Positions 1-64,000 are shown, numbered from the stretch's first letter. The stretch: DNA of 64,000 nucleotides from Deferribacterales bacterium (GCA_050251875.1 JBFWMA010000009.1:28951-92950); one strand, 5' to 3'. A program made the numbers and translations. Notes: generated from the letters alone by a model not told the origin.

Positions 1-475
1 CCATCTCTTTCAGCATCATTCTGGGATAGGCGTAGCCGGAGGTGGAATCCTTGTCCACATAGGCGAACATCTTTCCGTTCAGACCGCTGATGGTGTTTAT
101 GCCCAGCGATTTTTTAGATATGATGTATCCCTGATAATATGGAATGATTTTATCCTGAGCGTCCGATCTTTCGCAATAGGTGGCGATGTATCTGAGCGAG
201 GGGATTTTCTTCTTCGCTTTCACATAGTTCACCGATCCGATCCATGCGAAATCGATAGTGCCGTTAGTCAGCCTTTCCGCCAGCTCGGAATAGTCTCTGG
301 TGACGACCAGACGGATATTCTGCCCTGTGTCCTCTGCCAGATATGAGGTTATGTCGGTGAACGCTTTATAGATATTTTCGGGCGAATTGGACGGGTAGGT
401 GCCGAAAACGATCTCCCCGGAGAAAACTGTAAGCGGGAATAATAAAATTAATAAAAGATGCAGAACGGATCTCAT
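1..475 (-). CDS. PhnD-like periplasmic substrate-binding protein (phosphonate/phosphite ABC-type family), N-terminal part; C-terminus lies left of the window
   Basis: Own minus-strand translation from ATG at 475: MRSVLHLLLILLFPLTVFSGEIVFGTYPSNSPENIYKAF...TIDFAWIGSVNYVKAKK...DSTSGYAYPRMMLKEM. It has a signal peptide plus PhnD-type motifs, and the frame is open to position 1. Confidence 0.55.
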   Translation of the reverse strand, partial: MRSVLHLLLILLFPLTVFSGEIVFGTYPSNSPENIYKAFTDITSYLAEDTGQNIRLVVTRDYSELAERLTNGTIDFAWIGSVNYVKAKKKIPSLRYIATYCERSDAQDKIIPYYQGYIISKKSLGINTISGLNGKMFAYVDKDSTSGYAYPRMMLKEM

Positions 476-711
476 AAAACACCTTTTCTGATTAAGTATA
501 TAATAGAATACATGAAAAACAGGGCAAAGTAAATTTAATATGAATTATTTCGTTATTCTTATCCATTTATGACAATATCCTGAAGAAAATTAACATGAAG
601 CGGAATAAAACTTGATTTGTATTTATTGTGTACTATAATCTTTCACATATTAATTAAAGGTTAATTTTATTCGCAGAGAAACACAACGGACTAATTTCAA
701 AGGAGAATAGT

Positions 712-2448
712 ATGATGTCTGCACTATGGTCTCATATGTGGCAAATGCATCGTGAGACAAAATCATTGTTTATTTTTTCGCCTTCCATCGCCAGAGAAAA
801 ACTCAGATCAGTAATTCTGGCATCCGGTTCAGATGAGAAAGATGTCGATATAGCTGACGCTATTGAGTCTTCTCCTGCCGAAACATCGCAAAGGGTCAAG
901 CCGACCCCCGGGGGAATGAATATCGGTGAGCCGAAAGGATATACCTTCCGCCAGAGGCTCGGTCTGATACTGGGACCTGTTCTTTTCGTTCTGATGCTTC
1001 TGATGCCCGCTCCGGCAGGCATGGAGCCCGCGGCGCAGAAAATGGCTGCTGTCGCTTTTCTGATGGCTACATGGTGGATGTGCGAGTCACTGCCTATCCC
1101 CGCCACCAGTCTTCTTCCTATTCCTCTTTTTCCCATGCTGGGGCTGATGCCCACGGCTAAGGCGACAACACCCTACGCCAACCACCTGATATTTCTCTTC
1201 ATGGGCGGGTTTATCATCGCTCTGTCCATGCAGAAGTGGAATCTGCACAGACGTATCGCCATGAACATAGTGAAGCTGGTGGGGTTTTCTCCCAGCAGGC
1301 TTATTTTCGGATTCATGACAGCCACCGCCGCTCTTTCCGCCTTTGTGTCCAACACAGCCACTACTGTTATGATGATGCCCATCGGGCTCGCCATCGTTCA
1401 GCACGTTGTGGAGGAGGGCAAAAGAGAAGGGCTTGATAAAACAATAGATTTTTCACCTGAGAAGTTTGCTTTCGGGCTTAACCTTATGCTGGGAATCGCT
1501 TACGCCGCTTCTATCGGCGGCATAGCAACGCTGATCGGTACGCCTCCCAACACCGTTCTGGCAGGATATCTCACCAAAACATACGGATACGAGATCACAT
1601 TCGCCAGATGGCTTATAGTCGGCGTTCCGCTGGTGCTGGTGCTTCTGCCTGTCTGCTGGCTGTGGCTCACCCGTTTTGCCAACCCCATGCTGCTGAAAAA
1701 AGTTCCCGGCGGACGTGATCTTATCGAGGCGGAGCTGAAAAAGATGGGCAAAATGAATAAAGGCGAGAGCTGGACTGCTGTGGTTTTCAGCCTTACAGCC
1801 GTCTGCTGGATATTCAGAGCTCAGCTTACTTCTGTTTTCCCTGAGCCCAAGATGGTTACAGACGCAGCCATAGCAATGGCGGGCGCTCTGGTACTGTTTC
1901 TCATTCCTATAGAGATGAAAAAGAATCAGTTCGTGATGGACTGGCACTGGGCTTCTAAGATGCCCTGGGGAGTTCTGATACTCTTCGGCGGCGGTCTCGC
2001 CATGGCTGACGGGTTTAAAGAAACCGGTCTCGCCCAGTGGATAGGTTCTCAGGTCAGTCTGCTGGAACACGCTCCCATAGTGGTGCTGGTGATAGCTGTG
2101 ACCGCTCTGATAATCTTCCTGACAGAGCTGACATCCAACACAGCCACAGCGGCGATGGTTATGCCCATTCTTTCCGCTGTTGCCATCGGTCTGGGACAGA
2201 GTCCGCTTCTGCTGACTATTCCCGCCGCCATAGCCGCCTCATGCGCTTTTATGCTGCCTGTGGCGACACCTCCCAACGCCATTGTGTTCGGCTCCGGCTA
2301 TGTCACCATCCCGCAGATGGTTAAGAGCGGATTCGGGCTGAATATTATAGGTATACTCATCACGGTGGTGGTGACCTATGCGCTGGCTGTCCCCGTATTC
2401 GGCATAGAGTTCGGTGTTCTGCCGGACTGGATCAACGTTATTAAATAA
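712..2448 (+). CDS. DASS/SLC13-family anion:Na+ symporter (sulfate or di/tricarboxylate type)
   Basis: 578-aa polytopic membrane protein with the duplicated SNTAT(T/A) hairpin motifs (FVSNTATTVMMMPI and LTSNTATAAMVMPI) typical of DASS/ArsB-NhaD-fold permeases. AAGGAGA lies 5 nt upstream of the ATG at 712. Confidence 0.8.
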   Translation: MMSALWSHMWQMHRETKSLFIFSPSIAREKLRSVILASGSDEKDVDIADAIESSPAETSQRVKPTPGGMNIGEPKGYTFRQRLGLILGPVLFVLMLLMPAPAGMEPAAQKMAAVAFLMATWWMCESLPIPATSLLPIPLFPMLGLMPTAKATTPYANHLIFLFMGGFIIALSMQKWNLHRRIAMNIVKLVGFSPSRLIFGFMTATAALSAFVSNTATTVMMMPIGLAIVQHVVEEGKREGLDKTIDFSPEKFAFGLNLMLGIAYAASIGGIATLIGTPPNTVLAGYLTKTYGYEITFARWLIVGVPLVLVLLPVCWLWLTRFANPMLLKKVPGGRDLIEAELKKMGKMNKGESWTAVVFSLTAVCWIFRAQLTSVFPEPKMVTDAAIAMAGALVLFLIPIEMKKNQFVMDWHWASKMPWGVLILFGGGLAMADGFKETGLAQWIGSQVSLLEHAPIVVLVIAVTALIIFLTELTSNTATAAMVMPILSAVAIGLGQSPLLLTIPAAIAASCAFMLPVATPPNAIVFGSGYVTIPQMVKSGFGLNIIGILITVVVTYALAVPVFGIEFGVLPDWINVIK

Positions 2449-2454
2449 ACATCA

Positions 2455-2480
2455 AGGCGGTCATCTGACCGCCTTTTTTG
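2455..2480 (+). terminator. Rho-independent terminator after the DASS transporter gene
   Basis: AGGCGGT-CATCTG-ACCGCCT stem-loop followed by TTTTTT, a few nt after the stop codon. Confidence 0.75.
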
Positions 2481-2602
2481 TTTCATCAGGTTATTGTTTT
2501 ATTATTTCTTTCATTATTTCCAGCACAGGCGAACATACTGCGTTTATTGCCGAAAGCCTTATTCAGCTGGCTATTTGGCGGTTTTACTCTGTCAAAACCG
2601 TC

Positions 2603-2631
2603 TTGACATAGAAAATATGGTGTCTGATACT
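2603..2631 (+). promoter_or_regulatory. Candidate sigma-70 promoter for anfA
   Basis: TTGACA (2603-2608), 17-nt spacer, GATACT (2626-2631). The -35 is part of an inverted repeat, TGTCAA-N7-TTGACA. Confidence 0.3.
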
Positions 2632-2693
2632 GATTCTTACGCTGCCGATGTGACGTAATAGTTTAATCATCATAATATTTTAAGGTAGCCGCC

Positions 2694-4334
2694 ATGCCCG
2701 TGTCAAAAAAAGCTGAAATAAAAAAATGTGAGGATACCGCCAAAGCGTCCGCATCGTTCGGAACAATGAAGAGGTGTGATGTGGCAGAGGCGAACAAATG
2801 CCGCAGTCACGAATGCCGGGCGAGGGTCTTTCCTTTTCTTTACAAACTCACCAGCGTCATAGCCGAAAGCTCCGATCTGTCCCACGCACTCATCATCCTG
2901 CGCCGCATCATGAAGCGTGAGATGAAGATAATCTGCGGGATGATCTGCCTGTATCACCAGAAATCCGGACAGATATTCATCCACGAGAGTTTCGGGCTCA
3001 CGGGGGATGAGGAGTCCAAAGGCGTATACAATATAGGCGAGGGAATCACCGGAAAAGTGGTGGAGACCGGCAAGGCGGTCATGCTGACCCGTGTGAGCGA
3101 TGAGCCGACATTCCTGCACCGCACCAGATCGCTGAAATACGGCATAGATCAGGAGCTGTCGTTCATCTGCGTGCCGATAATGCGGGGACGCAAGGTGCTT
3201 GGCACCATCAGCGCCGAGAGACTGTACGACAGCCAGAAACTGCTGGAACAGGATGTGGAGCTTCTGTCCACCTGCGCAGGCGTAATAGCGCCAGTTGTGG
3301 AGCTCTATCTCATGGAGAACGTGGACAAGGCGAATCTGGAGAAAGAGAACAGGCGCCTGAATGATGCCCTGAAGAGAAAGTTCAAACCGTCCAATATCAT
3401 AGGGCACTCAAAACCCATGACGGACGTATACGAATACATAGGAAAAGTAGCGCCCGCCAAGACCACCGTGCTGATTCTGGGCGAGAGCGGGGTGGGCAAG
3501 GAGCTGGTGGCGGGAGCCATCCACTACAACAGCCCCATATCAAACGGTCCTTTTATAAAATTCAACTGCGCCGCCCTGCCGGAGAGCGTCATAGAGAGCG
3601 AGCTTTTCGGGCATGAAAAGGGCTCTTTCACAGGCGCTGTCAGCCACAGGACAGGCAGGTTCGAGGACGCTGACGGCGGAACGATCTTTCTGGACGAGGT
3701 GGGGGAGCTGTCTCTCTCCATGCAGGCGAAACTTCTGAGAGTGCTTCAGGAAAAGACGTTCGAGAGGGTGGGGAGCAACAGACCTATCAAAGTGGACATA
3801 CGCATCATAGCCGCCACCAACCGCAATCTGGAAGAGATGGTGACCCACGGACAGTTCAGAGAGGATCTCTACTACCGCCTGAACATTTTTCCGATCGTCA
3901 TTCCGCCCCTGCGTGAGCGTGGGAGCGATATAATCAATCTGGCGGATCATTTCGTGGCGCACTATTCGAAAGAGAATCATAAAAAAGTGAAAAGAATTTC
4001 CACCCCGGCGCTGAACATGCTGATGAGCTATCACTGGCCCGGCAACGTCAGAGAGCTGGAGAACGCCATAGAGAGAGCCGTGATTCTGTCCGATGACGAG
4101 GTGATTCACGGATATAACCTGCCTCCGTCGCTCCAGACACCTGTGCTGACGGAGAATGTGGAGAACGGCAGTCTGGACGCCAGACTGGCGGCGGTGGAAT
4201 ACGAGATGCTGGTGGAGGCGCTTAAGGCGCACAGCGGAAACATCACCGAAGCGGCGGACAGTCTGGGGGTTACCCGCAGGGTGTTCGGGCTGAGGCTGGA
4301 AAAATACAAGATAGACTACAAGAATTACAGGTAA
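2694..4334 (+). CDS. anfA: Sigma-54-dependent transcriptional activator of the NifA/AnfA type (GAF + AAA+ + Fis-type HTH)
   Basis: GAF-like N-terminal region. AAA+ core with GESGVGKE Walker A, the GAFTGA-type loop (GSFTGA), DEVGE Walker B and an RVGSN region. C-terminal HTH is [15 protein letters not shown]. The N-terminal CRSHEC (Cys-X4-Cys) resembles, as I recall it, the AnfA-specific cysteine pair. The gene sits next to anfHDGK. Confidence 0.75.
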
Positions 4335-4388
4335 GGAGCATTTCATCTGAAATACGGCTCATTCAACCATCTGAACCTGCCCCCGTGG

Positions 4389-5135
4389 GTGGTGGGCTCT
4401 CATCATTTCAACGACAACCCCCAGAGGGTTGCCATTCAGGGTGTTCTGGAGAACAACCGTTTTCTGTTCGAAAGACTTGCGGGCATGGGTGAACAGGCGG
4501 ACAGAGCCCGTTTCTTCTGCGACTATATGTCTGTGAAGTTCAATCTGCACAGAGCGGAGGAACAGACAACGGAGTATGCCAGACAGAGCATAAAAAACAG
4601 CTATCAGAGATTTCTGAAAGGGTGGATGATAGATTCCAACTCGGTGGCGGGAGCTGTGCTGAAACACTGGGTGGAGAGACGCACGGGGATAACCCCCACA
4701 TATCACAACGCCTGCATAGACGGCATCAGCTCTGAAAGCTACTATACATATATGCTGGACGCTCTGAACGGGAGCACGCATACCAGCGCCATCGATTCCC
4801 AGCTGGATCTGCTGTATGAATACTGCCAGTTCGAACTGAGGCTGATATATCCGCCGGACGCCAGACTGACTCTGTACCGCGGGACTCATGACGCGGAGGA
4901 ATACGAGATTCTGGAGGAATGCGGCAAGAGAGAGCAGATAGTCCGTCTGAACAATCTGGTCTCTTTCACCGATGAGCCGGAGCGGGCTTGGGAGTTCGGG
5001 CGCACAGTGTGGCGCACCGAGGTACCGCCGGCAAAGATATTTTTTTACAGCGGGCTTCTGCCCGGGAGCATACTGAAAGGCGAAAACGAATACATGATCA
5101 TCGGCGGACAATACCGTGTCCGCAGGATGAGGTAG
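4389..5135 (+). CDS. draT: NAD+--dinitrogen-reductase ADP-D-ribosyltransferase (DraT); the true start is probably upstream of the GTG at 4389
   Basis: Blocks match remembered DraT sequences: FNDNPQ...IQGV.ENN, SYQRFLKGWMIDSNSVAGAVLKHWVE, QLDLLYEYCQFEL, LTLYRG, VRLNNLVSFT, LKGENEYMIIGG. Confidence 0.8.
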   Translation: MVGSHHFNDNPQRVAIQGVLENNRFLFERLAGMGEQADRARFFCDYMSVKFNLHRAEEQTTEYARQSIKNSYQRFLKGWMIDSNSVAGAVLKHWVERRTGITPTYHNACIDGISSESYYTYMLDALNGSTHTSAIDSQLDLLYEYCQFELRLIYPPDARLTLYRGTHDAEEYEILEECGKREQIVRLNNLVSFTDEPERAWEFGRTVWRTEVPPAKIFFYSGLLPGSILKGENEYMIIGGQYRVRRMR

Positions 5136-5138
5136 ACG

Positions 5139-5705
5139 TCAGACTGTATCCTTAAACAGCAGATCGTCACACCCTGAACACTCGGTCCGTCTGGGCATGG
5201 TGGGCAGAGGCACGGCGTATGACGCCGATTTCGTCTCTATCTTTTTCAGAGACTTTATGTATTCAGGGGGAAGCCCCATCTCTTCAGCGCCTCTGATTAT
5301 CACGTCCATGTATTCCCTGCTGGGCGGTTTTTCATCCCCCGTCAGGTTTTTCATGTATATCAGGGGATAATACATCTGTCCGTCTGTACCCTCCACCGTC
5401 ACCGGATAGTGAAAGTAAGGTCCGGCGCCGTCCAGCCGCACATCCTGATACGAGTCCAGCTCGTATCCGTCATAGAAGGACATTTTATACACCACTCCCC
5501 AGACCTCGTCTCCCTCTGAGCGCTCCAGTGTTTCCTGCGCTCCGTCCCATATCTGGGAGTTTCCGTAGAACGAGAGTCTGTATCCGGAAAGCCTGGCGAC
5601 AGCCAGTATCTCCGGTCCGAAACAGCGTGATCTGATGTATTTCTGGTTTATATCAGGACCATAGGCGAAATATACTCTGTAATCCCTGGAATATTCGTCA
5701 GTCAT
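5139..5705 (-). CDS. Gamma-glutamylcyclotransferase-like (AIG2/GGCT fold) protein with a C-terminal extension
   Basis: YFAYGPDINQKYIRSRC...ARLSGYRLSF...WGVVYK pattern typical of the GGCT/AIG2 family. It is the last gene of the minus-strand anf transcription unit, 1 nt after the anfO-like gene. Confidence 0.45.
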   Translation of the reverse strand: MTDEYSRDYRVYFAYGPDINQKYIRSRCFGPEILAVARLSGYRLSFYGNSQIWDGAQETLERSEGDEVWGVVYKMSFYDGYELDSYQDVRLDGAGPYFHYPVTVEGTDGQMYYPLIYMKNLTGDEKPPSREYMDVIIRGAEEMGLPPEYIKSLKKIETKSASYAVPLPTMPRRTECSGCDDLLFKDTV

Positions 5706-5706
5706 A

Positions 5707-6396
5707 TCATCTCCTTCTGCTTTTGTCGCAGCAGGGCATATCGCTCAGGTCGGCTGTGCCGCATCCGGAGCATCCTGACATGCCGTTTTTCGGACAGAGA
5801 ACAAGTTTTATTCCGCCCGGGTCGAGAACTTTTGATTTTATCATCACGTTCATTTTGGACAGTTCGGATTCCATCCATTTCGGAGCGTGTTCACAGATTA
5901 TCTCCAGACTGCCGAAAGGCGTTTCGGTCAGAAAGGGAATGAGAACCTCTCTGGAGTTCAGGTGGGGATAGGTCTTCAGCACCTCAATGAGGTTTATGCG
6001 GAATTTTCTCTCACATTCAGACCCCACGGCGACAGGTTTCGGCGGGTGAACCAGCAGTGATTCCATCGCCTCCAGCTCTTTCTGCATGATGTATTCCAGC
6101 TCGGGAATGACGGGACCGTGATCCGACCGCCATATTTTCAGCCCGACACTTTCGAGGATTACGCCGGGGACGCCTCCTATCTCTCCTGCCAGAAAGATAT
6201 GACCGTCATCCAGCTCCTCCGCTATGGGTTTCAGCATAAGCTGAAGTTCTTTCAGATCGTTCGCTTCCCTGATGGAGAGCGGAAACTCGCTGAAAGAGAC
6301 CCAGACACCCTCTATGTTTTCAAAAAACCGGACTATACCCGGTGTTTTCAGATCGATTATTTCGTCATGGGGATCGACATATGCCGCTATACGCAT
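5707..6396 (-). CDS. anfO: Fe-only nitrogenase accessory protein, AnfO-like
   Basis: 229 aa. It lies downstream of anfK as in anfHDGKO(R) clusters. The N-terminal pattern MRIAAYVD...GIVRFFE...W..SFSEFPL resembles AnfO as I remember it. Cys-rich tail GCSGCG...PCC. Confidence 0.5.
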   Translation of the reverse strand: MRIAAYVDPHDEIIDLKTPGIVRFFENIEGVWVSFSEFPLSIREANDLKELQLMLKPIAEELDDGHIFLAGEIGGVPGVILESVGLKIWRSDHGPVIPELEYIMQKELEAMESLLVHPPKPVAVGSECERKFRINLIEVLKTYPHLNSREVLIPFLTETPFGSLEIICEHAPKWMESELSKMNVMIKSKVLDPGGIKLVLCPKNGMSGCSGCGTADLSDMPCCDKSRRR

Positions 6397-6413
6397 GGTC
6401 TGCCTCGCTTGTT

Positions 6414-6902
6414 TTAAAAGCCGTGCTTTTTCCCTTTCATGGATTCTATGTCTATGCGTATGACCTCTGTTCCCGACAGATTGGCTTTCGGATATTCAAA
6501 CTTTTTGTCGGTGAACAGCGCCACTATCATATCCAGCGCTTTTATCTTTTCCGCTTCGTCCTCCACGAAAACCGCCTGACCCAGACCGATCACCGTGCGG
6601 TGTTTCGCTTCGAAATCGCATGCCTTGTCGTCTTCTATGTATCCGTTGTCTATAGACACGCTGAAGCAGACTGTGCTGTTCTTTTTCATCAGCTCTATCT
6701 TGGTGCCCGCCTTGGCGGAGTGAAAGTAGACAGCTATGCCGTCAAAGGCATAAAAAACGGGTACGGTAAAAGGGATGTTGTTGTCTGCCAGAGCCAGATT
6801 CATTACCTTTCCGGTTTTGAGTATCTCTGATATCTCCGCCATGTCTGTTATCTGGCGTTGTTTTCTTCTCATTTCCCCGTGGGGATGTCCTGATGCGTTC
6901 AT
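6414..6902 (-). CDS. Pyridoxamine 5'-phosphate oxidase-family (split-barrel flavin-binding, NimA-like) protein
   Basis: 162 aa. MRRKQRQITDMAEISEILKTGKVMNLAL..NN.PF.VPV.Y...G..VYFHSA..G.K is the typical PNPOx/Nim N-terminal signature. Confidence 0.55.
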   Translation of the reverse strand: MNASGHPHGEMRRKQRQITDMAEISEILKTGKVMNLALADNNIPFTVPVFYAFDGIAVYFHSAKAGTKIELMKKNSTVCFSVSIDNGYIEDDKACDFEAKHRTVIGLGQAVFVEDEAEKIKALDMIVALFTDKKFEYPKANLSGTEVIRIDIESMKGKKHGF

Positions 6903-6977
6903 GTTTCCTCCTTAATATGGTTTAATATTATGTACGCGCTCCCTGATTATGCCAGAGAGCGCGCAAACGAACAACTG

Positions 6978-8366
6978 TTACCACATTGCGAGGAGCCACT
7001 CTCTGTCTTTCTTCTTCTCCATATCGGTGAAGATGACATTAGCCATCTCTTCGGCCAGCCATATAGCGCCGCTGTATCCCACCGTGGGGTGGCGATAGTA
7101 TCCGGCACGGTCAAAAACGGGGAAACCGACTCTCAGCATGGGGATGTCATTGTCGATGGATATCCATCTGCCTTTCGAATGTCCCATGATGAGATCGACA
7201 TCCAGTCCTTTATTTTTTATTCTGTCTTCCAGTTCCCACAGGTCGGCATTGGTTATCACCTCCATGTCGAACTCCGCGTGTTCCTGAATAGCCAGCAGTC
7301 TGGGGTCTTTCACATATGTGGGGTTGTCATCGCCCAGAAGCAGAAGCACGGGCTTCATCTCCAGATCGAGACAGAATTCCGCCAGACCTATCACCAGATC
7401 GGGATGTCCGAAGATGGCGACTTTTTTATCAGCGAAGAACATGTGGGTGAGATCCTGCAAAGCGTCTATCGCCTTTCCTCTCTCTCTGACGAGGGATTCG
7501 GGGATGGGCTTTCCGGTCATTTTAGACACGTTCTTCAGAAATGCGTCAGTGTTTCTGACGCCTATGGGTGTGGGTCCTATAATGGCCGGAACCTGAAACT
7601 TGTCTTTCAGATATTCAGCCGCTTTTCCGCCCTCATATTTGTTCAGGGCGATGGTGCCGATGGCGTTTGCTGTGCCTTTCATATCCTCGATGGTGGTATT
7701 GCCGTGTGAAACGGCGCTTCCGTCAGGCATCAGGGGAGAATCGAAATTCTCTATCTCGAAAAGCACGGTGGCGTCCACATCCATCATCTTCAGCAGTTTT
7801 TTCAGCTCTGTCACATCGCCGGGGTTCACCCAGCCAGTAATCAGATTTATCTTGCCGTTGGGCTCGGTCTTTTCAGCGAAATGCTGTAAGAAAGCCTTAA
7901 CGGCGACATCATATCCCGTAACCTGGCTTCCTTTGAAGCTAGGAGTGTGCACGGGGATGAGGTGTACTTCTCTGTCGGCGTATTTTTCTTTCAGAAGCCC
8001 TTTGTTGAGCTTTCTGATAACACCTTCCACATCGTCACCGATGATTTCGGTGGAGCAGGTGGTGATTATCGGTACTACCTTCACATGGGGGTAGCGCATC
8101 AGAAGAACGTCCACAGCGCCCTCTATACGGTGGACAGCGCCCAGTACGGCGGCGTCCTCATGCAGAGAGGATGAGGCTATGTCGAAGTTTTCGTTCAGGT
8201 GCTGAGAGAAGAGCAGACGAACGAACATAACGCATCCCTGACCGCCGTGAACTATAGCTGTGCAGTCTTCCACGCCGATGCTGGCATACTGAGCGCCCGC
8301 CGGCTGGCATGTATACATCGGGTTGATTATTCCGGCTCTTTCTTTGGCTTTTATTTCACAAGACAT
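6978..8366 (-). CDS. anfK: Fe-only nitrogenase beta subunit
   Basis: 462 aa, the size of A. vinelandii AnfK. Nitrogenase component 1 beta motifs (CQPAGAQYA..G, HGGQGC, TTCSTEIIGDD). It follows the delta-subunit gene. Confidence 0.9.
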   Translation of the reverse strand: MSCEIKAKERAGIINPMYTCQPAGAQYASIGVEDCTAIVHGGQGCVMFVRLLFSQHLNENFDIASSSLHEDAAVLGAVHRIEGAVDVLLMRYPHVKVVPIITTCSTEIIGDDVEGVIRKLNKGLLKEKYADREVHLIPVHTPSFKGSQVTGYDVAVKAFLQHFAEKTEPNGKINLITGWVNPGDVTELKKLLKMMDVDATVLFEIENFDSPLMPDGSAVSHGNTTIEDMKGTANAIGTIALNKYEGGKAAEYLKDKFQVPAIIGPTPIGVRNTDAFLKNVSKMTGKPIPESLVRERGKAIDALQDLTHMFFADKKVAIFGHPDLVIGLAEFCLDLEMKPVLLLLGDDNPTYVKDPRLLAIQEHAEFDMEVITNADLWELEDRIKNKGLDVDLIMGHSKGRWISIDNDIPMLRVGFPVFDRAGYYRHPTVGYSGAIWLAEEMANVIFTDMEKKKDREWLLAMW

Positions 8367-8375
8367 AACAGACTC

Positions 8376-8720
8376 CTAATACAGTTTTACTGACAGTTCC
8401 TCGTTCAGAGAACCGTGTATGGTGACGTAGTCGATTCTGGCTTTCAGACCGTCCATCATCTCTTTTATCTCCGGCACGCTCATGTCGTTTATCCACGGGA
8501 ACTTTGCTTTGAACCCGTCCACAAGGCATACCGCGTCCACCCAGAAGCATTTCTGGGCGGGAGTGCTGAGATCCGCCTCCTCTCCGCAGAGAAGCTGTTT
8601 GGTGATGCCGAGAATACCTGTGTTCTGGGTTTCTCTGTCCCATGCTCTGGAGTGGAACTGCCAGAGGCATCTCTGCATTATATAGTTTTCCAGTATTGCT
8701 ATTTTCTCTTTCATCTCCAT
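8376..8720 (-). CDS. anfG: Fe-only nitrogenase delta subunit
   Basis: [13 protein letters not shown]...LLCGE...WVDAVCL...HGSLNEELS matches the AnfG/VnfG delta-subunit family. I prefer the start at MEMKEK (GAGGAG 6 nt upstream) over the longer track ORF (8774), which overlaps anfD. Confidence 0.85.
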
Positions 8721-8730
8721 GTTACTCTCC

Positions 8731-11174
<2,444 letters not shown>

Positions 11175-11224
11175 TTACCGGAATGTAATTTTTGTCCGGC
11201 GCTTATTATCTACAGAAGTATAAA

Positions 11225-11240
11225 AGCAGTGTGTGTGCCA
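11225..11240 (-). promoter_or_regulatory. Sigma-54 (-24/-12) promoter of the anfH operon
   Basis: The minus strand reads TGGCAC-ACACA-CTGCT (GG-N10-GC spacing correct), about 70 nt upstream of the anfH ATG. Confidence 0.7.
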
Positions 11241-11320
11241 TAAACGGCTGTAAAATTGAGATGAAAAATATCTGCTTAATTGAAAACAGGCATGATGTCA
11301 GCGGGTTAAAAAATATTCGA

Positions 11321-11384
11321 TTTTCGAAAAGAACAACGCAAGGGTGTTTTGACAGAAAAAACGCCCGTCTGTTTTATTTCGAAA
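11321..11384. promoter_or_regulatory. Two TTTCGAAA-core palindromes upstream of the anfH sigma-54 promoter (candidate activator sites)
   Basis: TTTTCGAAAA (11321-11330) and TTTCGAAA (11377-11384), centres about 55 bp apart, roughly 100-170 bp upstream of the predicted start site. No TGT-N10-ACA NifA-type site was found in this interval. Confidence 0.3.
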
Positions 11385-11524
11385 AGGTACTTTTGCTCAG
11401 AATTTAGTACGGAAATGTACATAATTAAAAATGACATAATATAGACAGGGTTTCCTCTTTGAGTATAAAATAAAGTAGGCGTGTTAAACACAGCTCATAT
11501 ACACAAGACGCTTCAGGTGACGCT

Positions 11525-12403
11525 ATGAAATATATTTTATATTTCCTCATGATTTTATCTTTGTCCGGGTGCGTGCAGAAAAAAGACGAGCCTCTTGTCA
11601 TAACCACCAACCTGTGGGTTGGCTTCACACCCATAATATACGCGGAACAGACGGGCATGCTGAAAAACTGCAATATAAAGCTCCACATTGTGTCGTCTCT
11701 GGGCGAATCCTACCGTCTGTATGATTCCGGGCTTGTCAGCGGATTCACGGGGACTCAGGCGGAAGCCTCCAGAGCCAAAAACAGGGATCTGTATCCGGTG
11801 GTGCTCTTTGATATATCATACGGGGCGGACAACGTTGTCTCCACCATGTCGCAGGCGGAGCTGAAAAACAGCGGCGACAGAGAGATCACGGTATATTATG
11901 AAATGAACACCGTGAACGAAATAATGCTGAAATATCTCTATGAGCACGGTTATCTGAAGGAAAACAGCGGGAAAGTGATTCTGAAAAACATGAATCAGGA
12001 TCAGATGGCTAATATGGATTTCGGAGATACGGATTCGGTCATTATCACATATGACCCGTATACCAGCAAATATATGAAGGACGGTCTGAACCTGATAGTC
12101 AGCTCACGGCACGAGGACATCCTTATTATGGACGCTCTGTTTCTGAAAAAAGACATGATAAACAGGTATAAAAAAGATATAAAAATACTGCGTGACAGCT
12201 CCAGACAGGCTCTGAGAGTTCTGAATGAGAATCCTGAGAAATTTTACGGAGTTATTAAGGACTATCTGAAAGATCAGAGATATAATGAGTTCATCGAAAG
12301 CACGCACGGGATAAAATGGATAATGGAAGAAAAGAGCGACAGCAAGGTGATTCTGATGATGAAAAACCACAATATACCCACAAGCGAGTTGTTACTTGAT
12401 TAA
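11525..12403 (+). CDS. Lipoprotein resembling NMT1/SsuA-type periplasmic binding proteins, probably a kinase-associated sensor partner
   Basis: Lipobox LSLSGC. LVITTNLWVGFTPIIYAEQ..ML is the typical N-terminal strand of nitrate/sulfonate/bicarbonate-type binding proteins. It overlaps the next kinase gene by 8 nt. Confidence 0.45.
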   Translation: MKYILYFLMILSLSGCVQKKDEPLVITTNLWVGFTPIIYAEQTGMLKNCNIKLHIVSSLGESYRLYDSGLVSGFTGTQAEASRAKNRDLYPVVLFDISYGADNVVSTMSQAELKNSGDREITVYYEMNTVNEIMLKYLYEHGYLKENSGKVILKNMNQDQMANMDFGDTDSVIITYDPYTSKYMKDGLNLIVSSRHEDILIMDALFLKKDMINRYKKDIKILRDSSRQALRVLNENPEKFYGVIKDYLKDQRYNEFIESTHGIKWIMEEKSDSKVILMMKNHNIPTSELLLD

Positions 12404-14420
12404 ATTCAACTATAAGAAAGCTGTACTGCTTCATACACTGGCGATGTTTGTCATTCTGGCTGGGATATTCTCGGTAATATTCTCGTTTCAGGAGCGGAGA
12501 GCCTATGAGTTTCTGATGCACAGCGTGGACAAACAGCTGGACGAGATAGTGTATGTTATCACCCGTGACATAGAGAGGAACGAAGGCTACATCGGTCTGG
12601 ACTATCTGGACAGACAGGTGATAGCGCAGGATACGCTGGACGCTCTCTCCGTGGTGCATGACAATATGCTGGTCTGCTCCACCGACAGAAGCAGAAGGGT
12701 GGACAGCGGATATTTTCCCCGTGAGTCGGAACATGTTCTGAAGAAGATGTTCAAGGTATATTACAACGGAAAACTGAGCGACTATTATCTATATGCCGAG
12801 CTGAATAAACATACCCTGAGCAGTTTCCGGAGAAGCGCCCTGACCGAGACTATCAAATACAGCTTTATCATATCCTGTTTTCTGCTGATTCTTCAGCTCG
12901 GGTCACTATACGCCCTTTATAAAACAACTTTCCGGCGTTTTTACGACAATATGCTGAGGAAGGAGTTCGGGCATAAGTATTTTCTGGAAGAGATAGATAT
13001 CATCGATTCAGCCTTCGAGAGCCTTTACGATGACCTGAACAGCACCAACCTGACGCTGAAAGAGGAGCTGGACGAAAAACAGAAGCAGGACAGTCTGCAA
13101 AATCTCCAGATAAGGGTATCGGAATGTTTCCTGTCCGCTGACGAGACTATCATTTTCGACTGTGTAAACAGAGCCCTGAGGGAATACTTTTCGTCAGAGT
13201 TCGGATATTTCGGTTATATCAACGCCGCCGGAGAGCTGGTCTGTCCGTCCATGAGTTTCGAGATTTTTGCCCGATGCGCCATAGACGGCAAGAGCAATGT
13301 TTTTCCCAGAGATGTCTGGGGCGGTCTGTGGGGCGAGAGCCTCATCAGCAAGAAGACACTGTATAAGAACTTTGACATGAATGTTCCGGAAGGTCATATC
13401 CATCTGCGCAACGCTCTGGTGGTGCCAATCCTCAGCTATGGCGAGGTGATAGGGCAGTTTGTCATGGCGAACAGACAGGACGGATTCACAGAGGAGGACA
13501 TGGCGTCCGGAGAGCTCATCGCAGTTATGATCGCTCCCGTTCTGAAACACTGGTACAGAACGAAATATCACGAAGAGAATTTGCAGAGCGAGAAGAAGCG
13601 TCTGGAAGACGTGGTTCAGCAGGACGTGGCTATCAAGCACAGGCAGGAACAGATATTGTTCGAACAGAAAAAATTCGCCGATATGGGGCAGATGATGAGC
13701 GCCATAGCCCACCAGTGGCGTCAGCCCCTGAACGCTCTGGCGATAATCATACAGAACCTCGGAGACAGCTACAACGCGAAAGAGATAGACGAGGAGTACA
13801 TAGAGGATTTTGAGCAGAACGGGATAAAGCTGATAATGCACATGTCGGAGACCATAGACCACTTCCGGAATTTTTTCGCTCCGGACAAAGACAGGGTGAG
13901 GTTCGAGGCGATAACCGAAACCATAAGCCTGCTGAAGCTCATCAACGTTCAGCTTACCTCCAGAAACATCATTCTGGAGCTGACATGCAAATGCGATGAC
14001 AAAGTGGTGGCATGCGCCAACATAAACAATTTTCCGCCGTGCGAGTTCGGCAGAACGAAGATTTTCGGATATCCAGGCGAGTTCAAACAGTCGGTCATAA
14101 ATATAGTGTATAACGCTGTGGACGCCATCAGATCCGTGAAAGAGAACGACAGATCTTTTCAGGGAAGGGTGGTTATCGGTTTTCTGTCATCCGGTGACGA
14201 GCTGAAGATAACCATATCAGACAACGGCGGCGGTATCGACCCGCTGGTGATTGACAAGATATTCGATCCGTATTTCTCCACGAAGGAGCAGGGCAAGGGA
14301 ACAGGCATAGGGCTTTATATGGCGAGGATGATAATAGAAAACCACATGGAAGGCAGGCTGACTGCGGAGAACGGGGCAGACGGCGCTGTTTTCACCATCA
14401 GGCTTCCTCTGGCGCTTTAG
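12396..14420 (+). CDS. Membrane sensor histidine kinase with a GAF-like domain
   Basis: TM segments, then a GAF-like region. H-box MSAIAHQWRQPLNAL. HATPase N/G boxes (NIVYNAVDA, DNGGGI, GTGIGL). Confidence 0.75.
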   Translation: MIKFNYKKAVLLHTLAMFVILAGIFSVIFSFQERRAYEFLMHSVDKQLDEIVYVITRDIERNEGYIGLDYLDRQVIAQDTLDALSVVHDNMLVCSTDRSRRVDSGYFPRESEHVLKKMFKVYYNGKLSDYYLYAELNKHTLSSFRRSALTETIKYSFIISCFLLILQLGSLYALYKTTFRRFYDNMLRKEFGHKYFLEEIDIIDSAFESLYDDLNSTNLTLKEELDEKQKQDSLQNLQIRVSECFLSADETIIFDCVNRALREYFSSEFGYFGYINAAGELVCPSMSFEIFARCAIDGKSNVFPRDVWGGLWGESLISKKTLYKNFDMNVPEGHIHLRNALVVPILSYGEVIGQFVMANRQDGFTEEDMASGELIAVMIAPVLKHWYRTKYHEENLQSEKKRLEDVVQQDVAIKHRQEQILFEQKKFADMGQMMSAIAHQWRQPLNALAIIIQNLGDSYNAKEIDEEYIEDFEQNGIKLIMHMSETIDHFRNFFAPDKDRVRFEAITETISLLKLINVQLTSRNIILELTCKCDDKVVACANINNFPPCEFGRTKIFGYPGEFKQSVINIVYNAVDAIRSVKENDRSFQGRVVIGFLSSGDELKITISDNGGGIDPLVIDKIFDPYFSTKEQGKGTGIGLYMARMIIENHMEGRLTAENGADGAVFTIRLPLAL

Positions 14421-16779
14421 CCGGGGTATATACGACAGTGGCTGTGACGCCGCCGGATGTGCCGAACTCAATCTTTCCTTTCAGCTGGTGCGCCAGCGAC
14501 CTGACTATCATAATTCCGTAAGTCTCTCCGGATTCCAGAGCGCTTTCGCCGTCAACTCCTATTCCGTTGTCCGAGAACACGAGAGTCCTCTCTCCGTTCA
14601 ACTGGCTGAAGCTCAGGCTGATGGTTTTGTCCTGTGCCTGACTGTCCTTGAAGGCGTATTTCAGTGAATTGGTGAAAAGTTCGTTGATTATCAGGGCGCA
14701 GGGAACCGCCTCGTCCAGATGTATCTTCAGATCCTCTATATCGGTTGTTATGTTGATTCCCTCCGCTCCGTAATCAGAGAAGGTCATCAGATCGCTCAGC
14801 AGTTTTTCGAAATACAGTCTGGCGTCTATATAGGCGAAGTTTTTGTTCTGATAGAGCATCTCGTGTATCAGCGACATGGAGTGTATCTTGGATACCGCTT
14901 CGCTGAGAAACTGACGTTCGTTGCCGTCATCCAGAGTGTCTGCGTGCAGAGACAGCAGACTGCTGATCACCTGAAAATTGTTTTTGATCCTGTGGTGAAG
15001 CTCGTGGAGGAGCAGCTTGTTCTGCTTAAGCGAGTTTATCAGGGAGCGTTCGTTCTCCAGCTCCTCTGTGATGTCATGAAAAACCAGGATACCCGCTCCG
15101 TTCGCCTCTTTCATATGGCTGAAATTATATTTTACCGGCATCAGCGCTCCGTTCTTTTTCACGAAATGATCCTGATGATTTCTCAGGCTCGTCTGGTTAT
15201 TCAGAGCGATGAGAATGTCGCAGTCCTCTCTGTTCACCATCCCCGCCGCATTGCGGTAATGGATTATCTCGTGGTGCTGTTTGAAAAGTATCTCCTCCGG
15301 ATGATATCCGAGCTGGTTCAGAGCGGAATCATTGATGAAGAACACGTTCCCGTCCACGTTAATCCCCACGACGCCCTCATCCAGAGATTCCAGAATCGAT
15401 TTGTGCAGATTTTTCATTTTCGAGAGTTCCTCTGCCAGCATCAGGCTGCTGTTGTTGTCGAACACGGTGATGTAGAGAAACTCTTTGTTTTTCAGAGTCA
15501 GTACGCTGGTGTACAGAGTCACGTTCATCACGCTTCCGTCCGGCAGCGTCTGGCGTGTCTGGTGTTCCGCATCTTTTCGGATGGAGCGCAGATATTCTCC
15601 GTATTCTTTTCTGTCCACGAAGAACTCACGCATGTGCATTCCGGTCATTTCGTTCATTGTCCGGCAGTAGTATTCCGCAATGGATTTGTTGCAGTCGGTT
15701 ACTGCCATCTCCGCCGAATCCACCACCATCACCATTATTCCGGAAGATTTGAAAATGCTTTCGTACCACTGCTTCGAATCAGCCAGTGTTTCGAAGGCGT
15801 TCGACTGTTCCGTCACGTCTCTGGCTATGCCTATGGCGCTTTCGGGCTTGTTGTCCACTCCGTACAGTATGGTGGTGTTCATATCCAGCTTGACGTCTCT
15901 GCCGTCTGCGGTTTTCAGGTCGAATACCTCAGAATAGCTGGATGATCTTTCGGCGCTGTATATGTGTTCCCGCATCCGTTCGAGAAAAGCAGTCTTGAAC
16001 GAGACGTTCAGGCTGATTCCCTTGTCTATAACGTCTTCCGGTTTCATCCCCAGAATGTTTTCTATGGACGGCGAGACGTATTTTACCGTCAGGTCGGGTC
16101 TCAGTCTGAAGTTATAGATGATGTCCCTGGAGGATAGGGTTGCCTGCTTTATGATCTTGTCCATCCGGCTCAGCTCTTCTTTCAGGCTTTCGAAGTGCAT
16201 CATTATCACGCCGATGGACGTGGTGATCGCCAGAATGAAAGTGGCGTGATACCTGATCTGTATGATCTCCGGGAGAAAAAGCGTCAGTATGAAAGTATAT
16301 CTGTGCATCCCCCACAGAGTGATGGCGCCCCCGGCTATCCTGCCGCTGATGGAGCGGACTTTATTTAGTAATATCAAACCGGAATATATCTGGATGGTTC
16401 CCACAAAAATGTGCAGAACTATCATCTGAACGTTTCTGGACACAGTGACGAAAAGGATGATAAAAACAGCCAGCACGGCAGCGGATAAGAGTTTGAATTT
16501 TTTCGGCAGCAGGTTTCCGTATGAAAACCTGTAAGCTCCGAAGAACATGAATATTCCGCTCATCACCTCGCAGAAGGTGGAGAATTCCGGAAAAAATGAG
16601 TTGGATATCCCGAGACGGGTCGTGAGATTTTCGATAAAGGAAAAAGCGAAGAGAAGATAAGCTAAAAACCAGTCCAGCAGATAATCCTGTTTTTCTATCC
16701 TGTAGAGTATCAGAAAAACGGTGGACATTATAGCCACCGAAGATATGACAGATATCAGGTCATACGACAGACTGTGCAT
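14398..16779 (-). CDS. Multi-TM PAS sensor histidine kinase (HisKA_2/HWE-like H-box)
   Basis: About 190-aa polytopic N-terminus, then repeated PAS-like blocks. H-box LHELHHRIKNNFQVISSLLSL. HATPase_c (NELFTNSLKYAF, DNGIG). The 3' end overlaps the convergent kinase gene by 23 nt. Confidence 0.75.
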   Translation of the reverse strand: MHSLSYDLISVISSVAIMSTVFLILYRIEKQDYLLDWFLAYLLFAFSFIENLTTRLGISNSFFPEFSTFCEVMSGIFMFFGAYRFSYGNLLPKKFKLLSAAVLAVFIILFVTVSRNVQMIVLHIFVGTIQIYSGLILLNKVRSISGRIAGGAITLWGMHRYTFILTLFLPEIIQIRYHATFILAITTSIGVIMMHFESLKEELSRMDKIIKQATLSSRDIIYNFRLRPDLTVKYVSPSIENILGMKPEDVIDKGISLNVSFKTAFLERMREHIYSAERSSSYSEVFDLKTADGRDVKLDMNTTILYGVDNKPESAIGIARDVTEQSNAFETLADSKQWYESIFKSSGIMVMVVDSAEMAVTDCNKSIAEYYCRTMNEMTGMHMREFFVDRKEYGEYLRSIRKDAEHQTRQTLPDGSVMNVTLYTSVLTLKNKEFLYITVFDNNSSLMLAEELSKMKNLHKSILESLDEGVVGINVDGNVFFINDSALNQLGYHPEEILFKQHHEIIHYRNAAGMVNREDCDILIALNNQTSLRNHQDHFVKKNGALMPVKYNFSHMKEANGAGILVFHDITEELENERSLINSLKQNKLLLHELHHRIKNNFQVISSLLSLHADTLDDGNERQFLSEAVSKIHSMSLIHEMLYQNKNFAYIDARLYFEKLLSDLMTFSDYGAEGINITTDIEDLKIHLDEAVPCALIINELFTNSLKYAFKDSQAQDKTISLSFSQLNGERTLVFSDNGIGVDGESALESGETYGIMIVRSLAHQLKGKIEFGTSGGVTATVVYTPAKAPEEA

Positions 16780-16783
16780 ATTG

Positions 16784-17857
16784 CTATCCTGTTGAACAAA
16801 ATTTTAATACGGCAGACGCTATATCCCCCAGAGGCAGAACCATATCCACTGCGCCCGCCTCGATAGCCATTTTCGGCATGCCGAAAACAACGCAGGATTT
16901 TTCATCCTGAGCTATGTTGAAGGCGCCGGCGTCCTTCATCTCTTTCATTCCTCTGGAGCCGTCATCGCCCATGCCGGTCAGCATGACTCCCACGGCGTTT
17001 TTTCCGACATATCTTGCCGCCGAGCGGAAGAGAACGTCCACAGACGGTCTGTGTCTGCTCACCAGCGGACCTTCCTTTGTTTCTACAAAGTATCTGGCGC
17101 CGCTTCTTTTTATCAGCAGATGCTTGTTGCCGGGCGCTATCAGAACACGCCCCGGAAGCACCGTGTCGTTAAAATCCGCCTGTTTCACCGACACCCTGCA
17201 CAGACTGTCCAGCCTGTTGGCGAAAGAAGCGGTGAAGTTTTCCGGCATATGCTGGACTATAACGACACCCGGGCTGTTCTCGGGAAGCCCCTGGAGAAAA
17301 ACGCTGAGCGCTTCCGTACCTCCTGTGGACGCTCCCACCAGAATCACCTTTTCGGTGGTCTTTATCATGGCATAGCTCTCCGCAGGAGCCAGAACGGCAT
17401 CCGCGGTCAGCTTCGGTCTTATCTCGTGAAACGCTCCGGTGAGCTTGGACACTTTTACTTTCGCGGCTGCCTTCACAGCATCGCATATCATAACCTTCGA
17501 TTCGTCCAGAAACTGTTTTGTCCCTGTTCTGGGTTTTTGTATGATATCCACAGCTCCGTATTCCAGAGCTTTTACGGCTGTGTCTGAGTTTTCTTCTGTC
17601 AGGCTGGAGCACATCACCACGGGGATGGGGTGCTGGCTCATGAGTTTTTTCAGGAAAGTGATGCCGTCCATCTTCGGCATCTCTACGTCCAGAGTGATGA
17701 CATCCGGAATAAAATTACGCATTTTTTCAGCGGCGGCGAAAGGATCAGAGCACGAGACCACTGTGCCGACAGCGGAATCCGAAAGCAGAATTTCCGTTAA
17801 AACCTGTCTGACAACGGCGGAATCATCCACGACAAGAACCTTTAACTTGTTATCCAT
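16784..17857 (-). CDS. cheB: Chemotaxis response regulator protein-glutamate methylesterase
   Basis: REC domain (KVLVVDDS...DV.MPKMDG) plus the CheB esterase domain ([20 protein letters not shown]). Start taken at [12 protein letters not shown]. Confidence 0.9.
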
Positions 17858-17858
17858 C

Positions 17859-18344
17859 TCACAGCCCCTGAATTCTTGATATTTTTCTCTGATAGACAGT
17901 TCCGGTATCAATAGAGAAATACAGCTTACGGGTGAAAGCTCCACCCGTGTCTCTGGCTGATATATTATAGCCTAATTTATCCAGAATTGACAATGCGGCG
18001 GTTATATTTCTCTGTCCCACCGTCACAGTGCTGTTTGCGGGGGCAAACATGTCGCTGCCTCCGAACAATTTCACTTCGATATCTCTCTTTTCGATTTTTT
18101 TCTGTAGAAAGAGTCGGTTCATATAGAGCACGGAGCAGTCCACATATTTCATGCAGTCATCACCCTGTTTCACAGATTCGGAGGAGCAGGGGAGCATACA
18201 GTGGCTCATTATCCCCGCTTTGATCTTCCGGCAGTACATAGTGATGCTGATGCAGGAGCCCAGAACGGTATGTATGACCAGACTTTCGTCCGCGAAATAG
18301 ACTTCTCCCGGCTTCAGATAGACGCACTGGCAGTCATCAAACAT
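17859..18344 (-). CDS. cheD: Chemoreceptor glutamine deamidase
   Basis: 161 aa. LGSCISI, GI.SHCMLP, KLFGG motifs of CheD. Confidence 0.8.
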
Positions 18345-18354
18345 ATAGTCCCCG

Positions 18355-19203
18355 TTACTGTTTTACAAAAACTGTGGGCGCTTCGATCTTCAGAGGCAGG
18401 TCCATCCCGTGAACGGTCTCCGAATGACCCATGAAGAGATATCCGCCTTTGATTATGTTTCCGCAGATTTTTCTGATGATATCGTACTGTGTGTCGTGAT
18501 CGAAATAGATGATCACATTGCGGCAGAAAGCGATATCCATAACCGCCGGCAGAGAATATGAGCTGTCCATCAGGTTCAGGCGCCCGAAAGTCACTTTTTC
18601 CCTTATGGCGGGGATGAATCTGACTTTCTGCCTGTCTTTTGATCTCAGCATATATCTTTTTTTCAGCTCATAAGGGATATCTTCCGCTTTTTCTCTGGAA
18701 TAAACCGCCGTGCGGGCTGTTTCCAGCACGGCGGTATTGATGTCGGTGGCATAGACTCTGAAATTGCCGTCTAAGCCGAAATATTCCGCCAGAACCATCG
18801 CTATGGTATAGGGTTCCTCTCCTGTGGAACAGGCGGAGCTCCACACGTTCAGCGTTCTATTGGTTCCGATGCCCTTGTCAGAGAACTTTTTAAGCACTGT
18901 TGAGGACATGTAGTTAAAATGGTTTACCTCGCGGAAAAAATCCGTTTTGTTGGTGGTGATGGCGTCTATCAGCTCCAGCTGTTCCCTGTCGCAGACGGGG
19001 TTCGCATCGTCAAACACATACTCGATGTATTCTCTGTATGTGGACATGCCCAGCGCCTTGAGACGCTTGCGGATGCGTCCCTCCACCATATTCTTTTTGT
19101 TATCAGGAAGCCTGATTCCGCAATGATCGTGTATATATCTGCGGATAGCGTTGAACTCGTCCTTTTTCAGTGTCTGGCTGTATATTCCGCAGGTATCTGT
19201 CAT
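18355..19203 (-). CDS. cheR: Chemotaxis protein methyltransferase
   Basis: NKTDFFRE, VWSSACSTGEEPY..A, FCRNV.IYFD motifs. Confidence 0.9.
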   Translation of the reverse strand: MTDTCGIYSQTLKKDEFNAIRRYIHDHCGIRLPDNKKNMVEGRIRKRLKALGMSTYREYIEYVFDDANPVCDREQLELIDAITTNKTDFFREVNHFNYMSSTVLKKFSDKGIGTNRTLNVWSSACSTGEEPYTIAMVLAEYFGLDGNFRVYATDINTAVLETARTAVYSREKAEDIPYELKKRYMLRSKDRQKVRFIPAIREKVTFGRLNLMDSSYSLPAVMDIAFCRNVIIYFDHDTQYDIIRKICGNIIKGGYLFMGHSETVHGMDLPLKIEAPTVFVKQ

Positions 19204-19212
19204 CTCTCTGCC

Positions 19213-19719
19213 TCACGCGTTCTCTGCGTTCTCAGCGGCGGCGGCGAAAACGCTGACTTCTGAATTGGAGAAGACTGCGTTGACATTGAGGATTATCACA
19301 AATCCGCTGTCACGTTTCGCCATTCCGGCTATGAACGCCGTATTAAGCTGTGTTCCTATCTTGGGAGCGTCTTCTATGCAGTCCTTTTCGAACTCTACAA
19401 CTTCCTGCACTGAGTCCGCCAGAGCTCCCAGAACAGTGGACTCTCCGTCTATCTCCACCTCCACGATGATGATACAGGTGTTCACTGTTTTTTCTGTTTT
19501 GCCTATTTTAAATTTCTTTTTCAGGTCCACCACGGGAACCACGTTTCCCCTGAGGTTTATCACGCCCACCATATATTCCGGTGTGTGCGGGACTTTTGTG
19601 ACGCTGGAAAAATCCAGCACCTCCCGCACGGACATGATGTCCACTCCGTAAACCTCGTCCGCCAGCTTAAATGTCAGTACCTGACCGCTGATGCCTTCGG
19701 TGATAGTATTGTTTTCCAT
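19213..19719 (-). CDS. cheW: Chemotaxis coupling protein
   Basis: 168 aa. YGVDIMSVREV...P..P..M.GVINLRG..VPVVDL. Confidence 0.9.
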   Translation of the reverse strand: MENNTITEGISGQVLTFKLADEVYGVDIMSVREVLDFSSVTKVPHTPEYMVGVINLRGNVVPVVDLKKKFKIGKTEKTVNTCIIIVEVEIDGESTVLGALADSVQEVVEFEKDCIEDAPKIGTQLNTAFIAGMAKRDSGFVIILNVNAVFSNSEVSVFAAAAENAENA

Positions 19720-19730
19720 GTGGCACCGCC

Positions 19731-21653
19731 TTAGAAACTTTCAAATTCTGAATCGAGGCTGTCCTTTTTGCCTTCTGAAAGATCGAGATCAATTCCTTCC
19801 GGTTTTTTCTCCGCCGGTTTGTGAGTCAGCATGGGTCTGGAGGCTGACTTTTTCGGCAGGGCTTTAGCGGGTTTTTTTGTCAGGGCATCGTATTTTGCCT
19901 GAAATTTTCCATCGTCTTTCATTTTAAAGAATGAGACAGCCTGCTGAAGCGCCTCGGACTGGCTGGACAGCTCTTCCGCTGTTGCCGCCATCTCTTCCGC
20001 CGCTCCGGCGTTTCTCTGAATAACCTGATCGAGCTGCTGGATGGCTGAGTTGATCTGCTCTCCGCCTGTCCTCATCTCGTTGCTTCCCGCTGTGATCTCC
20101 TGAACCAGCTCCGCTGTCTTCTGGATATCGGGCAGAATCTGCATCAGCAGTCCGCCTGCCTTCTCCGCTATGGATACGCTGGATGAAGACAGTTCGCTGA
20201 TCTCTCTGGCGGCTTCCTGGCTGCGTTCCGCCAGCTTGCGCACCTCTGAGGCTACCACGGCGAATCCTTTTCCGTGTTCGCCGGCTCTTGCCGCTTCGAT
20301 GGCGGCGTTCAGCGCCAGCAGGTTGGTTTGTCTGGCTATCTCTTCTATGATAGATATTTTATCCGCTATGTCTTTCATGGCGGAGACTGTTTTCTGAACC
20401 GCCTCTCCGCCTTCTTTGGCGTCTCCGGATGCTTTCAGAGCTATTTTCTCTGTCTGGAGTGCGTTGTCGGCGTTCTGGCTTATGTTGGACGCCATCTCTT
20501 CCATAGAGGCAGATGCTTCCTCTGCGCTGGCAGCCTGTTCTGTAGCTCCCTGAGACATATCCTGAGCGGCGCTGGAGAGTTCGCTCGATCCGGCGGCAAC
20601 ATTGTCGGCGGATGTGCGGACATCGGTGATGATGCTTTTCAGCTTAGCCACCATAGCTCTGAGAGCATCGGCGAGCTGACCTACCTCATCGCTCTGATGA
20701 ACGTCCAGTTTAGCGTCCAGATTTCCTTCCGCCAGATCTTTGGCGAATTCCACGCCTTTGAACAGAGGTCCTGTAATGGCTTTTGTCAGGATGATGCCCA
20801 CGACTGTGCCGAGTATCACGCCGATGAGACAGAAAACGGCGAGCATAGTGTTAGCGGCGGCGATCTCTGACATCATCTTGTCTTTCTGGTCTGTTGTGGC
20901 GGCGTCCACTACTTTCATCGCCTCTCTGGCGTCTGTAACGAGACTGGTCTCGAGCTCCAGCTGGTGTTTGATCTCGCCGAAGAAGTCATCTGTCACGGAT
21001 CTGTATACTTCCAGTCCCGCCAGATATTTTGAGGCGAGCTCAGGAGATGTTCTTTTCAGCTCCACGCCTGTTTCGTATGATTTTGTATAGCTGTCGATAT
21101 TTTTTGCGATATATGCTTCATCTTTTGAGATGATATATTCTTTTTCAAACTTTCTGGCTTCTCTGAACCATGACACGGCCTTCATAGCTGTTACGGAATT
21201 TTCAGCCGCCGCTATCCTTTCGGCGATGGCTATAGCTTCGTTGGCTTTCTTGCGCATGTCTTCCATGAGAACCTGTTTCTTCTGTTCAGATTCCACATAT
21301 TTCTGGAATGAGTTTTTATATGCCATAGCGCCGGACATGATATCTTCCACCTGTTTTATGTTCACAGGGTCTTTGAATCTGGGCTTCAGCTCTTCAGATG
21401 TTTTTTCCAGAGCGTCCACCTTAGCGGCTACCGCTTCGGCATACTGCATATCCTTGCGCAGGATGTAGTTTTTCTCCTGCTGTCTGGATTCCAGCATAGT
21501 CTTGGTGATGCTGTTCAGCATTGTGGTGTTGATTACACGGTTGTTTACATTGCCCAGTCCTCTGTAGCCGGCAAATCCGGTGAGGATCAGGAGCACTATC
21601 AATGTGCCGAATCCAAGAGTGAGTTTAAATCCGAGTTTCAAGTGTTTAAGCAT
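19731..21653 (-). CDS. Methyl-accepting chemotaxis protein with a periplasmic sensor and HAMP
   Basis: Two TM segments flank a helical domain of about 250 aa. HAMP, then the conserved hairpin [43 protein letters not shown]. Confidence 0.9.
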
Positions 21654-21669
21654 GACTGCCCCCAGGAAG

Positions 21670-23736
21670 CTACTCCACTTCCGTATAAATTTTTAAAACA
21701 TCTATTATAAGTGCTACAGAGCCGTCTCCCAGAACGGAGGCTCCGGATATACACTCTATGTCCCTGAACGCTTTGCCCAGCGATTTTATAACCGTCTGAT
21801 GGTCGCCCACCACGCTGTCCACCACAAAACCGGCTCTGCGCCCGTCTATGTCTATGATGACAACCTGCTGAATCTCAGGCGGCTCGCCGTCTATCTGAAA
21901 AAAATCGCGCAGATGCACATAGGGAATCAGTTCGTTGCGCACCATCAGTATGCGTCTGCCCGATTCGCTGGCGTGGTCTTTTCTTATGAACTCGATACAT
22001 TCGTTTACTATGGAGAGGGGGATTATGAAGAACTGCCCGCCCATCTCCACCAGCAGACCGTCTATGATGGCGAGAGTCAGAGGGAGTTTCAGCGAGATGG
22101 TTGTTCCGACTCCCTGTTTGCTGGAGATGTCGATGACACCTCTGAGCGCCTCGATGTTTCTGCGCACCACATCCATCCCGACGCCTCGTCCGGAAACGCT
22201 GGACACTTTTTCCGCTGTGGAGAATCCGGACGCGAATATCAGCTCGAATATCTCTTTGTCGGAAAGGTCGGCGTTTTCAGATACGATTCCGTTGGCTTTC
22301 GCTTTTTTCAGTACGGCATCTTTGTTGATACCGCCTCCGTCATCTATTATCTGGATAACAACACTGTCGCCGGAGTGGTTTGCCTGAAGGGTTATGTGTC
22401 CTTTTGCCGGTTTGCCTGCTTTTTTTCTGTCCTCCGGCATCTCTATTCCGTGGTCGATGCTGTTTCTGATGAGGTGAACCAGCGGGTCGCCCAGTTTTTC
22501 TATTACTGTTTTGTCTATCTCGGTTTCGCCGCCCACGGTGATGAGCTCTATCTCTTTGCCCAGCTCGGCGGAGAGGTCACGAACCAGTCTTTTGAACCGG
22601 CTGAACGTTGAGCCTATCTCCAGCATGCGTATGCTCATGGCGTTGTCTCTCAGCTCCCACACGAGGCGCTCCACCTCTTCGGCTACTTTCAGCATGTCCT
22701 GATTGGCGGACTGGACAGCCACCTGATTCAGCCGTGCCTGCACAGTCACCAGCTCGCCCACCAGATCCACCAGAGAGTCCAGACGTTCGGAGGGGACTCT
22801 GATGGAGGCGGCGTTCTCCGCTGCCTGTTTCTGCGCGCGCATCTCTTTTATGTGCGCCTGTTCCTGAAGAGCCGATTCCACGGCGTCCGGGCTCACCAGA
22901 CCCTGTTTCTGGAGCTCTTCGCCCAGAAATCTTCTCTGCTGTATGACTTCATCCAGCTGTTCTTTTGTTATGTCGCCTTTTTCCAGCAGGATTTCGCCCA
23001 GTCTTTTATAACAGTCGGGCTCTCCGCCGAAATCGTCAATTTCGGTTATCTTTATGTCGCTGTCGTCTTCCACGAAGATGAAGACGTCTTTGATCTCGTT
23101 TTCATTCTTTGATGTTGTGAGGATAATGTCCCAGAAGGTATAGCATTTCTCCGGCTCGAAGACTTCGAGCATCGGCACGTTTGTGGTGTGGGCTATCGCC
23201 TTCGCCTCTCCCATGTCCAGCAGTTCTGATATCAGCCTCTCCGGACTGGATCCCTGAAGCAGTATGTTTTCGTTCGGTTTGAAGGTGATCCTGAATGTTT
23301 TCAGGTCTTTTTCCTTCATCAGGTTCTTTTTATCCACGGGTGCGCTGGGCTCTTTCTGTTTTTTTCCGCCCAGTTTTTCGAAAAAGTCCTTAATAGCGAG
23401 CGCTTCCGGCGTGTCCGCTTTCATGGCGGGGTCGGTCAGCATGTCTTTTATCACATCGCATGATCTCAGCGAGTGGTCGAGCATCTCTTTTGTCACGGTC
23501 AGTTTGCTGTTTCGCACCATGTCGTATGTAGTCTCTATGCTGTGAACCAGCGATGCGATATGCTCGAAACCGAACATCGCCCCTGAGCCTTTTATAGTGT
23601 GCATAGCACGGAAGATACGGGCCACCGTCTCCATGTCGTCCGGTGTTTCTTCCAGCTCCAGCAGAGATTCCTCCAGCTCAGCCAGAAGATCCTGCGCTTC
23701 CTGTATAAAAACCTGCTGATGCACATCTGCTGACAT
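21670..23736 (-). CDS. cheA: Chemotaxis histidine kinase
   Basis: Hpt ([15 protein letters not shown]), dimerisation domain, HATPase ([25 protein letters not shown]), C-terminal CheW-like domain. Confidence 0.95.
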
Positions 23737-23739
23737 TGA

Positions 23740-24105
23740 TCACCCCAGTACTTTTTTTGTTACGTTGATAAGCTGTTCCGGCTGAAACGGTTTTACTATC
23801 CAGCCTGTGGCTCCCGCGGCTTTTCCTTCCTGTTTCTTGCTGTCCTGAGACTCTGTGGTCAGCATGATGATGGGAGTGAAGCGGAATTCCGGTTTTGTCC
23901 TGAGCTCTTTTATGAGTGTGATTCCGTCCATGTTGGGCATGTTAAGGTCGGTCACCACCATGTCGATCTTGCCGCCGCCTATCTTGGAGAGAGCGTCTTT
24001 TCCATCGCATGCCTCTATGATGCTGTAGCCCTCTTTAGAGAGAGTGAATTTAACCATCTGCCTTATACTGACGGAGTCATCCACGGTTAGAATTGTTTTA
24101 GCCAT
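23740..24105 (-). CDS. cheY: Single-domain response regulator
   Basis: 121 aa. ILTVDDS...DLNMPNMDG...KP, classic CheY layout. Confidence 0.9.
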   Translation of the reverse strand: MAKTILTVDDSVSIRQMVKFTLSKEGYSIIEACDGKDALSKIGGGKIDMVVTDLNMPNMDGITLIKELRTKPEFRFTPIIMLTTESQDSKKQEGKAAGATGWIVKPFQPEQLINVTKKVLG

Positions 24106-24107
24106 GA

Positions 24108-24446
24108 TTATTTCTCCTTTACTAATATACAGTTCATGAATTTATCTCTGGAACAGCCCCTGTGTCTGACAAAGCCTGCCAGCTTTTTCATGTTCAGAAG
24201 GTCGTTCTTTTTTCCGCTGACTGTCAGGTGTCTGTCTTTGGCGTTGAATGTTCTGTGGGCAGAGCAGAGCAGCTGCATGAAGGTCATGTCAGCGTCTTCT
24301 ATGTCGCCGAACTCTATCTCAACGTCTTTGTTCTGCTCGAGATACGCCAGAAGAATCCTGTGCAGCTCGCCTGTATGCTGGACCGTCATATCGCCTTCAA
24401 CTTTAATCACTACTTTTTCCTGATTCTCTACTTCCATAGTTCTCAT
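24108..24446 (-). CDS. STAS-domain (anti-sigma-factor-antagonist-like) protein
   Basis: About 110 aa. The pattern VIKVEGDMTVQHTGELHRILLAYLE...VEIEFGDIEDADMTFMQLLCSA fits the SpoIIAA/STAS fold. It sits inside the che operon. Confidence 0.55.
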   Translation of the reverse strand: MRTMEVENQEKVVIKVEGDMTVQHTGELHRILLAYLEQNKDVEIEFGDIEDADMTFMQLLCSAHRTFNAKDRHLTVSGKKNDLLNMKKLAGFVRHRGCSRDKFMNCILVKEK

Positions 24447-24459
24447 TGGGTTCTCCTGC

Positions 24460-25677
24460 TCAAAAGAGCTCTACGTTGTCATCGGTGCCGGTCTGAACCT
24501 TTTCCGGGCGGAAGGATTTTTCAGACGCGGCAAGTTTCATGATGTCTCTTTCTGATTCCATTGTGTAAATCTTCTTCATGTGCTCTGCCAGCTCGTTCAC
24601 ATCTACGCTGAAGCTGACTTTTGATATATCCTTCAGTCCTGTGGCGACTTTCGACAGGTCGTCTCTCATTATCTCCAGAGGCTCCATGACGTGTTCCAGC
24701 CTCTGTCTGTTGATGTCCTGATACTGCATGGACACCACCATGGCGTTCACATCCTCAGCCAGCTTTATGGAGCTGTTCTGAAGACCGTTGATGATGCTGT
24801 TAGCGTTGTCCAGAGCGCTGTCCAGACTGTTCAGGGTGGAGTTCACGTCTGCGTGGGATCTTTCGGATATTTTGCTGATGCTGGATACGTCTGAAACTGA
24901 TTTCTGGTGTATGCCGTTTATCTGTACGGATATTTCGTCAACCGCTCTTCTGATTTCCAGAGCAAACTGGTTTGATTTCTCTGACAGCTTTCTGATTTCG
25001 TCTGCCACCACGGCGAAACCTCTGCCGTGCTCTCCGGCTCTCGCCGCTTCTATGGCGGCGTTCAGCGCCAGAAGATTGGTCTGATCCGCTATATATTCCA
25101 CGTTGGAGACCACTGTTTTGATCTCCTGAACGTCCTTCAGCACATTGTCCAGATTGTTGCTGGTTTCTGTGGCGTATCTGCCTGTGTTTTCCAGCTCGGT
25201 GATTACCTGCACCAGGGTGTGTCTGGCGGAATCCACGAACCCGCCGCCGGCGCCTTCCTGAACGGAGGTGAAGCTGTTAAGGGCTCTGCCCGCCTCGTCC
25301 GCCTGCTGCATGGCTTTGTCCACTATCAGTCCGAAGTTTTCGCTGATGGTGTTGGTCGCCAGTTCGCTGTCGTGGATCACTTTTCTGATCTGTTCGTTCA
25401 GAACGGATATCACGGATCCTCTTTCGTCTATAAGATTGCCCACCGGATTCAGGCTGGCGTTTATCTGCGTCAGAAATTTTTCGTCCACTGCCTTCTGTTC
25501 TGATTTTATCTTCTTCACGGCATCCTTCAGCACAGCCCACAGAGCGAAACCTGTCAGCAGAAAGACCGCTGAGCTGAGTATGTAGCGCAGATGTACTGAA
25601 TCAAGAAAAATGATGACGGCCTGAGCCGCTATGAGTATCACCAGAAGCATCAGTTTTTTTTTGTCGAAATATGTCAT
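24460..25677 (-). CDS. Methyl-accepting chemotaxis protein lacking a periplasmic ligand-binding domain
   Basis: Two closely spaced N-terminal TM helices. Signalling hairpin [41 protein letters not shown]. Confidence 0.85.
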
Positions 25678-26072
25678 TGAGCATCACCTGTATCCGGTTT
25701 TTCCAGAATACTGAGGACTTCGTCCACCAGCTGAGTCTGGTTGAAAGGCTTTTCCAGAACTTTTATATGCTTGATCCGTGAACAGAAAAATTTCAGATCG
25801 TAATCCATGAAACCGGTGACGACAATAACGGGAACCTCTATGTGCTCCTGTATCATGTATTCCAGAATGTCTATCCCGGAGACTCTCGGCATCATGATGT
25901 CCAGAATGATAAGGCTGTACTGCTGACCGGAAGCGGCGCTCAGCATTATATTCTGAAGACCGTCAAATCCGTCCTGTTCTGTAACCACATCAATGTTTTT
26001 ACGTTTCAGAGCTATCCTGACACTGTTGCGGAACTGCTCTTCATCGTCTATAAGCAGTACTTTGTTGTTCAT
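25674..26072 (-). CDS. Stand-alone receiver-domain protein (first gene of the che operon)
   Basis: VLLIDDEE...ILDIMMP..SG...KP. It overlaps the next gene by 4 nt. Confidence 0.8.
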
Positions 26073-26291
26073 GGGAGTTGTATACGCAAAGAATATGCCT
26101 GTTTTGGATTCCTTGTTTATCAGTAATTTACCTTATGCATGAAAACACGAAGTGTAAACCGTGGTTTACATAAAAGTTGGATAATTTTCTTAATATGCTG
26201 TTGAATAAAGACAAAAATATGATGTAAATCAAAGTTGACATGTCAATATTTATGGTGAACAATTAGCTAAAAGACTTTCACAGGGTGTTCG

Positions 26292-28139
26292 ATGTCTTCT
26301 AAAAAGATTCTTGTTGTAGAGGATGAGACTGTCATCGGTATCGATATCGCTTCCAAGCTGGAACGCAACGGATATGAGGTTGTGGGTCTTGCTGTGGACG
26401 ATACTGAGGTTTGGGAGCATATATCCGCCGGGCTGCCCGATCTTATCCTTATGGATATCAGTCTGAAGTCATCCATAGACGGTATCGATCTGGCGAAAGA
26501 TATACACGCCAAACATCCGGTTCCGGTGGTTTATCTGACGAGCTATTCCGACTCTGCCACCATCAAAAGATCAATGGAAACAAGTCCTTACGGATATATC
26601 ATAAAACCGTTCACATCCCAGACACTGCTCACCACCATCAGCCTGTCGTTCATTCGGATAGAGCTGGAAAAGAGCCTGACAGACAAGAACGAGCTGCTCC
26701 AGAGTATTCTGGACAGCACTCTGGACGGCATAGCTGTTCTGAGCGATGACATGATGATTAATATGAGCAACGCCTCGTTCTGCCAGATTCTGAACAACGG
26801 AAGATGCTACAGGGGACAGCACATCAGCGCGCTGATAAATGATTTCTCGGTGGATTCCATCGGTCACACCACTCATTCCGTCACCACGGAGAGCGGCGAC
26901 AAGATAATTCTGGCTTCCTCATGCCGTTTTAATCAGGGATATATCGTTACGGTGACGGACGTTACAGAGATGGAGATGTTCAGAACGGCTCTGGATCAGG
27001 CAGAGAAGCGGTTCACCACCATATTTAAGAAAAAGATTATGCCCGCTGTGCTCGTCACATGTCCGGAGGCGAGAATATATGACGTGAACGACAGCTTCAT
27101 ATCTCTGTATAAGCCGGACGGCAATGTGAAGGGCAAGCGTCTCTCCGATCTGTTCGGGCTGGAGGCGATGGATCAGCTCGTTAATTCCGTTAACGACAAC
27201 CAGTCTTTCAACATCAGCAGGGTCGCCCAGCAGAGAGGGGACGGCACGCAGTTTTTCGCCGATCTGAAAGGCAACAGGCTCACCATAGACAAGCAGGACT
27301 ATTTTCTCATAGATATCGATGATATATCCGAAAGACTGAAAATTGAGAATATTGAAAAAGAGCTCAATCTTCAGATGATCCACACCAATAAAATGACCGC
27401 TCTGGGCACTCTGGTGTCCGGTGTGGCGCATGAGCTGAACAATCCGAACAACTTCATAATGTTCAACTCGTCACTGCTTCTGGATTATTTCAGCGATATT
27501 TTCGCTCTGCTGGACAAACTGTCCAAAAGCGATCCGGATATCATGATCGGCAACATAGGCTATGAAGAGGCGAAGAATGATATTCTCCAGCTCCTGAACG
27601 GCTCTGTCAAAGGGTCTGAGCGGATCAGGGATATCGTGCTGGATCTGAAAGGGCTTGCCAGACAGGATTCGCCCATCAACAAAGAGAACGTTTCCATGGA
27701 AAAAGTGATTCAGTCCGCCGTGAGGATTCTGAATCATAAAATAAACAAATCCACCGATTTTTTCACCGCCGAGGTGGAGAGCGGTCTGCCTTTTGTGAAG
27801 GGAAATCTGCAAAAGCTGGAACAGGTCGTTCTGAATGTTCTGATAAACGCTCTGGAGGCGCTGACATCAAAAGCGCAGAGCGTATCCGTTACATGCAGAA
27901 CCGAAAACGGAAACGTGGTGACCGAGGTTAGAGACGCAGGCGTGGGTATTCCGCAGAACGTTCTGGAGAGGATAACCGAGCCTTTCTTCACCACCAAGCA
28001 GAATATGGGCGGAACAGGTCTGGGGCTTTCCATCGCTTATACGATTCTGAAAGACCATGACGGAACTCTGGAGATAACATCAGAACCCGGAAACGGAACC
28101 TGTGTCAGGATATCAATCCCCGCCGTGGTTAGCGCATGA
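26292..28139 (+). CDS. Hybrid REC-PAS-histidine kinase
   Basis: N-terminal receiver (ILVVEDE...LMDISL), two PAS-like segments, H-box LVSGVAHELNNP, HATPase (NVLINALEA, DAGVGI, GTGLGLS). Confidence 0.85.
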   Translation: MSSKKILVVEDETVIGIDIASKLERNGYEVVGLAVDDTEVWEHISAGLPDLILMDISLKSSIDGIDLAKDIHAKHPVPVVYLTSYSDSATIKRSMETSPYGYIIKPFTSQTLLTTISLSFIRIELEKSLTDKNELLQSILDSTLDGIAVLSDDMMINMSNASFCQILNNGRCYRGQHISALINDFSVDSIGHTTHSVTTESGDKIILASSCRFNQGYIVTVTDVTEMEMFRTALDQAEKRFTTIFKKKIMPAVLVTCPEARIYDVNDSFISLYKPDGNVKGKRLSDLFGLEAMDQLVNSVNDNQSFNISRVAQQRGDGTQFFADLKGNRLTIDKQDYFLIDIDDISERLKIENIEKELNLQMIHTNKMTALGTLVSGVAHELNNPNNFIMFNSSLLLDYFSDIFALLDKLSKSDPDIMIGNIGYEEAKNDILQLLNGSVKGSERIRDIVLDLKGLARQDSPINKENVSMEKVIQSAVRILNHKINKSTDFFTAEVESGLPFVKGNLQKLEQVVLNVLINALEALTSKAQSVSVTCRTENGNVVTEVRDAGVGIPQNVLERITEPFFTTKQNMGGTGLGLSIAYTILKDHDGTLEITSEPGNGTCVRISIPAVVSA

Positions 28140-29518
28140 AAGTAGTCATAGTGGACGATGAGAAAGAGATAGCGGACGCTTACGGCATCTTTCTTAAAAA
28201 AAACGGCATAACAGACTATTCGAAATATAACGACCCCAGAAAGTTTCTGGACGATCTGGACAGTCTGGATCCGGAGATTGTCTTTCTGGATCTGCACATG
28301 CCCCATTACACCGGAGAGGACCTGCTGGAGGTCATCCGGACATCCCACCCTCAGACGTCTGTGGTTATTCTGACCGGAAGCGTGGACATCGAGCCGGCTG
28401 TGAGATGTATGCAGAAAGGGGCGGTGGACTATCTGGTGAAGCCGATAGACAAAAACCGTTTCGAGGCGGCATACAACAGCGCCGTGAACGCCTACAAGAT
28501 GCAGACGGAGATACGGGCGCTGAGAACCGCCATGGCGTCTCCCAGACTGCTCGATTCTGAGGATTTTCACGGGATTATCACTGTCAACAGACAGATGCAG
28601 GAGCTCTTCAGCTATGTGGAGGCTGTGTCCAAAAGCAGCTTTCCAGTGCTGATAACAGGCGAGACGGGGGTCGGCAAAGAGCTTTTCGCCAGAGCCGTGC
28701 ATGAATCCAGCGGAAGGAAAGGGACGTTCGTTGCTGTGAACGTGTCCGGGCTGGATGACAATATGTTTTCCGACACTATCTTCGGGCATATCAAAGGCGC
28801 CTTCACCGGAGCGGACAGACCCAGAAAGGGGATGATAGCCGAGGCGGAGGGCGGAACCCTGTTTCTGGACGAGATAGGCGACATGAATGAAAACGCTCAG
28901 ATGAAACTTCTCCGGGTGCTTCAGGAAAAGATATATATGCCTCTGGGATCGGATAAATACACACAGGCGGATGTCAGGATTGTTGCCGCCACCAATGCCG
29001 ATCTGGAGGAAAAAGTGAAGGTCGGGGCGTTTCGTCAGGATCTGCTTTTCAGGCTGTCCACCCACTCTGTGGTGATTCCGCCTCTGAGAGAGAGGGCGGA
29101 CGATATCCCGATTCTGGCTGATATCTTCTATAAAAAAGCGCTGAAAGATATGGGGACGCAATATCAGGGCGAGCTGCCTTTGGCGGCAGTGGAGTCTTTG
29201 AAAAAATATGCGTTTCCGGGGAATATCCGTCAGCTTCAGGCTGTTATGGCGGACATGGCGGCGGTTTTCTCATCGAAAAAACCAAAAGACAACGAGGTTG
29301 TTAATTTTCTGAGGAAACACGGAATAGATGCTAAGCTGTGTTCAGCAGGGCAGGGCAGCGCTTTTTCATACATAGGTTGTTTTCCCACTCTGAAAGAGAT
29401 GGAACAGTATCTGGTGGACTATGCCGTCAATACGGCGGAGGGCAACGTCAGCACAGCGGCGAAGATGCTGGGGATAACCAGACAGGCTCTGCACAAAAGG
29501 CTGAAACCCGTCAAGTGA
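28136..29518 (+). CDS. NtrC-family sigma-54-dependent response regulator
   Basis: REC (VVIVDDE...FLDLHMP), AAA+ (GETGVGKE, GAFTGA, DEIGD, RVVAATN), C-terminal Fis-type HTH (GNVSTAAKMLGITRQALHKR). It overlaps the upstream kinase gene by 4 nt. Confidence 0.9.
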   Translation: MKVVIVDDEKEIADAYGIFLKKNGITDYSKYNDPRKFLDDLDSLDPEIVFLDLHMPHYTGEDLLEVIRTSHPQTSVVILTGSVDIEPAVRCMQKGAVDYLVKPIDKNRFEAAYNSAVNAYKMQTEIRALRTAMASPRLLDSEDFHGIITVNRQMQELFSYVEAVSKSSFPVLITGETGVGKELFARAVHESSGRKGTFVAVNVSGLDDNMFSDTIFGHIKGAFTGADRPRKGMIAEAEGGTLFLDEIGDMNENAQMKLLRVLQEKIYMPLGSDKYTQADVRIVAATNADLEEKVKVGAFRQDLLFRLSTHSVVIPPLRERADDIPILADIFYKKALKDMGTQYQGELPLAAVESLKKYAFPGNIRQLQAVMADMAAVFSSKKPKDNEVVNFLRKHGIDAKLCSAGQGSAFSYIGCFPTLKEMEQYLVDYAVNTAEGNVSTAAKMLGITRQALHKRLKPVK

Positions 29519-30520
29519 TTACCACGTCTGATAGACTCTCTTCTTAAAATCCAGATATTTCGGCATCTCCATTCCCATTGTCACGGCGTTTCCTTTGTAT
29601 GAGGCGTCCAGCATCACGCATTTCATCCCGTTGTAGTGATAAATCTTATAAAGATTCTCTTTTTTGCTGAAGATGTCGGCCCGCACAGACACGGGAGTGT
29701 TCGCTCTGAAGAGCAGAATTGTCCCTTCGTAAGGAAATTTGCAGTCGATGGTGAAAGACGCCTTGCGGAAAACGGAACACTCCGGATATGACTCATATGT
29801 CAGCCTGTTTTTGAATCTATCCAAATCGTTTGCGCTTCGCATGGCTATCATATCGAAAAGCCCGCCGGAGCTGGCTGTTATCCTTATGTTCGTGGTGTTT
29901 TTCAGGTTTACGGCGTAATATTTTTTATCCGTCAGATCAAAAAGCTGGGTGGGAGCGGGGTTGTATCTGTCCGACACGCCTGTTGAAGCGCCCAGTCCGC
30001 ACGCCATCACATACATATGTCCGGGGACGATCACCAGATAAGGCTTCAGAGAAACATGCGACAGCAGAGATGCCAGCAGGATGGACTGGTCTTCACAGTC
30101 GCCTCCTTTGGCGAGAGTTTCTTCCGGTGTCTGCACATTTTCCGGACCATCCGGCTCCGGGACGTATGGAATATTATTCTGAACATAGTAGAAGAGCTGT
30201 TCCATGCGGCATTCGGTGCGGTCTTCTCCCTTGCACTGGCTGGATTCCCGCAGAGCCAGCCGGAGCATATCCGGTGAATTGTTCTCCACCTTCGATACAT
30301 ATTTGTAGCCCTCTGCGCCGCCAGAAAAAAGATTTTCCGCCGGGTTGTCCATGCCCTGTGTTGTTTCCTGTTTTCGGGGGGTTGTCTGCGGCGGGACATG
30401 AGTATTCTGCGCCGGGTCAGTTCCCAGCATTTTTACGATATATTTGATATAAAGATCGGGATGCACCGCCACATAAAACACGATGAGACCGAATATCAGC
30501 ACGGGGATAATTTTTTTCAC
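29519..30520 (-). CDS. Membrane-anchored transglutaminase-like (Cys-protease fold) protein
   Basis: N-terminal TM helix. GGDCEDQSILLASLL...VPGHMYV resembles the transglutaminase-core Cys/His arrangement. Confidence 0.5.
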   Translation of the reverse strand: MKKIIPVLIFGLIVFYVAVHPDLYIKYIVKMLGTDPAQNTHVPPQTTPRKQETTQGMDNPAENLFSGGAEGYKYVSKVENNSPDMLRLALRESSQCKGEDRTECRMEQLFYYVQNNIPYVPEPDGPENVQTPEETLAKGGDCEDQSILLASLLSHVSLKPYLVIVPGHMYVMACGLGASTGVSDRYNPAPTQLFDLTDKKYYAVNLKNTTNIRITASSGGLFDMIAMRSANDLDRFKNRLTYESYPECSVFRKASFTIDCKFPYEGTILLFRANTPVSVRADIFSKKENLYKIYHYNGMKCVMLDASYKGNAVTMGMEMPKYLDFKKRVYQTW

Positions 30521-30551
30521 ATCAGTTCCTTAGTTTTCTTACTGTAACACA

Positions 30552-31544
30552 TCAGGCATCCGGGTTCACCAATATTCTTCCCGCTGTTTTTCCGGCGAGC
30601 ATCAGGTCTATCTTCTCGCTCAATTTCTCCAGAGACACTTCCTCTATGTATTCGCTCAGATTTTCGGGTTTCCATTCGCCTGCGAGTTTTTTCCATATTT
30701 CCGTTCTGAGCGGAACAGGGCACATGACGGAATCCACGCCGAGCAGAGACACGCCCCGCAGGATGAACGGAAAGACAGTAGTCGCCAGATGAAAGTCGGC
30801 GGCGTTTCCGCAGCAGGTGACGCATCCGCCGTATTGTACCGTTTTCAGCGCTGCCGCCAGAATATTTCCGCCCACAGTGTCCACCGCCCCCGCCCATCTG
30901 GGTTTCAGCATCGGTTTTGGTGAGCCGTCATCCAGCTCGCTTCTGAGGATTATACCTTTTGCGCCGAGTTTTTTCAGCATGGTTTCAGATTCCGGTTTGC
31001 CTGTGGCGGCTATGACGCTGTAGCCCAGCTTTGAGAGTATTGCCACCGCAACGCTCCCCACGCCTCCGGTGGCTCCCGTCACGAGTATCTCGCCGTCTGA
31101 GGTCTTTATCCCAGCGTTTATGAGTTTATGCACGGACAGAGCGGCGGTGAACCCGGCAGTGCCCAGCATCATGCTCTCTTTCGCCGTCATGTTTTCGGGC
31201 ATTTTCACAGGCCATGCGGCGGGAACTCTGATGTATTGGGAAAATCCGCCTGATGTGTTCATGCCCAGATCGTATCCTGTCACTATAACGCTGTCGCCCG
31301 CTTTAAATTCTGCCGATGCGGTTTCGGTCACTGTGCCTGCGGCGTCTATGCCGGGCGTATGCGGATACTGACGTGTCACGCCTTTGTTTCCGGATGCGGA
31401 GAGCGCGTCTTTATAGTTTAGTGATGAGTACTTTACGTTTATGAGCAGATCGCCCATAGGAAGCGATTCTGTGTCTTTTGAGGTTATTTCACGGACGAAT
31501 TGACCGTCTGCCGTTTCGGTTACTGTCATCGCTTTATAGTTCAT
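30552..31544 (-). CDS. YhdH/AcuI-type NADPH-dependent quinone/acrylyl-CoA reductase (MDR superfamily)
   Basis: V.YSSLNYKDAL...G...R.YP..PGID..G.V plus GATGGVGS are diagnostic of the YhdH/YhfP subfamily. Confidence 0.8.
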   Translation of the reverse strand: MNYKAMTVTETADGQFVREITSKDTESLPMGDLLINVKYSSLNYKDALSASGNKGVTRQYPHTPGIDAAGTVTETASAEFKAGDSVIVTGYDLGMNTSGGFSQYIRVPAAWPVKMPENMTAKESMMLGTAGFTAALSVHKLINAGIKTSDGEILVTGATGGVGSVAVAILSKLGYSVIAATGKPESETMLKKLGAKGIILRSELDDGSPKPMLKPRWAGAVDTVGGNILAAALKTVQYGGCVTCCGNAADFHLATTVFPFILRGVSLLGVDSVMCPVPLRTEIWKKLAGEWKPENLSEYIEEVSLEKLSEKIDLMLAGKTAGRILVNPDA

Positions 31545-31701
31545 GCCGTCCTCCTGTGTTTATCTAATAATAACAGATTTTCCGACTGATATAAGTCATT
31601 GTTGTTTCATGCATGTAACTTATTGATAACTAAAAACTCCTACCCGGTCGGGTAGTAGATAAAAATTTAGTTATTAGATAAAATATATACGGAGGTGGGG
31701 T

Positions 31702-33645
31702 ATGCGCTCTGTATATATTTTTATTACTTGTCTTATGTTTATAATATCAGGATGCGGGGGCGGCGGTTCGACAGTATATTTGACCTCCGATGATTCATCA
31801 TCGAACACATACGGCTATGTGTCTGCAACGACAGACAGCTCAGGCAAAGCCACGATAACAAGTTCGAGCCTTGGCGTGACCTATGAGATTCTGGCGGTGG
31901 ACAGTTCCCTAAACCCTGTTTCCGGTGTGACAGTTGTTTACTCAGAAGTTGACGGCAAATCAGTAATATATATAAAAGATTCTTCCGGCATATACGAAGA
32001 TGTGGTTCTGATAGGCACACCTTCGGAACTTTCCACAGCAGCGCCCAGATTCCTCAGCAAAACCTACGCTAAATCCACAGGGTATAACCTCGGCGTTACT
32101 CTGCAAAAGAGAACAGCGTCAGCTGTAGGATTCACTTCAAACGCCTATGACCTGCATAAAGTCTATATGTCTACAGGCACAGGCACAGACTGGAGAACAG
32201 ACTGCTACACAACATCTGAGCTTATAACAGAGCTTCAGGGAATGAGCACATCCAAAGAGGCGGTAATCAGCTTCAGAGGTGATGTTTCAGACTCTGACAT
32301 TCAATATATCAAGCTGTCTGGCTCATGGTTTTCAAACAGCGGATTCAGCACAGCTATGCAGACAAGGCTGAAGGCTGTCTATGGTCTGGACAGTAGTAGT
32401 CTGCCTTTAGCAAATTTTCAGATGACATGTTACGAACCGACAAGCGGAGCATTATATGACGGCGGTATAGGCACGATATGCGGGATAACCAAATCGTCTT
32501 CTGTCTGCCAGCCAAACAATGCCCCTGAGATAAGCGGCATACCGACAACATACCAGAAAGCAGGCACATACAGCTTTACTCCGTCTGCCACAGATGCCGA
32601 CAATGACACTCTGACATGGAGTATAGCAAACAAACCTGACTGGGCAACATTCAACGAATCCACAGGCGCACTGACCGGTACAGCCACTGCCGGGATATAC
32701 GAAGGAATAACAATAACCGTGTCAGACGGAACAAGTATAGCTTCTAAAACATTCGACCTGACGATAGTCACATGGATACTCACAAAGACTGGTCAGACAA
32801 GCTGTTGGGACGGCTCCGGGACGGCTCTGAGTGCAGCCGAATGTCTTATCAGCGGACAGGACGGATCATATCAAATGGGTGCAGACCCATCCCTCACAAG
32901 AGATAATACAACATACACAGTCACAGACAATCTGAACGGTCTTATGTGGCAGGATGATGCGTCGCCAACGAGTTCATGGAGCAATGCCCCTGCTGTTTGC
33001 ACTGCACTCAATACATCCTCTTATGGCGGATATGACAACGGCTGGCGACTGCCGACTATCGAAGAGCTTGAATCTATAGTTGATTTCGGACAATCTTTTC
33101 CGGCCATAAATACAATATTTCAAAATACTGGTTCAGGCGAATATTGGTCTTCTAATACCTATTTAGCCGACACCGACTATGCGTTGGTTGTCATATTTCG
33201 CAGCGGGGTTAGCTACTACTACAATAGTAACACCTATGTCAGGTGTGTTCGCGGTGATTCTTATCCGTCTGAAGCGTTTGTGAGAGACAGCACAAAACAG
33301 GTTGTTACAGACAAACGTACAGGGCTTATGTGGCAGGATGATGCGGTCAGTCCGACGTTGACATGGTCGGGAACCATCAACTATTGCATGGATAAATCAC
33401 TTGGCGGATACAGCGACTGGAGGCTTCCTAACCAGAGAGAGCTTTTGTCGATAGCAAATAGAAATCTTTTAAACCATGCGATAAATTTAGTATTTACTAA
33501 TACAGCTTCCGGTGCTTATTGGTCGTCTACTACCGATATAACTACCACCGATGCTGCGTGGTTTGTCGGCTTCTATGACGGTATTAGCAGCTCGGACTAT
33601 AAAAGCAGTTCCTATTACGTCCGCTGTGTCCGAGGCGGTCAGTAG
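31702..33645 (+). CDS. Surface lipoprotein, paralog 1: conserved N-module + Ig-like (He_PIG/cadherin-like) domain + 2x DUF1566 (Lcl C-terminal-like)
   Basis: Lipobox [44 protein letters not shown] Ig-like repeat. Two DWRLP..EL...YWSS...YVRCVRG modules. Confidence 0.75.
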   Translation: MRSVYIFITCLMFIISGCGGGGSTVYLTSDDSSSNTYGYVSATTDSSGKATITSSSLGVTYEILAVDSSLNPVSGVTVVYSEVDGKSVIYIKDSSGIYEDVVLIGTPSELSTAAPRFLSKTYAKSTGYNLGVTLQKRTASAVGFTSNAYDLHKVYMSTGTGTDWRTDCYTTSELITELQGMSTSKEAVISFRGDVSDSDIQYIKLSGSWFSNSGFSTAMQTRLKAVYGLDSSSLPLANFQMTCYEPTSGALYDGGIGTICGITKSSSVCQPNNAPEISGIPTTYQKAGTYSFTPSATDADNDTLTWSIANKPDWATFNESTGALTGTATAGIYEGITITVSDGTSIASKTFDLTIVTWILTKTGQTSCWDGSGTALSAAECLISGQDGSYQMGADPSLTRDNTTYTVTDNLNGLMWQDDASPTSSWSNAPAVCTALNTSSYGGYDNGWRLPTIEELESIVDFGQSFPAINTIFQNTGSGEYWSSNTYLADTDYALVVIFRSGVSYYYNSNTYVRCVRGDSYPSEAFVRDSTKQVVTDKRTGLMWQDDAVSPTLTWSGTINYCMDKSLGGYSDWRLPNQRELLSIANRNLLNHAINLVFTNTASGAYWSSTTDITTTDAAWFVGFYDGISSSDYKSSSYYVRCVRGGQ

Positions 33646-33673
33646 GTTTTTTAATAATTAAGCGGGGTGCGTC

Positions 33674-35602
33674 ATGCGTTATTTTTATATATTATTATTG
33701 TGTATGGCTTTTATGCTTGCCGGATGCGGCGGCGGAGGCGGTTCGACAGTATATATTTCATCAGATTCATCGTCTGATACATACGGTTATGCGTCTGCCA
33801 CAACAGACAGTTCGGGAAAAGCCACAATAACCAGTGCAAGCCTGGGTGTGTCTTACGAAGTTATTGCTGTGGACAGCTCGGGCAATCCTGTTTCAGGCGT
33901 CACTGTACTGTATTCAGAAGTTGACGGCAGATCGATATTCTTTGTAAAAGATTCATCAGGCGTTTACGAAGACGTGGTTCTGATAGGCACACCCACTGAG
34001 CTTTTAGTGGCGGCACCCAGATTCCTCAGCAAAACCTACGCTAAATCCACAGCTTATAACCTCGGCGTGACACTGCAAAAGAGAACGGCCTCAACAGTCG
34101 GATTTACATCAAACGCATATGATCTTCATACTCTATATATGTCAGCAGGCTCACGCACAGGAACAGACTGGACAACAGACTGTTACTCCACGTCAAGGCT
34201 CATCACAGAGCTTCAGACGATGGATACAACCAAAGAGGCAGTAATCAGCTTTAGAGGTACCGTTGCGGACTCTGACCTGCAATATCTGAAACTGGGCGGT
34301 TCATGGTTTTCAAACAGCGGATTCAGCACGGCTATGCAGACAAGGTTAATGTCTGTTTACGGTCTCACATCCGCCGCACTGCCTCTGGCTAATTTTCAGA
34401 TGACCTGCTATCAGCCTTCATCTGGCGCTCTGAGCGATAACGGTATCGGTACTGTATGTGATATTATCAAGTCGACAGGGTTGTGCGACAATGCTCCCGT
34501 TATAAGCGGCACTCCCACAACATATCAAAAGTTAGGTTCATACAGCTTTACCCCGTCTGCAACAGATGTTGACGGAGGTACTCTGACATGGAGCATAGCA
34601 AACAAACCGAGCTGGGCAACATTCGACACATCCACAGGTGCGCTGTCGGGTACAGCCCCAGTAGGATTCTATAATGGAATAACAATAACCGTGTCTGACG
34701 GTATGCATATTAACTCGATTACATTCGATCTTACAATAGTGACATGGATTCTGGCGCAGACAGGTCAGACAACCAGCAATACCGACTATGACGATGGATA
34801 TTATCTGAAAGGAGCAACAGCTGATTTTGTAAGAAGCGAACCAAACACCGGTGAGTTTATTGTTACTGACAATCTTAACGGTCTCGTATGGCAGGATAAT
34901 GCTGCTGCGGCATCAACAACAGCCGATTGGGCAGGAGCATTAACTGTATGCTCTAATTTGGCTTCAGCATCTTACGGCGGATACAGCGGCTGGCGTCTCC
35001 CATCTGTTGATGAGCTTGTGTCTATTGTTGACTTTGGACGTAATAACCCTTCGGTAAATTCGGCATTCATTAATACAGGATCCTTTGGTTACTGGACATC
35101 TAGTGAGTTTATAGAGAATACAGACTATGCCTCGAATATTAGCTTTGCAAATGTGATTATGGGTTTTGCCAACAAAACGAATGGCTTATATGTACGGTGT
35201 GTCCGTGGTGATTCATATCCTGCTGCAAATTTTGAGAGAGACGCTACCTATGGAATCGTTACCGACAAGCGAACAGGGTTGATGTGGCAGGATGACACTG
35301 CCGTCACCACAACCACAATGACATGGGCGGCTGCAATCTCAGCTTGCGAGGATAGTACACTTGGCGGCTATACCGACTGGAGACTTCCAAACATACGGGA
35401 GCTTAGTTCTATAACCGATAGAAGTGTATCTCATCCGGCAATAAGTTCTGTATTTTCTAATATGGTTGATAGTATTTTTTGGTCGTCCACAGCTGTTTAT
35501 AATACTGCATCTGTATGGAGTACCATATTTAGCTATGGGTATATTGGTTACTACAATATCACCGATTCCCGTTACGTCCGTTGTGTCCGAGGCGGACAAT
35601 AG
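33674..35602 (+). CDS. Surface lipoprotein, paralog 2 (same architecture)
   Basis: Lipobox LAGCGGGGG. Long identical blocks shared with paralogs 1 and 3 ([41 protein letters not shown]). DUF1566 motifs [10 protein letters not shown] and [10 protein letters not shown], ending YVRCVRGGQ. Confidence 0.75.
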
Positions 35603-35629
35603 GTTTTTAATAATTAAGCGGGGTGCGGT

Positions 35630-37537
35630 ATGCGTTATTTTTATATATTATTATTGTGTATGATTTTTATGCTTGCGGGATGCGGCGGCGGCGGTTCGTC
35701 AACACCTTCCGCAACATATGACGGCACAGTAACTGTAACAACGGACAGCTCGGGCAGGGCTAATATAGTCAGCTCAAGTCTGGGTGTTACATACGAGATT
35801 CTGGCGCTGGACAGCTCAAATAATCCCGTGTCAGGCGTTACTGTCGTCTATTCAGAAGTTGACGGTAAATCTGTAATATATATCAAAGACGGTACAGGGA
35901 CATATGACGACGTAGTCCTTATAGGCACACCCACTGAGCTTGCGTCTGCGGCACCCAGATTCCTCAGCAAAACATACGCTAAATCAACTGCATATAACCT
36001 CGGCGTTACTCTGCAAAACAGAACAGCGTCAGCTATAGGATTCACTTCAAACGCCTATGACCTGCATCAAGTATATATGTCGGCAGGCACAGGCACAGGC
36101 TGGACAACAGACTGCTACACTTCATCTGAGCTTATATCAGAGCTTCAGGGGATGGGCACAGCCAAAGAGGCGATAATCAGCTTCAGCGGCACCGTTGCAG
36201 ACTCTGACATTCAATATATCAAACTGGCTGGCTCATGGTTTTCAAACAGCGGATTCAGCACAGCGATGCAGACAAGGCTGAAGGCTGTCTATGGTCTGGA
36301 CGATACTACTCTGCCTCTGGCAAATTTTCAGATGACATGCTATCAGCCTTCGTTAGGCGCTCTATACGACAACGGTATAGGTACGATATGCGGGATAACC
36401 AAATCATCTTCTGTATGCCAAACGAACAATGCCCCCGTGATAAGCGGTACGCCGACAACATATCAAAAGGTTGGCACATACAGCTTTGCTCCCACCGCTA
36501 CTGACGCTGATGGTAATCAGCTGACATGGTACATTATGAACAAACCTAGCTGGGCAACATTCGACACATCCACAGGCAAGCTGTCTGGTACAGCAACAGC
36601 AGGTATTTACAATGGCATAACAATCATCGCTACTGACGACACTAGTTCAGACTCTATTACATTTGACCTGACGATAGTCACATTGATATTGACCAAATCA
36701 GGTCAGACTACAGTCTCAGTCGACTATGACGATGGCTATTACCGGAAAGGAACAACAGCTGATTTTGTAAGAAGCGAGCCCAAAACAGGTGAGTATATAG
36801 TTACCGACAATCTGACCGGTCTTGTTTGGCAGGATAATGATGCTGCAGCATCGACAACGGCAACATGGGATAATGCACCTGCTGTCTGCACAGCACTCAA
36901 CTCATCAACATACGGTGGGTACAATGACTGGCGGATGCCTACCAGAGAAGAGCTTAACTTGATAGTTGACTACGGAAAGGTTAGTCCTGCGATAAATTCA
37001 GCATTTAATAATACGTATTCGTACGGATATTGGTCATCTAATACAGTTGTATCGAACACTGACTATGCTTGGTATGTCTTCTTTGCTACAGGCACTAATG
37101 GTGTATACATTAAGACAGGAAGTTTCAATGTCAGGTGTGTTCGCGGTGATTCTTATCCGTCTGCAGATTTTGAAAGAGATGCCGACTTTGGAATCGTTAC
37201 AGACAATCGCACAGGACTTATGTGGCAGGATGATGCTGTAACTTCCGCAATGACATGGGCTGCCGCCATAACTTATTGCGAAGATAAAACTCTTGGAAAT
37301 TATTTCGACTGGAGACTTCCAAACCAGAGAGAACTTTTGACGATATCCGACATCAGTGTATCAAGTAATGCTATAAGTTCAACATTTGCAAAAGTTATGA
37401 CGTATCCGTACTGGTCGTCTACTACTTTAGTATCTGACGATACTAAAGCATGGTGGACCGACTTCGACGAAGGCTCTGTCTATCCAGAGGGTAAGACTTC
37501 TTTCTATTACGTCCGCTGTGTCCGCGGCGGTCAGTAA
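35630..37537 (+). CDS. Surface lipoprotein, paralog 3 (same architecture)
   Basis: The start region and the upstream 27-28-nt spacer are nearly identical to paralog 2. Same domain order, ending YVRCVRGGQ. Confidence 0.75.
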   Translation: MRYFYILLLCMIFMLAGCGGGGSSTPSATYDGTVTVTTDSSGRANIVSSSLGVTYEILALDSSNNPVSGVTVVYSEVDGKSVIYIKDGTGTYDDVVLIGTPTELASAAPRFLSKTYAKSTAYNLGVTLQNRTASAIGFTSNAYDLHQVYMSAGTGTGWTTDCYTSSELISELQGMGTAKEAIISFSGTVADSDIQYIKLAGSWFSNSGFSTAMQTRLKAVYGLDDTTLPLANFQMTCYQPSLGALYDNGIGTICGITKSSSVCQTNNAPVISGTPTTYQKVGTYSFAPTATDADGNQLTWYIMNKPSWATFDTSTGKLSGTATAGIYNGITIIATDDTSSDSITFDLTIVTLILTKSGQTTVSVDYDDGYYRKGTTADFVRSEPKTGEYIVTDNLTGLVWQDNDAAASTTATWDNAPAVCTALNSSTYGGYNDWRMPTREELNLIVDYGKVSPAINSAFNNTYSYGYWSSNTVVSNTDYAWYVFFATGTNGVYIKTGSFNVRCVRGDSYPSADFERDADFGIVTDNRTGLMWQDDAVTSAMTWAAAITYCEDKTLGNYFDWRLPNQRELLTISDISVSSNAISSTFAKVMTYPYWSSTTLVSDDTKAWWTDFDEGSVYPEGKTSFYYVRCVRGGQ

Positions 37538-37562
37538 AAGATTGGATTTTTGATGAAAAGAG

Positions 37563-37597
37563 AACGCCGCACCTTTTATAGATGCGGCGTTTTTTTA
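37563..37597. terminator. Terminator between the lipoprotein array and convergent ilvD
   Basis: AACGCCGCA-N11-TGCGGCGTT followed by a T7 run. Confidence 0.7.
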
Positions 37598-37605
37598 TAT
37601 GCGGG

Positions 37606-39453
37606 TTATTTTTCTACCTGACTTACGTCTCTCACTGCGCCTCTGGCGGCGCTGGTTGTCATGGCGGCATAGGCTCGCAGAGCGGCGGAGACTTTTCTGG
37701 TTCTGCTGCCGGGTTTCCATGCCTTGGCGCCTTTTGCTTCCATAGCCTTGCGTCTTTCTGCCATTGCGGCGTCCGAAATGGCTACTTCTATAGTTCTGCT
37801 CGGAATGTCTATGTTGATGGTGTCGCCTTCTTCTATCAAACCGATGTTGCCGCCCTCAGCCGCCTCGGGTGAGACGTGACCGATGGACAGACCTGATGTG
37901 CCTCCGGAGAAGCGTCCGTCTGTGATAAGGGCGCAGGCTTTGCCCAGTCCTTTTGATTTAAGATAGCTGGTGGGATAGAGCATCTCCTGCATACCGGGAC
38001 CTCCTTTGGGTCCTTCGTAGCGGATGATTACCACATCGCCGGCTTTTATCTTGTCTGTCAGGATTGCGCTGACTGCGGCGTCCTGACTTTCGAAGATGCG
38101 CGCGGGACCAGAGAATTTAAGTATGCTGGCATCCACGCCCGCAGTTTTTACAATACATCCGTCCAGAGCGAGGTTGCCGTAAAGAACGGCGAGACCGCCA
38201 TCCTGGCTGTATGCGTGGGCTTTGTCCCTGATGCATCCTTTCTCTCTGTCGGTGTCCAGAGTGTCATATTTTTTGTTCTGGCTGAATGGCTCGATGGTGG
38301 GCACGTTGCCGGGAGCCGCCATGTAGCGGGGCTTGGCAGTTTCGCTGGTCATTATGTCCCATTTGTTAAGCACTTCGCCCAGATTTATCTGCTGTACGGT
38401 GTTTTGGTCTTTGTTTATCAGTCCGGCTCTGTTCAGCTCCGCCAGAATACCGATAACGCCGCCTGCACGGTGAACGTCTTCCATGTGATATTCCTGAGTG
38501 GAGGGGGCTACCTTGCAGAGGTGGGGAACTATTCTGGAGAGCCTGTCTATATCCTTCATGGTGAAGTCGACTTCCGCCTCCTGCGCCACGGCAAGCAGGT
38601 GCAGAACGGTGTTGGTGGAACCGCCCATGGCTATGTCCAGAGACATGGCGTTTTCAAAGGTTTTTTTGGTGGCGATGGATCTGGGGAGAACGGAGTAGTC
38701 ATCGTTCAGATAGTAGGCTTTGCACAGGTCAACTATGCGTCTGCCCGCCTCCAGAAAGAGTTCTTTTCTCTCTGCGTGTGTGGCGACCAGACTGCCGTTG
38801 CCGGGCAGTGCCATTCCCAGAGCTTCCGCCAGACAGTTCATTGAGTTGGCGGTGAACATGCCTGAGCAGGAGCCGCATGTGGGGCATGCTGACCTTTCCA
38901 TTGTCAGACAGTCGGAATCGGATACTTTGTCGTTTCCTGCGGCTATCATGGCGTCTATCAGATCCATTTTGGTGAATCTTCCGCCCACTTCGGCTTTTCC
39001 CGCCTCCATAGGACCGCCGGAAACAAATATTGCAGGGATGTTAAGGCGCATGGCTGCCATGAGCATCCCGGGGGTTATCTTGTCGCAGTTGGATATGCAG
39101 ACCAGAGCGTCTGCGCAGTGTGCGTTTGCCATGTATTCCACGGAGTCGGCGATTATCTCTCTGGAAGGAAGGCTGTAGAGCATTCCATCGTGTCCCATGG
39201 CGATTCCGTCATCTATGGCGATAGTGTTCATCTCTTTTGCTACGCCGCCCGCTTTTTCTATCTCTTCGGCGACTAACTGTCCGATGTCTTTCAGGTGGAC
39301 GTGTCCGGGGACGAACTGGGTAAAAGAGTTGACCACGGCTATTATCGGTTTGTTTTCAAAATCCTGTTCTTTCATGCCTGTGGCGCGCCATAAGGCTCTT
39401 GCGCCTGCCATGTTTCTGCCTTTTGTGCTGGTGTGCGAACGATAAGCTGGCAT
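37606..39453 (-). CDS. ilvD: Dihydroxy-acid dehydratase
   Basis: [27 protein letters not shown] matches the E. coli IlvD N-terminus almost residue for residue. CDKITPGM and the C-terminal GAVRDVSQ are present. Start moved 10 codons inside the track ORF. Confidence 0.95.
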
Positions 39454-39606
39454 TAAATCCCCCTCGATTTTGTAATATGTCATAATCTAATGAATTTTAC
39501 ATGGTTAAACAAGAATGAATTTAGCTTTATTTCAGTAAAAAAAGGATGTGGATTTGTTTAGACATGCGACAGTATCTGACGCTTGTTCCTGTCATAATAC
39601 TAAAAG

Positions 39607-40158
39607 ATGGAGGATATTATGGTGGAAGCAGTGCTTGCAGTTTTCTTCATATTCATATTTCTGACAGTATTTGTTTGGCTGGCTATAGGGGCATATCATG
39701 TTCTTAAGTTTCTGTTGCCGTTGATGTTGCGTCTATTGATTTTCATGCTCTTTCGTGTTTCCGTCATAAAGCCTGGCGTCCTTAAATCATTCTACGGAAG
39801 CTATTTTATCACATATCTCAGATGGGATGATGAAAACCGAAAAACACATTCAACAAAAGATAAAGGCGTAAAAATTAAGAGAATGTATTACGGATTCAAG
39901 GACGGTATGGTGTATTCTGATTTTAATCTTGAGCTTGAAGACGGCGAAGTCTGGTCTGAGAGTGCATTTGGTAAGGTGTTCGATAATGCCGACTGCTATT
40001 GCGAGGTTAGAGGCTGGTTCACTGTTTATTGCAGAGGCAGGGCAAAATATCCGAACGGACGCACAGCGCCGTTTGAAATCAGCATGATGAAATTCAGCAA
40101 CAGAGTGGTGAAAAGATGTTTCCGATGCTTCAAAGAGGAGAAAACATGGGACTGCTAA
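39607..40158 (+). CDS. Hypothetical membrane protein
   Basis: 183-aa ORF with two N-terminal hydrophobic helices. No family recognised. Confidence 0.35.
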   Translation: MEDIMVEAVLAVFFIFIFLTVFVWLAIGAYHVLKFLLPLMLRLLIFMLFRVSVIKPGVLKSFYGSYFITYLRWDDENRKTHSTKDKGVKIKRMYYGFKDGMVYSDFNLELEDGEVWSESAFGKVFDNADCYCEVRGWFTVYCRGRAKYPNGRTAPFEISMMKFSNRVVKRCFRCFKEEKTWDC

Positions 40159-40367
40159 TATTCATGATAATACTGCACATAGGATGCGGAATTGCCGCAG
40201 CCATGATAGCAGACAAAAAAAACCGAAACCCTTTAACAGGTTTTTTATACGGCGTAACCATGCTTTTTCTAGGCGTTATCATCGCCCATATGACCTCTAA
40301 GGTGGAAAAATACGATGAGTATGGGATTCAATGTGGAGGAATAAAAGAAAACCGAGGAACAGATTAA
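40146..40367 (+). CDS. Small two-TM membrane protein
   Basis: MGLLIFMIILHIGCGIAAAMIADKKNRN...GVIIAHM, with GAGGAG 6 nt upstream of this ATG. Confidence 0.4.
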   Translation: MGLLIFMIILHIGCGIAAAMIADKKNRNPLTGFLYGVTMLFLGVIIAHMTSKVEKYDEYGIQCGGIKENRGTD

Positions 40368-40459
40368 GATAATAGTAGTCGAAGACTGAATATGTTCCCT
40401 GCTATCGCAGGGAAAACCGCAAAGATTTTTAGCTTAGCTGTTGATAATTTGTAGAAGAA

Positions 40460-40504
40460 TGGCGCCCCCGGCATGACTCGAACATGCGGCCTCTGGATTA
40501 GGAA
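40460..40504 (-). other. 3' half of a tRNA-Arg(CCT) gene (anticodon loop to CCA): attachment-site remnant, not a functional tRNA
   Basis: The minus strand reads TTCCTAA (loop with CCT anticodon)-TCCAG-AGGCC-GCATG-TTCGAGT-CATGC-CGGGGGC-G-CCA. No complementary 5' acceptor (GCCCCCG), D-arm or 5' anticodon stem follows. An integrase gene starts 200 nt away. Confidence 0.7.
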
Positions 40505-40702
40505 TATTATGTTATTAGGTAAATGTCTAAATCTATCAATGGGAGCGAGATTACTTGAAGCAGATTTGAAACAGTCGTCAGAATAATGCGAAATCATTCA
40601 ATTTTTATCACGGGCGGATGTGTGTCAGAATTTTACTTTTGATAAACTACTTTGTTTGGTAACAAGGCGATTGTTATTCTGGTTGGAGAGTGCTTTGAAA
40701 TG

Positions 40703-41689
40703 CTATTTATTGCTGATATCGATTTTGATTTTGCTCACTGCGGCTTTAAGATGATCGTTGGTAAGGTGAGCATATATTTCTGTGGTCTTGATATCTGTAT
40801 GGCCGAGAAGGTCTCTGATTGTTTGTAATGAAGATCCTGACATAGCTATAAGGCTTGCAAATGTATGTCTTAAATTATGAAGTTTCATCTCTGGGTATCC
40901 AGCTTTAATCATGTATTTCTTCATCTTGTGTGTGATGGTGTCGTGATGCATCTGATAGAGTTTACCGACTCTATGCGGGATTTGTTCAATGACCTCCATT
41001 AAAGAATCATTTATGGGAATCCATCTGTCTAAGTGTGTTTTGCTCTTTTTGACATGGATTACTCTGTTTTTTAAATCAATATCCTGCCAAGTCAGATTTA
41101 AAAGTTCATCACGCCTGCAACCGCTAAGAATATAGAAGAAAAATGCTGATTTAATTACAGGGCTGTCGATTATGTCTGCAATTTTATTGATGTCTTCTAA
41201 ATTCAAGAACTGTGGTGCTTTACGGTCTATTTTAAGTTGTTTGTATCCTTGTAATGTGTTCTTAGGTAGCAGTTCCCACTCGTATGCTTTGCCAAATGCA
41301 GCTTTTAAGTTCCTGATGTCGATATTGATGGTTGTTTTTGCAAGACCTTGCCCAAGTCTTAATTCAACGAATCTGTCTATGTCTCTTTTTGTAATTTTAG
41401 AGATATCCTTGTCGCCGATAAAATCTTCAAATGCTTTCAGTGTGTATTCCATTCTCTGAAATGTGCCTAACGTCTTTGTCGCTTTATAATTTGTGAGGCA
41501 TGACTGTTTGAAAACGGAGAATTTTTCAGAATTGTGGATTTCGCTTATTTTGCCTTCGAGCAAATCTTTTTGATATTTACGGAAGAGTATTTGAGCCTCT
41601 TTCTTATCTTTTGTCTTAAGGCTTTTTTTATTGTTTCTGTCAAAGTAGATATACCATGTGCCGATGCCTGGGTATTGCCACAATTTCAT
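40703..41689 (-). CDS. int: Tyrosine recombinase / phage-type integrase
   Basis: C-terminal catalytic signature HNLRHTFASL...LLGHTDIKTTEIYAH. N-terminal SAM-like domain. Confidence 0.9.
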   Translation of the reverse strand: MKLWQYPGIGTWYIYFDRNNKKSLKTKDKKEAQILFRKYQKDLLEGKISEIHNSEKFSVFKQSCLTNYKATKTLGTFQRMEYTLKAFEDFIGDKDISKITKRDIDRFVELRLGQGLAKTTINIDIRNLKAAFGKAYEWELLPKNTLQGYKQLKIDRKAPQFLNLEDINKIADIIDSPVIKSAFFFYILSGCRRDELLNLTWQDIDLKNRVIHVKKSKTHLDRWIPINDSLMEVIEQIPHRVGKLYQMHHDTITHKMKKYMIKAGYPEMKLHNLRHTFASLIAMSGSSLQTIRDLLGHTDIKTTEIYAHLTNDHLKAAVSKIKIDISNK

Positions 41690-41697
41690 TACTGTTG

Positions 41698-42006
41698 TTA
41701 TCCTCCTGTTCGTTTTTTCAGATCAAGGTACTTCTTGTTGGTGTCCTCTTTTAATCCGCTGTAAAAGTCGTCTATGCTGTTTTTGTCAATTACCCATTTT
41801 CCAGGAAAACCTTTTTTGCCGTCTTCCTGATAGCCGTGTATCTTTCCGGTGTTGAGTTTGTCCAGCAGCCAGTTTTTAGATCTGCCGCCAGCATATTCAC
41901 ATGCCTCTGCCATCGAGAGCCATCTGTGTGAATATTGCTTTGCCTCAAGATGCTTTTCTATCCCATTCAGTTTTTCAAGTATCAGATTGATGTCTGAGTC
42001 GCTCAT
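41698..42006 (-). CDS. xis: Excisionase-like HTH (MerR/HTH_17-type) protein
   Basis: 102 aa. WLSMAEACEYAGGRSKNWLLDKLNTGKI is a typical Xis/AlpA-type HTH. It lies directly upstream of int. Confidence 0.55.
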   Translation of the reverse strand: MSDSDINLILEKLNGIEKHLEAKQYSHRWLSMAEACEYAGGRSKNWLLDKLNTGKIHGYQEDGKKGFPGKWVIDKNSIDDFYSGLKEDTNKKYLDLKKRTGG

Positions 42007-42019
42007 ATTCAGCTCGAAT

Positions 42020-42388
42020 TTATAAATTTGCTGTCGAGCTGATAAGGCTTGATACTTTGGTGCTGTTTATTTTAAACTTTCTAACTCCAAGATCAGTTAT
42101 AACTTCTATTTTTACAGGCTTTGCTAATTCGTTTAAAAATCTGACATAATTTTTGAGAGACTCTTTTTCATCTATTTCATCGCTGGGGTTCGGGATCGTA
42201 TTAAAATAGTCCAATGAAACACCGAGGTATGCGGAGAAATTCGAAAGAATTTCAATGCTGGGCATCCTGTTACCTGAGAGATAATTGGACAGCCGTGATG
42301 GTGAGAGCCCCAATGCTTTGCATACGTCAATTTGTTTCATTCCTTTTTCTTTGATGAGAGTCCTCATCCTCTCTGAAGTTGTGCTCAT
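42020..42388 (-). CDS. XRE-family transcriptional regulator
   Basis: RMRTLIKEKGMKQIDVCKALGLSPSRLSNYLSGNRMPSIEIL is an HTH_3 motif. Confidence 0.8.
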   Translation of the reverse strand: MSTTSERMRTLIKEKGMKQIDVCKALGLSPSRLSNYLSGNRMPSIEILSNFSAYLGVSLDYFNTIPNPSDEIDEKESLKNYVRFLNELAKPVKIEVITDLGVRKFKINSTKVSSLISSTANL

Positions 42389-42772
42389 TTCTGTTCTCCT
42401 GTTCGATGGTATTAGGTAATTTCAAAGTGGTGGTATTGTTATTTCTTTCTTTGGTACTAAATGTAGAAAAAAGCGGTAACTTTTTTATTTTATTTATATA
42501 CTCTTCGCCTGACTCAAGGTTGTCAAATTCAACAGGATTGCCGTTTATGGTACATAAATATCTGGTATTATTGTGCATGATGAGCAGGTTGTATGTTCCT
42601 TGATTATTTTTTATGAGTACCATATTGAAAATATATTCTACAATAAGTAGCATGTCAAGACGTGATGTGTTTGCTCATGTGGATGATGTGAGATATGGTG
42701 TAAATTAATTGACAATGGAGATAATATTTAATAATATTAACTTGCTATTAGAAAAATTTATGATTTGTAAAA

Positions 42773-43417
42773 TTATGAGGATTTCTTTTGTGAGGGGGTT
42801 ATCTTTTTATAATACTGAAGGCTTTTTTCCTTTTCAGCTTGTTTTAGTAAATCTCTAATGCTGTCAGCATCAAGATCCTTGGCTATATCTAAAAGTTTCT
42901 GTATTTCTTTTGATTTTGGGTTCTCTTGCTCATTTGAGAGTGCTTCTTCGAGTGAGACTTCATTGAAAAAGTATCCGACTGGGGTGTTTAGTGCGTGAGC
43001 AATGTTTTGAAGCACGCTCAGTGATGGAACCCTTAGGTTGTTCTTATAATGGCTTATGCTTTTTATGCCGACGCCAATGTCAAGTGCTGCGAGATCTTCG
43101 TATGTCATGCGTTTTGCATCTAATAATCTTTGTAATAGTTCCCCGAAGGATTGTTGGTGTAGCGGTTTTATCGATGATTGTTTGTTGACTTTGTCTGCGT
43201 CACCAAACAGGTAAGATATGTCTATCTCAAGGGCTTTTGCTATTTTATATATAGTGTCAGGGGTTATTCCTTTTCTTGCCCCGGTGAGGAATCTGTTAAG
43301 GTTGTGGTGCGATATCTTCGCTATGCCGGATAGTTTTGCTTGAGACATTCCTGAATTTGCGATGGCTTCTTTCAGGCGTTCTCTGATAATTTCGTCTATG
43401 TTATCTGTTTTCTCCAT
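42773..43417 (-). CDS. XRE-family regulator with two HTH_3 domains
   Basis: RLKEAIANSGMSQAKLSGIAKISHHNLNRFLTG and LLDAKRMTYEDLAALDIGVGIKSISHYKNN. It is divergent from rep. Confidence 0.75.
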   Translation of the reverse strand: MEKTDNIDEIIRERLKEAIANSGMSQAKLSGIAKISHHNLNRFLTGARKGITPDTIYKIAKALEIDISYLFGDADKVNKQSSIKPLHQQSFGELLQRLLDAKRMTYEDLAALDIGVGIKSISHYKNNLRVPSLSVLQNIAHALNTPVGYFFNEVSLEEALSNEQENPKSKEIQKLLDIAKDLDADSIRDLLKQAEKEKSLQYYKKITPSQKKSS

Positions 43418-43565
43418 GTTGAATATTATCACTCTATTTTTGTTTTGTCGCTATATGCCATATGGTGTATAAATATTCTTGAATTGTTCATTTGGATGAT
43501 ATAATCTTGTTCAGTTGAGAAATATGAAATTTGAGCAGGTTATATTGTGCTATTAATCCGAATCC

Positions 43566-45965
43566 TTGAATCAAATTGATGCTTGGTTTCCTATGCCAAT
43601 GACAAAATATTTGATAAACGAACCACCATTGCTTGTGCTGCCGTCTCTTGCCAAATTACTTGGTTTGAATGAAGCTATCTTCACTCAGCAGCTGCATTAC
43701 TGGCTTGGTAAGTCAAAGCATCAGAATGATGGGGTGAGTTGGGTTTATAACACTTATGAAAACTGGCTTGAACAGTTTCCTTTCTGGAGCCTTAGGACTC
43801 TCAAAAGAATCGTCAAATCGTTGGAAGATTCTGAAATATTGATTTCCTCTGTTGAATTCAATAAGTATTTCAATAAGACAAAATGGTACAGAATAAATTA
43901 TTCAAAATTACGTGAAGTCACCGGAACTGATTTATATTCAGAGTACGTCATTGATGAATATCCACTTATATTTCAGCCTACTCTTGCCGTGAAACTTGGT
44001 TTAAATGAAGCTATCTTTTTGCAACAGCTTCATTATTGGCTCTCATATAGTTCAAGCGAGCGTGACTCAGCGTATTGGGTCGCAAATAGCTATAATCGCT
44101 GGATGACACAATTTTCATTCTGGAATAGGAAAACTCTGCAGCGGGTTATAAGTCGACTATCTTCTGACAATATCATCATATGCACTGACAGATTCAATGA
44201 AAGCAGAATGAATAAGACCAGATGGATAACTATTGTGTATGAGAGAATATCTGAAATTGCATATGGACAATCTGGCATGTCGTCAGGACAGAATGGCACT
44301 ACGAATGGACAATTTGGCACGACAGTATTGAATATCAAAGAAACTGCGAATGGACATAATGACACTTCGACTGGACACAATGGCACTACGATAGGACAAT
44401 CTGACATCCAGTCTGGACATGATGGCACTCTCAATGCCCAAAATGACACCCTCCGTCAGGACAATTTGGCACTTTCTCATTATATAGACTATTCTTCAGA
44501 GACTAGACATATAGATGACAGAGAGAAAGAGTGCAATGCAGAGCAATCTCCCATCAGCATAAGAGGTCATTATAATGATGCTTTTGATCAGTATAAAGAA
44601 TTAATCAATCAGGATGCAGTAAGCAGGTTTAATGTAATTTTTGAGACGTACATCAAAGAAGGTTTAAAGCTACATGGTCAGAGTTTTGTGGATAAGCTGT
44701 TTAGTGCAGTTAAGAGATCTGACTTTCTGTTGAGCTTTAAATCCGGCTTTCCAAAGCTGTCATGGCTCTTAAAGAACTCTTCTGCTGTTATTGCAGGAAA
44801 ATACGATACTGAGGGTTTCTCTGTTTTTGAAAGAGCACAGGAATGCTCAAATAAAAATTCAGATTGTGCGGTTTTGAAAGACGGAGTCTCTCCGTTCAGA
44901 TATTGCAGATACTGCAAAGCGTATGTGGCAAGGTTAAAAGAGCCAAAACAGGAAAAATCTATTGAGCAAATAATAAGTGACTGCAGGTCTGCCGGATACT
45001 GCGTTGTTAAGCGGTTAAGGCTTAAAAACTTCTTTGAATATTGTGATTCATGTGATTGGAAATCTGTTTCTGAGAAAAGGCAATCTGAAGAGATGCTGAT
45101 ACAGCAGGCGGCTGAGTGCTGGGAAAAATGTAAAGGTATGTGTGCTCCAAAAATAATGAAAACAGGAGCAACTGACAAATGCAGATATTGTCCCGGCGAT
45201 GGCGGAGGGAAGAAAAACAAAAAAATCATAACAAAGGATACTGCTGCGTCTGAGAACATCACAATAGATGGCGTTGATTTTAATAATCCGGAATCTGTCT
45301 GGAACAAGGCATTCGAGTTAACCGTTGCAAATAAGGCAAATAAAAGGAAAATAGCCAGCTATATCGCAAAGCATCTGCCTTTTTCGATATATTCCTTTGA
45401 AGATCTTGAAACAGAAGCCCTGCTTGTGGCATATGAAACCTTGGTTGTGCTTGCTGCAGAGGAGACAGTTATGACGCTTTCAGCTTTTGAAAGCAGGATG
45501 CTGATAAACCTGAAGCATCATTTTGAAGAGATACAGACAACACCGGCGTTGAGAGATGTTCTGAAGACCGCAGATAAATCAGCGTGTGTATTTGATGAGA
45601 TTTCAGAAATTGAAGATGAAACAGACGGAGAGGAGTTACTTCAATTTCCTGAAGAACTGATAAGAGAAATAATCAGGATACTGCCTCTGAGGCAGGAACA
45701 GGTACTTCATCACAGACTTGGACTTACAAACAGAGGATTTCTTTCGTTGTCTGAAACGGCACTGCTTTTAGGCTGTACCAAAGAAAATATACATATAGCG
45801 GAGAAAGACGGTATAAGAACGTTGGCAAAATTTGCTAATGAAAACAATATCTCCATGGGCGATGACATGGATGTCGTTAAGCAAAAGGTTGCTATGTATA
45901 TCAGCAACAATTTTAAGCCTGTCAAATTCTCAGGATATTTTGAACTCGGCGGACTTGCCATATAA
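43566..45965 (+). CDS. Large replication-initiator-like protein: 2x wHTH replisome-organiser-like repeats, heptad iteron-encoded linker, Cys-rich region, sigma-70 region-4-like C-terminal HTH
   Basis: Two ~105-aa repeats (LGLNEAIFTQQLHYWL...TKWYRINY and LGLNEAIFLQQLHYWL...TRWITIVY). Internal iterons are listed separately. C-terminus LPLRQEQVLHHRLGL...SLSETALLLGCTKENIHIAEKDGIRTL. The track start is TTG; an ATG lies at 43593. Confidence 0.6.
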   Translation: MNQIDAWFPMPMTKYLINEPPLLVLPSLAKLLGLNEAIFTQQLHYWLGKSKHQNDGVSWVYNTYENWLEQFPFWSLRTLKRIVKSLEDSEILISSVEFNKYFNKTKWYRINYSKLREVTGTDLYSEYVIDEYPLIFQPTLAVKLGLNEAIFLQQLHYWLSYSSSERDSAYWVANSYNRWMTQFSFWNRKTLQRVISRLSSDNIIICTDRFNESRMNKTRWITIVYERISEIAYGQSGMSSGQNGTTNGQFGTTVLNIKETANGHNDTSTGHNGTTIGQSDIQSGHDGTLNAQNDTLRQDNLALSHYIDYSSETRHIDDREKECNAEQSPISIRGHYNDAFDQYKELINQDAVSRFNVIFETYIKEGLKLHGQSFVDKLFSAVKRSDFLLSFKSGFPKLSWLLKNSSAVIAGKYDTEGFSVFERAQECSNKNSDCAVLKDGVSPFRYCRYCKAYVARLKEPKQEKSIEQIISDCRSAGYCVVKRLRLKNFFEYCDSCDWKSVSEKRQSEEMLIQQAAECWEKCKGMCAPKIMKTGATDKCRYCPGDGGGKKNKKIITKDTAASENITIDGVDFNNPESVWNKAFELTVANKANKRKIASYIAKHLPFSIYSFEDLETEALLVAYETLVVLAAEETVMTLSAFESRMLINLKHHFEEIQTTPALRDVLKTADKSACVFDEISEIEDETDGEELLQFPEELIREIIRILPLRQEQVLHHRLGLTNRGFLSLSETALLLGCTKENIHIAEKDGIRTLAKFANENNISMGDDMDVVKQKVAMYISNNFKPVKFSGYFELGGLAI
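44265..44472. repeat. About 9 iterons, GGACA-N3-TGGCAC consensus, phased at 21 bp: candidate origin of replication inside the rep ORF
   Basis: Copies start at 44265, 44286, 44307, 44352, 44373, 44394, 44415, 44436 (degenerate) and 44459. An AT-rich stretch (TTTCTCATTATATAGACTATTC...) follows. Confidence 0.65.
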
Positions 45966-46084
45966 TCAGCCTTAATTTTACACAATTGAAATTCTTGGCT
46001 GTGAATTTAAATTATGACTATTGACATGCTATATTGGTGGTTATATCTTTATTGTAACATTGTACTAACCACGAGGGTGCGTTT

Positions 46085-46312
46085 ATGATAAAAACACTTA
46101 CGAAACATGGAAACAGTCTGGCGTTAGTTATTGAAAAGCCAGTTCTTGAGCTTCTTGGCGTTGATGCAGAAACCCCATTTGACATTACTACTGACGGAAA
46201 AGTCTTAATTCTTTCACCAGTCAAATCCGAGCAAAGAAAAGAAGAATTTAACTCAACACTGGAGAAGGTGAACTCAAAATACCAAAAAGCACTGAAAAAG
46301 CTGGCTGAGTAA
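46085..46312 (+). CDS. AbrB/MazE/SpoVT-fold antitoxin (partner of Doc)
   Basis: MIKTLTKHGNSLALVIEKPVLELLGVD...DGKVLILSPV is the swapped-hairpin AbrB signature. Confidence 0.8.
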   Translation: MIKTLTKHGNSLALVIEKPVLELLGVDAETPFDITTDGKVLILSPVKSEQRKEEFNSTLEKVNSKYQKALKKLAE

Positions 46313-46336
46313 ATAGATGGCTGAGTAAATAGATGG
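46305..46336 (+). repeat. Perfect 16-bp tandem duplication (CTGAGTAAATAGATGG x2) spanning the antitoxin stop and the doc start
   Basis: Read directly: 46305-46320 equals 46321-46336. Confidence 0.95.
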
Positions 46337-46722
46337 AGCCAAAGTTCCTAACAATTCCTGAGATACTTGAAATACATAAGGATCAAATAAGCCGTTATGG
46401 CGGAGACACGGGTATTCGTGATATTGATCTGCTCAAGTCTGCAATAGGCATGCCCTCTGCAACCTTTAACGGTCAATATTTACATGTCAGTATTTATGAA
46501 ATGGCAGCCGCTTATCTTTTTCACCTTGTACAGAACCATCCTTTTGTTGACGGAAATAAAAGGGTTGGAGCAGTTTCAGCTTTGATTTTTCTGATCTTGA
46601 ACGATTACGACTTTGAAGCTCCAGAGGATGATTTTTCAGAAATGGTTTTGAGAGTTGCCAAAGGTGAGTTGGATAAAGCTGGTATAAGCATGTTTATCAG
46701 ACAGTGGGCAAAGAAAGTATAG
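46333..46722 (+). CDS. doc: Doc-family (Fic fold) toxin
   Basis: HPFVDGNKRVG motif, 129 aa, preceded by an antitoxin gene. Confidence 0.9.
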   Translation: MEPKFLTIPEILEIHKDQISRYGGDTGIRDIDLLKSAIGMPSATFNGQYLHVSIYEMAAAYLFHLVQNHPFVDGNKRVGAVSALIFLILNDYDFEAPEDDFSEMVLRVAKGELDKAGISMFIRQWAKKV

Positions 46723-46740
46723 TATTTATAATGTATAAGC

Positions 46741-46770
46741 TATAAAAAAATGGGGAGCCGAAGCTCCCCA
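46741..46770 (-). terminator. Intrinsic terminator functional in the minus orientation only
   Basis: The minus strand reads GGGGAGC-UUCG-GCUCCCC followed by UUUUUUUAUA. In the plus orientation no U-tract follows the hairpin. Confidence 0.75.
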
Positions 46771-48173
46771 AATTGAGACAGACACGATAAACGGTGTCCG
46801 GTCTCTTAAACGTATTAACATCTGTAGCATGATACAGAACCTAGACCCCTTCGGCCAGCCGTCTTTTCAACAGCTCGTCTGTCCTTCGCTTACCTCTCTG
46901 GGATGCCACTCCCATAAAGTGCCGCAGGCTCTTAGCCTGGACGGTCGGACGCAGACGTGGTGCCTTCACACCGGGCTTACTACGAGTCCTCCGAGCCCTG
47001 CCTGACATTATCAGACAGGTTACTTCTCCGATTCAGACAATATACCAACAGCATTACCTGTCCCGGCATCGTGAGCTTTTACCTCACACATCCTATACAG
47101 CTCTTTAGGTGGCTCCTGTACTCAAATTTTCGGTGTTGGAGCAAATACCAACTTTGTTGCAGTTTTCGGGCTACGAAGTGTCACAGATCGCCTTACTCGC
47201 ACCTACACATAAAAGTTTTAAACGGAGCTTCCTCTCGTCACCATAAAGCTTCGGGTCGCCCTCACGGGCTTTAAATCAGCTGCTCTAACTGTAAAGGTTT
47301 ATACGGATGACCAGTCCATTAATCCCTATACAGCCGCTGATTCCCTTGCAGGTTAACTGAGCTTTTCAGCCCATATTCCCCTGTCCAAAAGGATGTCTGT
47401 CTTATCCAGACGCACCATTTCAATTTGCGAAAAAACAACCTCCTGTTATTTTTTCGCCACGTTCAGCACAGGAAACCTGTGCATCACTTACACTACGCAT
47501 AAATGCTCCGTGAGGCACATCCATGTGTCCCGCACTTTATAAATCGCCCTTTGTCGTGGAAAACTCTTACTCCGGAGCTTTCCTTATAATCCTGCTGGGA
47601 TTTGTTGAGGATCCCAGCCCTCCGGAATATTTCGGAAAGCACCTACGGCGATTTTACCACAACAGGAGTGTTGCGTTTTTATGTGAACTCAACTTACAGT
47701 CACACCCTGCTCTGGCGGAGCAGGTAGCTCCTGCAAGCTGGTTCCCAAACCGGACGTGCGGGTTTCCCTCGCATCCGGCTCTCCGGTTCATCCCTTATTC
47801 CACACTATGGCTTTTTGCTGCCGATGTTGGTCTACATCGGCCTGTGGACTTCGGGACTCACACTACAGTGTAATACGTTTAAAAAACCAGGCATCTATCT
47901 ATATCATCAGCTTCAGCCAACGTTTGTTGGCTTATGCTGTAGGCTGGGGAAAGTGCCTTTGACTGATTAATGTTTTGCGTTCGATACCGCCTCCGTATAC
48001 GGCCATGCCGTAAATCAGGAGAAATTAATCTCATCTTCTGCACTTGTTTGAATGGTTCTGCCGAAAGCAGAAAAGGTCATAGCCGGTGAAGCCGGTTATG
48101 TCAAATAAGCTGTACCATGGACAGTAAAGTCCCAGACGGCATTACCCGTTAAGTTCCGTATGCATCGCCTGAT

Positions 48174-48275
48174 GCGGTGGTGTTCCGCTGACTTCCGTGG
48201 CCGCAGTGGTGTACTGCGGTGATCTCCATACTATCTCTGATTCGCTGGTGTTGCGTGATACGTGGTGTCCGTATC
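48174..48275. repeat. Four hairpins with a shared heptaloop TGGTGTN (NACACCA on the minus strand)
   Basis: GCGG-TGGTGTT-CCGC (48174-48188), CCGCAG-TGGTGTA-CTGCGG (48201-48219), CGC-TGGTGTT-GCG (48243-48255), GATACG-TGGTGTC-CGTATC (48257-48275). Confidence 0.7.
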
Positions 48276-48392
48276 TCAGGACAGCAGGTTCATACAACTT
48301 CCGCAGAATGTCTCAGGGCATTGCGGTTGATCTGCGTTTCGCAGACTGACTATGGACAATCAAGTCCGATGTGTTTCATCAAATAATGAATA

Positions 48393-48422
48393 AATTTATT
48401 CCGTTTAAGCTGCGGATGTCAA
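48393..48422 (-). promoter_or_regulatory. Sigma-70-like promoter reading leftward into the ORF-free interval
   Basis: Minus strand: TTGACA (48422-48417), 18-nt spacer, TAAATT (48398-48393). Confidence 0.45.
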
Positions 48423-48464
48423 TGCTATTGCCGTGCGTTTTTATCCACTTCTGTAATACGTATT

Positions 48465-49562
48465 ATGTGCTTCGTATTATTGCGTTCTTTTAATCTGACG
48501 GTGATGACTTCACCTTGTCCGCATTTCTTGCGTATGAATATTGAAGATACATATTATCAGGTCAGACGTGCCCAGAGAATGATTCTAATGCGGCAGTATT
48601 TCCGCAATGGCGAGCTTTATGAAATTATGAACCGCAAAGCGTTCAATAATATGGCTGATAAGCTGTCGCAGAAGTATTTTCATATGGCCGGTTCTGTCAT
48701 TTACAAAGAGATGACAGAACTTTACAGAGTATATCTCTGCCTTGCCCCAATCATCCAGAAGCAGAAGAATAGCTTTAAGCTGGACTGGACGAAAGGGAAC
48801 ACACTCAGCTGGATGAGAAGGCTTTTTAATGGCAGCAACAAGAAATGGTATTACTCTCATGAAACAGTGATACGCGAACATAATGTCGAGTTATTTAAGT
48901 CTACATTGCGAAATCATGGGATAACTGATTCCGTCTTCATCGACTTCGCTTTGGAGAAATATCTCTGCTTCTGGAATGCAGACGGCAGAAAAGGAAGTCT
49001 TGCAAACTGCGTATTTGATCCGTTCTTTTTTAAAGCTCATGAGAGCGGATTGAGGTTTGAGAATAACCTTGTCAATACGAGTTCTTCAAGGAAGAGTGGC
49101 TACAAATATGTGTTTGATGAGCCAATTGAGATCATGTGTTATGTGATTTCTGCATCTATACGTAACGGTCGCACACATGTCGATGTGCAGCTGAGTAATG
49201 ACTATTTAAAAGCTCTCAAAGAGAGACTTATAAAAGCTATGGAAGGTAAATCCTCATATGCCCATAAACTCGTTATCCTGTCAGCGTTAGTGAATTCTTT
49301 TGTTGAAGATGCCAGATATGCAAAAGATGCTATGGAACAGGTGAAAGAGGTACAAAGGTACTTTATTAAGCATACAAAGAAATTCGCAGCCGGTAACGCC
49401 GAATTCAGACATACAGCGGGAGCAATAATCCCGCTCTGGCTTTCGAGAGTAACTAATAGATTTACCTATCAGAGAACAAACTTTTTCTGGGATATGGATC
49501 ACAATACAGTTCCTGAAAAGATCTATATGATTTATTTCAGCCCATACAGGGAGCAGATATGA
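48465..49562 (+). CDS. Hypothetical protein (no family recognised); the real start is probably an internal Met, e.g. MNIEDTYY at 48534
   Basis: 365-aa ORF with protein-like composition. It overlaps the next ORF by 4 nt (ATGA). A candidate plus-strand promoter, TTGCCG-N18-TGTAAT, lies at 48429-48458. Confidence 0.5.
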   Translation: MCFVLLRSFNLTVMTSPCPHFLRMNIEDTYYQVRRAQRMILMRQYFRNGELYEIMNRKAFNNMADKLSQKYFHMAGSVIYKEMTELYRVYLCLAPIIQKQKNSFKLDWTKGNTLSWMRRLFNGSNKKWYYSHETVIREHNVELFKSTLRNHGITDSVFIDFALEKYLCFWNADGRKGSLANCVFDPFFFKAHESGLRFENNLVNTSSSRKSGYKYVFDEPIEIMCYVISASIRNGRTHVDVQLSNDYLKALKERLIKAMEGKSSYAHKLVILSALVNSFVEDARYAKDAMEQVKEVQRYFIKHTKKFAAGNAEFRHTAGAIIPLWLSRVTNRFTYQRTNFFWDMDHNTVPEKIYMIYFSPYREQI

Positions 49563-49984
49563 TGCAGAATAATGAAAAGAAGTCAAAGCCCATGAGATAC
49601 CGAAAGGATCTCACTGCAGAGCATTTTAGAGTGCAACATGACTTCAGGAAAGGCTTAAAAAAACTGTCTGTTGAGCCGCTTTATCAGGGCGATATTTTTG
49701 ATTATTTGTATTTTCCGGTATGGGAAAGATTCGCTCCGGGGCAGTTTCGCTTTCTGACGCTTCAGCACAGAGCGGCGGTAATTACCGTGTTGTCGAACAA
49801 GGATGTTAAGAGAGTCTGTAATAACATTTACACCGACAAACAGACCGTTCTGAACGTATTTTTTGATTTGGTGGGGCTCGCTGTAGCAAAGCCAATAAGT
49901 GATGAACCTGTAATATACAAAATACGTTACGCAGAGACACCGTCTTATGCCTTTGTCTCAAGTAAAATCAAATTTCCCTTGTAA
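49559..49984 (+). CDS. Hypothetical protein
   Basis: 141-aa ORF translationally coupled to the previous one. No motif recognised. Confidence 0.45.
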   Translation: MMQNNEKKSKPMRYRKDLTAEHFRVQHDFRKGLKKLSVEPLYQGDIFDYLYFPVWERFAPGQFRFLTLQHRAAVITVLSNKDVKRVCNNIYTDKQTVLNVFFDLVGLAVAKPISDEPVIYKIRYAETPSYAFVSSKIKFPL

Positions 49985-50033
49985 AATCGTTACTTAACTT
50001 GTACATTAAATTGTACAAGTTGGAGGTGCTGAA

Positions 50034-50288
50034 GTGAAAGTCGTTAACTTTACAGAAGCAAGGAATAATCTGAAGTCTGTGCTTGATAGCGTTATAGACG
50101 ATGCGGATTATACTGTCATTACTCGCAGAGATTCAAATGACACCGTTGTGATGTCGCTGGATACCTTTAACAGTATTATGGAGACTTTCCATCTGCTTAA
50201 AACACCGGCGAATGCTGAACATCTTATGAAATCTATCAGCCAGTATAAGAATTCTCAGGTAAAGGTTGAGGACATCGTAGGTGAATAG
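50034..50288 (+). CDS. yefM: Phd/YefM-family antitoxin
   Basis: MKVVNFTEARNNLKSVLDSVIDDADYTVITRR...VVMSLDTFNSIMETFHLL. Confidence 0.9.
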   Translation: MKVVNFTEARNNLKSVLDSVIDDADYTVITRRDSNDTVVMSLDTFNSIMETFHLLKTPANAEHLMKSISQYKNSQVKVEDIVGE

Positions 50289-50541
50289 GCTGATAACCTG
50301 GACTGAAGCGGCATGGGAGGACTATGTTTACTGGCAGTCGCAGGATAGAAAAACAATCAAAAGAATAAATCTGCTCATAAAAGATGTTCTTCGGAGTCCA
50401 TTTGAAGGAATCGGAAAGCCGGAAGCCCTGAAGGAAAATCTTTCAGGATTCTGGTCAAGAAGAATTGATGACACCAATAGACTGGTTTATGCCGTTGAAG
50501 ACGATAAAATTGTTATTATTTCCTGCCGTTACCACTACTGA
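50281..50541 (+). CDS. yoeB: YoeB/Txe-family toxin
   Basis: W.DY.YWQ..D.K...RIN.LIKD..R.PF.GIGKPE.LK..LSGFWSRRID..NRLVY......I.IISCRYHY. Confidence 0.9.
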   Translation: MNRLITWTEAAWEDYVYWQSQDRKTIKRINLLIKDVLRSPFEGIGKPEALKENLSGFWSRRIDDTNRLVYAVEDDKIVIISCRYHY

Positions 50542-50632
50542 TTTAACGTCCTTTTGTCTCACAGAAAATAAAATATTGAAATATCATTGCAATTAGTTGC
50601 ATTATGCAATATTTTATACTCAGAGGTGGATT

Positions 50633-50860
50633 ATGGCACACGCAATAAGAATATCTGATGAGATAGTCGATTCTGCAAAGATTTTATCAAAGGTTGAAAA
50701 TCGCTCTGTTGGCGGTCAGATAGAGTATTGGGCAAAAATTGGTAAAATTGCAGAGGAAAATCCTGATTTTAATTTCAGCATGATTAAGGATCTGCTTGTT
50801 GCTCTTGAAGAGGCAAAGCATGGTGAGCTTGAGGAGTATAAGTTTGGGGAAGGGGCTTAA
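50633..50860 (+). CDS. ParD-like antitoxin
   Basis: MAHAIRISDEIVDSAKILSKVENRSVGGQIEYWAKIGKIAEENPD fits the ParD_like family as I remember it. GAGGTGG is upstream, and the stop overlaps the toxin start (TAATG). Confidence 0.6.
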   Translation: MAHAIRISDEIVDSAKILSKVENRSVGGQIEYWAKIGKIAEENPDFNFSMIKDLLVALEEAKHGELEEYKFGEGA

Positions 50861-51129
50861 TGCGTAAAATCCTCCAGACTCCTACCTTTGTAAAGAACAA
50901 GAAAAAACTACATAAAAATCAACTGGCAGAGCTTGATACAGCGATTAAAGCAATTTACAAGAATCCTTATATCGGAGAGCAAAAGAAAGGCAATCTGGCA
51001 TCAGTATTTGTGTATAAATGCAAAATTACAAAGCAGCTCTTTTTAATAGCCTATCAGTTTGATGACTCCGAGATAATCCTTCTCTCACTTGGCAGTCACG
51101 AGAACTTTTATAAAGAACTTAAAAGATAA
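50860..51129 (+). CDS. RelE/ParE-superfamily toxin
   Basis: 89 aa. F.K..KKL.K.Q...D.AI..I..NP.IGE.KKG.L..V.VYK......L.AY pattern. Confidence 0.65.
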   Translation: MRKILQTPTFVKNKKKLHKNQLAELDTAIKAIYKNPYIGEQKKGNLASVFVYKCKITKQLFLIAYQFDDSEIILLSLGSHENFYKELKR

Positions 51130-51164
51130 CCCTGTAATCTAACATCAATTCTATATCCCTGATT

Positions 51165-51305
51165 GAACACTCTTAAATGAGTGTTTAATGCCTGTTATTT
51201 CAGTTATCAAAATCACGAACACTCATTAATCAGTTTTTTATCACTCATAAATGCGGCTTTTCAGCATGTTTTATGCGTGATGAGTTTCACCCCTGAGTCA
51301 TTACA
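51165..51305. promoter_or_regulatory. parC-like centromere/operator repeats upstream of parM
   Basis: GAACACTCTTAAAT-GAGTGTT (51165-51185), GAACACTCATTAAT (51217-51230), TATCACTCATAAAT (51239-51252). Inverted ATGAGT copies lie at 51279-51284 and GAGTCAT at 51295-51301. Confidence 0.5.
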
Positions 51306-51331
51306 TATTTAGAAAATGTAAGGAGGTCGCT

Positions 51332-52258
51332 ATGACTGGAATTGACGTAGGGTTTGGGGATGTGAAGGTTGTCTATATGGAAGCTGGAGAACTGAAATAT
51401 TTTAAGATGCCGACAGCAATTAAATATGCAGGCAACAGTTCTTCAGGGATAACAGAAGAAGGTATTCGCTGCTTTCAAGGACGAGAATATCTGGTGGGTG
51501 AGCAGGCACGTTTTGGAGCCTTCAGTACACGCAGTTATGATTTCCTCAGAAGATATACGGGGCTTTTCGTATATCACGCTCTCAAAAGTCTAGGGTTGGA
51601 AACGCAGGATGTGGGTGTGGGTTTGCCGCTTAATTGGTTTTCTAAAAAAGAAGAGTTCTTAAAAGAGCTTACTCAGACTGTTGTTGACGGAGAAAAACTT
51701 GAGATACAGCCGAAGCTGTTTCCGCAGGCTGTCGGTATTCTGATGGACTATAGAATGGATATTGATGGCAAGACGAAGGAAGACACAACAAAAGACGGTA
51801 TTGTGCTTGATATCGGTTATAACACCGTGGATGTAGTCTGTTTTGAGAAAGGTGCGGCTGTCCGTTCTGATGCTGGCACTCTGGAGAAATACGGTATCTC
51901 TCGCATTATTGTTGAGTTGGCAGAAATAATCTATTCCGAATTTTCATTTCAACTTTCAGAACAGGAAGCTAAAGACGTTTTTCTTGAAGGAAAGCTCAGG
52001 CTTTATGGCGATATAAAAGACCTTTCAGAAATTATCAGAAGTATCACTGAGAAATACTTCAATGAACTGCTTCATACAATAGAAAGCAGATGGGACAGCA
52101 GACTCAAGCGTGCGGAAGTTATGCTTCTTGGCGGTGGTGGAGCAGTTATTCTGAATGGCTATATGCCGTTATCATTATCAAAAATTATATCTGTGCCAAA
52201 ACATCCGGAATACAGCAATGCTAGAGGCTATATGAAAGGTCTGCGAGCAGGATTGTGA
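51332..52258 (+). CDS. parM: ParM/StbA-type actin-like segregation ATPase
   Basis: GIDVGFGDVKVV (phosphate 1), VLDIGYNTVDV (phosphate 2), LLGGGGAVIL (adenosine motif). Confidence 0.8.
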   Translation: MTGIDVGFGDVKVVYMEAGELKYFKMPTAIKYAGNSSSGITEEGIRCFQGREYLVGEQARFGAFSTRSYDFLRRYTGLFVYHALKSLGLETQDVGVGLPLNWFSKKEEFLKELTQTVVDGEKLEIQPKLFPQAVGILMDYRMDIDGKTKEDTTKDGIVLDIGYNTVDVVCFEKGAAVRSDAGTLEKYGISRIIVELAEIIYSEFSFQLSEQEAKDVFLEGKLRLYGDIKDLSEIIRSITEKYFNELLHTIESRWDSRLKRAEVMLLGGGGAVILNGYMPLSLSKIISVPKHPEYSNARGYMKGLRAGL

Positions 52259-52273
52259 TAATGGTGGTGATGT

Positions 52274-52519
52274 ATGGATGAAAGGCGAATACAGTTCACT
52301 ATAAAAAATGAAGCACTTCTGAAAACATTGATGTCTCTGCCAAAGGTTCAACGTGGGCAATTTATTGCTATGTCATTAGCGGCTTATGTCCAGACAGAAG
52401 AGGGACAGCATATGCTTAATCTGTTTGGTAGGAAGAGTAGTGGCGGCTCTCCCAAAATAGAATCAGAAAATGAAGTAAAAAATGTTCCCAGCGGTTCAGT
52501 GATGGGCGAGTTTGAATAA
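52274..52519 (+). CDS. ParR-like adaptor (putative RHH DNA-binding protein)
   Basis: 81-aa ORF immediately after parM. The N-terminus RRIQFTIKNEALLKTL is compatible with a ribbon-helix-helix strand. Confidence 0.45.
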   Translation: MDERRIQFTIKNEALLKTLMSLPKVQRGQFIAMSLAAYVQTEEGQHMLNLFGRKSSGGSPKIESENEVKNVPSGSVMGEFE

Positions 52520-53330
52520 CTCGCCCGATTCTTTGTAGAACGAGGGACTCTTAGTTAATATGTATAAGCTATGCCATAGTCTTTAATGGTAATAAATGTC
52601 AGGCTGTCAGACTCCATGAAGAATATGGTCTTGAAGCTGAGCAGGCTTATATCAAAAATGTTTAAATATGATTATCCTGATGCTCCAATCAGATGCATGG
52701 GATATTTTGTGCAGTCTCTAAATATATTCGATGATATTTCTATAAGCAGATATAATTAGTCCTAAACCTGGAAATGAGAGGGTTCCTGATTTGTATTCTT
52801 CGATAACACTCACTGAACTTGAATAAGGTGTCACGAGAAGCCTGTATCGTGAAAAAAACAGAGAGGCATTGGCAATGGTTGTTTTCCCTATTGAGATTCC
52901 TGATTTTGACAATTTAGACTTGACAGCCTATCTCGTGCGAGAGCTTTATCTTTCTAAAACGCGGAATAGTTGGAAGAGATTTCTAAACCGCATTAACTGC
53001 CGCTATGGTTAAGATGTCCACAAGACAAGGACTAGACCTTTATGATATGGTTAACATGACCTTTTAGTCGCCATGTATCAAGATTTAGGATATGGTAACA
53101 GCACACTGATCTTATTTCGGACAGTTTTTTTGAATATAAAGTGATGTACTACTTGTCAGTTGGGTACGTGTATCGTTCCGTAGAGTAGGGATAGACATTT
53201 TAAGAAAGGACTCTTGTGCCAGTAAGTCGCAATTATGTGAATCTAATCAGACACTCCCTCATTCGAAATAAATACGATATAAGTTAAGTTGGTTTGCTTA
53301 CAGTATTACGGTTACTGTAAAATAGGCTAA

Positions 53331-53374
53331 CCTGCCGCCGCCGCCGATTCTTTGACAGAGCCGGCGGCGGCAGG
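53331..53374 (-). terminator. Long GC hairpin downstream of the 721-aa minus-strand gene; it marks the return to host-like composition
   Basis: CCTGCCGCCGCCG-N18-CGGCGGCGGCAGG, 34 nt after the stop codon. The U-tract on the minus strand is weak. Confidence 0.4.
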
Positions 53375-53407
53375 TATATCGTACAACCTATACAGGGGAA
53401 TCGCCTT

Positions 53408-55573
53408 TTATTCCCAGGAGAGCAGGGTTCTTGCACCCTCCAGTTTTCTTATCTCCGTTACGTTCTGCATCACTTCCAGCGTACCCATGTATGCACCTGC
53501 TGCGTCACGCACGGCAAAATATCTGATATGCAGGAACTTTCCGTGCAGTTCCAGCCAAAACTCCGCCACATTCTTTTCACCGCTCTTAAATGCACTGAGG
53601 ATAGCCATGACCGTATCAACGCTCTTTGGCGGGTGGCAGTATCTCACCTCTCTGCCGATGACCTCGGGACTGCGCGGAAAAATCCTCTCCGCAGACTGGT
53701 TATAGAATCTGACTCTGTCATCCGCATCCACAAAGGACACATCTATGGGCAGATTGGAAAAGATGGCGTTTATCTGCTCATAACTCAGCATCCCCTCACT
53801 CAGCTTAAGGTATATCCCCTCCGTCCTGGGCTGATATACCGCTGTTTTCGGTGCTGTGTTTTCGCCCCACATGGGCGGTGTGTCTATAAAGCAGTAGGAA
53901 AGCTCCCGTTCGCCACTGCGTATCTGTTTCCACTCGTCTTCCGTGAGCATCATCTCGGCGGTGGGGAGCAGAATTTTTTCCTCTTTATAAATCATGCCGA
54001 GCAGCTCTTCCAGAACATCGTCCTGAATACTCAGGAATCCTTCAAGATTCCGGCCATCCAGCAACGCAATGCACTCTTTTATACCGTTTCTTATCTTGTC
54101 GTGGAGAGACCACATCACGGTTGACGGCTTGTCGAAGCCCTTCTTCTCCAGAAAGGGGAAAAGCTGATTCTCTTTGCGTACATAGTGGTGTCCCACATCC
54201 TTCAGCTTAAGGAAGCAGGATTTAAGATATTCAATATCCGGCGTGCCGCTGTTTCTGATTTCATGCCTGATTGCTTCCGCAATTTTCTCAATCTCTCTGT
54301 TCTCTTTTTTATAGGTGGTGATTGGGTGTCCATCGGGATAGCTCCCCGCCGCTCCTATGTCCAGTGATGATTTAAACAGCTTGATGAGGCTGTTGATGTT
54401 GTTTTCAAAACGGCTGTCCGGAACGCCTCTGTCGGAGATAAGCTGTTCCGCATATGCAAATTCAGCCGAGGTGACGGGGGCTATGCCGTTGTAGTCCGGC
54501 TTGAGTGATTCGAGGCTCGCACCGTTGAAAAAATCCATAACGATGGAGGCGATTTTCTCCGCCCTTATGTCGCTTACGTTCAGATGCTGTGCCATTTTTG
54601 ATGCCATGCTCTGAGTCTCGGGGGGAGTTTTATAAAAATAGGCGTGGTATTCGCTGTCGGAATACTTCTCCGTATGCCTCACGAACCCCGATTTTTCCAT
54701 ATGAAAATAGAGAGGCACCGGTTCAAAGGACTGGATGATGTGCAGTCCGTCCCCCTCTTTTATCCCCTCGGCGATCTTAAGCAGCTCGGGCAGAAACTCC
54801 ATAGTTTTTGTCCGCATGTCCATAGTGGTGAAATTCTCTCGTTTTTTCAGCCAGTCGCTCATTATTATTTCTTCCTTTACTTTTATTTGTCTGAGAAATC
54901 CCGCAATATCTGTGGAATCGTAATACTGCATCAGGTTCTCTCTGCTGCACGGCATGTCATGAAATCCGCCGCCCTTTTCAAAAATGAAAACCCTGTGGGC
55001 AATCCTGAGTATCTCGTCCGGAGCGTGGGAGATGTAGACAACAGCCGCAGGGCTGTTTTTAAGATGTTCTTTAAGCAGAAACATCAGAAGCTCTTTCAGC
55101 TTAAGGTCGATTGCACTGAAAGGTTCGTCCATAAGCAGAAGCTGAGGCTCGTTTACAAATGCTCTGGCGAGTGAAACCCGCTGAATCATGCCCCCTGAAA
55201 GCTGTTTCGGGTAATAATCCGCATACTCCTTAAGCCCCATCCGCTCCAGCTGCTGCATGGCGGCTTTTTTTGCTCTGCCCTGCTCGGTCTTTACGGCGGT
55301 CAGGGGCAGCATGACATTCTCCAGAGCGGTCTTCCACGGCAGAAGCCTCGGCTCCTGAAAAACATATCCTGTTCTCACGGCTCTGTTTGTCACCGCACCG
55401 GAGGTGGGGTGTTCTATGCCGGAGAGCAGTTTCATCATGGTGGATTTCCCCGCTCCGGAAGCCCCCAGAACACCGATTATCTCGCCGGAGGAGATGCTGA
55501 AAGAAAGATCTTTCAGCACATCCTCTCTGTTATATTTTTTGCTTACGCCTATGAAGGCGGCGAGGTGGTTCAT
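53408..55573 (-). CDS. Fusion protein: ABC-type ATPase (SsuB/TauB/NrtD-like) + DUF2249-like + DUF438 + hemerythrin-like + PAS
   Basis: N-terminus: GASGAGKST, LSGGM.QRV.LARA, LLLMDEPFSA.D. Middle: MDMR...LHIIQSFEPVPLY (DUF2249-like). Then hemerythrin-type HH/E-rich helices (H.IRNGIKE, HHYVRKENQLFP). C-terminal PAS: FVDADDRVRFYN...RYCHPPKS...HIRYFAVRD. It is one uninterrupted 721-codon ORF. Confidence 0.65.
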   Translation of the reverse strand: MNHLAAFIGVSKKYNREDVLKDLSFSISSGEIIGVLGASGAGKSTMMKLLSGIEHPTSGAVTNRAVRTGYVFQEPRLLPWKTALENVMLPLTAVKTEQGRAKKAAMQQLERMGLKEYADYYPKQLSGGMIQRVSLARAFVNEPQLLLMDEPFSAIDLKLKELLMFLLKEHLKNSPAAVVYISHAPDEILRIAHRVFIFEKGGGFHDMPCSRENLMQYYDSTDIAGFLRQIKVKEEIIMSDWLKKRENFTTMDMRTKTMEFLPELLKIAEGIKEGDGLHIIQSFEPVPLYFHMEKSGFVRHTEKYSDSEYHAYFYKTPPETQSMASKMAQHLNVSDIRAEKIASIVMDFFNGASLESLKPDYNGIAPVTSAEFAYAEQLISDRGVPDSRFENNINSLIKLFKSSLDIGAAGSYPDGHPITTYKKENREIEKIAEAIRHEIRNSGTPDIEYLKSCFLKLKDVGHHYVRKENQLFPFLEKKGFDKPSTVMWSLHDKIRNGIKECIALLDGRNLEGFLSIQDDVLEELLGMIYKEEKILLPTAEMMLTEDEWKQIRSGERELSYCFIDTPPMWGENTAPKTAVYQPRTEGIYLKLSEGMLSYEQINAIFSNLPIDVSFVDADDRVRFYNQSAERIFPRSPEVIGREVRYCHPPKSVDTVMAILSAFKSGEKNVAEFWLELHGKFLHIRYFAVRDAAGAYMGTLEVMQNVTEIRKLEGARTLLSWE

Positions 55574-55581
55574 CTCTGTCC

Positions 55582-56538
55582 TTAATGCTGGAAGCTGAGG
55601 CGGGTCATTATGCTCATGTCAGCTGTGGGCTGTGTCCCGTTCACGTCTCTGTAGATGGTGTAGGGTACGCCGACTGAGAAGTGGAGGTTCTGACCTCTGC
55701 GGATGTGAAATCCGGGTGTGACTGAATAGGTTGTCGAGCCGCTGGAGGCGATTTTCTGCCCATACTGCTCATTTTTTGCCTGAGTCTTTCCATTCAGCTC
55801 AATCTCAAGATCGAAGAATTTTGTGACGGAAAAACTGTAGCCTATGTCATATTTTGCGACATCGCCGAATTTGAAATCCTGTGAGCCTTCGGTGTTGAAC
55901 AGATAGACAGCATAACCGTCTATCCTGTGTCTGCCGAGCAGTTTTGTCACGCCGAACTCGGCGAGGTAGTCTGTTGAGCCTGAGCCGTTCTGAACTGCCA
56001 TAGGCATAAATGTGCCGTTTTTCTTCTCTTCCGACTCGCCGGTGGCAAATTTAACACCCGCCCCTGCGGTCATAAACATTGAATCGCTCTTAAGCTGGTC
56101 GAGAATCTGGTATCTGGATACCAGCTGAATATCACCCAGTCCGGAGGAATCGAAGTCTTTTTCGATAAGTCCCTGCTGTGTTCTCGCACCGACTTTCACC
56201 TCTTTGTCCACATAGGGGATGATTGCTCTGATGTCAAAACCCTTGCCTATGCCGTATCTGAGGGTTGTGTTTGTTCTGTTTACGGTGACTTCTTTTGTCT
56301 GTGACTGACCGGTGGAGAGTGTAAGGGTTGCTTCGTCTGTTCCTTTGTAGAGTTCGTCCATCTTAACAGACTCATGCTGGAGAACGATCCCCATCACTCC
56401 CGGTCTGAATACCACTCCGTTTGATGAGTTGATGATGCCGACGGGAACCATCGACATATCCATTTTTGGCTGGTGAACCTCTTCCGCAAATGCGGTGACC
56501 GATGCAAGCATTAAAATTCCCGCAAGAAACTTCTTCAT
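55582..56538 (-). CDS. Outer-membrane beta-barrel channel (MetA-pathway/transporter OMP family-like)
   Basis: Signal peptide MKKFLAGILMLASVTAFA, alternating beta-strand pattern, C-terminal ...TRLSFQH. Start moved to the signal-peptide Met. Confidence 0.55.
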   Translation of the reverse strand: MKKFLAGILMLASVTAFAEEVHQPKMDMSMVPVGIINSSNGVVFRPGVMGIVLQHESVKMDELYKGTDEATLTLSTGQSQTKEVTVNRTNTTLRYGIGKGFDIRAIIPYVDKEVKVGARTQQGLIEKDFDSSGLGDIQLVSRYQILDQLKSDSMFMTAGAGVKFATGESEEKKNGTFMPMAVQNGSGSTDYLAEFGVTKLLGRHRIDGYAVYLFNTEGSQDFKFGDVAKYDIGYSFSVTKFFDLEIELNGKTQAKNEQYGQKIASSGSTTYSVTPGFHIRRGQNLHFSVGVPYTIYRDVNGTQPTADMSIMTRLSFQH

Positions 56539-56540
56539 TG

Positions 56541-56765
56541 TTAAACCTCTTTCTCTGTTTTTTCGTTTAAAGCCTTTAAAAAGGCTTCCATGTCCACATT
56601 TTTCATTTTGCATGCCGCCTCTATAGTCATTATCTTTGCCACAGTGCTGAATTTGATGGGGTCGGTGATGCTCTTAAATCCGAACTCAACGATGCATATT
56701 CTGTAGTAATCCCGCCACCCAGTCTGCTGGAATCCCGCCAGTGATTCTGCTCTGAAAACCGCCAC
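56541..56765 (-). CDS. DUF1858-like small protein
   Basis: C-terminal TIEAACKMKNVDMEAFLKALNEK resembles DUF1858 (hybrid-cluster-associated redox domain). GTG start with a stop codon immediately upstream. AT-rich foreign DNA begins about 5-75 nt further on. Confidence 0.4.
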   Translation of the reverse strand: MAVFRAESLAGFQQTGWRDYYRICIVEFGFKSITDPIKFSTVAKIMTIEAACKMKNVDMEAFLKALNEKTEKEV

Positions 56766-56879
56766 CTATTCTGGAGCTATACCTGCCACTCATCAATGCT
56801 AAAACTGCTACTGATATTTTACTGTAAGCTTATTCGTCTTATATTAAGGAATGTGACAATGACTAGGTTCTATAAATGG

Positions 56880-56905
56880 GCAAAATAAAAGGGGCTTGCT
56901 GCCCC
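56880..56905 (-). terminator. Intrinsic terminator of istB
   Basis: Minus strand: TAA-GGGGC-AGCAA-GCCCC-TTTTATTTTG. Confidence 0.6.
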
Positions 56906-57646
56906 TTATAATTTTTTGTTTTTTCTGAGTGAGTCGCCTTTTAGCTCTAGCTTATAACACCCGCCTAGTATCCGATCTATAATAGCATCAGAAGAAGTCT
57001 TGTTGGTGTCCCCCAGATAGTCGTGCCAGTTAGCAGTCGGCAACTGACTTGTTATTATTGTGGATTTATTCTCTGAGCGGCTTTCGATAACTTCAAGGAG
57101 ATCTCCACGCATTTTTGAGTCTATGTTACCCACGCCAAAATCATCAATAATTAACAAGTCAGGCTTAGTAAACTTGTTGATAGTTTTTATAAACTCTCCT
57201 TGCAGTTTTGCGGTTTTACATTCTTCCAATATGAAAGATATCCTGTAAAAGAGAGTTGATATACCAGACCTGCATGCCTTGTTGCCAATAGCATTTGCGA
57301 GCCATGTTTTGCCTGTTCCTGTTGGGCCTGTGATGGTCAGGTTAAGCCTTTTTTCTATCCATGTCATATTGAGTAGTTGACTCAATACACTCTTATCAAG
57401 CCCCCTGTTACTCGTATAATCGATATCTTCGACACAAGCAGATGGATATTTGAATTTCGCCTGTTTAAGCAGCCTTTGGATTCTCGCATTCGCCCTATGT
57501 GTTTCTTCCCTGTCAATCAGCAGTCCAACTCTTTCTTCAAAGGACAGTTGGGCGATGTTAGGGTCAGCAAGCTGATCTTCAAAGGCTTTCGCCATTCCCC
57601 CCAGCTTCAGTGATTGCATTTTCTGAATTGTCATATTTGTAAGCAT
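56906..57646 (-). CDS. istB: IS21-family helper ATPase
   Basis: LKLGGMAKAFEDQ, Walker A GPTGTGKTWLA, Walker B LLIIDDFG. Confidence 0.9.
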   Translation of the reverse strand: MLTNMTIQKMQSLKLGGMAKAFEDQLADPNIAQLSFEERVGLLIDREETHRANARIQRLLKQAKFKYPSACVEDIDYTSNRGLDKSVLSQLLNMTWIEKRLNLTITGPTGTGKTWLANAIGNKACRSGISTLFYRISFILEECKTAKLQGEFIKTINKFTKPDLLIIDDFGVGNIDSKMRGDLLEVIESRSENKSTIITSQLPTANWHDYLGDTNKTSSDAIIDRILGGCYKLELKGDSLRKNKKL

Positions 57647-57656
57647 ATTGTTCTCC

Positions 57657-59198
57657 TTACTTGTAATAAGAGGCTCCACGAATGTTTTCATGTTCAAAGT
57701 TTGCCTCTATAAGCTCTTCATCCTCTGTAGCAACAGCATATGCCTTAGACTTTATCAATTTATCCAGCGCTCCAACTGTATGACACAAATCCAATCCAAG
57801 TGCTGTTTGTGCTGCATCCTCTATGACTTCATAATCATAGGATTTTATCAGTCTCTTAAAAGTAATTGATTGCCTGTACTTCGCATCATGATTCCGGCTT
57901 TTCTCAAACACATATTTCAGGAATTTGTATGTATTGGCTCCTATTGTCTTTGCAAACTCAAGATCATTCATGGGCTCCCAGTTTACATAGCCATTGTGAG
58001 CTGCTGGCATATGTTCTTTCTGCGTCAGACGGTCACCAGTTTTGTCAGATAAAGCATGGCTTGCTACTCTGCGACCCTTAAACAGGATTTCAATTGTGTT
58101 GGAAGTCACCCTGAGTTCCACTTCTTCTTTGGCTATTTGATGCGGAACACTGTAATGATTTGATTCATATCCAACATGATAATCCGCTCCAGCCCTAACT
58201 TTGAGAAATTTAACATATTCGTACTTTTGTGCAGGAAGCTTCATCAGTGCAGGTTTATCTATTGAGTCAAACAGAGACTGCCGTGAGCCATTCATCTTTT
58301 TGAATGGTTTAGCGTTCAATTCTGTAAGCATCTCACGTAATGTCTCATTCAATTCCGCCAAACTTGTAAATATTCTGTCTCTTAAGCGAAATAATATCCA
58401 CCTCTGTACAAGTAATACTCCATACTCAGCTTTAGCTTTATCCTTTGGTTTTCCAGCACGAGTAGGAATAACTGCTGTTTCGTAGTGTGCTGCCATGTCT
58501 CGATAAGTTTCCTGTAGATCAGGTTCCCCTCTACTGGCTTTAATAACAGCAGATTTAAGGTTATCAGGAGTAACAACTTCCGGCACACCGCCAAAATACT
58601 CAAACATGTTAACGTGAGCTTTTATCCAGTCAGGAATTTTCTGGCTCCATGTAGCTTCGGCATACGTGTAGTTTGATGCTCCCATAACGCCTACAAATAT
58701 CTGGGCAGTTCTATATGTATTGGTTGATTTGTCGTATATCTTTTGAGTCATGCCGGAATAGTCAACGAAAACGACTTCGCCAGCTTTGTACGATTTCCGC
58801 ATAGTAACAGAGAGTTTGCTTCTGTAGTTGCGGTATAGCTCACACATATACTTGTAGCTGATACCGTTAGGCTGTGCTGCTAGAAATTCATTATGCAGAG
58901 CTTCAAGAGTAGACCCTCTTCTCATCATTTCTTTGTGTATATAAGCAAAGTCAGGCTTTGGTTTATCATTATCACGCTTGCTTTGTTTTGAAGGAAAGAG
59001 TCTAGTTTCGAGCTCATAGTCATCCACGTCAGCAGGCAAAGGATAACTGAGTCCGGCTGCTTTAGCTCGCATTGAATAATCTTTCACAGCGTCACGTGAA
59101 ATCCCCAAGCTTTTCGCTATCTGACGGTCACTCATTCCTGAGTGCTTTAACCGTAATACGTCTCTGATTTTCCTCATATTTAACCTCTTGTTTGGCAT
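57657..59198 (-). CDS. istA: IS21-family transposase
   Basis: N-terminal HTH (MRKIRDVLRLKHSGMSDRQIAKSLGISR). DDE core with VFVDYSG..., ...TPDNLKSAV, ...PTRAGKPKDKAKAE. Confidence 0.9.
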   Translation of the reverse strand: MPNKRLNMRKIRDVLRLKHSGMSDRQIAKSLGISRDAVKDYSMRAKAAGLSYPLPADVDDYELETRLFPSKQSKRDNDKPKPDFAYIHKEMMRRGSTLEALHNEFLAAQPNGISYKYMCELYRNYRSKLSVTMRKSYKAGEVVFVDYSGMTQKIYDKSTNTYRTAQIFVGVMGASNYTYAEATWSQKIPDWIKAHVNMFEYFGGVPEVVTPDNLKSAVIKASRGEPDLQETYRDMAAHYETAVIPTRAGKPKDKAKAEYGVLLVQRWILFRLRDRIFTSLAELNETLREMLTELNAKPFKKMNGSRQSLFDSIDKPALMKLPAQKYEYVKFLKVRAGADYHVGYESNHYSVPHQIAKEEVELRVTSNTIEILFKGRRVASHALSDKTGDRLTQKEHMPAAHNGYVNWEPMNDLEFAKTIGANTYKFLKYVFEKSRNHDAKYRQSITFKRLIKSYDYEVIEDAAQTALGLDLCHTVGALDKLIKSKAYAVATEDEELIEANFEHENIRGASYYK

Positions 59199-59244
59199 AT
59201 ATGCTTAGTCCTTTCGGCTAGACTTAATATCTGCAAAAAATATA

Positions 59245-60222
59245 TTACTTCTTTAATGTGCGCTCAAGAAACGCTGACATTAAAAATTCCTGTTTTTCTG
59301 GTTTCTTTGGACACTGGACTGCTTCTCTCATTAACCTGAAGTCTGTGCCGTTGATCTCAAGCACTCCCATGTAGTAAGGCAAATCTCTGAATAGGTTCTC
59401 ATAAAAATTAGGCTCATCAGGTTTAGGTTGGATAAGAAGCCATAAATAGTTGCAATACAATTCTTCATATACACTGGTTCTAAACCTGTAAACTAGCTCA
59501 TATGTATAGAATAAAAAGCCATGATATACGATACTGCCTTTTACTGGCTTAACCAGCACAACGCCGGTAAACATGTGCTTTTCACCATTTATGTCATCTG
59601 GTGTTAAGCGGTCCTGAAATTGAATAATCTGTGGTCTTTCGCACTTTATAATTTCATTAAAATGGTTCTGCATAAACTCAATAGCAACAGACTCGTCAAA
59701 AAGGATTTGTTGCTTTCGGTCTTCATAGTTAGCTTTAGGAATTCTATTAGCAAAGCTAAACTGTCCTCTGGCTGTCTGCCCACCCAGAATAGGTCTGTAT
59801 GTTGTCCAGATTTTTCTGAGTTCAGCTCTTGGGATATCATCATTAAAAACTCTTTGAGCCAATGGGATAAACATATCTTCTTTAAGCACACGCTCTAATT
59901 TCGAGAGTATTTCTATAGATTCTGGACTGATTTTAGGGTTCAGCTTTTCTAATGTTGGTATTTCTATTTCATACTTCAAAAGCTTTTCTCTAAGCTCACC
60001 AACATACTTCCCTGATGAAAGTATTCGCCATAACGCAGAAGCAGGTTTATTAAAAATCTCTCTATTATCTCTAAACCAATGTGAAATAGAGACAGCTTGT
60101 CCATGCCAATATCTGCTGTCACGGATTTGTTGCAGCAGGAAACACAACTCAATCCAATTAAGCTGTTCCCCACCTTTGAGAGCTTCAAGTCTTTCATGAA
60201 TTATTCTGTGTGTTTCATTCAT
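59245..60222 (-). CDS. Hypothetical protein preceded by an IS21-type left-end sequence
   Basis: 325-aa ORF, no family recognised. Its 5' leader is homologous to the istA leader/IRL. Confidence 0.45.
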   Translation of the reverse strand: MNETHRIIHERLEALKGGEQLNWIELCFLLQQIRDSRYWHGQAVSISHWFRDNREIFNKPASALWRILSSGKYVGELREKLLKYEIEIPTLEKLNPKISPESIEILSKLERVLKEDMFIPLAQRVFNDDIPRAELRKIWTTYRPILGGQTARGQFSFANRIPKANYEDRKQQILFDESVAIEFMQNHFNEIIKCERPQIIQFQDRLTPDDINGEKHMFTGVVLVKPVKGSIVYHGFLFYTYELVYRFRTSVYEELYCNYLWLLIQPKPDEPNFYENLFRDLPYYMGVLEINGTDFRLMREAVQCPKKPEKQEFLMSAFLERTLKK

Positions 60223-60227
60223 ATCGT

Positions 60228-60251
60228 AATCCTATCGGCTAGACTCAATAT
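60228..60251 (-). repeat. Second copy of the IS21 left-end / istA-leader sequence
   Basis: ATCCTATCGGCTAGACTCAATAT (60229-60251) versus GTCCTTTCGGCTAGACTTAATAT (59208-59230). The core TCGGCTAGACT(C/T)AATAT is 16/17 identical. Both lie 13-16 nt upstream of a CAT(ATG) start. Confidence 0.8.
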
Positions 60252-60282
60252 TGTCAACACAATAATGGACTCTGAAGAAAAA

Positions 60283-61194
60283 TCACTTATTTAGTTTGGA
60301 AGATGACTTATATGGAACTCTGCCGGAAGGGACGTGCTGCGATGCTGGACCAGCATGTACGTCCTGATCGTCAAAGAATATGTGCGGACGGAATGCTTTC
60401 AATACTTCATCTTTGGGCAGACCGCCTAGGAAGAATGATTCATTCACGTAAACCCCTAGACTGCGGAGTGTCTTGATTATACGGATGTTCGCTGGAAAGC
60501 TTCTGGCGGTTACTATCGCCACTTTCAGCGGTGAGTTGTCTATGCCGCATTTATTCTGAATTCTTGACAGAATCTCAAGGAAATTCATGAAGTTCCCCGG
60601 AGGAATAGGGTTGTCTTCATTTTCTGATTCGTGCTTCTGAAAAGCCTCCAGCCCATGCTCTTTATATATCTGTTCGGATTCATCAGAAAAAATTACGGCA
60701 TCGGCATCAAAAGCGATTCGTATCTGCTCTGTATCCGGTTCATAGTCTTTCGGAGGATTATAAAGCAAAGCCGCCGCCACGCCATTATCTATGGCGTATT
60801 GAACATCTGATTCATCTTTCGACAAAAACAGGTCAACTCTGAAGGCTTCCAGATATGGCGACAACGGTTCGCCACCGGAGAAAGCCGACCTTGTGATATC
60901 TAAACCGTAGTGTTTTATGCTGTTGAGTATCCGCAGACCAGTGTCAGGACTGTTTCTGGACATGACGACAACTTCGACAACTTTCTCACCGTCAAAGAGG
61001 TTATTCAGCTTCAGCAGAGCCTCTATCAGCGGAAATGCTGTACCTTTTTTGAGGAAAACATTTTCATTATCAGTCTGGTATTTTATATAGTTTCCAAGCG
61101 GTTCGTTTTCGAAAATATTATTTTCTTCTTCGAGATCGAAAAGAGCTCTGGATGAAATACCTACTACAAGAATATGACTCAGGTCTATTGCCAT
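60283..61194 (-). CDS. HAD-superfamily 5'-nucleotidase (cN-IA-like, PF06189-type)
   Basis: FDADAVIF (DxDxV motif I), VTARS, FFDDQ (acidic motif IV). Overall layout like the bacterial cytosolic 5'-nucleotidase family. Confidence 0.6.
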   Translation of the reverse strand: MAIDLSHILVVGISSRALFDLEEENNIFENEPLGNYIKYQTDNENVFLKKGTAFPLIEALLKLNNLFDGEKVVEVVVMSRNSPDTGLRILNSIKHYGLDITRSAFSGGEPLSPYLEAFRVDLFLSKDESDVQYAIDNGVAAALLYNPPKDYEPDTEQIRIAFDADAVIFSDESEQIYKEHGLEAFQKHESENEDNPIPPGNFMNFLEILSRIQNKCGIDNSPLKVAIVTARSFPANIRIIKTLRSLGVYVNESFFLGGLPKDEVLKAFRPHIFFDDQDVHAGPASQHVPSGRVPYKSSSKLNK

Positions 61195-62870
61195 ATAACT
61201 CCCTCAATGCGCTCTTTCTCGAGTGAATTATCTATCAGTATGTATAACAAATACTTGGCACGGGTTATTGCCACATAAAGTGTTGATCTCCACCAATCAC
61301 TATCAAGCCTCTCAACTCCTGTAAGAATAATAACTTCTGACTCTAGGCCTTTGAAAGCAGCCACACTTGATGGAACCAATTCAAGCTTTTTATAAAAATA
61401 TTTACCACTAACATTTCCGATTACCGCACTCTCAACTAATCTCTGGAAGCAATTGGAATTAACCTTCGGAAATAGCATCACGCTTTTTCCAATTCCCTTT
61501 GAGATTAATTCGTCAAAAATTTTAATCACTTTTTTCTCTTCATCCTGAGGAGAGGAATAAGTTATTGGATTCACAGGCAGTCCTTCAGTATAGCATAATG
61601 ATTTACGGGAAGGTTTAGTGAACTCTTCAACAAACTTATTGATGTGTTTAGTATTACGGCAATTAATATTCAAAACTTGTGTCACTGACAATTTCATCAG
61701 CTTGTCAAGTTGGCTTTCATCAAACCTATTAAACACTGATGCTTGGTTATGAAAATCCATACACCACAGGATTTTACCTCTTGCAAGTCCACCGACAATA
61801 CATGTGTCTATAAAGTCCAGCACTCCATCAATCAAGATATCCTGCCCTTCATCAACTATTATATTTTCCCATTTCAGGTTTTTCTCAATCGCTACCATCG
61901 CCGCTAAAGTATAGTAGTCTTTGTGATACAGGAATTCCAGATTGGCACTGAGTGACTCTTTGTATTCCTCATAATAGATGCTATCCGATACAATATCTTC
62001 TATTAATCCATGAATATTTCTGACAGTGACATTACTATGCAGTTGTAAATGCTCAGCGATATGACTTGCTAAGTTCTTATTAAAACATATAAATAGGGTG
62101 TTGCCGTTAAGTCTCTTAGCTGTTTCAATAGCAATCAGAGTTTTGCCTGTTCCAGCTCCGCCTATCAGTGTGACAAAATCAAAATTTTCTATCGTATTTA
62201 AAGCAACAGTTTGCTCCCTGTTTAAAAGGATTTCCTGTTCTTCGCCAATGTTCTGAAAGGTCTCATTCAGTTTTGGAATGTAGATAAAGTTGCCTATCAA
62301 ACATTTGACTACTTTGTCTATGCTTTCATCATTCATTTCAAAGTATTTTGTATTTTCTCTTTTTGCGAATTGATATATTGATGAGATTATTCTGGACAGG
62401 TCGTCTGTCATATTTTTACGAGTGAATGTAATTTTCTCACTGCTTTCAATTCCAAATTCCAGTTCATTTATGTCTGGAAAAAACACACCATACCCAAAAA
62501 CTGTACGTGTGATATCGTGGTGAAAACCGAGTTTGTCTTTCAGGTAATCAATAACAGCAAACATCGCCGTTGAGGCCTGTTCGTAAGGACTTTCCTTAAG
62601 AGGATACTCATCTCCTTCAGCATCAACAGTAAACCATTTGCCATCCTCTCTTTTGACACCGCCGCCTTTGACTTCAATCACAAAGATTCCAAACTTTGAA
62701 ATTATTAAAAAATCTATTTCTGCTTTTCTTTTAGTCTCATGTTTGGCCAAGGCTAAAGAATGAATAATTGTGCAGAGCAATGAATCATCTTCAGCAAATT
62801 TCTGAAACAATTTCTTTTCAGCCTTACTGCTGCAATGAGGATCCATCCTTTGCGGGATCATTTTAATCAT
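61185..62870 (-). CDS. NERD-domain nuclease-like + SF1 (UvrD/AAA_19-type) helicase fusion
   Basis: NERD: KRKAEIDFLIISKFGIFVIEVKGG. Helicase: GGAGTGKT (motif I), IIVDEGQDI (motif II), FKGLESEVIIL and YVAITRAKYLLYI (UvrD_C motifs). It overlaps the nucleotidase gene by 10 nt. Confidence 0.75.
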   Translation of the reverse strand: MIKMIPQRMDPHCSSKAEKKLFQKFAEDDSLLCTIIHSLALAKHETKRKAEIDFLIISKFGIFVIEVKGGGVKREDGKWFTVDAEGDEYPLKESPYEQASTAMFAVIDYLKDKLGFHHDITRTVFGYGVFFPDINELEFGIESSEKITFTRKNMTDDLSRIISSIYQFAKRENTKYFEMNDESIDKVVKCLIGNFIYIPKLNETFQNIGEEQEILLNREQTVALNTIENFDFVTLIGGAGTGKTLIAIETAKRLNGNTLFICFNKNLASHIAEHLQLHSNVTVRNIHGLIEDIVSDSIYYEEYKESLSANLEFLYHKDYYTLAAMVAIEKNLKWENIIVDEGQDILIDGVLDFIDTCIVGGLARGKILWCMDFHNQASVFNRFDESQLDKLMKLSVTQVLNINCRNTKHINKFVEEFTKPSRKSLCYTEGLPVNPITYSSPQDEEKKVIKIFDELISKGIGKSVMLFPKVNSNCFQRLVESAVIGNVSGKYFYKKLELVPSSVAAFKGLESEVIILTGVERLDSDWWRSTLYVAITRAKYLLYILIDNSLEKERIEGVIWQ

Positions 62871-62906
62871 TTCTTACCTACAATGGGTTATAAGTAAACA
62901 ATTCTT

Positions 62907-64000
62907 TCATTTAATAGACTTAAGAGAATCAAGCATACTTCTGCTTTCCCTAAGTTTTTCCAAAGCAAGACTGCTTTTCTGCACTTCAGAATTTTGGTCA
63001 GTTGCTATTTTCTCAATACTGTCCAACTTCTTCTGAAAAAACTCTTCAAGAAAGCCTTTTACCCCACGCATTAACTCCCCATATATGTCCTCTCTAAGTC
63101 TAGCAATTGAGTTTTCTAAAGCCTCCGCTTTTGCTCTCTCTTGCCTCTCGATTTCCTGTTGTTTACGATATGCGAGTCCGATTTCGATAAAAGCAATAAC
63201 AGCAGTTGCTATATGTGAAGCATACTTACCTAGCTTTGCGAGTTTAGGCCACATTTCAGTTAATTTGTTGAGCAAAGTCGCTATATGTTTTTCAAGAAAT
63301 TCTGAAATTTTCTCTTTTGGAACAAAGTTTAAATATTTTTCAACCTCATCTAGGCTATAGCTTGCAAAAGATTGGTTAGTGACATTATTAATTGATTTTT
63401 CTTTATACAATTCAATCAGAGGTTCCAGAAAATCAATTTGATAACTTTCTTCAATCTCTCTTAATCTTTCTTCAAGCAAACTTTTCAACTTGTCGACTAA
63501 ATCTTCCAAAGCGTCTGTAACTTTTGCTTCGGCCTGCTTAATTTCACTAGGATCTATTGATGATAAATTGTTACAAATATCTTTTAGGCCTAACCGAATC
63601 AATTTTTCGCTATCATACAGTAGTTTTCTTTTAGAGTTATCAAGAAAAGCTTTTGTTTCCTCAATTTTCTTTTTATATCCGTCATCTATCTGTTTTGTTA
63701 ATAAAACAGTAGCCTCATTAAATGGCTTTTCTAAATAGTCAATAATACTATTTACAATATCATCCTCATTTACATTTCGTATAAAACCCTCAAGTTTTTG
63801 TTCCAATTTAGGCACACCGCTTGCGATAAGTAGAGCATCTTTTGGTTCACCTTGTGCGGCAGAGAGTTTTGCATTCAATGCACTCTTAGCATTTACAATA
63901 ATTCTGTCAGGGCGTTTGTATTTGCCGAGGTTTCTTTCTTCCCATATTTTGTCTAGATTTATATCGATTGCACTATATATTTCTGCTTCACTTGAGGGGT
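62907..64000 (-). CDS. Large coiled-coil protein with a C-terminal hydrophobic hairpin (possibly dynamin-like). The frame is open to the window edge, so the N-terminus is missing.
   Basis: The reading frame has no stop from 64000 down to 62907; the track start at 63878 is only the first TTG. Long heptad-rich helices are followed by HIATAVIAFIEIGLAY and then more coiled coil. Confidence 0.5.
   Translation of the reverse strand, partial: PSSEAEIYSAIDINLDKIWEERNLGKYKRPDRIIVNAKSALNAKLSAAQGEPKDALLIASGVPKLEQKLEGFIRNVNEDDIVNSIIDYLEKPFNEATVLLTKQIDDGYKKKIEETKAFLDNSKRKLLYDSEKLIRLGLKDICNNLSSIDPSEIKQAEAKVTDALEDLVDKLKSLLEERLREIEESYQIDFLEPLIELYKEKSINNVTNQSFASYSLDEVEKYLNFVPKEKISEFLEKHIATLLNKLTEMWPKLAKLGKYASHIATAVIAFIEIGLAYRKQQEIERQERAKAEALENSIARLREDIYGELMRGVKGFLEEFFQKKLDSIEKIATDQNSEVQKSSLALEKLRESRSMLDSLKSIK

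What the first reader, a model, noticed from the sequence alone, without database searches (positions are those of the whole stretch)
46741..48422. 1.65-kb ORF-free, GC-enriched, promoter-to-terminator unit: candidate giant structured ncRNA on an integrated plasmid-like element
About 1.7 kb separates doc (ends 46722) from the next plausible CDS (48465).
- **No coding potential:** there is no minus-strand ORF of 60 aa or more. The three plus-strand ORFs (105, 116, 68 aa) give Cys/His/Arg/Ser/Pro-rich, un-protein-like translations.
- **Composition:** the stretch is visibly richer in G+C than the AT-rich island genes around it. For example, 47701-47760 is 39/60 G+C versus 24/60 for 46561-46620 in doc.
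- **Transcription signals (minus strand):** a sigma-70-like promoter (TTGACA 48422-48417, 18 nt, TAAATT 48398-48393) and a textbook terminator (GGGGAGC-UUCG-GCUCCCC plus U7, 46770-46741). The U-tract exists only in the minus orientation, yet there is no minus-strand gene to terminate.
- **Structure:** the interval is packed with perfect short helices. These include GCCC-GUGA-GGGC (a GNRA loop in the minus reading, 47258-47269) and a nested pair, 47572-47577/47620-47625 enclosing 47594-47601/47611-47618. Others lie at 47466-47482, 47707-47723, 47821-47840, 47915-47932, 48201-48219 and 48257-48275. The minus reading looks purine-rich.
- **Context:** size and mobile-element setting recall GOLLD/ROOL/OLE-type ornate RNAs. 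I cannot show homology to any of them, and at ~1.6 kb it would exceed them.
Basis: partly seen in the sequence, partly recalled or inferred. Interest (0 to 1): 0.85.

Follow-up and report, generated by a model that had tools for sequence, protein, structure and literature searches.

The report
Circularly permuted group II ribozyme gene
The 1.65-kb "empty" stretch encodes a large structured RNA that is a group II self-splicing intron with its parts in rearranged order, next to a gene for a disabled reverse-transcriptase-like helper protein. It belongs to a kind first described in 2021 but appears to be a separate, undescribed lineage.

Summary
Window 46741-48422 has no credible ORF, is GC-enriched, and runs on the minus strand from a conserved promoter to a conserved terminator.

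It is not an unknown ornate RNA. Rfam finds a group II intron D5-D6 in the middle (47783-47683). Fourteen homologs from Deferribacterales and metagenomes show the domain order D4(3' half)-D5-D6-[3' splice site, variable linker, 5' splice site GUGCG]-D1-D2-D3-D4(5' half)-terminator. That is a circularly permuted (CP) group II ribozyme. Covariation supports the fold: 154 of 281 pairs carry compensatory changes.

By analogy with the CP ribozymes of Roth et al. 2021, it should back-splice. The predicted products are a 267-nt RNA circle from the linker (47682-47416) and a branched ribozyme.

It differs from the published family in four ways:
- There is no detectable sequence similarity in either direction.
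- D5-D6 is canonical.
- The split D4 is closed by a long helix.
- The divergent neighbour gene (48534-49562) is not AcpG. It has a predicted RT/maturase fold and lacks a conserved YxDD motif.

Every homolog of that protein with enough upstream DNA carries the RNA.

Verdict: a real, large ribozyme gene and a new variant of a known kind. Its function is unknown.

The parts
48442..48452 (-). Conserved motif AGAAGUGGAUA about 20 nt upstream of the -35 hexamer, in the divergent promoter region. Possibly an operator.
   Evidence: Present in win, L006, L004, L005, L017, L014 and L022, with a variant in L012. Its function was not tested.
48393..48422 (-). Sigma-70-like promoter of the RNA: TTGACA, 18 nt, TAAATT.
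   Evidence: Found by the scan. The same hexamers and spacing occur in L006, L012 and L004. TTGACA-17-GATYAT occurs in L005, L017, L014 and L022.
48020..48386 (-). 5' leader. Variable in length and sequence between lineages. The first hairpin is GGAC-UUGAUU-GUCC (48367-48354).
   Evidence: Only the last 30-37 nt of the leader match L012 and L004 by blastn; the rest does not align. Fold z = -3.19. The first hairpin keeps pairing with changed bases in L004 (GAGC/GCUC) and L012 (GGGC/GCCU); this was read by eye.
47889..48019 (-). Conserved 5' hairpins (helices 1-4 of the alignment fold) that precede the split D4.
   Evidence: Helix 3 has compensatory changes in 6 of 9 pairs, and helix 4 in 5 of 6.
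47866..47888 (-). 3' strand of the distal D4 helix. It pairs with 46823-46800 near the 3' end of the RNA.
   Evidence: Inverted repeat I1: 23 nt, 1053 nt apart. Helix 6 has compensatory changes in 16 of 18 pairs.
47821..47840 (-). Hairpin upstream of D5, analogous to P2. Its loop GACCA (47832-47828) pairs with loop UGGUC in D1 (47313-47309).
   Evidence: Helix 9 is paired in 91% of cells. Two of its 5 pairs show double changes, for example UGCCA/UGGCA in L026.
47785..47790 (-). 3' strand of the basal D4 helix, immediately 5' of D5. It pairs with 46841-46836, immediately 3' of D3.
   Evidence: Helix 11 has compensatory changes in 5 of 6 pairs.
47747..47781 (-). Domain 5, the catalytic hairpin. 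It has the AGC triad, a 2-nt bulge and a GAAA loop.
   Evidence: RF00029 scores 45.8 bits against a gathering score of 40. Eight of 14 pairs show compensatory changes, and the triad is invariant.
47683..47745 (-). Domain 6. The bulged branch-point A is at 47689, and the predicted 3' splice site follows C47683 (...GAGUUCAC|AU).
   Evidence: Rfam alignment. GUUGAGUUCAC is almost invariant in 14 sequences. The A lies 7 nt from the 3' end. The splice site is inferred from the consensus.
47416..47682 (-). [quoted passage not shown] It is the predicted circular back-splicing product.
   Evidence: Length and sequence vary: 21-55 nt in most relatives, about 158 nt in L006, and 267 nt here. Fold z = -5.67. 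Circle formation is inferred from Roth et al. 2021.
47022..47415 (-). Domain 1, with these features:
- 5' splice site before GUGCG (47415-47411).
- EBS1-like loop CACUUC (47180-47175).
- 11-nt-receptor-like CCUAAAG/UAUAGG (47109-47092).
- GNRA hairpin (47269-47258).
   Evidence: GGUGCG is invariant in 14 sequences. The outer D1 stem and most inner helices show compensatory changes. The EBS1 and receptor assignments were made by eye.
46997..47019 (-). Domain 2, a short hairpin.
   Evidence: Helices 40 and 41 each have compensatory changes in 3 of 5 pairs.
46843..46996 (-). J2/3 and domain 3. The base of D3 carries a loop-E-like AGUA/GAA motif.
   Evidence: Helices 42-47 are 90-100% paired, and most pairs show compensatory changes. 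The loop-E motif was read from the alignment.
46800..46841 (-). 5' strands of the basal and distal D4 helices. They pair with 47790-47785 and 47888-47866.
46741..46799 (-). 3' hairpin and rho-independent terminator (GGGGAGC-UUCG-GCUCCCC followed by U7).
   Evidence: Found by the scan. A terminator-like hairpin sits at the same alignment position in nearly all aligned homologs, with different stem sequences.
48534..49562 (+). Divergently transcribed 342-aa protein with an RT/maturase-like fold. The YxDD position reads FENN.
   Evidence: - AlphaFold: pLDDT 88.9, pTM 0.82.
- Foldseek top hits are group II intron RT/maturases: 8t2r_D (E 3.8e-4), 8t2s_D, 6ar1_D, 7uim_D, 5irg_C, and Prp8.
- One of 56 family members hits Pfam GIIM at E 2e-4.
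- No DD pair is conserved in the family.
- Every homolog locus with enough upstream DNA carries the RNA.
49559..49984 (+). 141-aa ORF that overlaps the stop codon of the RT-like gene. It is a conserved companion of unknown function.
   Evidence: An ORF of 116-146 aa follows the RT-like gene in L012-L014, L016-L021, L025 and L026. It has no Pfam, PHROG or NCBIfam hit.

Best explanation
The interval is the gene for a circularly permuted group II ribozyme on the minus strand.

**Transcription.** A sigma-70-type promoter (48422-48393) probably starts a transcript of about 1.65 kb. It ends at the rho-independent terminator (46770-46741).

**Domain order after the leader.**
1. 3' half of D4, plus an accessory hairpin.
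2. D5.
3. D6.
4. 3' splice site (after C47683).
5. 267-nt linker.
6. 5' splice site (before G47415 of GUGCG).
7. D1, D2, D3.
8. 5' half of D4.

**Folding.** The two ends of the RNA pair to rebuild D4. A kissing loop ties the accessory hairpin to a loop in D1. These contacts would bring D5-D6 onto the D1-D3 scaffold as in an ordinary group II intron.

**Reaction (inferred by analogy with the CP ribozymes tested by Roth et al. 2021).** The bulged A47689 of D6 attacks the downstream 5' splice site. The freed 3'-OH of the linker then attacks the upstream 3' splice site. This releases the linker as a 267-nt RNA circle and leaves a branched two-armed ribozyme.

**Protein partner (inferred).** The divergently transcribed 342-aa protein has a reverse-transcriptase/maturase fold without the catalytic YxDD. 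It most likely binds the RNA and helps it fold, as intron maturases do, rather than polymerising DNA.

**Context and role.** The RNA, the RT-like gene and a 141-aa gene form a conserved module. It sits between the replication initiator and the ParM partition genes of an integrated plasmid-like element of a Deferribacterales bacterium. The biological role of the circle or of the RNP is not known. A role in the element's maintenance or regulation is only suggested by position.
For: **Shown:**
- RF00029 D5-D6 hits above the gathering score here and in the 7 relatives scanned with Rfam that have upstream DNA. A D5 pattern is found in further loci.
- GGUGCG is invariant 119-366 nt downstream of the start of D5. 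It opens a 630-nt block that is about 80% identical between lineages.
- The linker between GAGUUCAC and GUGCG varies from 21 to 267 nt.
- The consensus fold of the 14-sequence MAFFT alignment is well supported:
  - 91.1% of cells are paired, against 78.7% in shuffles and 36-40% with slid partners.
  - 154 of 281 pairs carry double changes, against 84 in shuffles (0 of 500 shuffles reach the observed value).
- The long-range helices that join the region upstream of D5 to the 3' end are strongly supported. The distal helix has compensatory changes in 16 of 18 pairs, the basal helix in 5 of 6.
- The kissing loop shows compensatory changes.
- Promoter and terminator are conserved.
- There is no coding signal in any frame.
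- The protein model is confident, and its best PDB matches are group II intron RTs/maturases and Prp8. There is a weak GIIM hit. No DD is conserved.
- RNA and protein are linked in every locus with enough upstream DNA, down to 28% protein identity.

**From the literature:** CP group II RNAs with this domain order self-process in vitro into circles and branched products (PMC8637638).
Against: - No experiment or transcriptome was available. The transcript ends, both splice sites, the branch point and catalysis are all inferred from consensus.
- The EBS1-IBS1 pairing I propose has a mismatch in most sequences.
- The D1 substructure comes from RNAalifold and has not been checked against a solved structure.
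- The Foldseek match of the protein is moderate (TM 0.44-0.49, rmsd about 12 A, E 3.8e-4). No sequence profile search hits RVT_1 or any RT in the PDB.
- The linker sequence is not conserved, so the circle may not be the functional product.
Confidence: 0.78

Rival explanations
1. It is simply a divergent member of the CP group II family published by Roth et al. 2021. Under this reading there was one permutation event, and the 342-aa protein is a divergent AcpG.
For: - The domain order is the same, with a variable linker between the reversed splice sites.
- A hairpin upstream of D5 has a UGCCA-type loop that pairs with a UGGCA-type loop, as in the published P2-D2 pseudoknot.
- The setting is similar: plasmid-type elements, with a divergent upstream ORF.
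- hhalign gives colinear but non-significant alignments between the two proteins.
Against: - A published family member used as an nhmmer query finds the pPNAP05 RNA at E 3e-19 but nothing in this window or its relatives.
- Our family HMM finds all of ours at E 1e-164 or better, but nothing in pTT8 or pPNAP05.
- RF00029 hits all of ours but neither published example, even at E 1-10.
- The kissing partner lies in D1 here, not in D2.
- The ends are joined by a long D4 helix rather than a P1-to-3'-end pseudoknot.
- AcpG against our protein: hhalign probability 0.2-0.5%.
- The AcpG model has no RT-like PDB match.
- No Deferribacteres entry appears in the paper's supplements.
Confidence: 0.15
2. It is a decaying remnant: fragments of one or two group II introns left by rearrangement, no longer functional.
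For: - No RT ORF lies inside the RNA.
- The domain order is non-canonical.
- The leader and linker are long and variable.
Against: - The same permuted order, the invariant catalytic motifs (AGC triad, branch A, GUGCG) and the terminator are kept in 14 sequences whose neighbouring proteins are only 28-96% identical.
- Compensatory changes are abundant.
- The core is about 80% identical at the nucleotide level where the neighbouring protein is 43-61% identical.
Confidence: 0.04
3. It is an ordinary ORF-less group II intron (48386 to 47683, D1-D6 in normal order), followed by an unrelated 940-nt 3' RNA or exon.
For: D5-D6 lie about 600 nt downstream of the promoter, roughly the size of D1-D4.
Against: - The 367-nt leader is not conserved even in an 87%-identical relative.
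- Relatives have only about 360 nt between promoter and D5, and no GUGYG there.
- GUGCG and the conserved D1-D3 block lie downstream of D6.
- The region just upstream of D5 pairs with the 3' end of the RNA, with covariation.
Confidence: 0.02
4. It is a wholly new ornate RNA class unrelated to known ribozymes.
For: - It is large and sits on a mobile element.
- No Rfam hit covers more than 100 nt of it.
Against: The group II hallmarks are present: D5-D6 above the Rfam gathering score, GUGCG, a loop-E-like motif at the base of D3, a GAAA loop with an 11-nt-receptor-like motif, and an RT-fold partner protein.
Confidence: 0.01

Closest known systems
CP (circularly permuted) group II ribozymes of Roth, Weinberg, Vanderschuren, Murdock and Breaker 2021 (PMC8637638). 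Examples: Comamonas testosteroni Cte 1, Thermus thermophilus pTT8, Polaromonas pPNAP05.
   Same: - Domain order D5-D6-linker-D1-D2-D3-D4.
[quoted passage not shown]
- No ORF lies inside the RNA.
- An accessory hairpin upstream of D5 makes a loop-loop pseudoknot.
- The RNA is found on plasmids or plasmid-like elements near replication genes.
- An unrelated-looking ORF is often divergent upstream.
   Different: - No detectable sequence similarity in either direction.
- D5-D6 here is canonical and passes RF00029, whereas the published examples do not.
- The 5' splice site is GUGCG rather than GGGCG.
- The kissing partner is a loop in D1 rather than in D2.
- The 5' and 3' ends form a helix of about 24 bp (split D4) rather than a P1-to-3'-end pseudoknot.
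- The partner protein has an RT/maturase fold and is not AcpG.
- The host is Deferribacterales, which is not in the published list.
- The linker reaches 267 nt, against 32-86 nt for the published circles.
Canonical bacterial group II introns with an intron-encoded RT/maturase.
   Same: - D5 has the AGC triad, a 2-nt bulge and a GAAA loop.
- D6 has a bulged A 7 nt from an AY 3' end.
- The 5' end reads GUGCG.
- D3 has a loop-E-like motif at its base.
- D1 has an 11-nt-receptor-like motif.
- The partner protein's best structural matches are group II intron RTs.
   Different: - The domain order is permuted.
- The protein gene lies outside the RNA on the opposite strand.
- The protein has no Pfam RVT_1 hit and no conserved YxDD.
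- Because there are no flanking exons to join, the predicted product is a circle.
Trans-spliced organellar group II introns split in domain 4, and engineered permuted intron-exon constructs (Jarrell 1993, as cited in PMC8637638).
   Same: The break point is in D4. The two halves are held together by base pairing of the D4 strands and by tertiary contacts. The engineered permuted version gives circles and branched products.
   Different: Here both halves are on one natural bacterial transcript in permuted order. The arrangement is conserved across a family with its own protein partner.
Degenerate maturases and RT-fold proteins without polymerase activity, such as Prp8 and the plant MatK/nMAT-type maturases (the latter from general knowledge).
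   Same: An RT-like fold is kept as an RNA-binding scaffold while the catalytic Asp residues are lost. Prp8 is among the Foldseek hits.
   Different: There is no sequence-level membership. RNA binding and maturase activity have not been tested for this protein.

Membership tests
Group II intron (ribozyme core) | Domain 5: a hairpin of about 34 nt with the AGC catalytic triad, a 2-nt bulge and a GNRA loop. | tested here: met
   RF00029 scores 45.8 bits (gathering score 40) at 47783-47683, and 42.7-50.7 bits in 7 relatives. Eight of 14 D5 pairs show compensatory changes, and the triad is invariant.
Group II intron (ribozyme core) | Domain 6 with a bulged branch-point A 7-8 nt from a 3' end that reads AY. 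| tested here: met
   GUUG-A-GUUCAC is nearly invariant. The A lies 7 nt from the terminal C, and the RNA ends in AC or AU. Branching itself was not tested.
Group II intron (ribozyme core) | 5' end reads GUGYG, followed by a large D1 that is closed by a stem. | tested here: met
   GUGCG is invariant in 14 sequences. The D1 closing stems show covariation: helix 16 has 1 of 5 pairs with double changes, and helix 17 has 5 of 6.
Group II intron (ribozyme core) | Tertiary partners: a receptor for the D5 tetraloop (zeta-zeta'), EBS1-IBS1, and a loop-E motif at the base of D3. | tested here: inconclusive
   - An 11-nt-receptor-like CUAAG/UAUGG motif is conserved in D1.
- AGUA/GAA sits at the base of D3.
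- A CACUUC loop is complementary to the last linker bases: 6 of 6 in L023, 5 of 6 in most others.

All three were read by eye. No structural test was possible.
Group II intron (canonical mobile intron) | Domain order D1-D2-D3-D4-D5-D6 between two exons. | tested here: not met
   D5-D6 precede GUGCG and D1-D3 in all 14 sequences.
Group II intron (canonical mobile intron) | An intron-encoded RT with RVT_1 motifs, including YxDD, encoded in the D4 loop. | tested here: not met
   - No ORF lies inside the RNA.
- The RT-fold gene is outside the RNA on the opposite strand.
- It has no RVT_1 hit and no conserved DD.
CP group II ribozyme (Roth et al. 2021), as an architecture | [quoted passage not shown] | tested here: met
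   The linker is 21-267 nt.
CP group II ribozyme (Roth et al. 2021), as an architecture | Self-processing into a circular linker and a branched product. | not testable with these tools
   This needs in vitro transcription and PAGE, or RT-PCR across the junction.
CP-group-II alignment of Roth et al. (the sequence family) | Detectable similarity to family members. | tested here: not met
   - nhmmer with family member SRS063288 finds pPNAP05 at E 3e-19 and nothing here at E up to 1.
- Our HMM finds nothing in pTT8 or pPNAP05.
CP-group-II alignment of Roth et al. (the sequence family) | P2-D2 loop-loop pseudoknot, and a pseudoknot between the P1 loop and the 3' end. | tested here: not met
   - A P2-like hairpin exists, but its loop pairs with a loop in D1 (47313-47309).
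- D2 is a simple hairpin with no complementarity to it.
- The ends are joined by a long helix.
- The domain assignment rests on the RNAalifold fold.
AcpG (TTHC007) protein family | Sequence or profile similarity to AcpG. | tested here: not met
   - BLASTP gives nothing.
- hhalign probability is 0.2% (A1 vs A2) and 0.5% (A4 vs A2).
- The AcpG model has no RT-like PDB match.
- The two models could not be superposed directly.
Reverse transcriptase / group II maturase fold | Right-hand polymerase fold (fingers, palm) with a maturase (X/thumb) domain. | tested here: met
   - The model has pLDDT 88.9 and pTM 0.82.
- Five of the top 6 Foldseek PDB hits are group II intron RTs/maturases, with the best at E 3.8e-4, probability 1.0 and TM 0.49.
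- One of 56 family members hits Pfam GIIM at E 2e-4.
- Support is moderate and rests on a predicted structure.
Reverse transcriptase / group II maturase fold | Catalytic YxDD motif, needed for polymerase activity. | tested here: not met
   The hairpin at residues 171-183 reads LRFENNLV. The family consensus is L-R-x-G-[NRD]-x, with no conserved acidic pair. Placing this hairpin at motif C is my inference from the secondary structure.

The most novel reading that the evidence does not exclude
This is a second, independently permuted lineage of group II ribozymes. Unlike the published CP family, it kept a descendant of the intron-encoded protein: an RT-fold, polymerase-dead maturase that is now encoded divergently beside the RNA.

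The RNA, this protein and the 141-aa protein would form a dedicated RNP module of plasmid-like replicons in Deferribacterota. Its conserved place between the replication initiator and the partition genes would reflect a role in the element's maintenance, copy control or competition. The variable linker would be released as a circular RNA cargo.
Probability: 0.4. Interest if true: 0.78.

Novelty: new variant of a known kind. Interest (0 to 1): 0.66.

Why it matters
**An open question.** Natural circularly permuted group II ribozymes were described only in 2021, and their biological role is still unknown. The published family has no recognisable protein partner beyond the uncharacterised AcpG.

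**What this lineage adds.**
- It is clearly closer to canonical introns, which suggests that permutation at D4 happened more than once, or that the class is much broader than the one published alignment.
- It has a tightly linked protein with a maturase-like fold. That gives a concrete, testable hypothesis for an RNP.

**It is testable in culture.** The RNA occurs in the chromosome of a cultured, sequenced strain, Denitrovibrio acetiphilus DSM 12809 (locus L014). Expression, circle formation and knock-outs could therefore be tested directly.

**Practical interest.**
- Natural back-splicing ribozymes are being engineered for circular RNA production. A family that tolerates linkers from 21 to 267 nt and has a helper protein is relevant to that work.
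- For annotation, an Rfam D5-D6 hit without a nearby RT gene can mark a permuted ribozyme rather than an intron fragment.

Tried and rejected
- **Decayed protein gene.** Six-frame translations against Pfam at E up to 1 gave nothing relevant.
- **Known ornate RNAs, other introns, tmRNA, RNase P.** Rfam scans at gathering and at E up to 10 found only RF00029 and related D5 models. The group II D1-D4 models did not hit.
- **Nucleotide homologs in plasmid and phage collections.** The only hit was a 51-nt D5 match in a Streptomyces plasmid. An IMG/VR pattern scan with a conserved 27-mer gave no matches. IMG/VR has no relatives of the protein either.
- **Exact look-ups of the neighbour protein.** Both start codons failed. 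The doc look-up returned only near-identical copies, 99.2-99.9% identical.
- **First guess for the 5' splice site.** I took GUGCG at 47535 first. I rejected it because that segment is a 109-nt indel absent from L006. The conserved GUGCG is at 47415.
- **A back-splice-dependent ORF in the circle** (AUG at the junction, 33 codons). I rejected it for three reasons, all read by eye:
  - The AUG is absent in L006.
  - Substitutions between the two copies are mostly non-synonymous.
  - The SD-like AGGAGG is 20 nt from the AUG.
- **AcpG homology.** Tested by BLASTP, by two profile-profile comparisons and by a structure prediction. None supported it.
- **Profile of the RT-like family against PDB sequences.** No RT hit.
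- **att sites and a tRNA at the island borders.** Nothing found.
- **Iterons or repeats in the leader.** Only short two-copy matches at chance level.
Full report
**1. Checking the observation**

The interval between doc (46333-46722, Fic/DOC) and the next gene has no minus-strand ORF of 60 aa or more. Its plus-strand ORFs are 105, 116 and 68 aa. None of the six frames hits Pfam at E up to 1.

G+C is 0.46-0.51 here and 0.36-0.41 in the surrounding island.

The scan reports the minus-strand promoter-like site TTGACA-18-TAAATT (48422..48393). It also reports the terminator stem 46770..46751 with its T-run.

Folding energies are better than dinucleotide shuffles for all three parts I tested: z = -3.12, -3.19 and -5.67. 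The description is accurate.

**2. What it matches**

Rfam at gathering thresholds gives one hit in the whole 64-kb window. It is RF00029, the D5-D6 part of group II introns, on the minus strand at 47783-47683 (45.8 bits, gathering score 40).

D5-D6 normally lie at the 3' end of an intron. Here they sit in the middle of the unit, with 940 nt of ORF-free sequence after them.

A literature search turned up Roth et al. 2021 (PMC8637638). They describe natural circularly permuted (CP) group II ribozymes of about 900 nt:
- The order is P1-P2-D5-D6-linker-D1-D2-D3-D4.
- In vitro they produce a circular linker and a branched product.
- They occur on plasmids and chromosomes.
- They are often next to a divergent ORF named AcpG.

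**3. Homologs**

Nucleotide searches of plasmid and phage collections found only D5. I therefore used the neighbouring protein (48534-49562) as an anchor.
- It has only 13 word-indexed homologs and 91 clusters in the exhaustive profile search.
- The named ones are Deferribacterales, including Denitrovibrio acetiphilus Dacet_0537.

I fetched 23 loci.
- Every scanned locus with enough upstream DNA has an RF00029 hit on the opposite strand upstream of the gene.
- A D5 pattern search extends this to the later loci.

The window itself comes from a Deferribacterales MAG close to Seleniivibrio.

**4. Anatomy**

blastn and MAFFT alignments show the following:
- D5-D6 are conserved and end in GUUG-A-GUUCAC.
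- A linker follows, variable in length and sequence. It is 21-55 nt in most relatives, about 158 nt in L006 and 267 nt here.
- An invariant GGUGCG opens a 630-nt block that is about 80% identical between lineages. The neighbouring proteins of those lineages are only 43-61% identical.
- Nearly all aligned homologs end in a rho-independent terminator-like hairpin with different stem sequences.

The segment just upstream of D5 and a segment about 100 nt further upstream are complementary to the two segments that follow D3. The repeat finder reports the longer pair as a 23-nt inverted repeat 1053 nt apart.

The order is therefore: D4 (3' strands), D5, D6, 3' splice site, linker, 5' splice site, D1, D2, D3, D4 (5' strands). 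This is what a circular permutation opened in the D4 loop would give.

**5. Covariation**

I ran RNAalifold on the MAFFT alignment and added one kissing loop seen by eye. This gave 281 pairs, and counting them gave these results:
- 91.1% of cells are paired, against 78.7% in shuffles and 36-40% when partners are slid by 1-3 columns.
- 154 pairs carry changes on both sides, against 84 in shuffles. None of 500 shuffles reached the observed value.
- Distal D4 helix: 16 of 18 pairs with compensatory change.
- Basal D4 helix: 5 of 6.
- D5: 8 of 14, with the AGC triad invariant.
- D6, the D1 stems, D2 and D3 are all well supported.
- The loop GACCA of the hairpin at 47840-47821 pairs with UGGUC at 47313-47309 in D1. 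L026 has UGCCA/UGGCA.

Caveat: the sequences are related and the structure was derived from this alignment, so the shuffle control overstates significance. The slid controls and the per-helix double changes are the stronger evidence.

**6. Group II hallmarks read from the alignment (by eye)**
- The branch A47689 lies 7 nt from the terminal C47683, and the RNA ends in AY.
- GUGCG is at 47415-47411.
- AGUA/GAA, a loop-E-like motif, sits at the base of D3.
- The D5 GAAA loop has an 11-nt-receptor-like CUAAG/UAUGG motif in D1 (47109-47092).
- The loop CACUUC (47180-47175) is complementary to the last bases of the linker. The match is perfect in L023 and has one mismatch in most other sequences.

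**7. Transcript ends**

- The same hexamers and spacing occur in L006, L012 and L004. A TTGACA-17-GATYAT version occurs in four more loci.
- A conserved AGAAGUGGAUA motif lies about 20 nt upstream.

The 367-nt leader is not conserved, apart from a first hairpin and its last 30-37 nt. Relatives have only about 360-480 nt between promoter and D5. The conserved core is about 1.0 kb. The leader and the 267-nt linker make this copy unusually long.

**8. The neighbouring protein**

It has no Pfam, PHROG or NCBIfam hit.

AlphaFold with the 14-sequence alignment gives pLDDT 88.9 and pTM 0.82.

Foldseek against the PDB ranks group II intron RNP, RT and maturase chains first: 8t2r_D (E 3.8e-4, probability 1.0, TM 0.49), 8t2s_D, 6ar1_D, 7uim_D and 5irg_C. 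Prp8 is interleaved, and a retron RT and viral RdRPs rank lower.

One of 56 family members hits Pfam GIIM at E 2e-4, about 0.01 after correcting for 56 proteins.

Three stretches resemble RT motifs; this is my own by-eye reading:
- The most conserved peptide, (R/K)G-x-LA(N/R), resembles RT motif B.
- The beta-hairpin after it reads LRFENNLV, where RTs have YxDD.
- Across the family no acidic pair is conserved at that hairpin.

I conclude that the protein has an RT/maturase fold and is probably not a polymerase.

A 116-146-aa ORF follows it in most of the loci that extend downstream of it. Its function is unknown.

**9. Relation to the published CP family**

- **AcpG.** BLASTP gives nothing. 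hhalign gives 0.2% and 0.5% probability. A confident AcpG model (pLDDT 87.6) has no PDB match better than E 0.9 and none that is RT-like.
- **RNA.** A published family member used as an nhmmer query finds the pPNAP05 RNA at E 3e-19, but nothing in this window or six relatives. The HMM of our family finds all of ours at E 1e-164 or better, but nothing in pTT8 or pPNAP05.
- **Rfam.** RF00029 finds neither published example, even at E 1-10.
- **Taxa.** The paper's supplements contain no Deferribacteres names or the D. acetiphilus accession.
- **Later work.** A search for later papers found only structural work on the Comamonas ribozyme.

The architecture is that of the known kind. The sequence family, the way the ends are tied together and the protein partner are different.

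I cannot decide between one ancient permutation and two independent ones.

**10. Context**

The island (about 39.5-53.3 kb, G+C 0.35-0.42) carries:
- a tyrosine integrase;
- XRE regulators;
- a 799-aa protein with two DnaD-like/replication-initiator repeats (phrog_6493, E 4e-65);
- PhD/Doc;
- the RNA;
- the RT-like and 141-aa genes;
- two further toxin-antitoxin pairs;
- a ParM-like ATPase.

The order Rep - RNA - RT-like - small ORF - ParM recurs in relatives, with different toxin-antitoxin modules inserted.

**11. Mechanism and limits**

*Shown:* the conserved, covarying, permuted group II architecture; the conserved promoter and terminator; the linkage to an RT-fold protein.

*Inferred:* the splice sites; branching at A47689; release of a 267-nt circle; the maturase role of the protein.

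*Unknown:* the biological function. The linker is not conserved, so the circle may be cargo or a by-product. The conserved position between replication and partition genes is the only hint of a role.

Noticed in passing
window 49559-49984 (+): A 141-aa ORF overlaps the stop codon of the RT-like gene (ATGA). It has a counterpart of 116-146 aa downstream of that gene in most of the related loci that extend that far. It has no hit in Pfam, PHROGs or NCBIfam, and may be a third component of the module.
   Followed up: partly
window 48442-48452 (-), and the same position in L004, L005, L012, L014, L017 and L022: The motif AGAAGTGGATA lies about 20 nt upstream of the RNA's -35 hexamer, between the divergent RNA and RT-like genes. 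It is conserved across lineages whose surrounding sequence does not align, so it could be an operator.
   Followed up: partly
window 47556-47662 (-) versus L004 5862-5966: About 107 nt of the linker (the predicted circle) are 72% identical to a segment of L004. There the segment lies outside the RNA, between the start of the RT-like gene and the RNA promoter. This suggests the linker cargo was acquired from, or exchanged with, the intergenic region.
   Followed up: no
window 47425-47533 (-): A 109-nt segment of the linker is absent from the 97%-identical relative L006. It begins with a second GUGCG and ends in a strong hairpin, GCGAAAAAAUAAC-AGGAG-GUUGUUUUUUCGC. It has no other copy in the window or in any fetched locus.
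   Followed up: partly
window 43566-45965 (+): The 799-aa protein has two tandem DnaD-like/replication-initiator N-terminal repeats, a Gly/Thr/Asn-rich repeat region (three 67-nt DNA repeats at 44253-44448), Cys-rich segments and a weak sigma-70 region-4-like C-terminus. It is an unusual replication initiator, 791-861 aa long in relatives.
   Followed up: partly
window 46085-46722, 50034-50541 and 50597-51129 (+): Three toxin-antitoxin-like pairs lie within 5 kb: PhD/Doc, a YefM/YoeB-like pair and a RelE/ParE-like pair (the last two judged by size and arrangement). Relatives carry different modules (HipAB, PIN/MazE-like, RelB/YafQ, RES) at the same positions around the RNA module.
   Followed up: no
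proteins P0129-P0187 (alignment A4): The RT-like family extends to about 91 clusters at 50% identity. It includes 370-400-aa members with an insertion of about 25 aa before the palm hairpin. Whether these distant members also sit next to permuted ribozymes could not be checked, because the look-ups were exhausted.
   Followed up: no
window 48434-48444 and 47672-47682; also 46723-46743 and 52552-52572: A perfect 11-nt direct repeat (ATAAAAACGCA on the minus strand) lies once just upstream of the promoter and once exactly at the start of the linker. A 21-nt repeat (86% identical) follows both doc and the ParR-like gene. Both are near chance expectation, and neither is explained.
   Followed up: no
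L022 2405-3618 (-), D6 region: One relative carries an insertion of about 115 nt inside the distal part of D6. L023 carries insertions of about 200 nt and 35 nt in D1 hairpin tips. The ribozyme appears to tolerate large peripheral insertions.
   Followed up: no
L027 (pTT8) and L028 (pPNAP05): Rfam release 15 has no model that detects the published CP group II RNAs in these two plasmids. Such RNAs are therefore invisible to routine Rfam-based annotation.
   Followed up: partly
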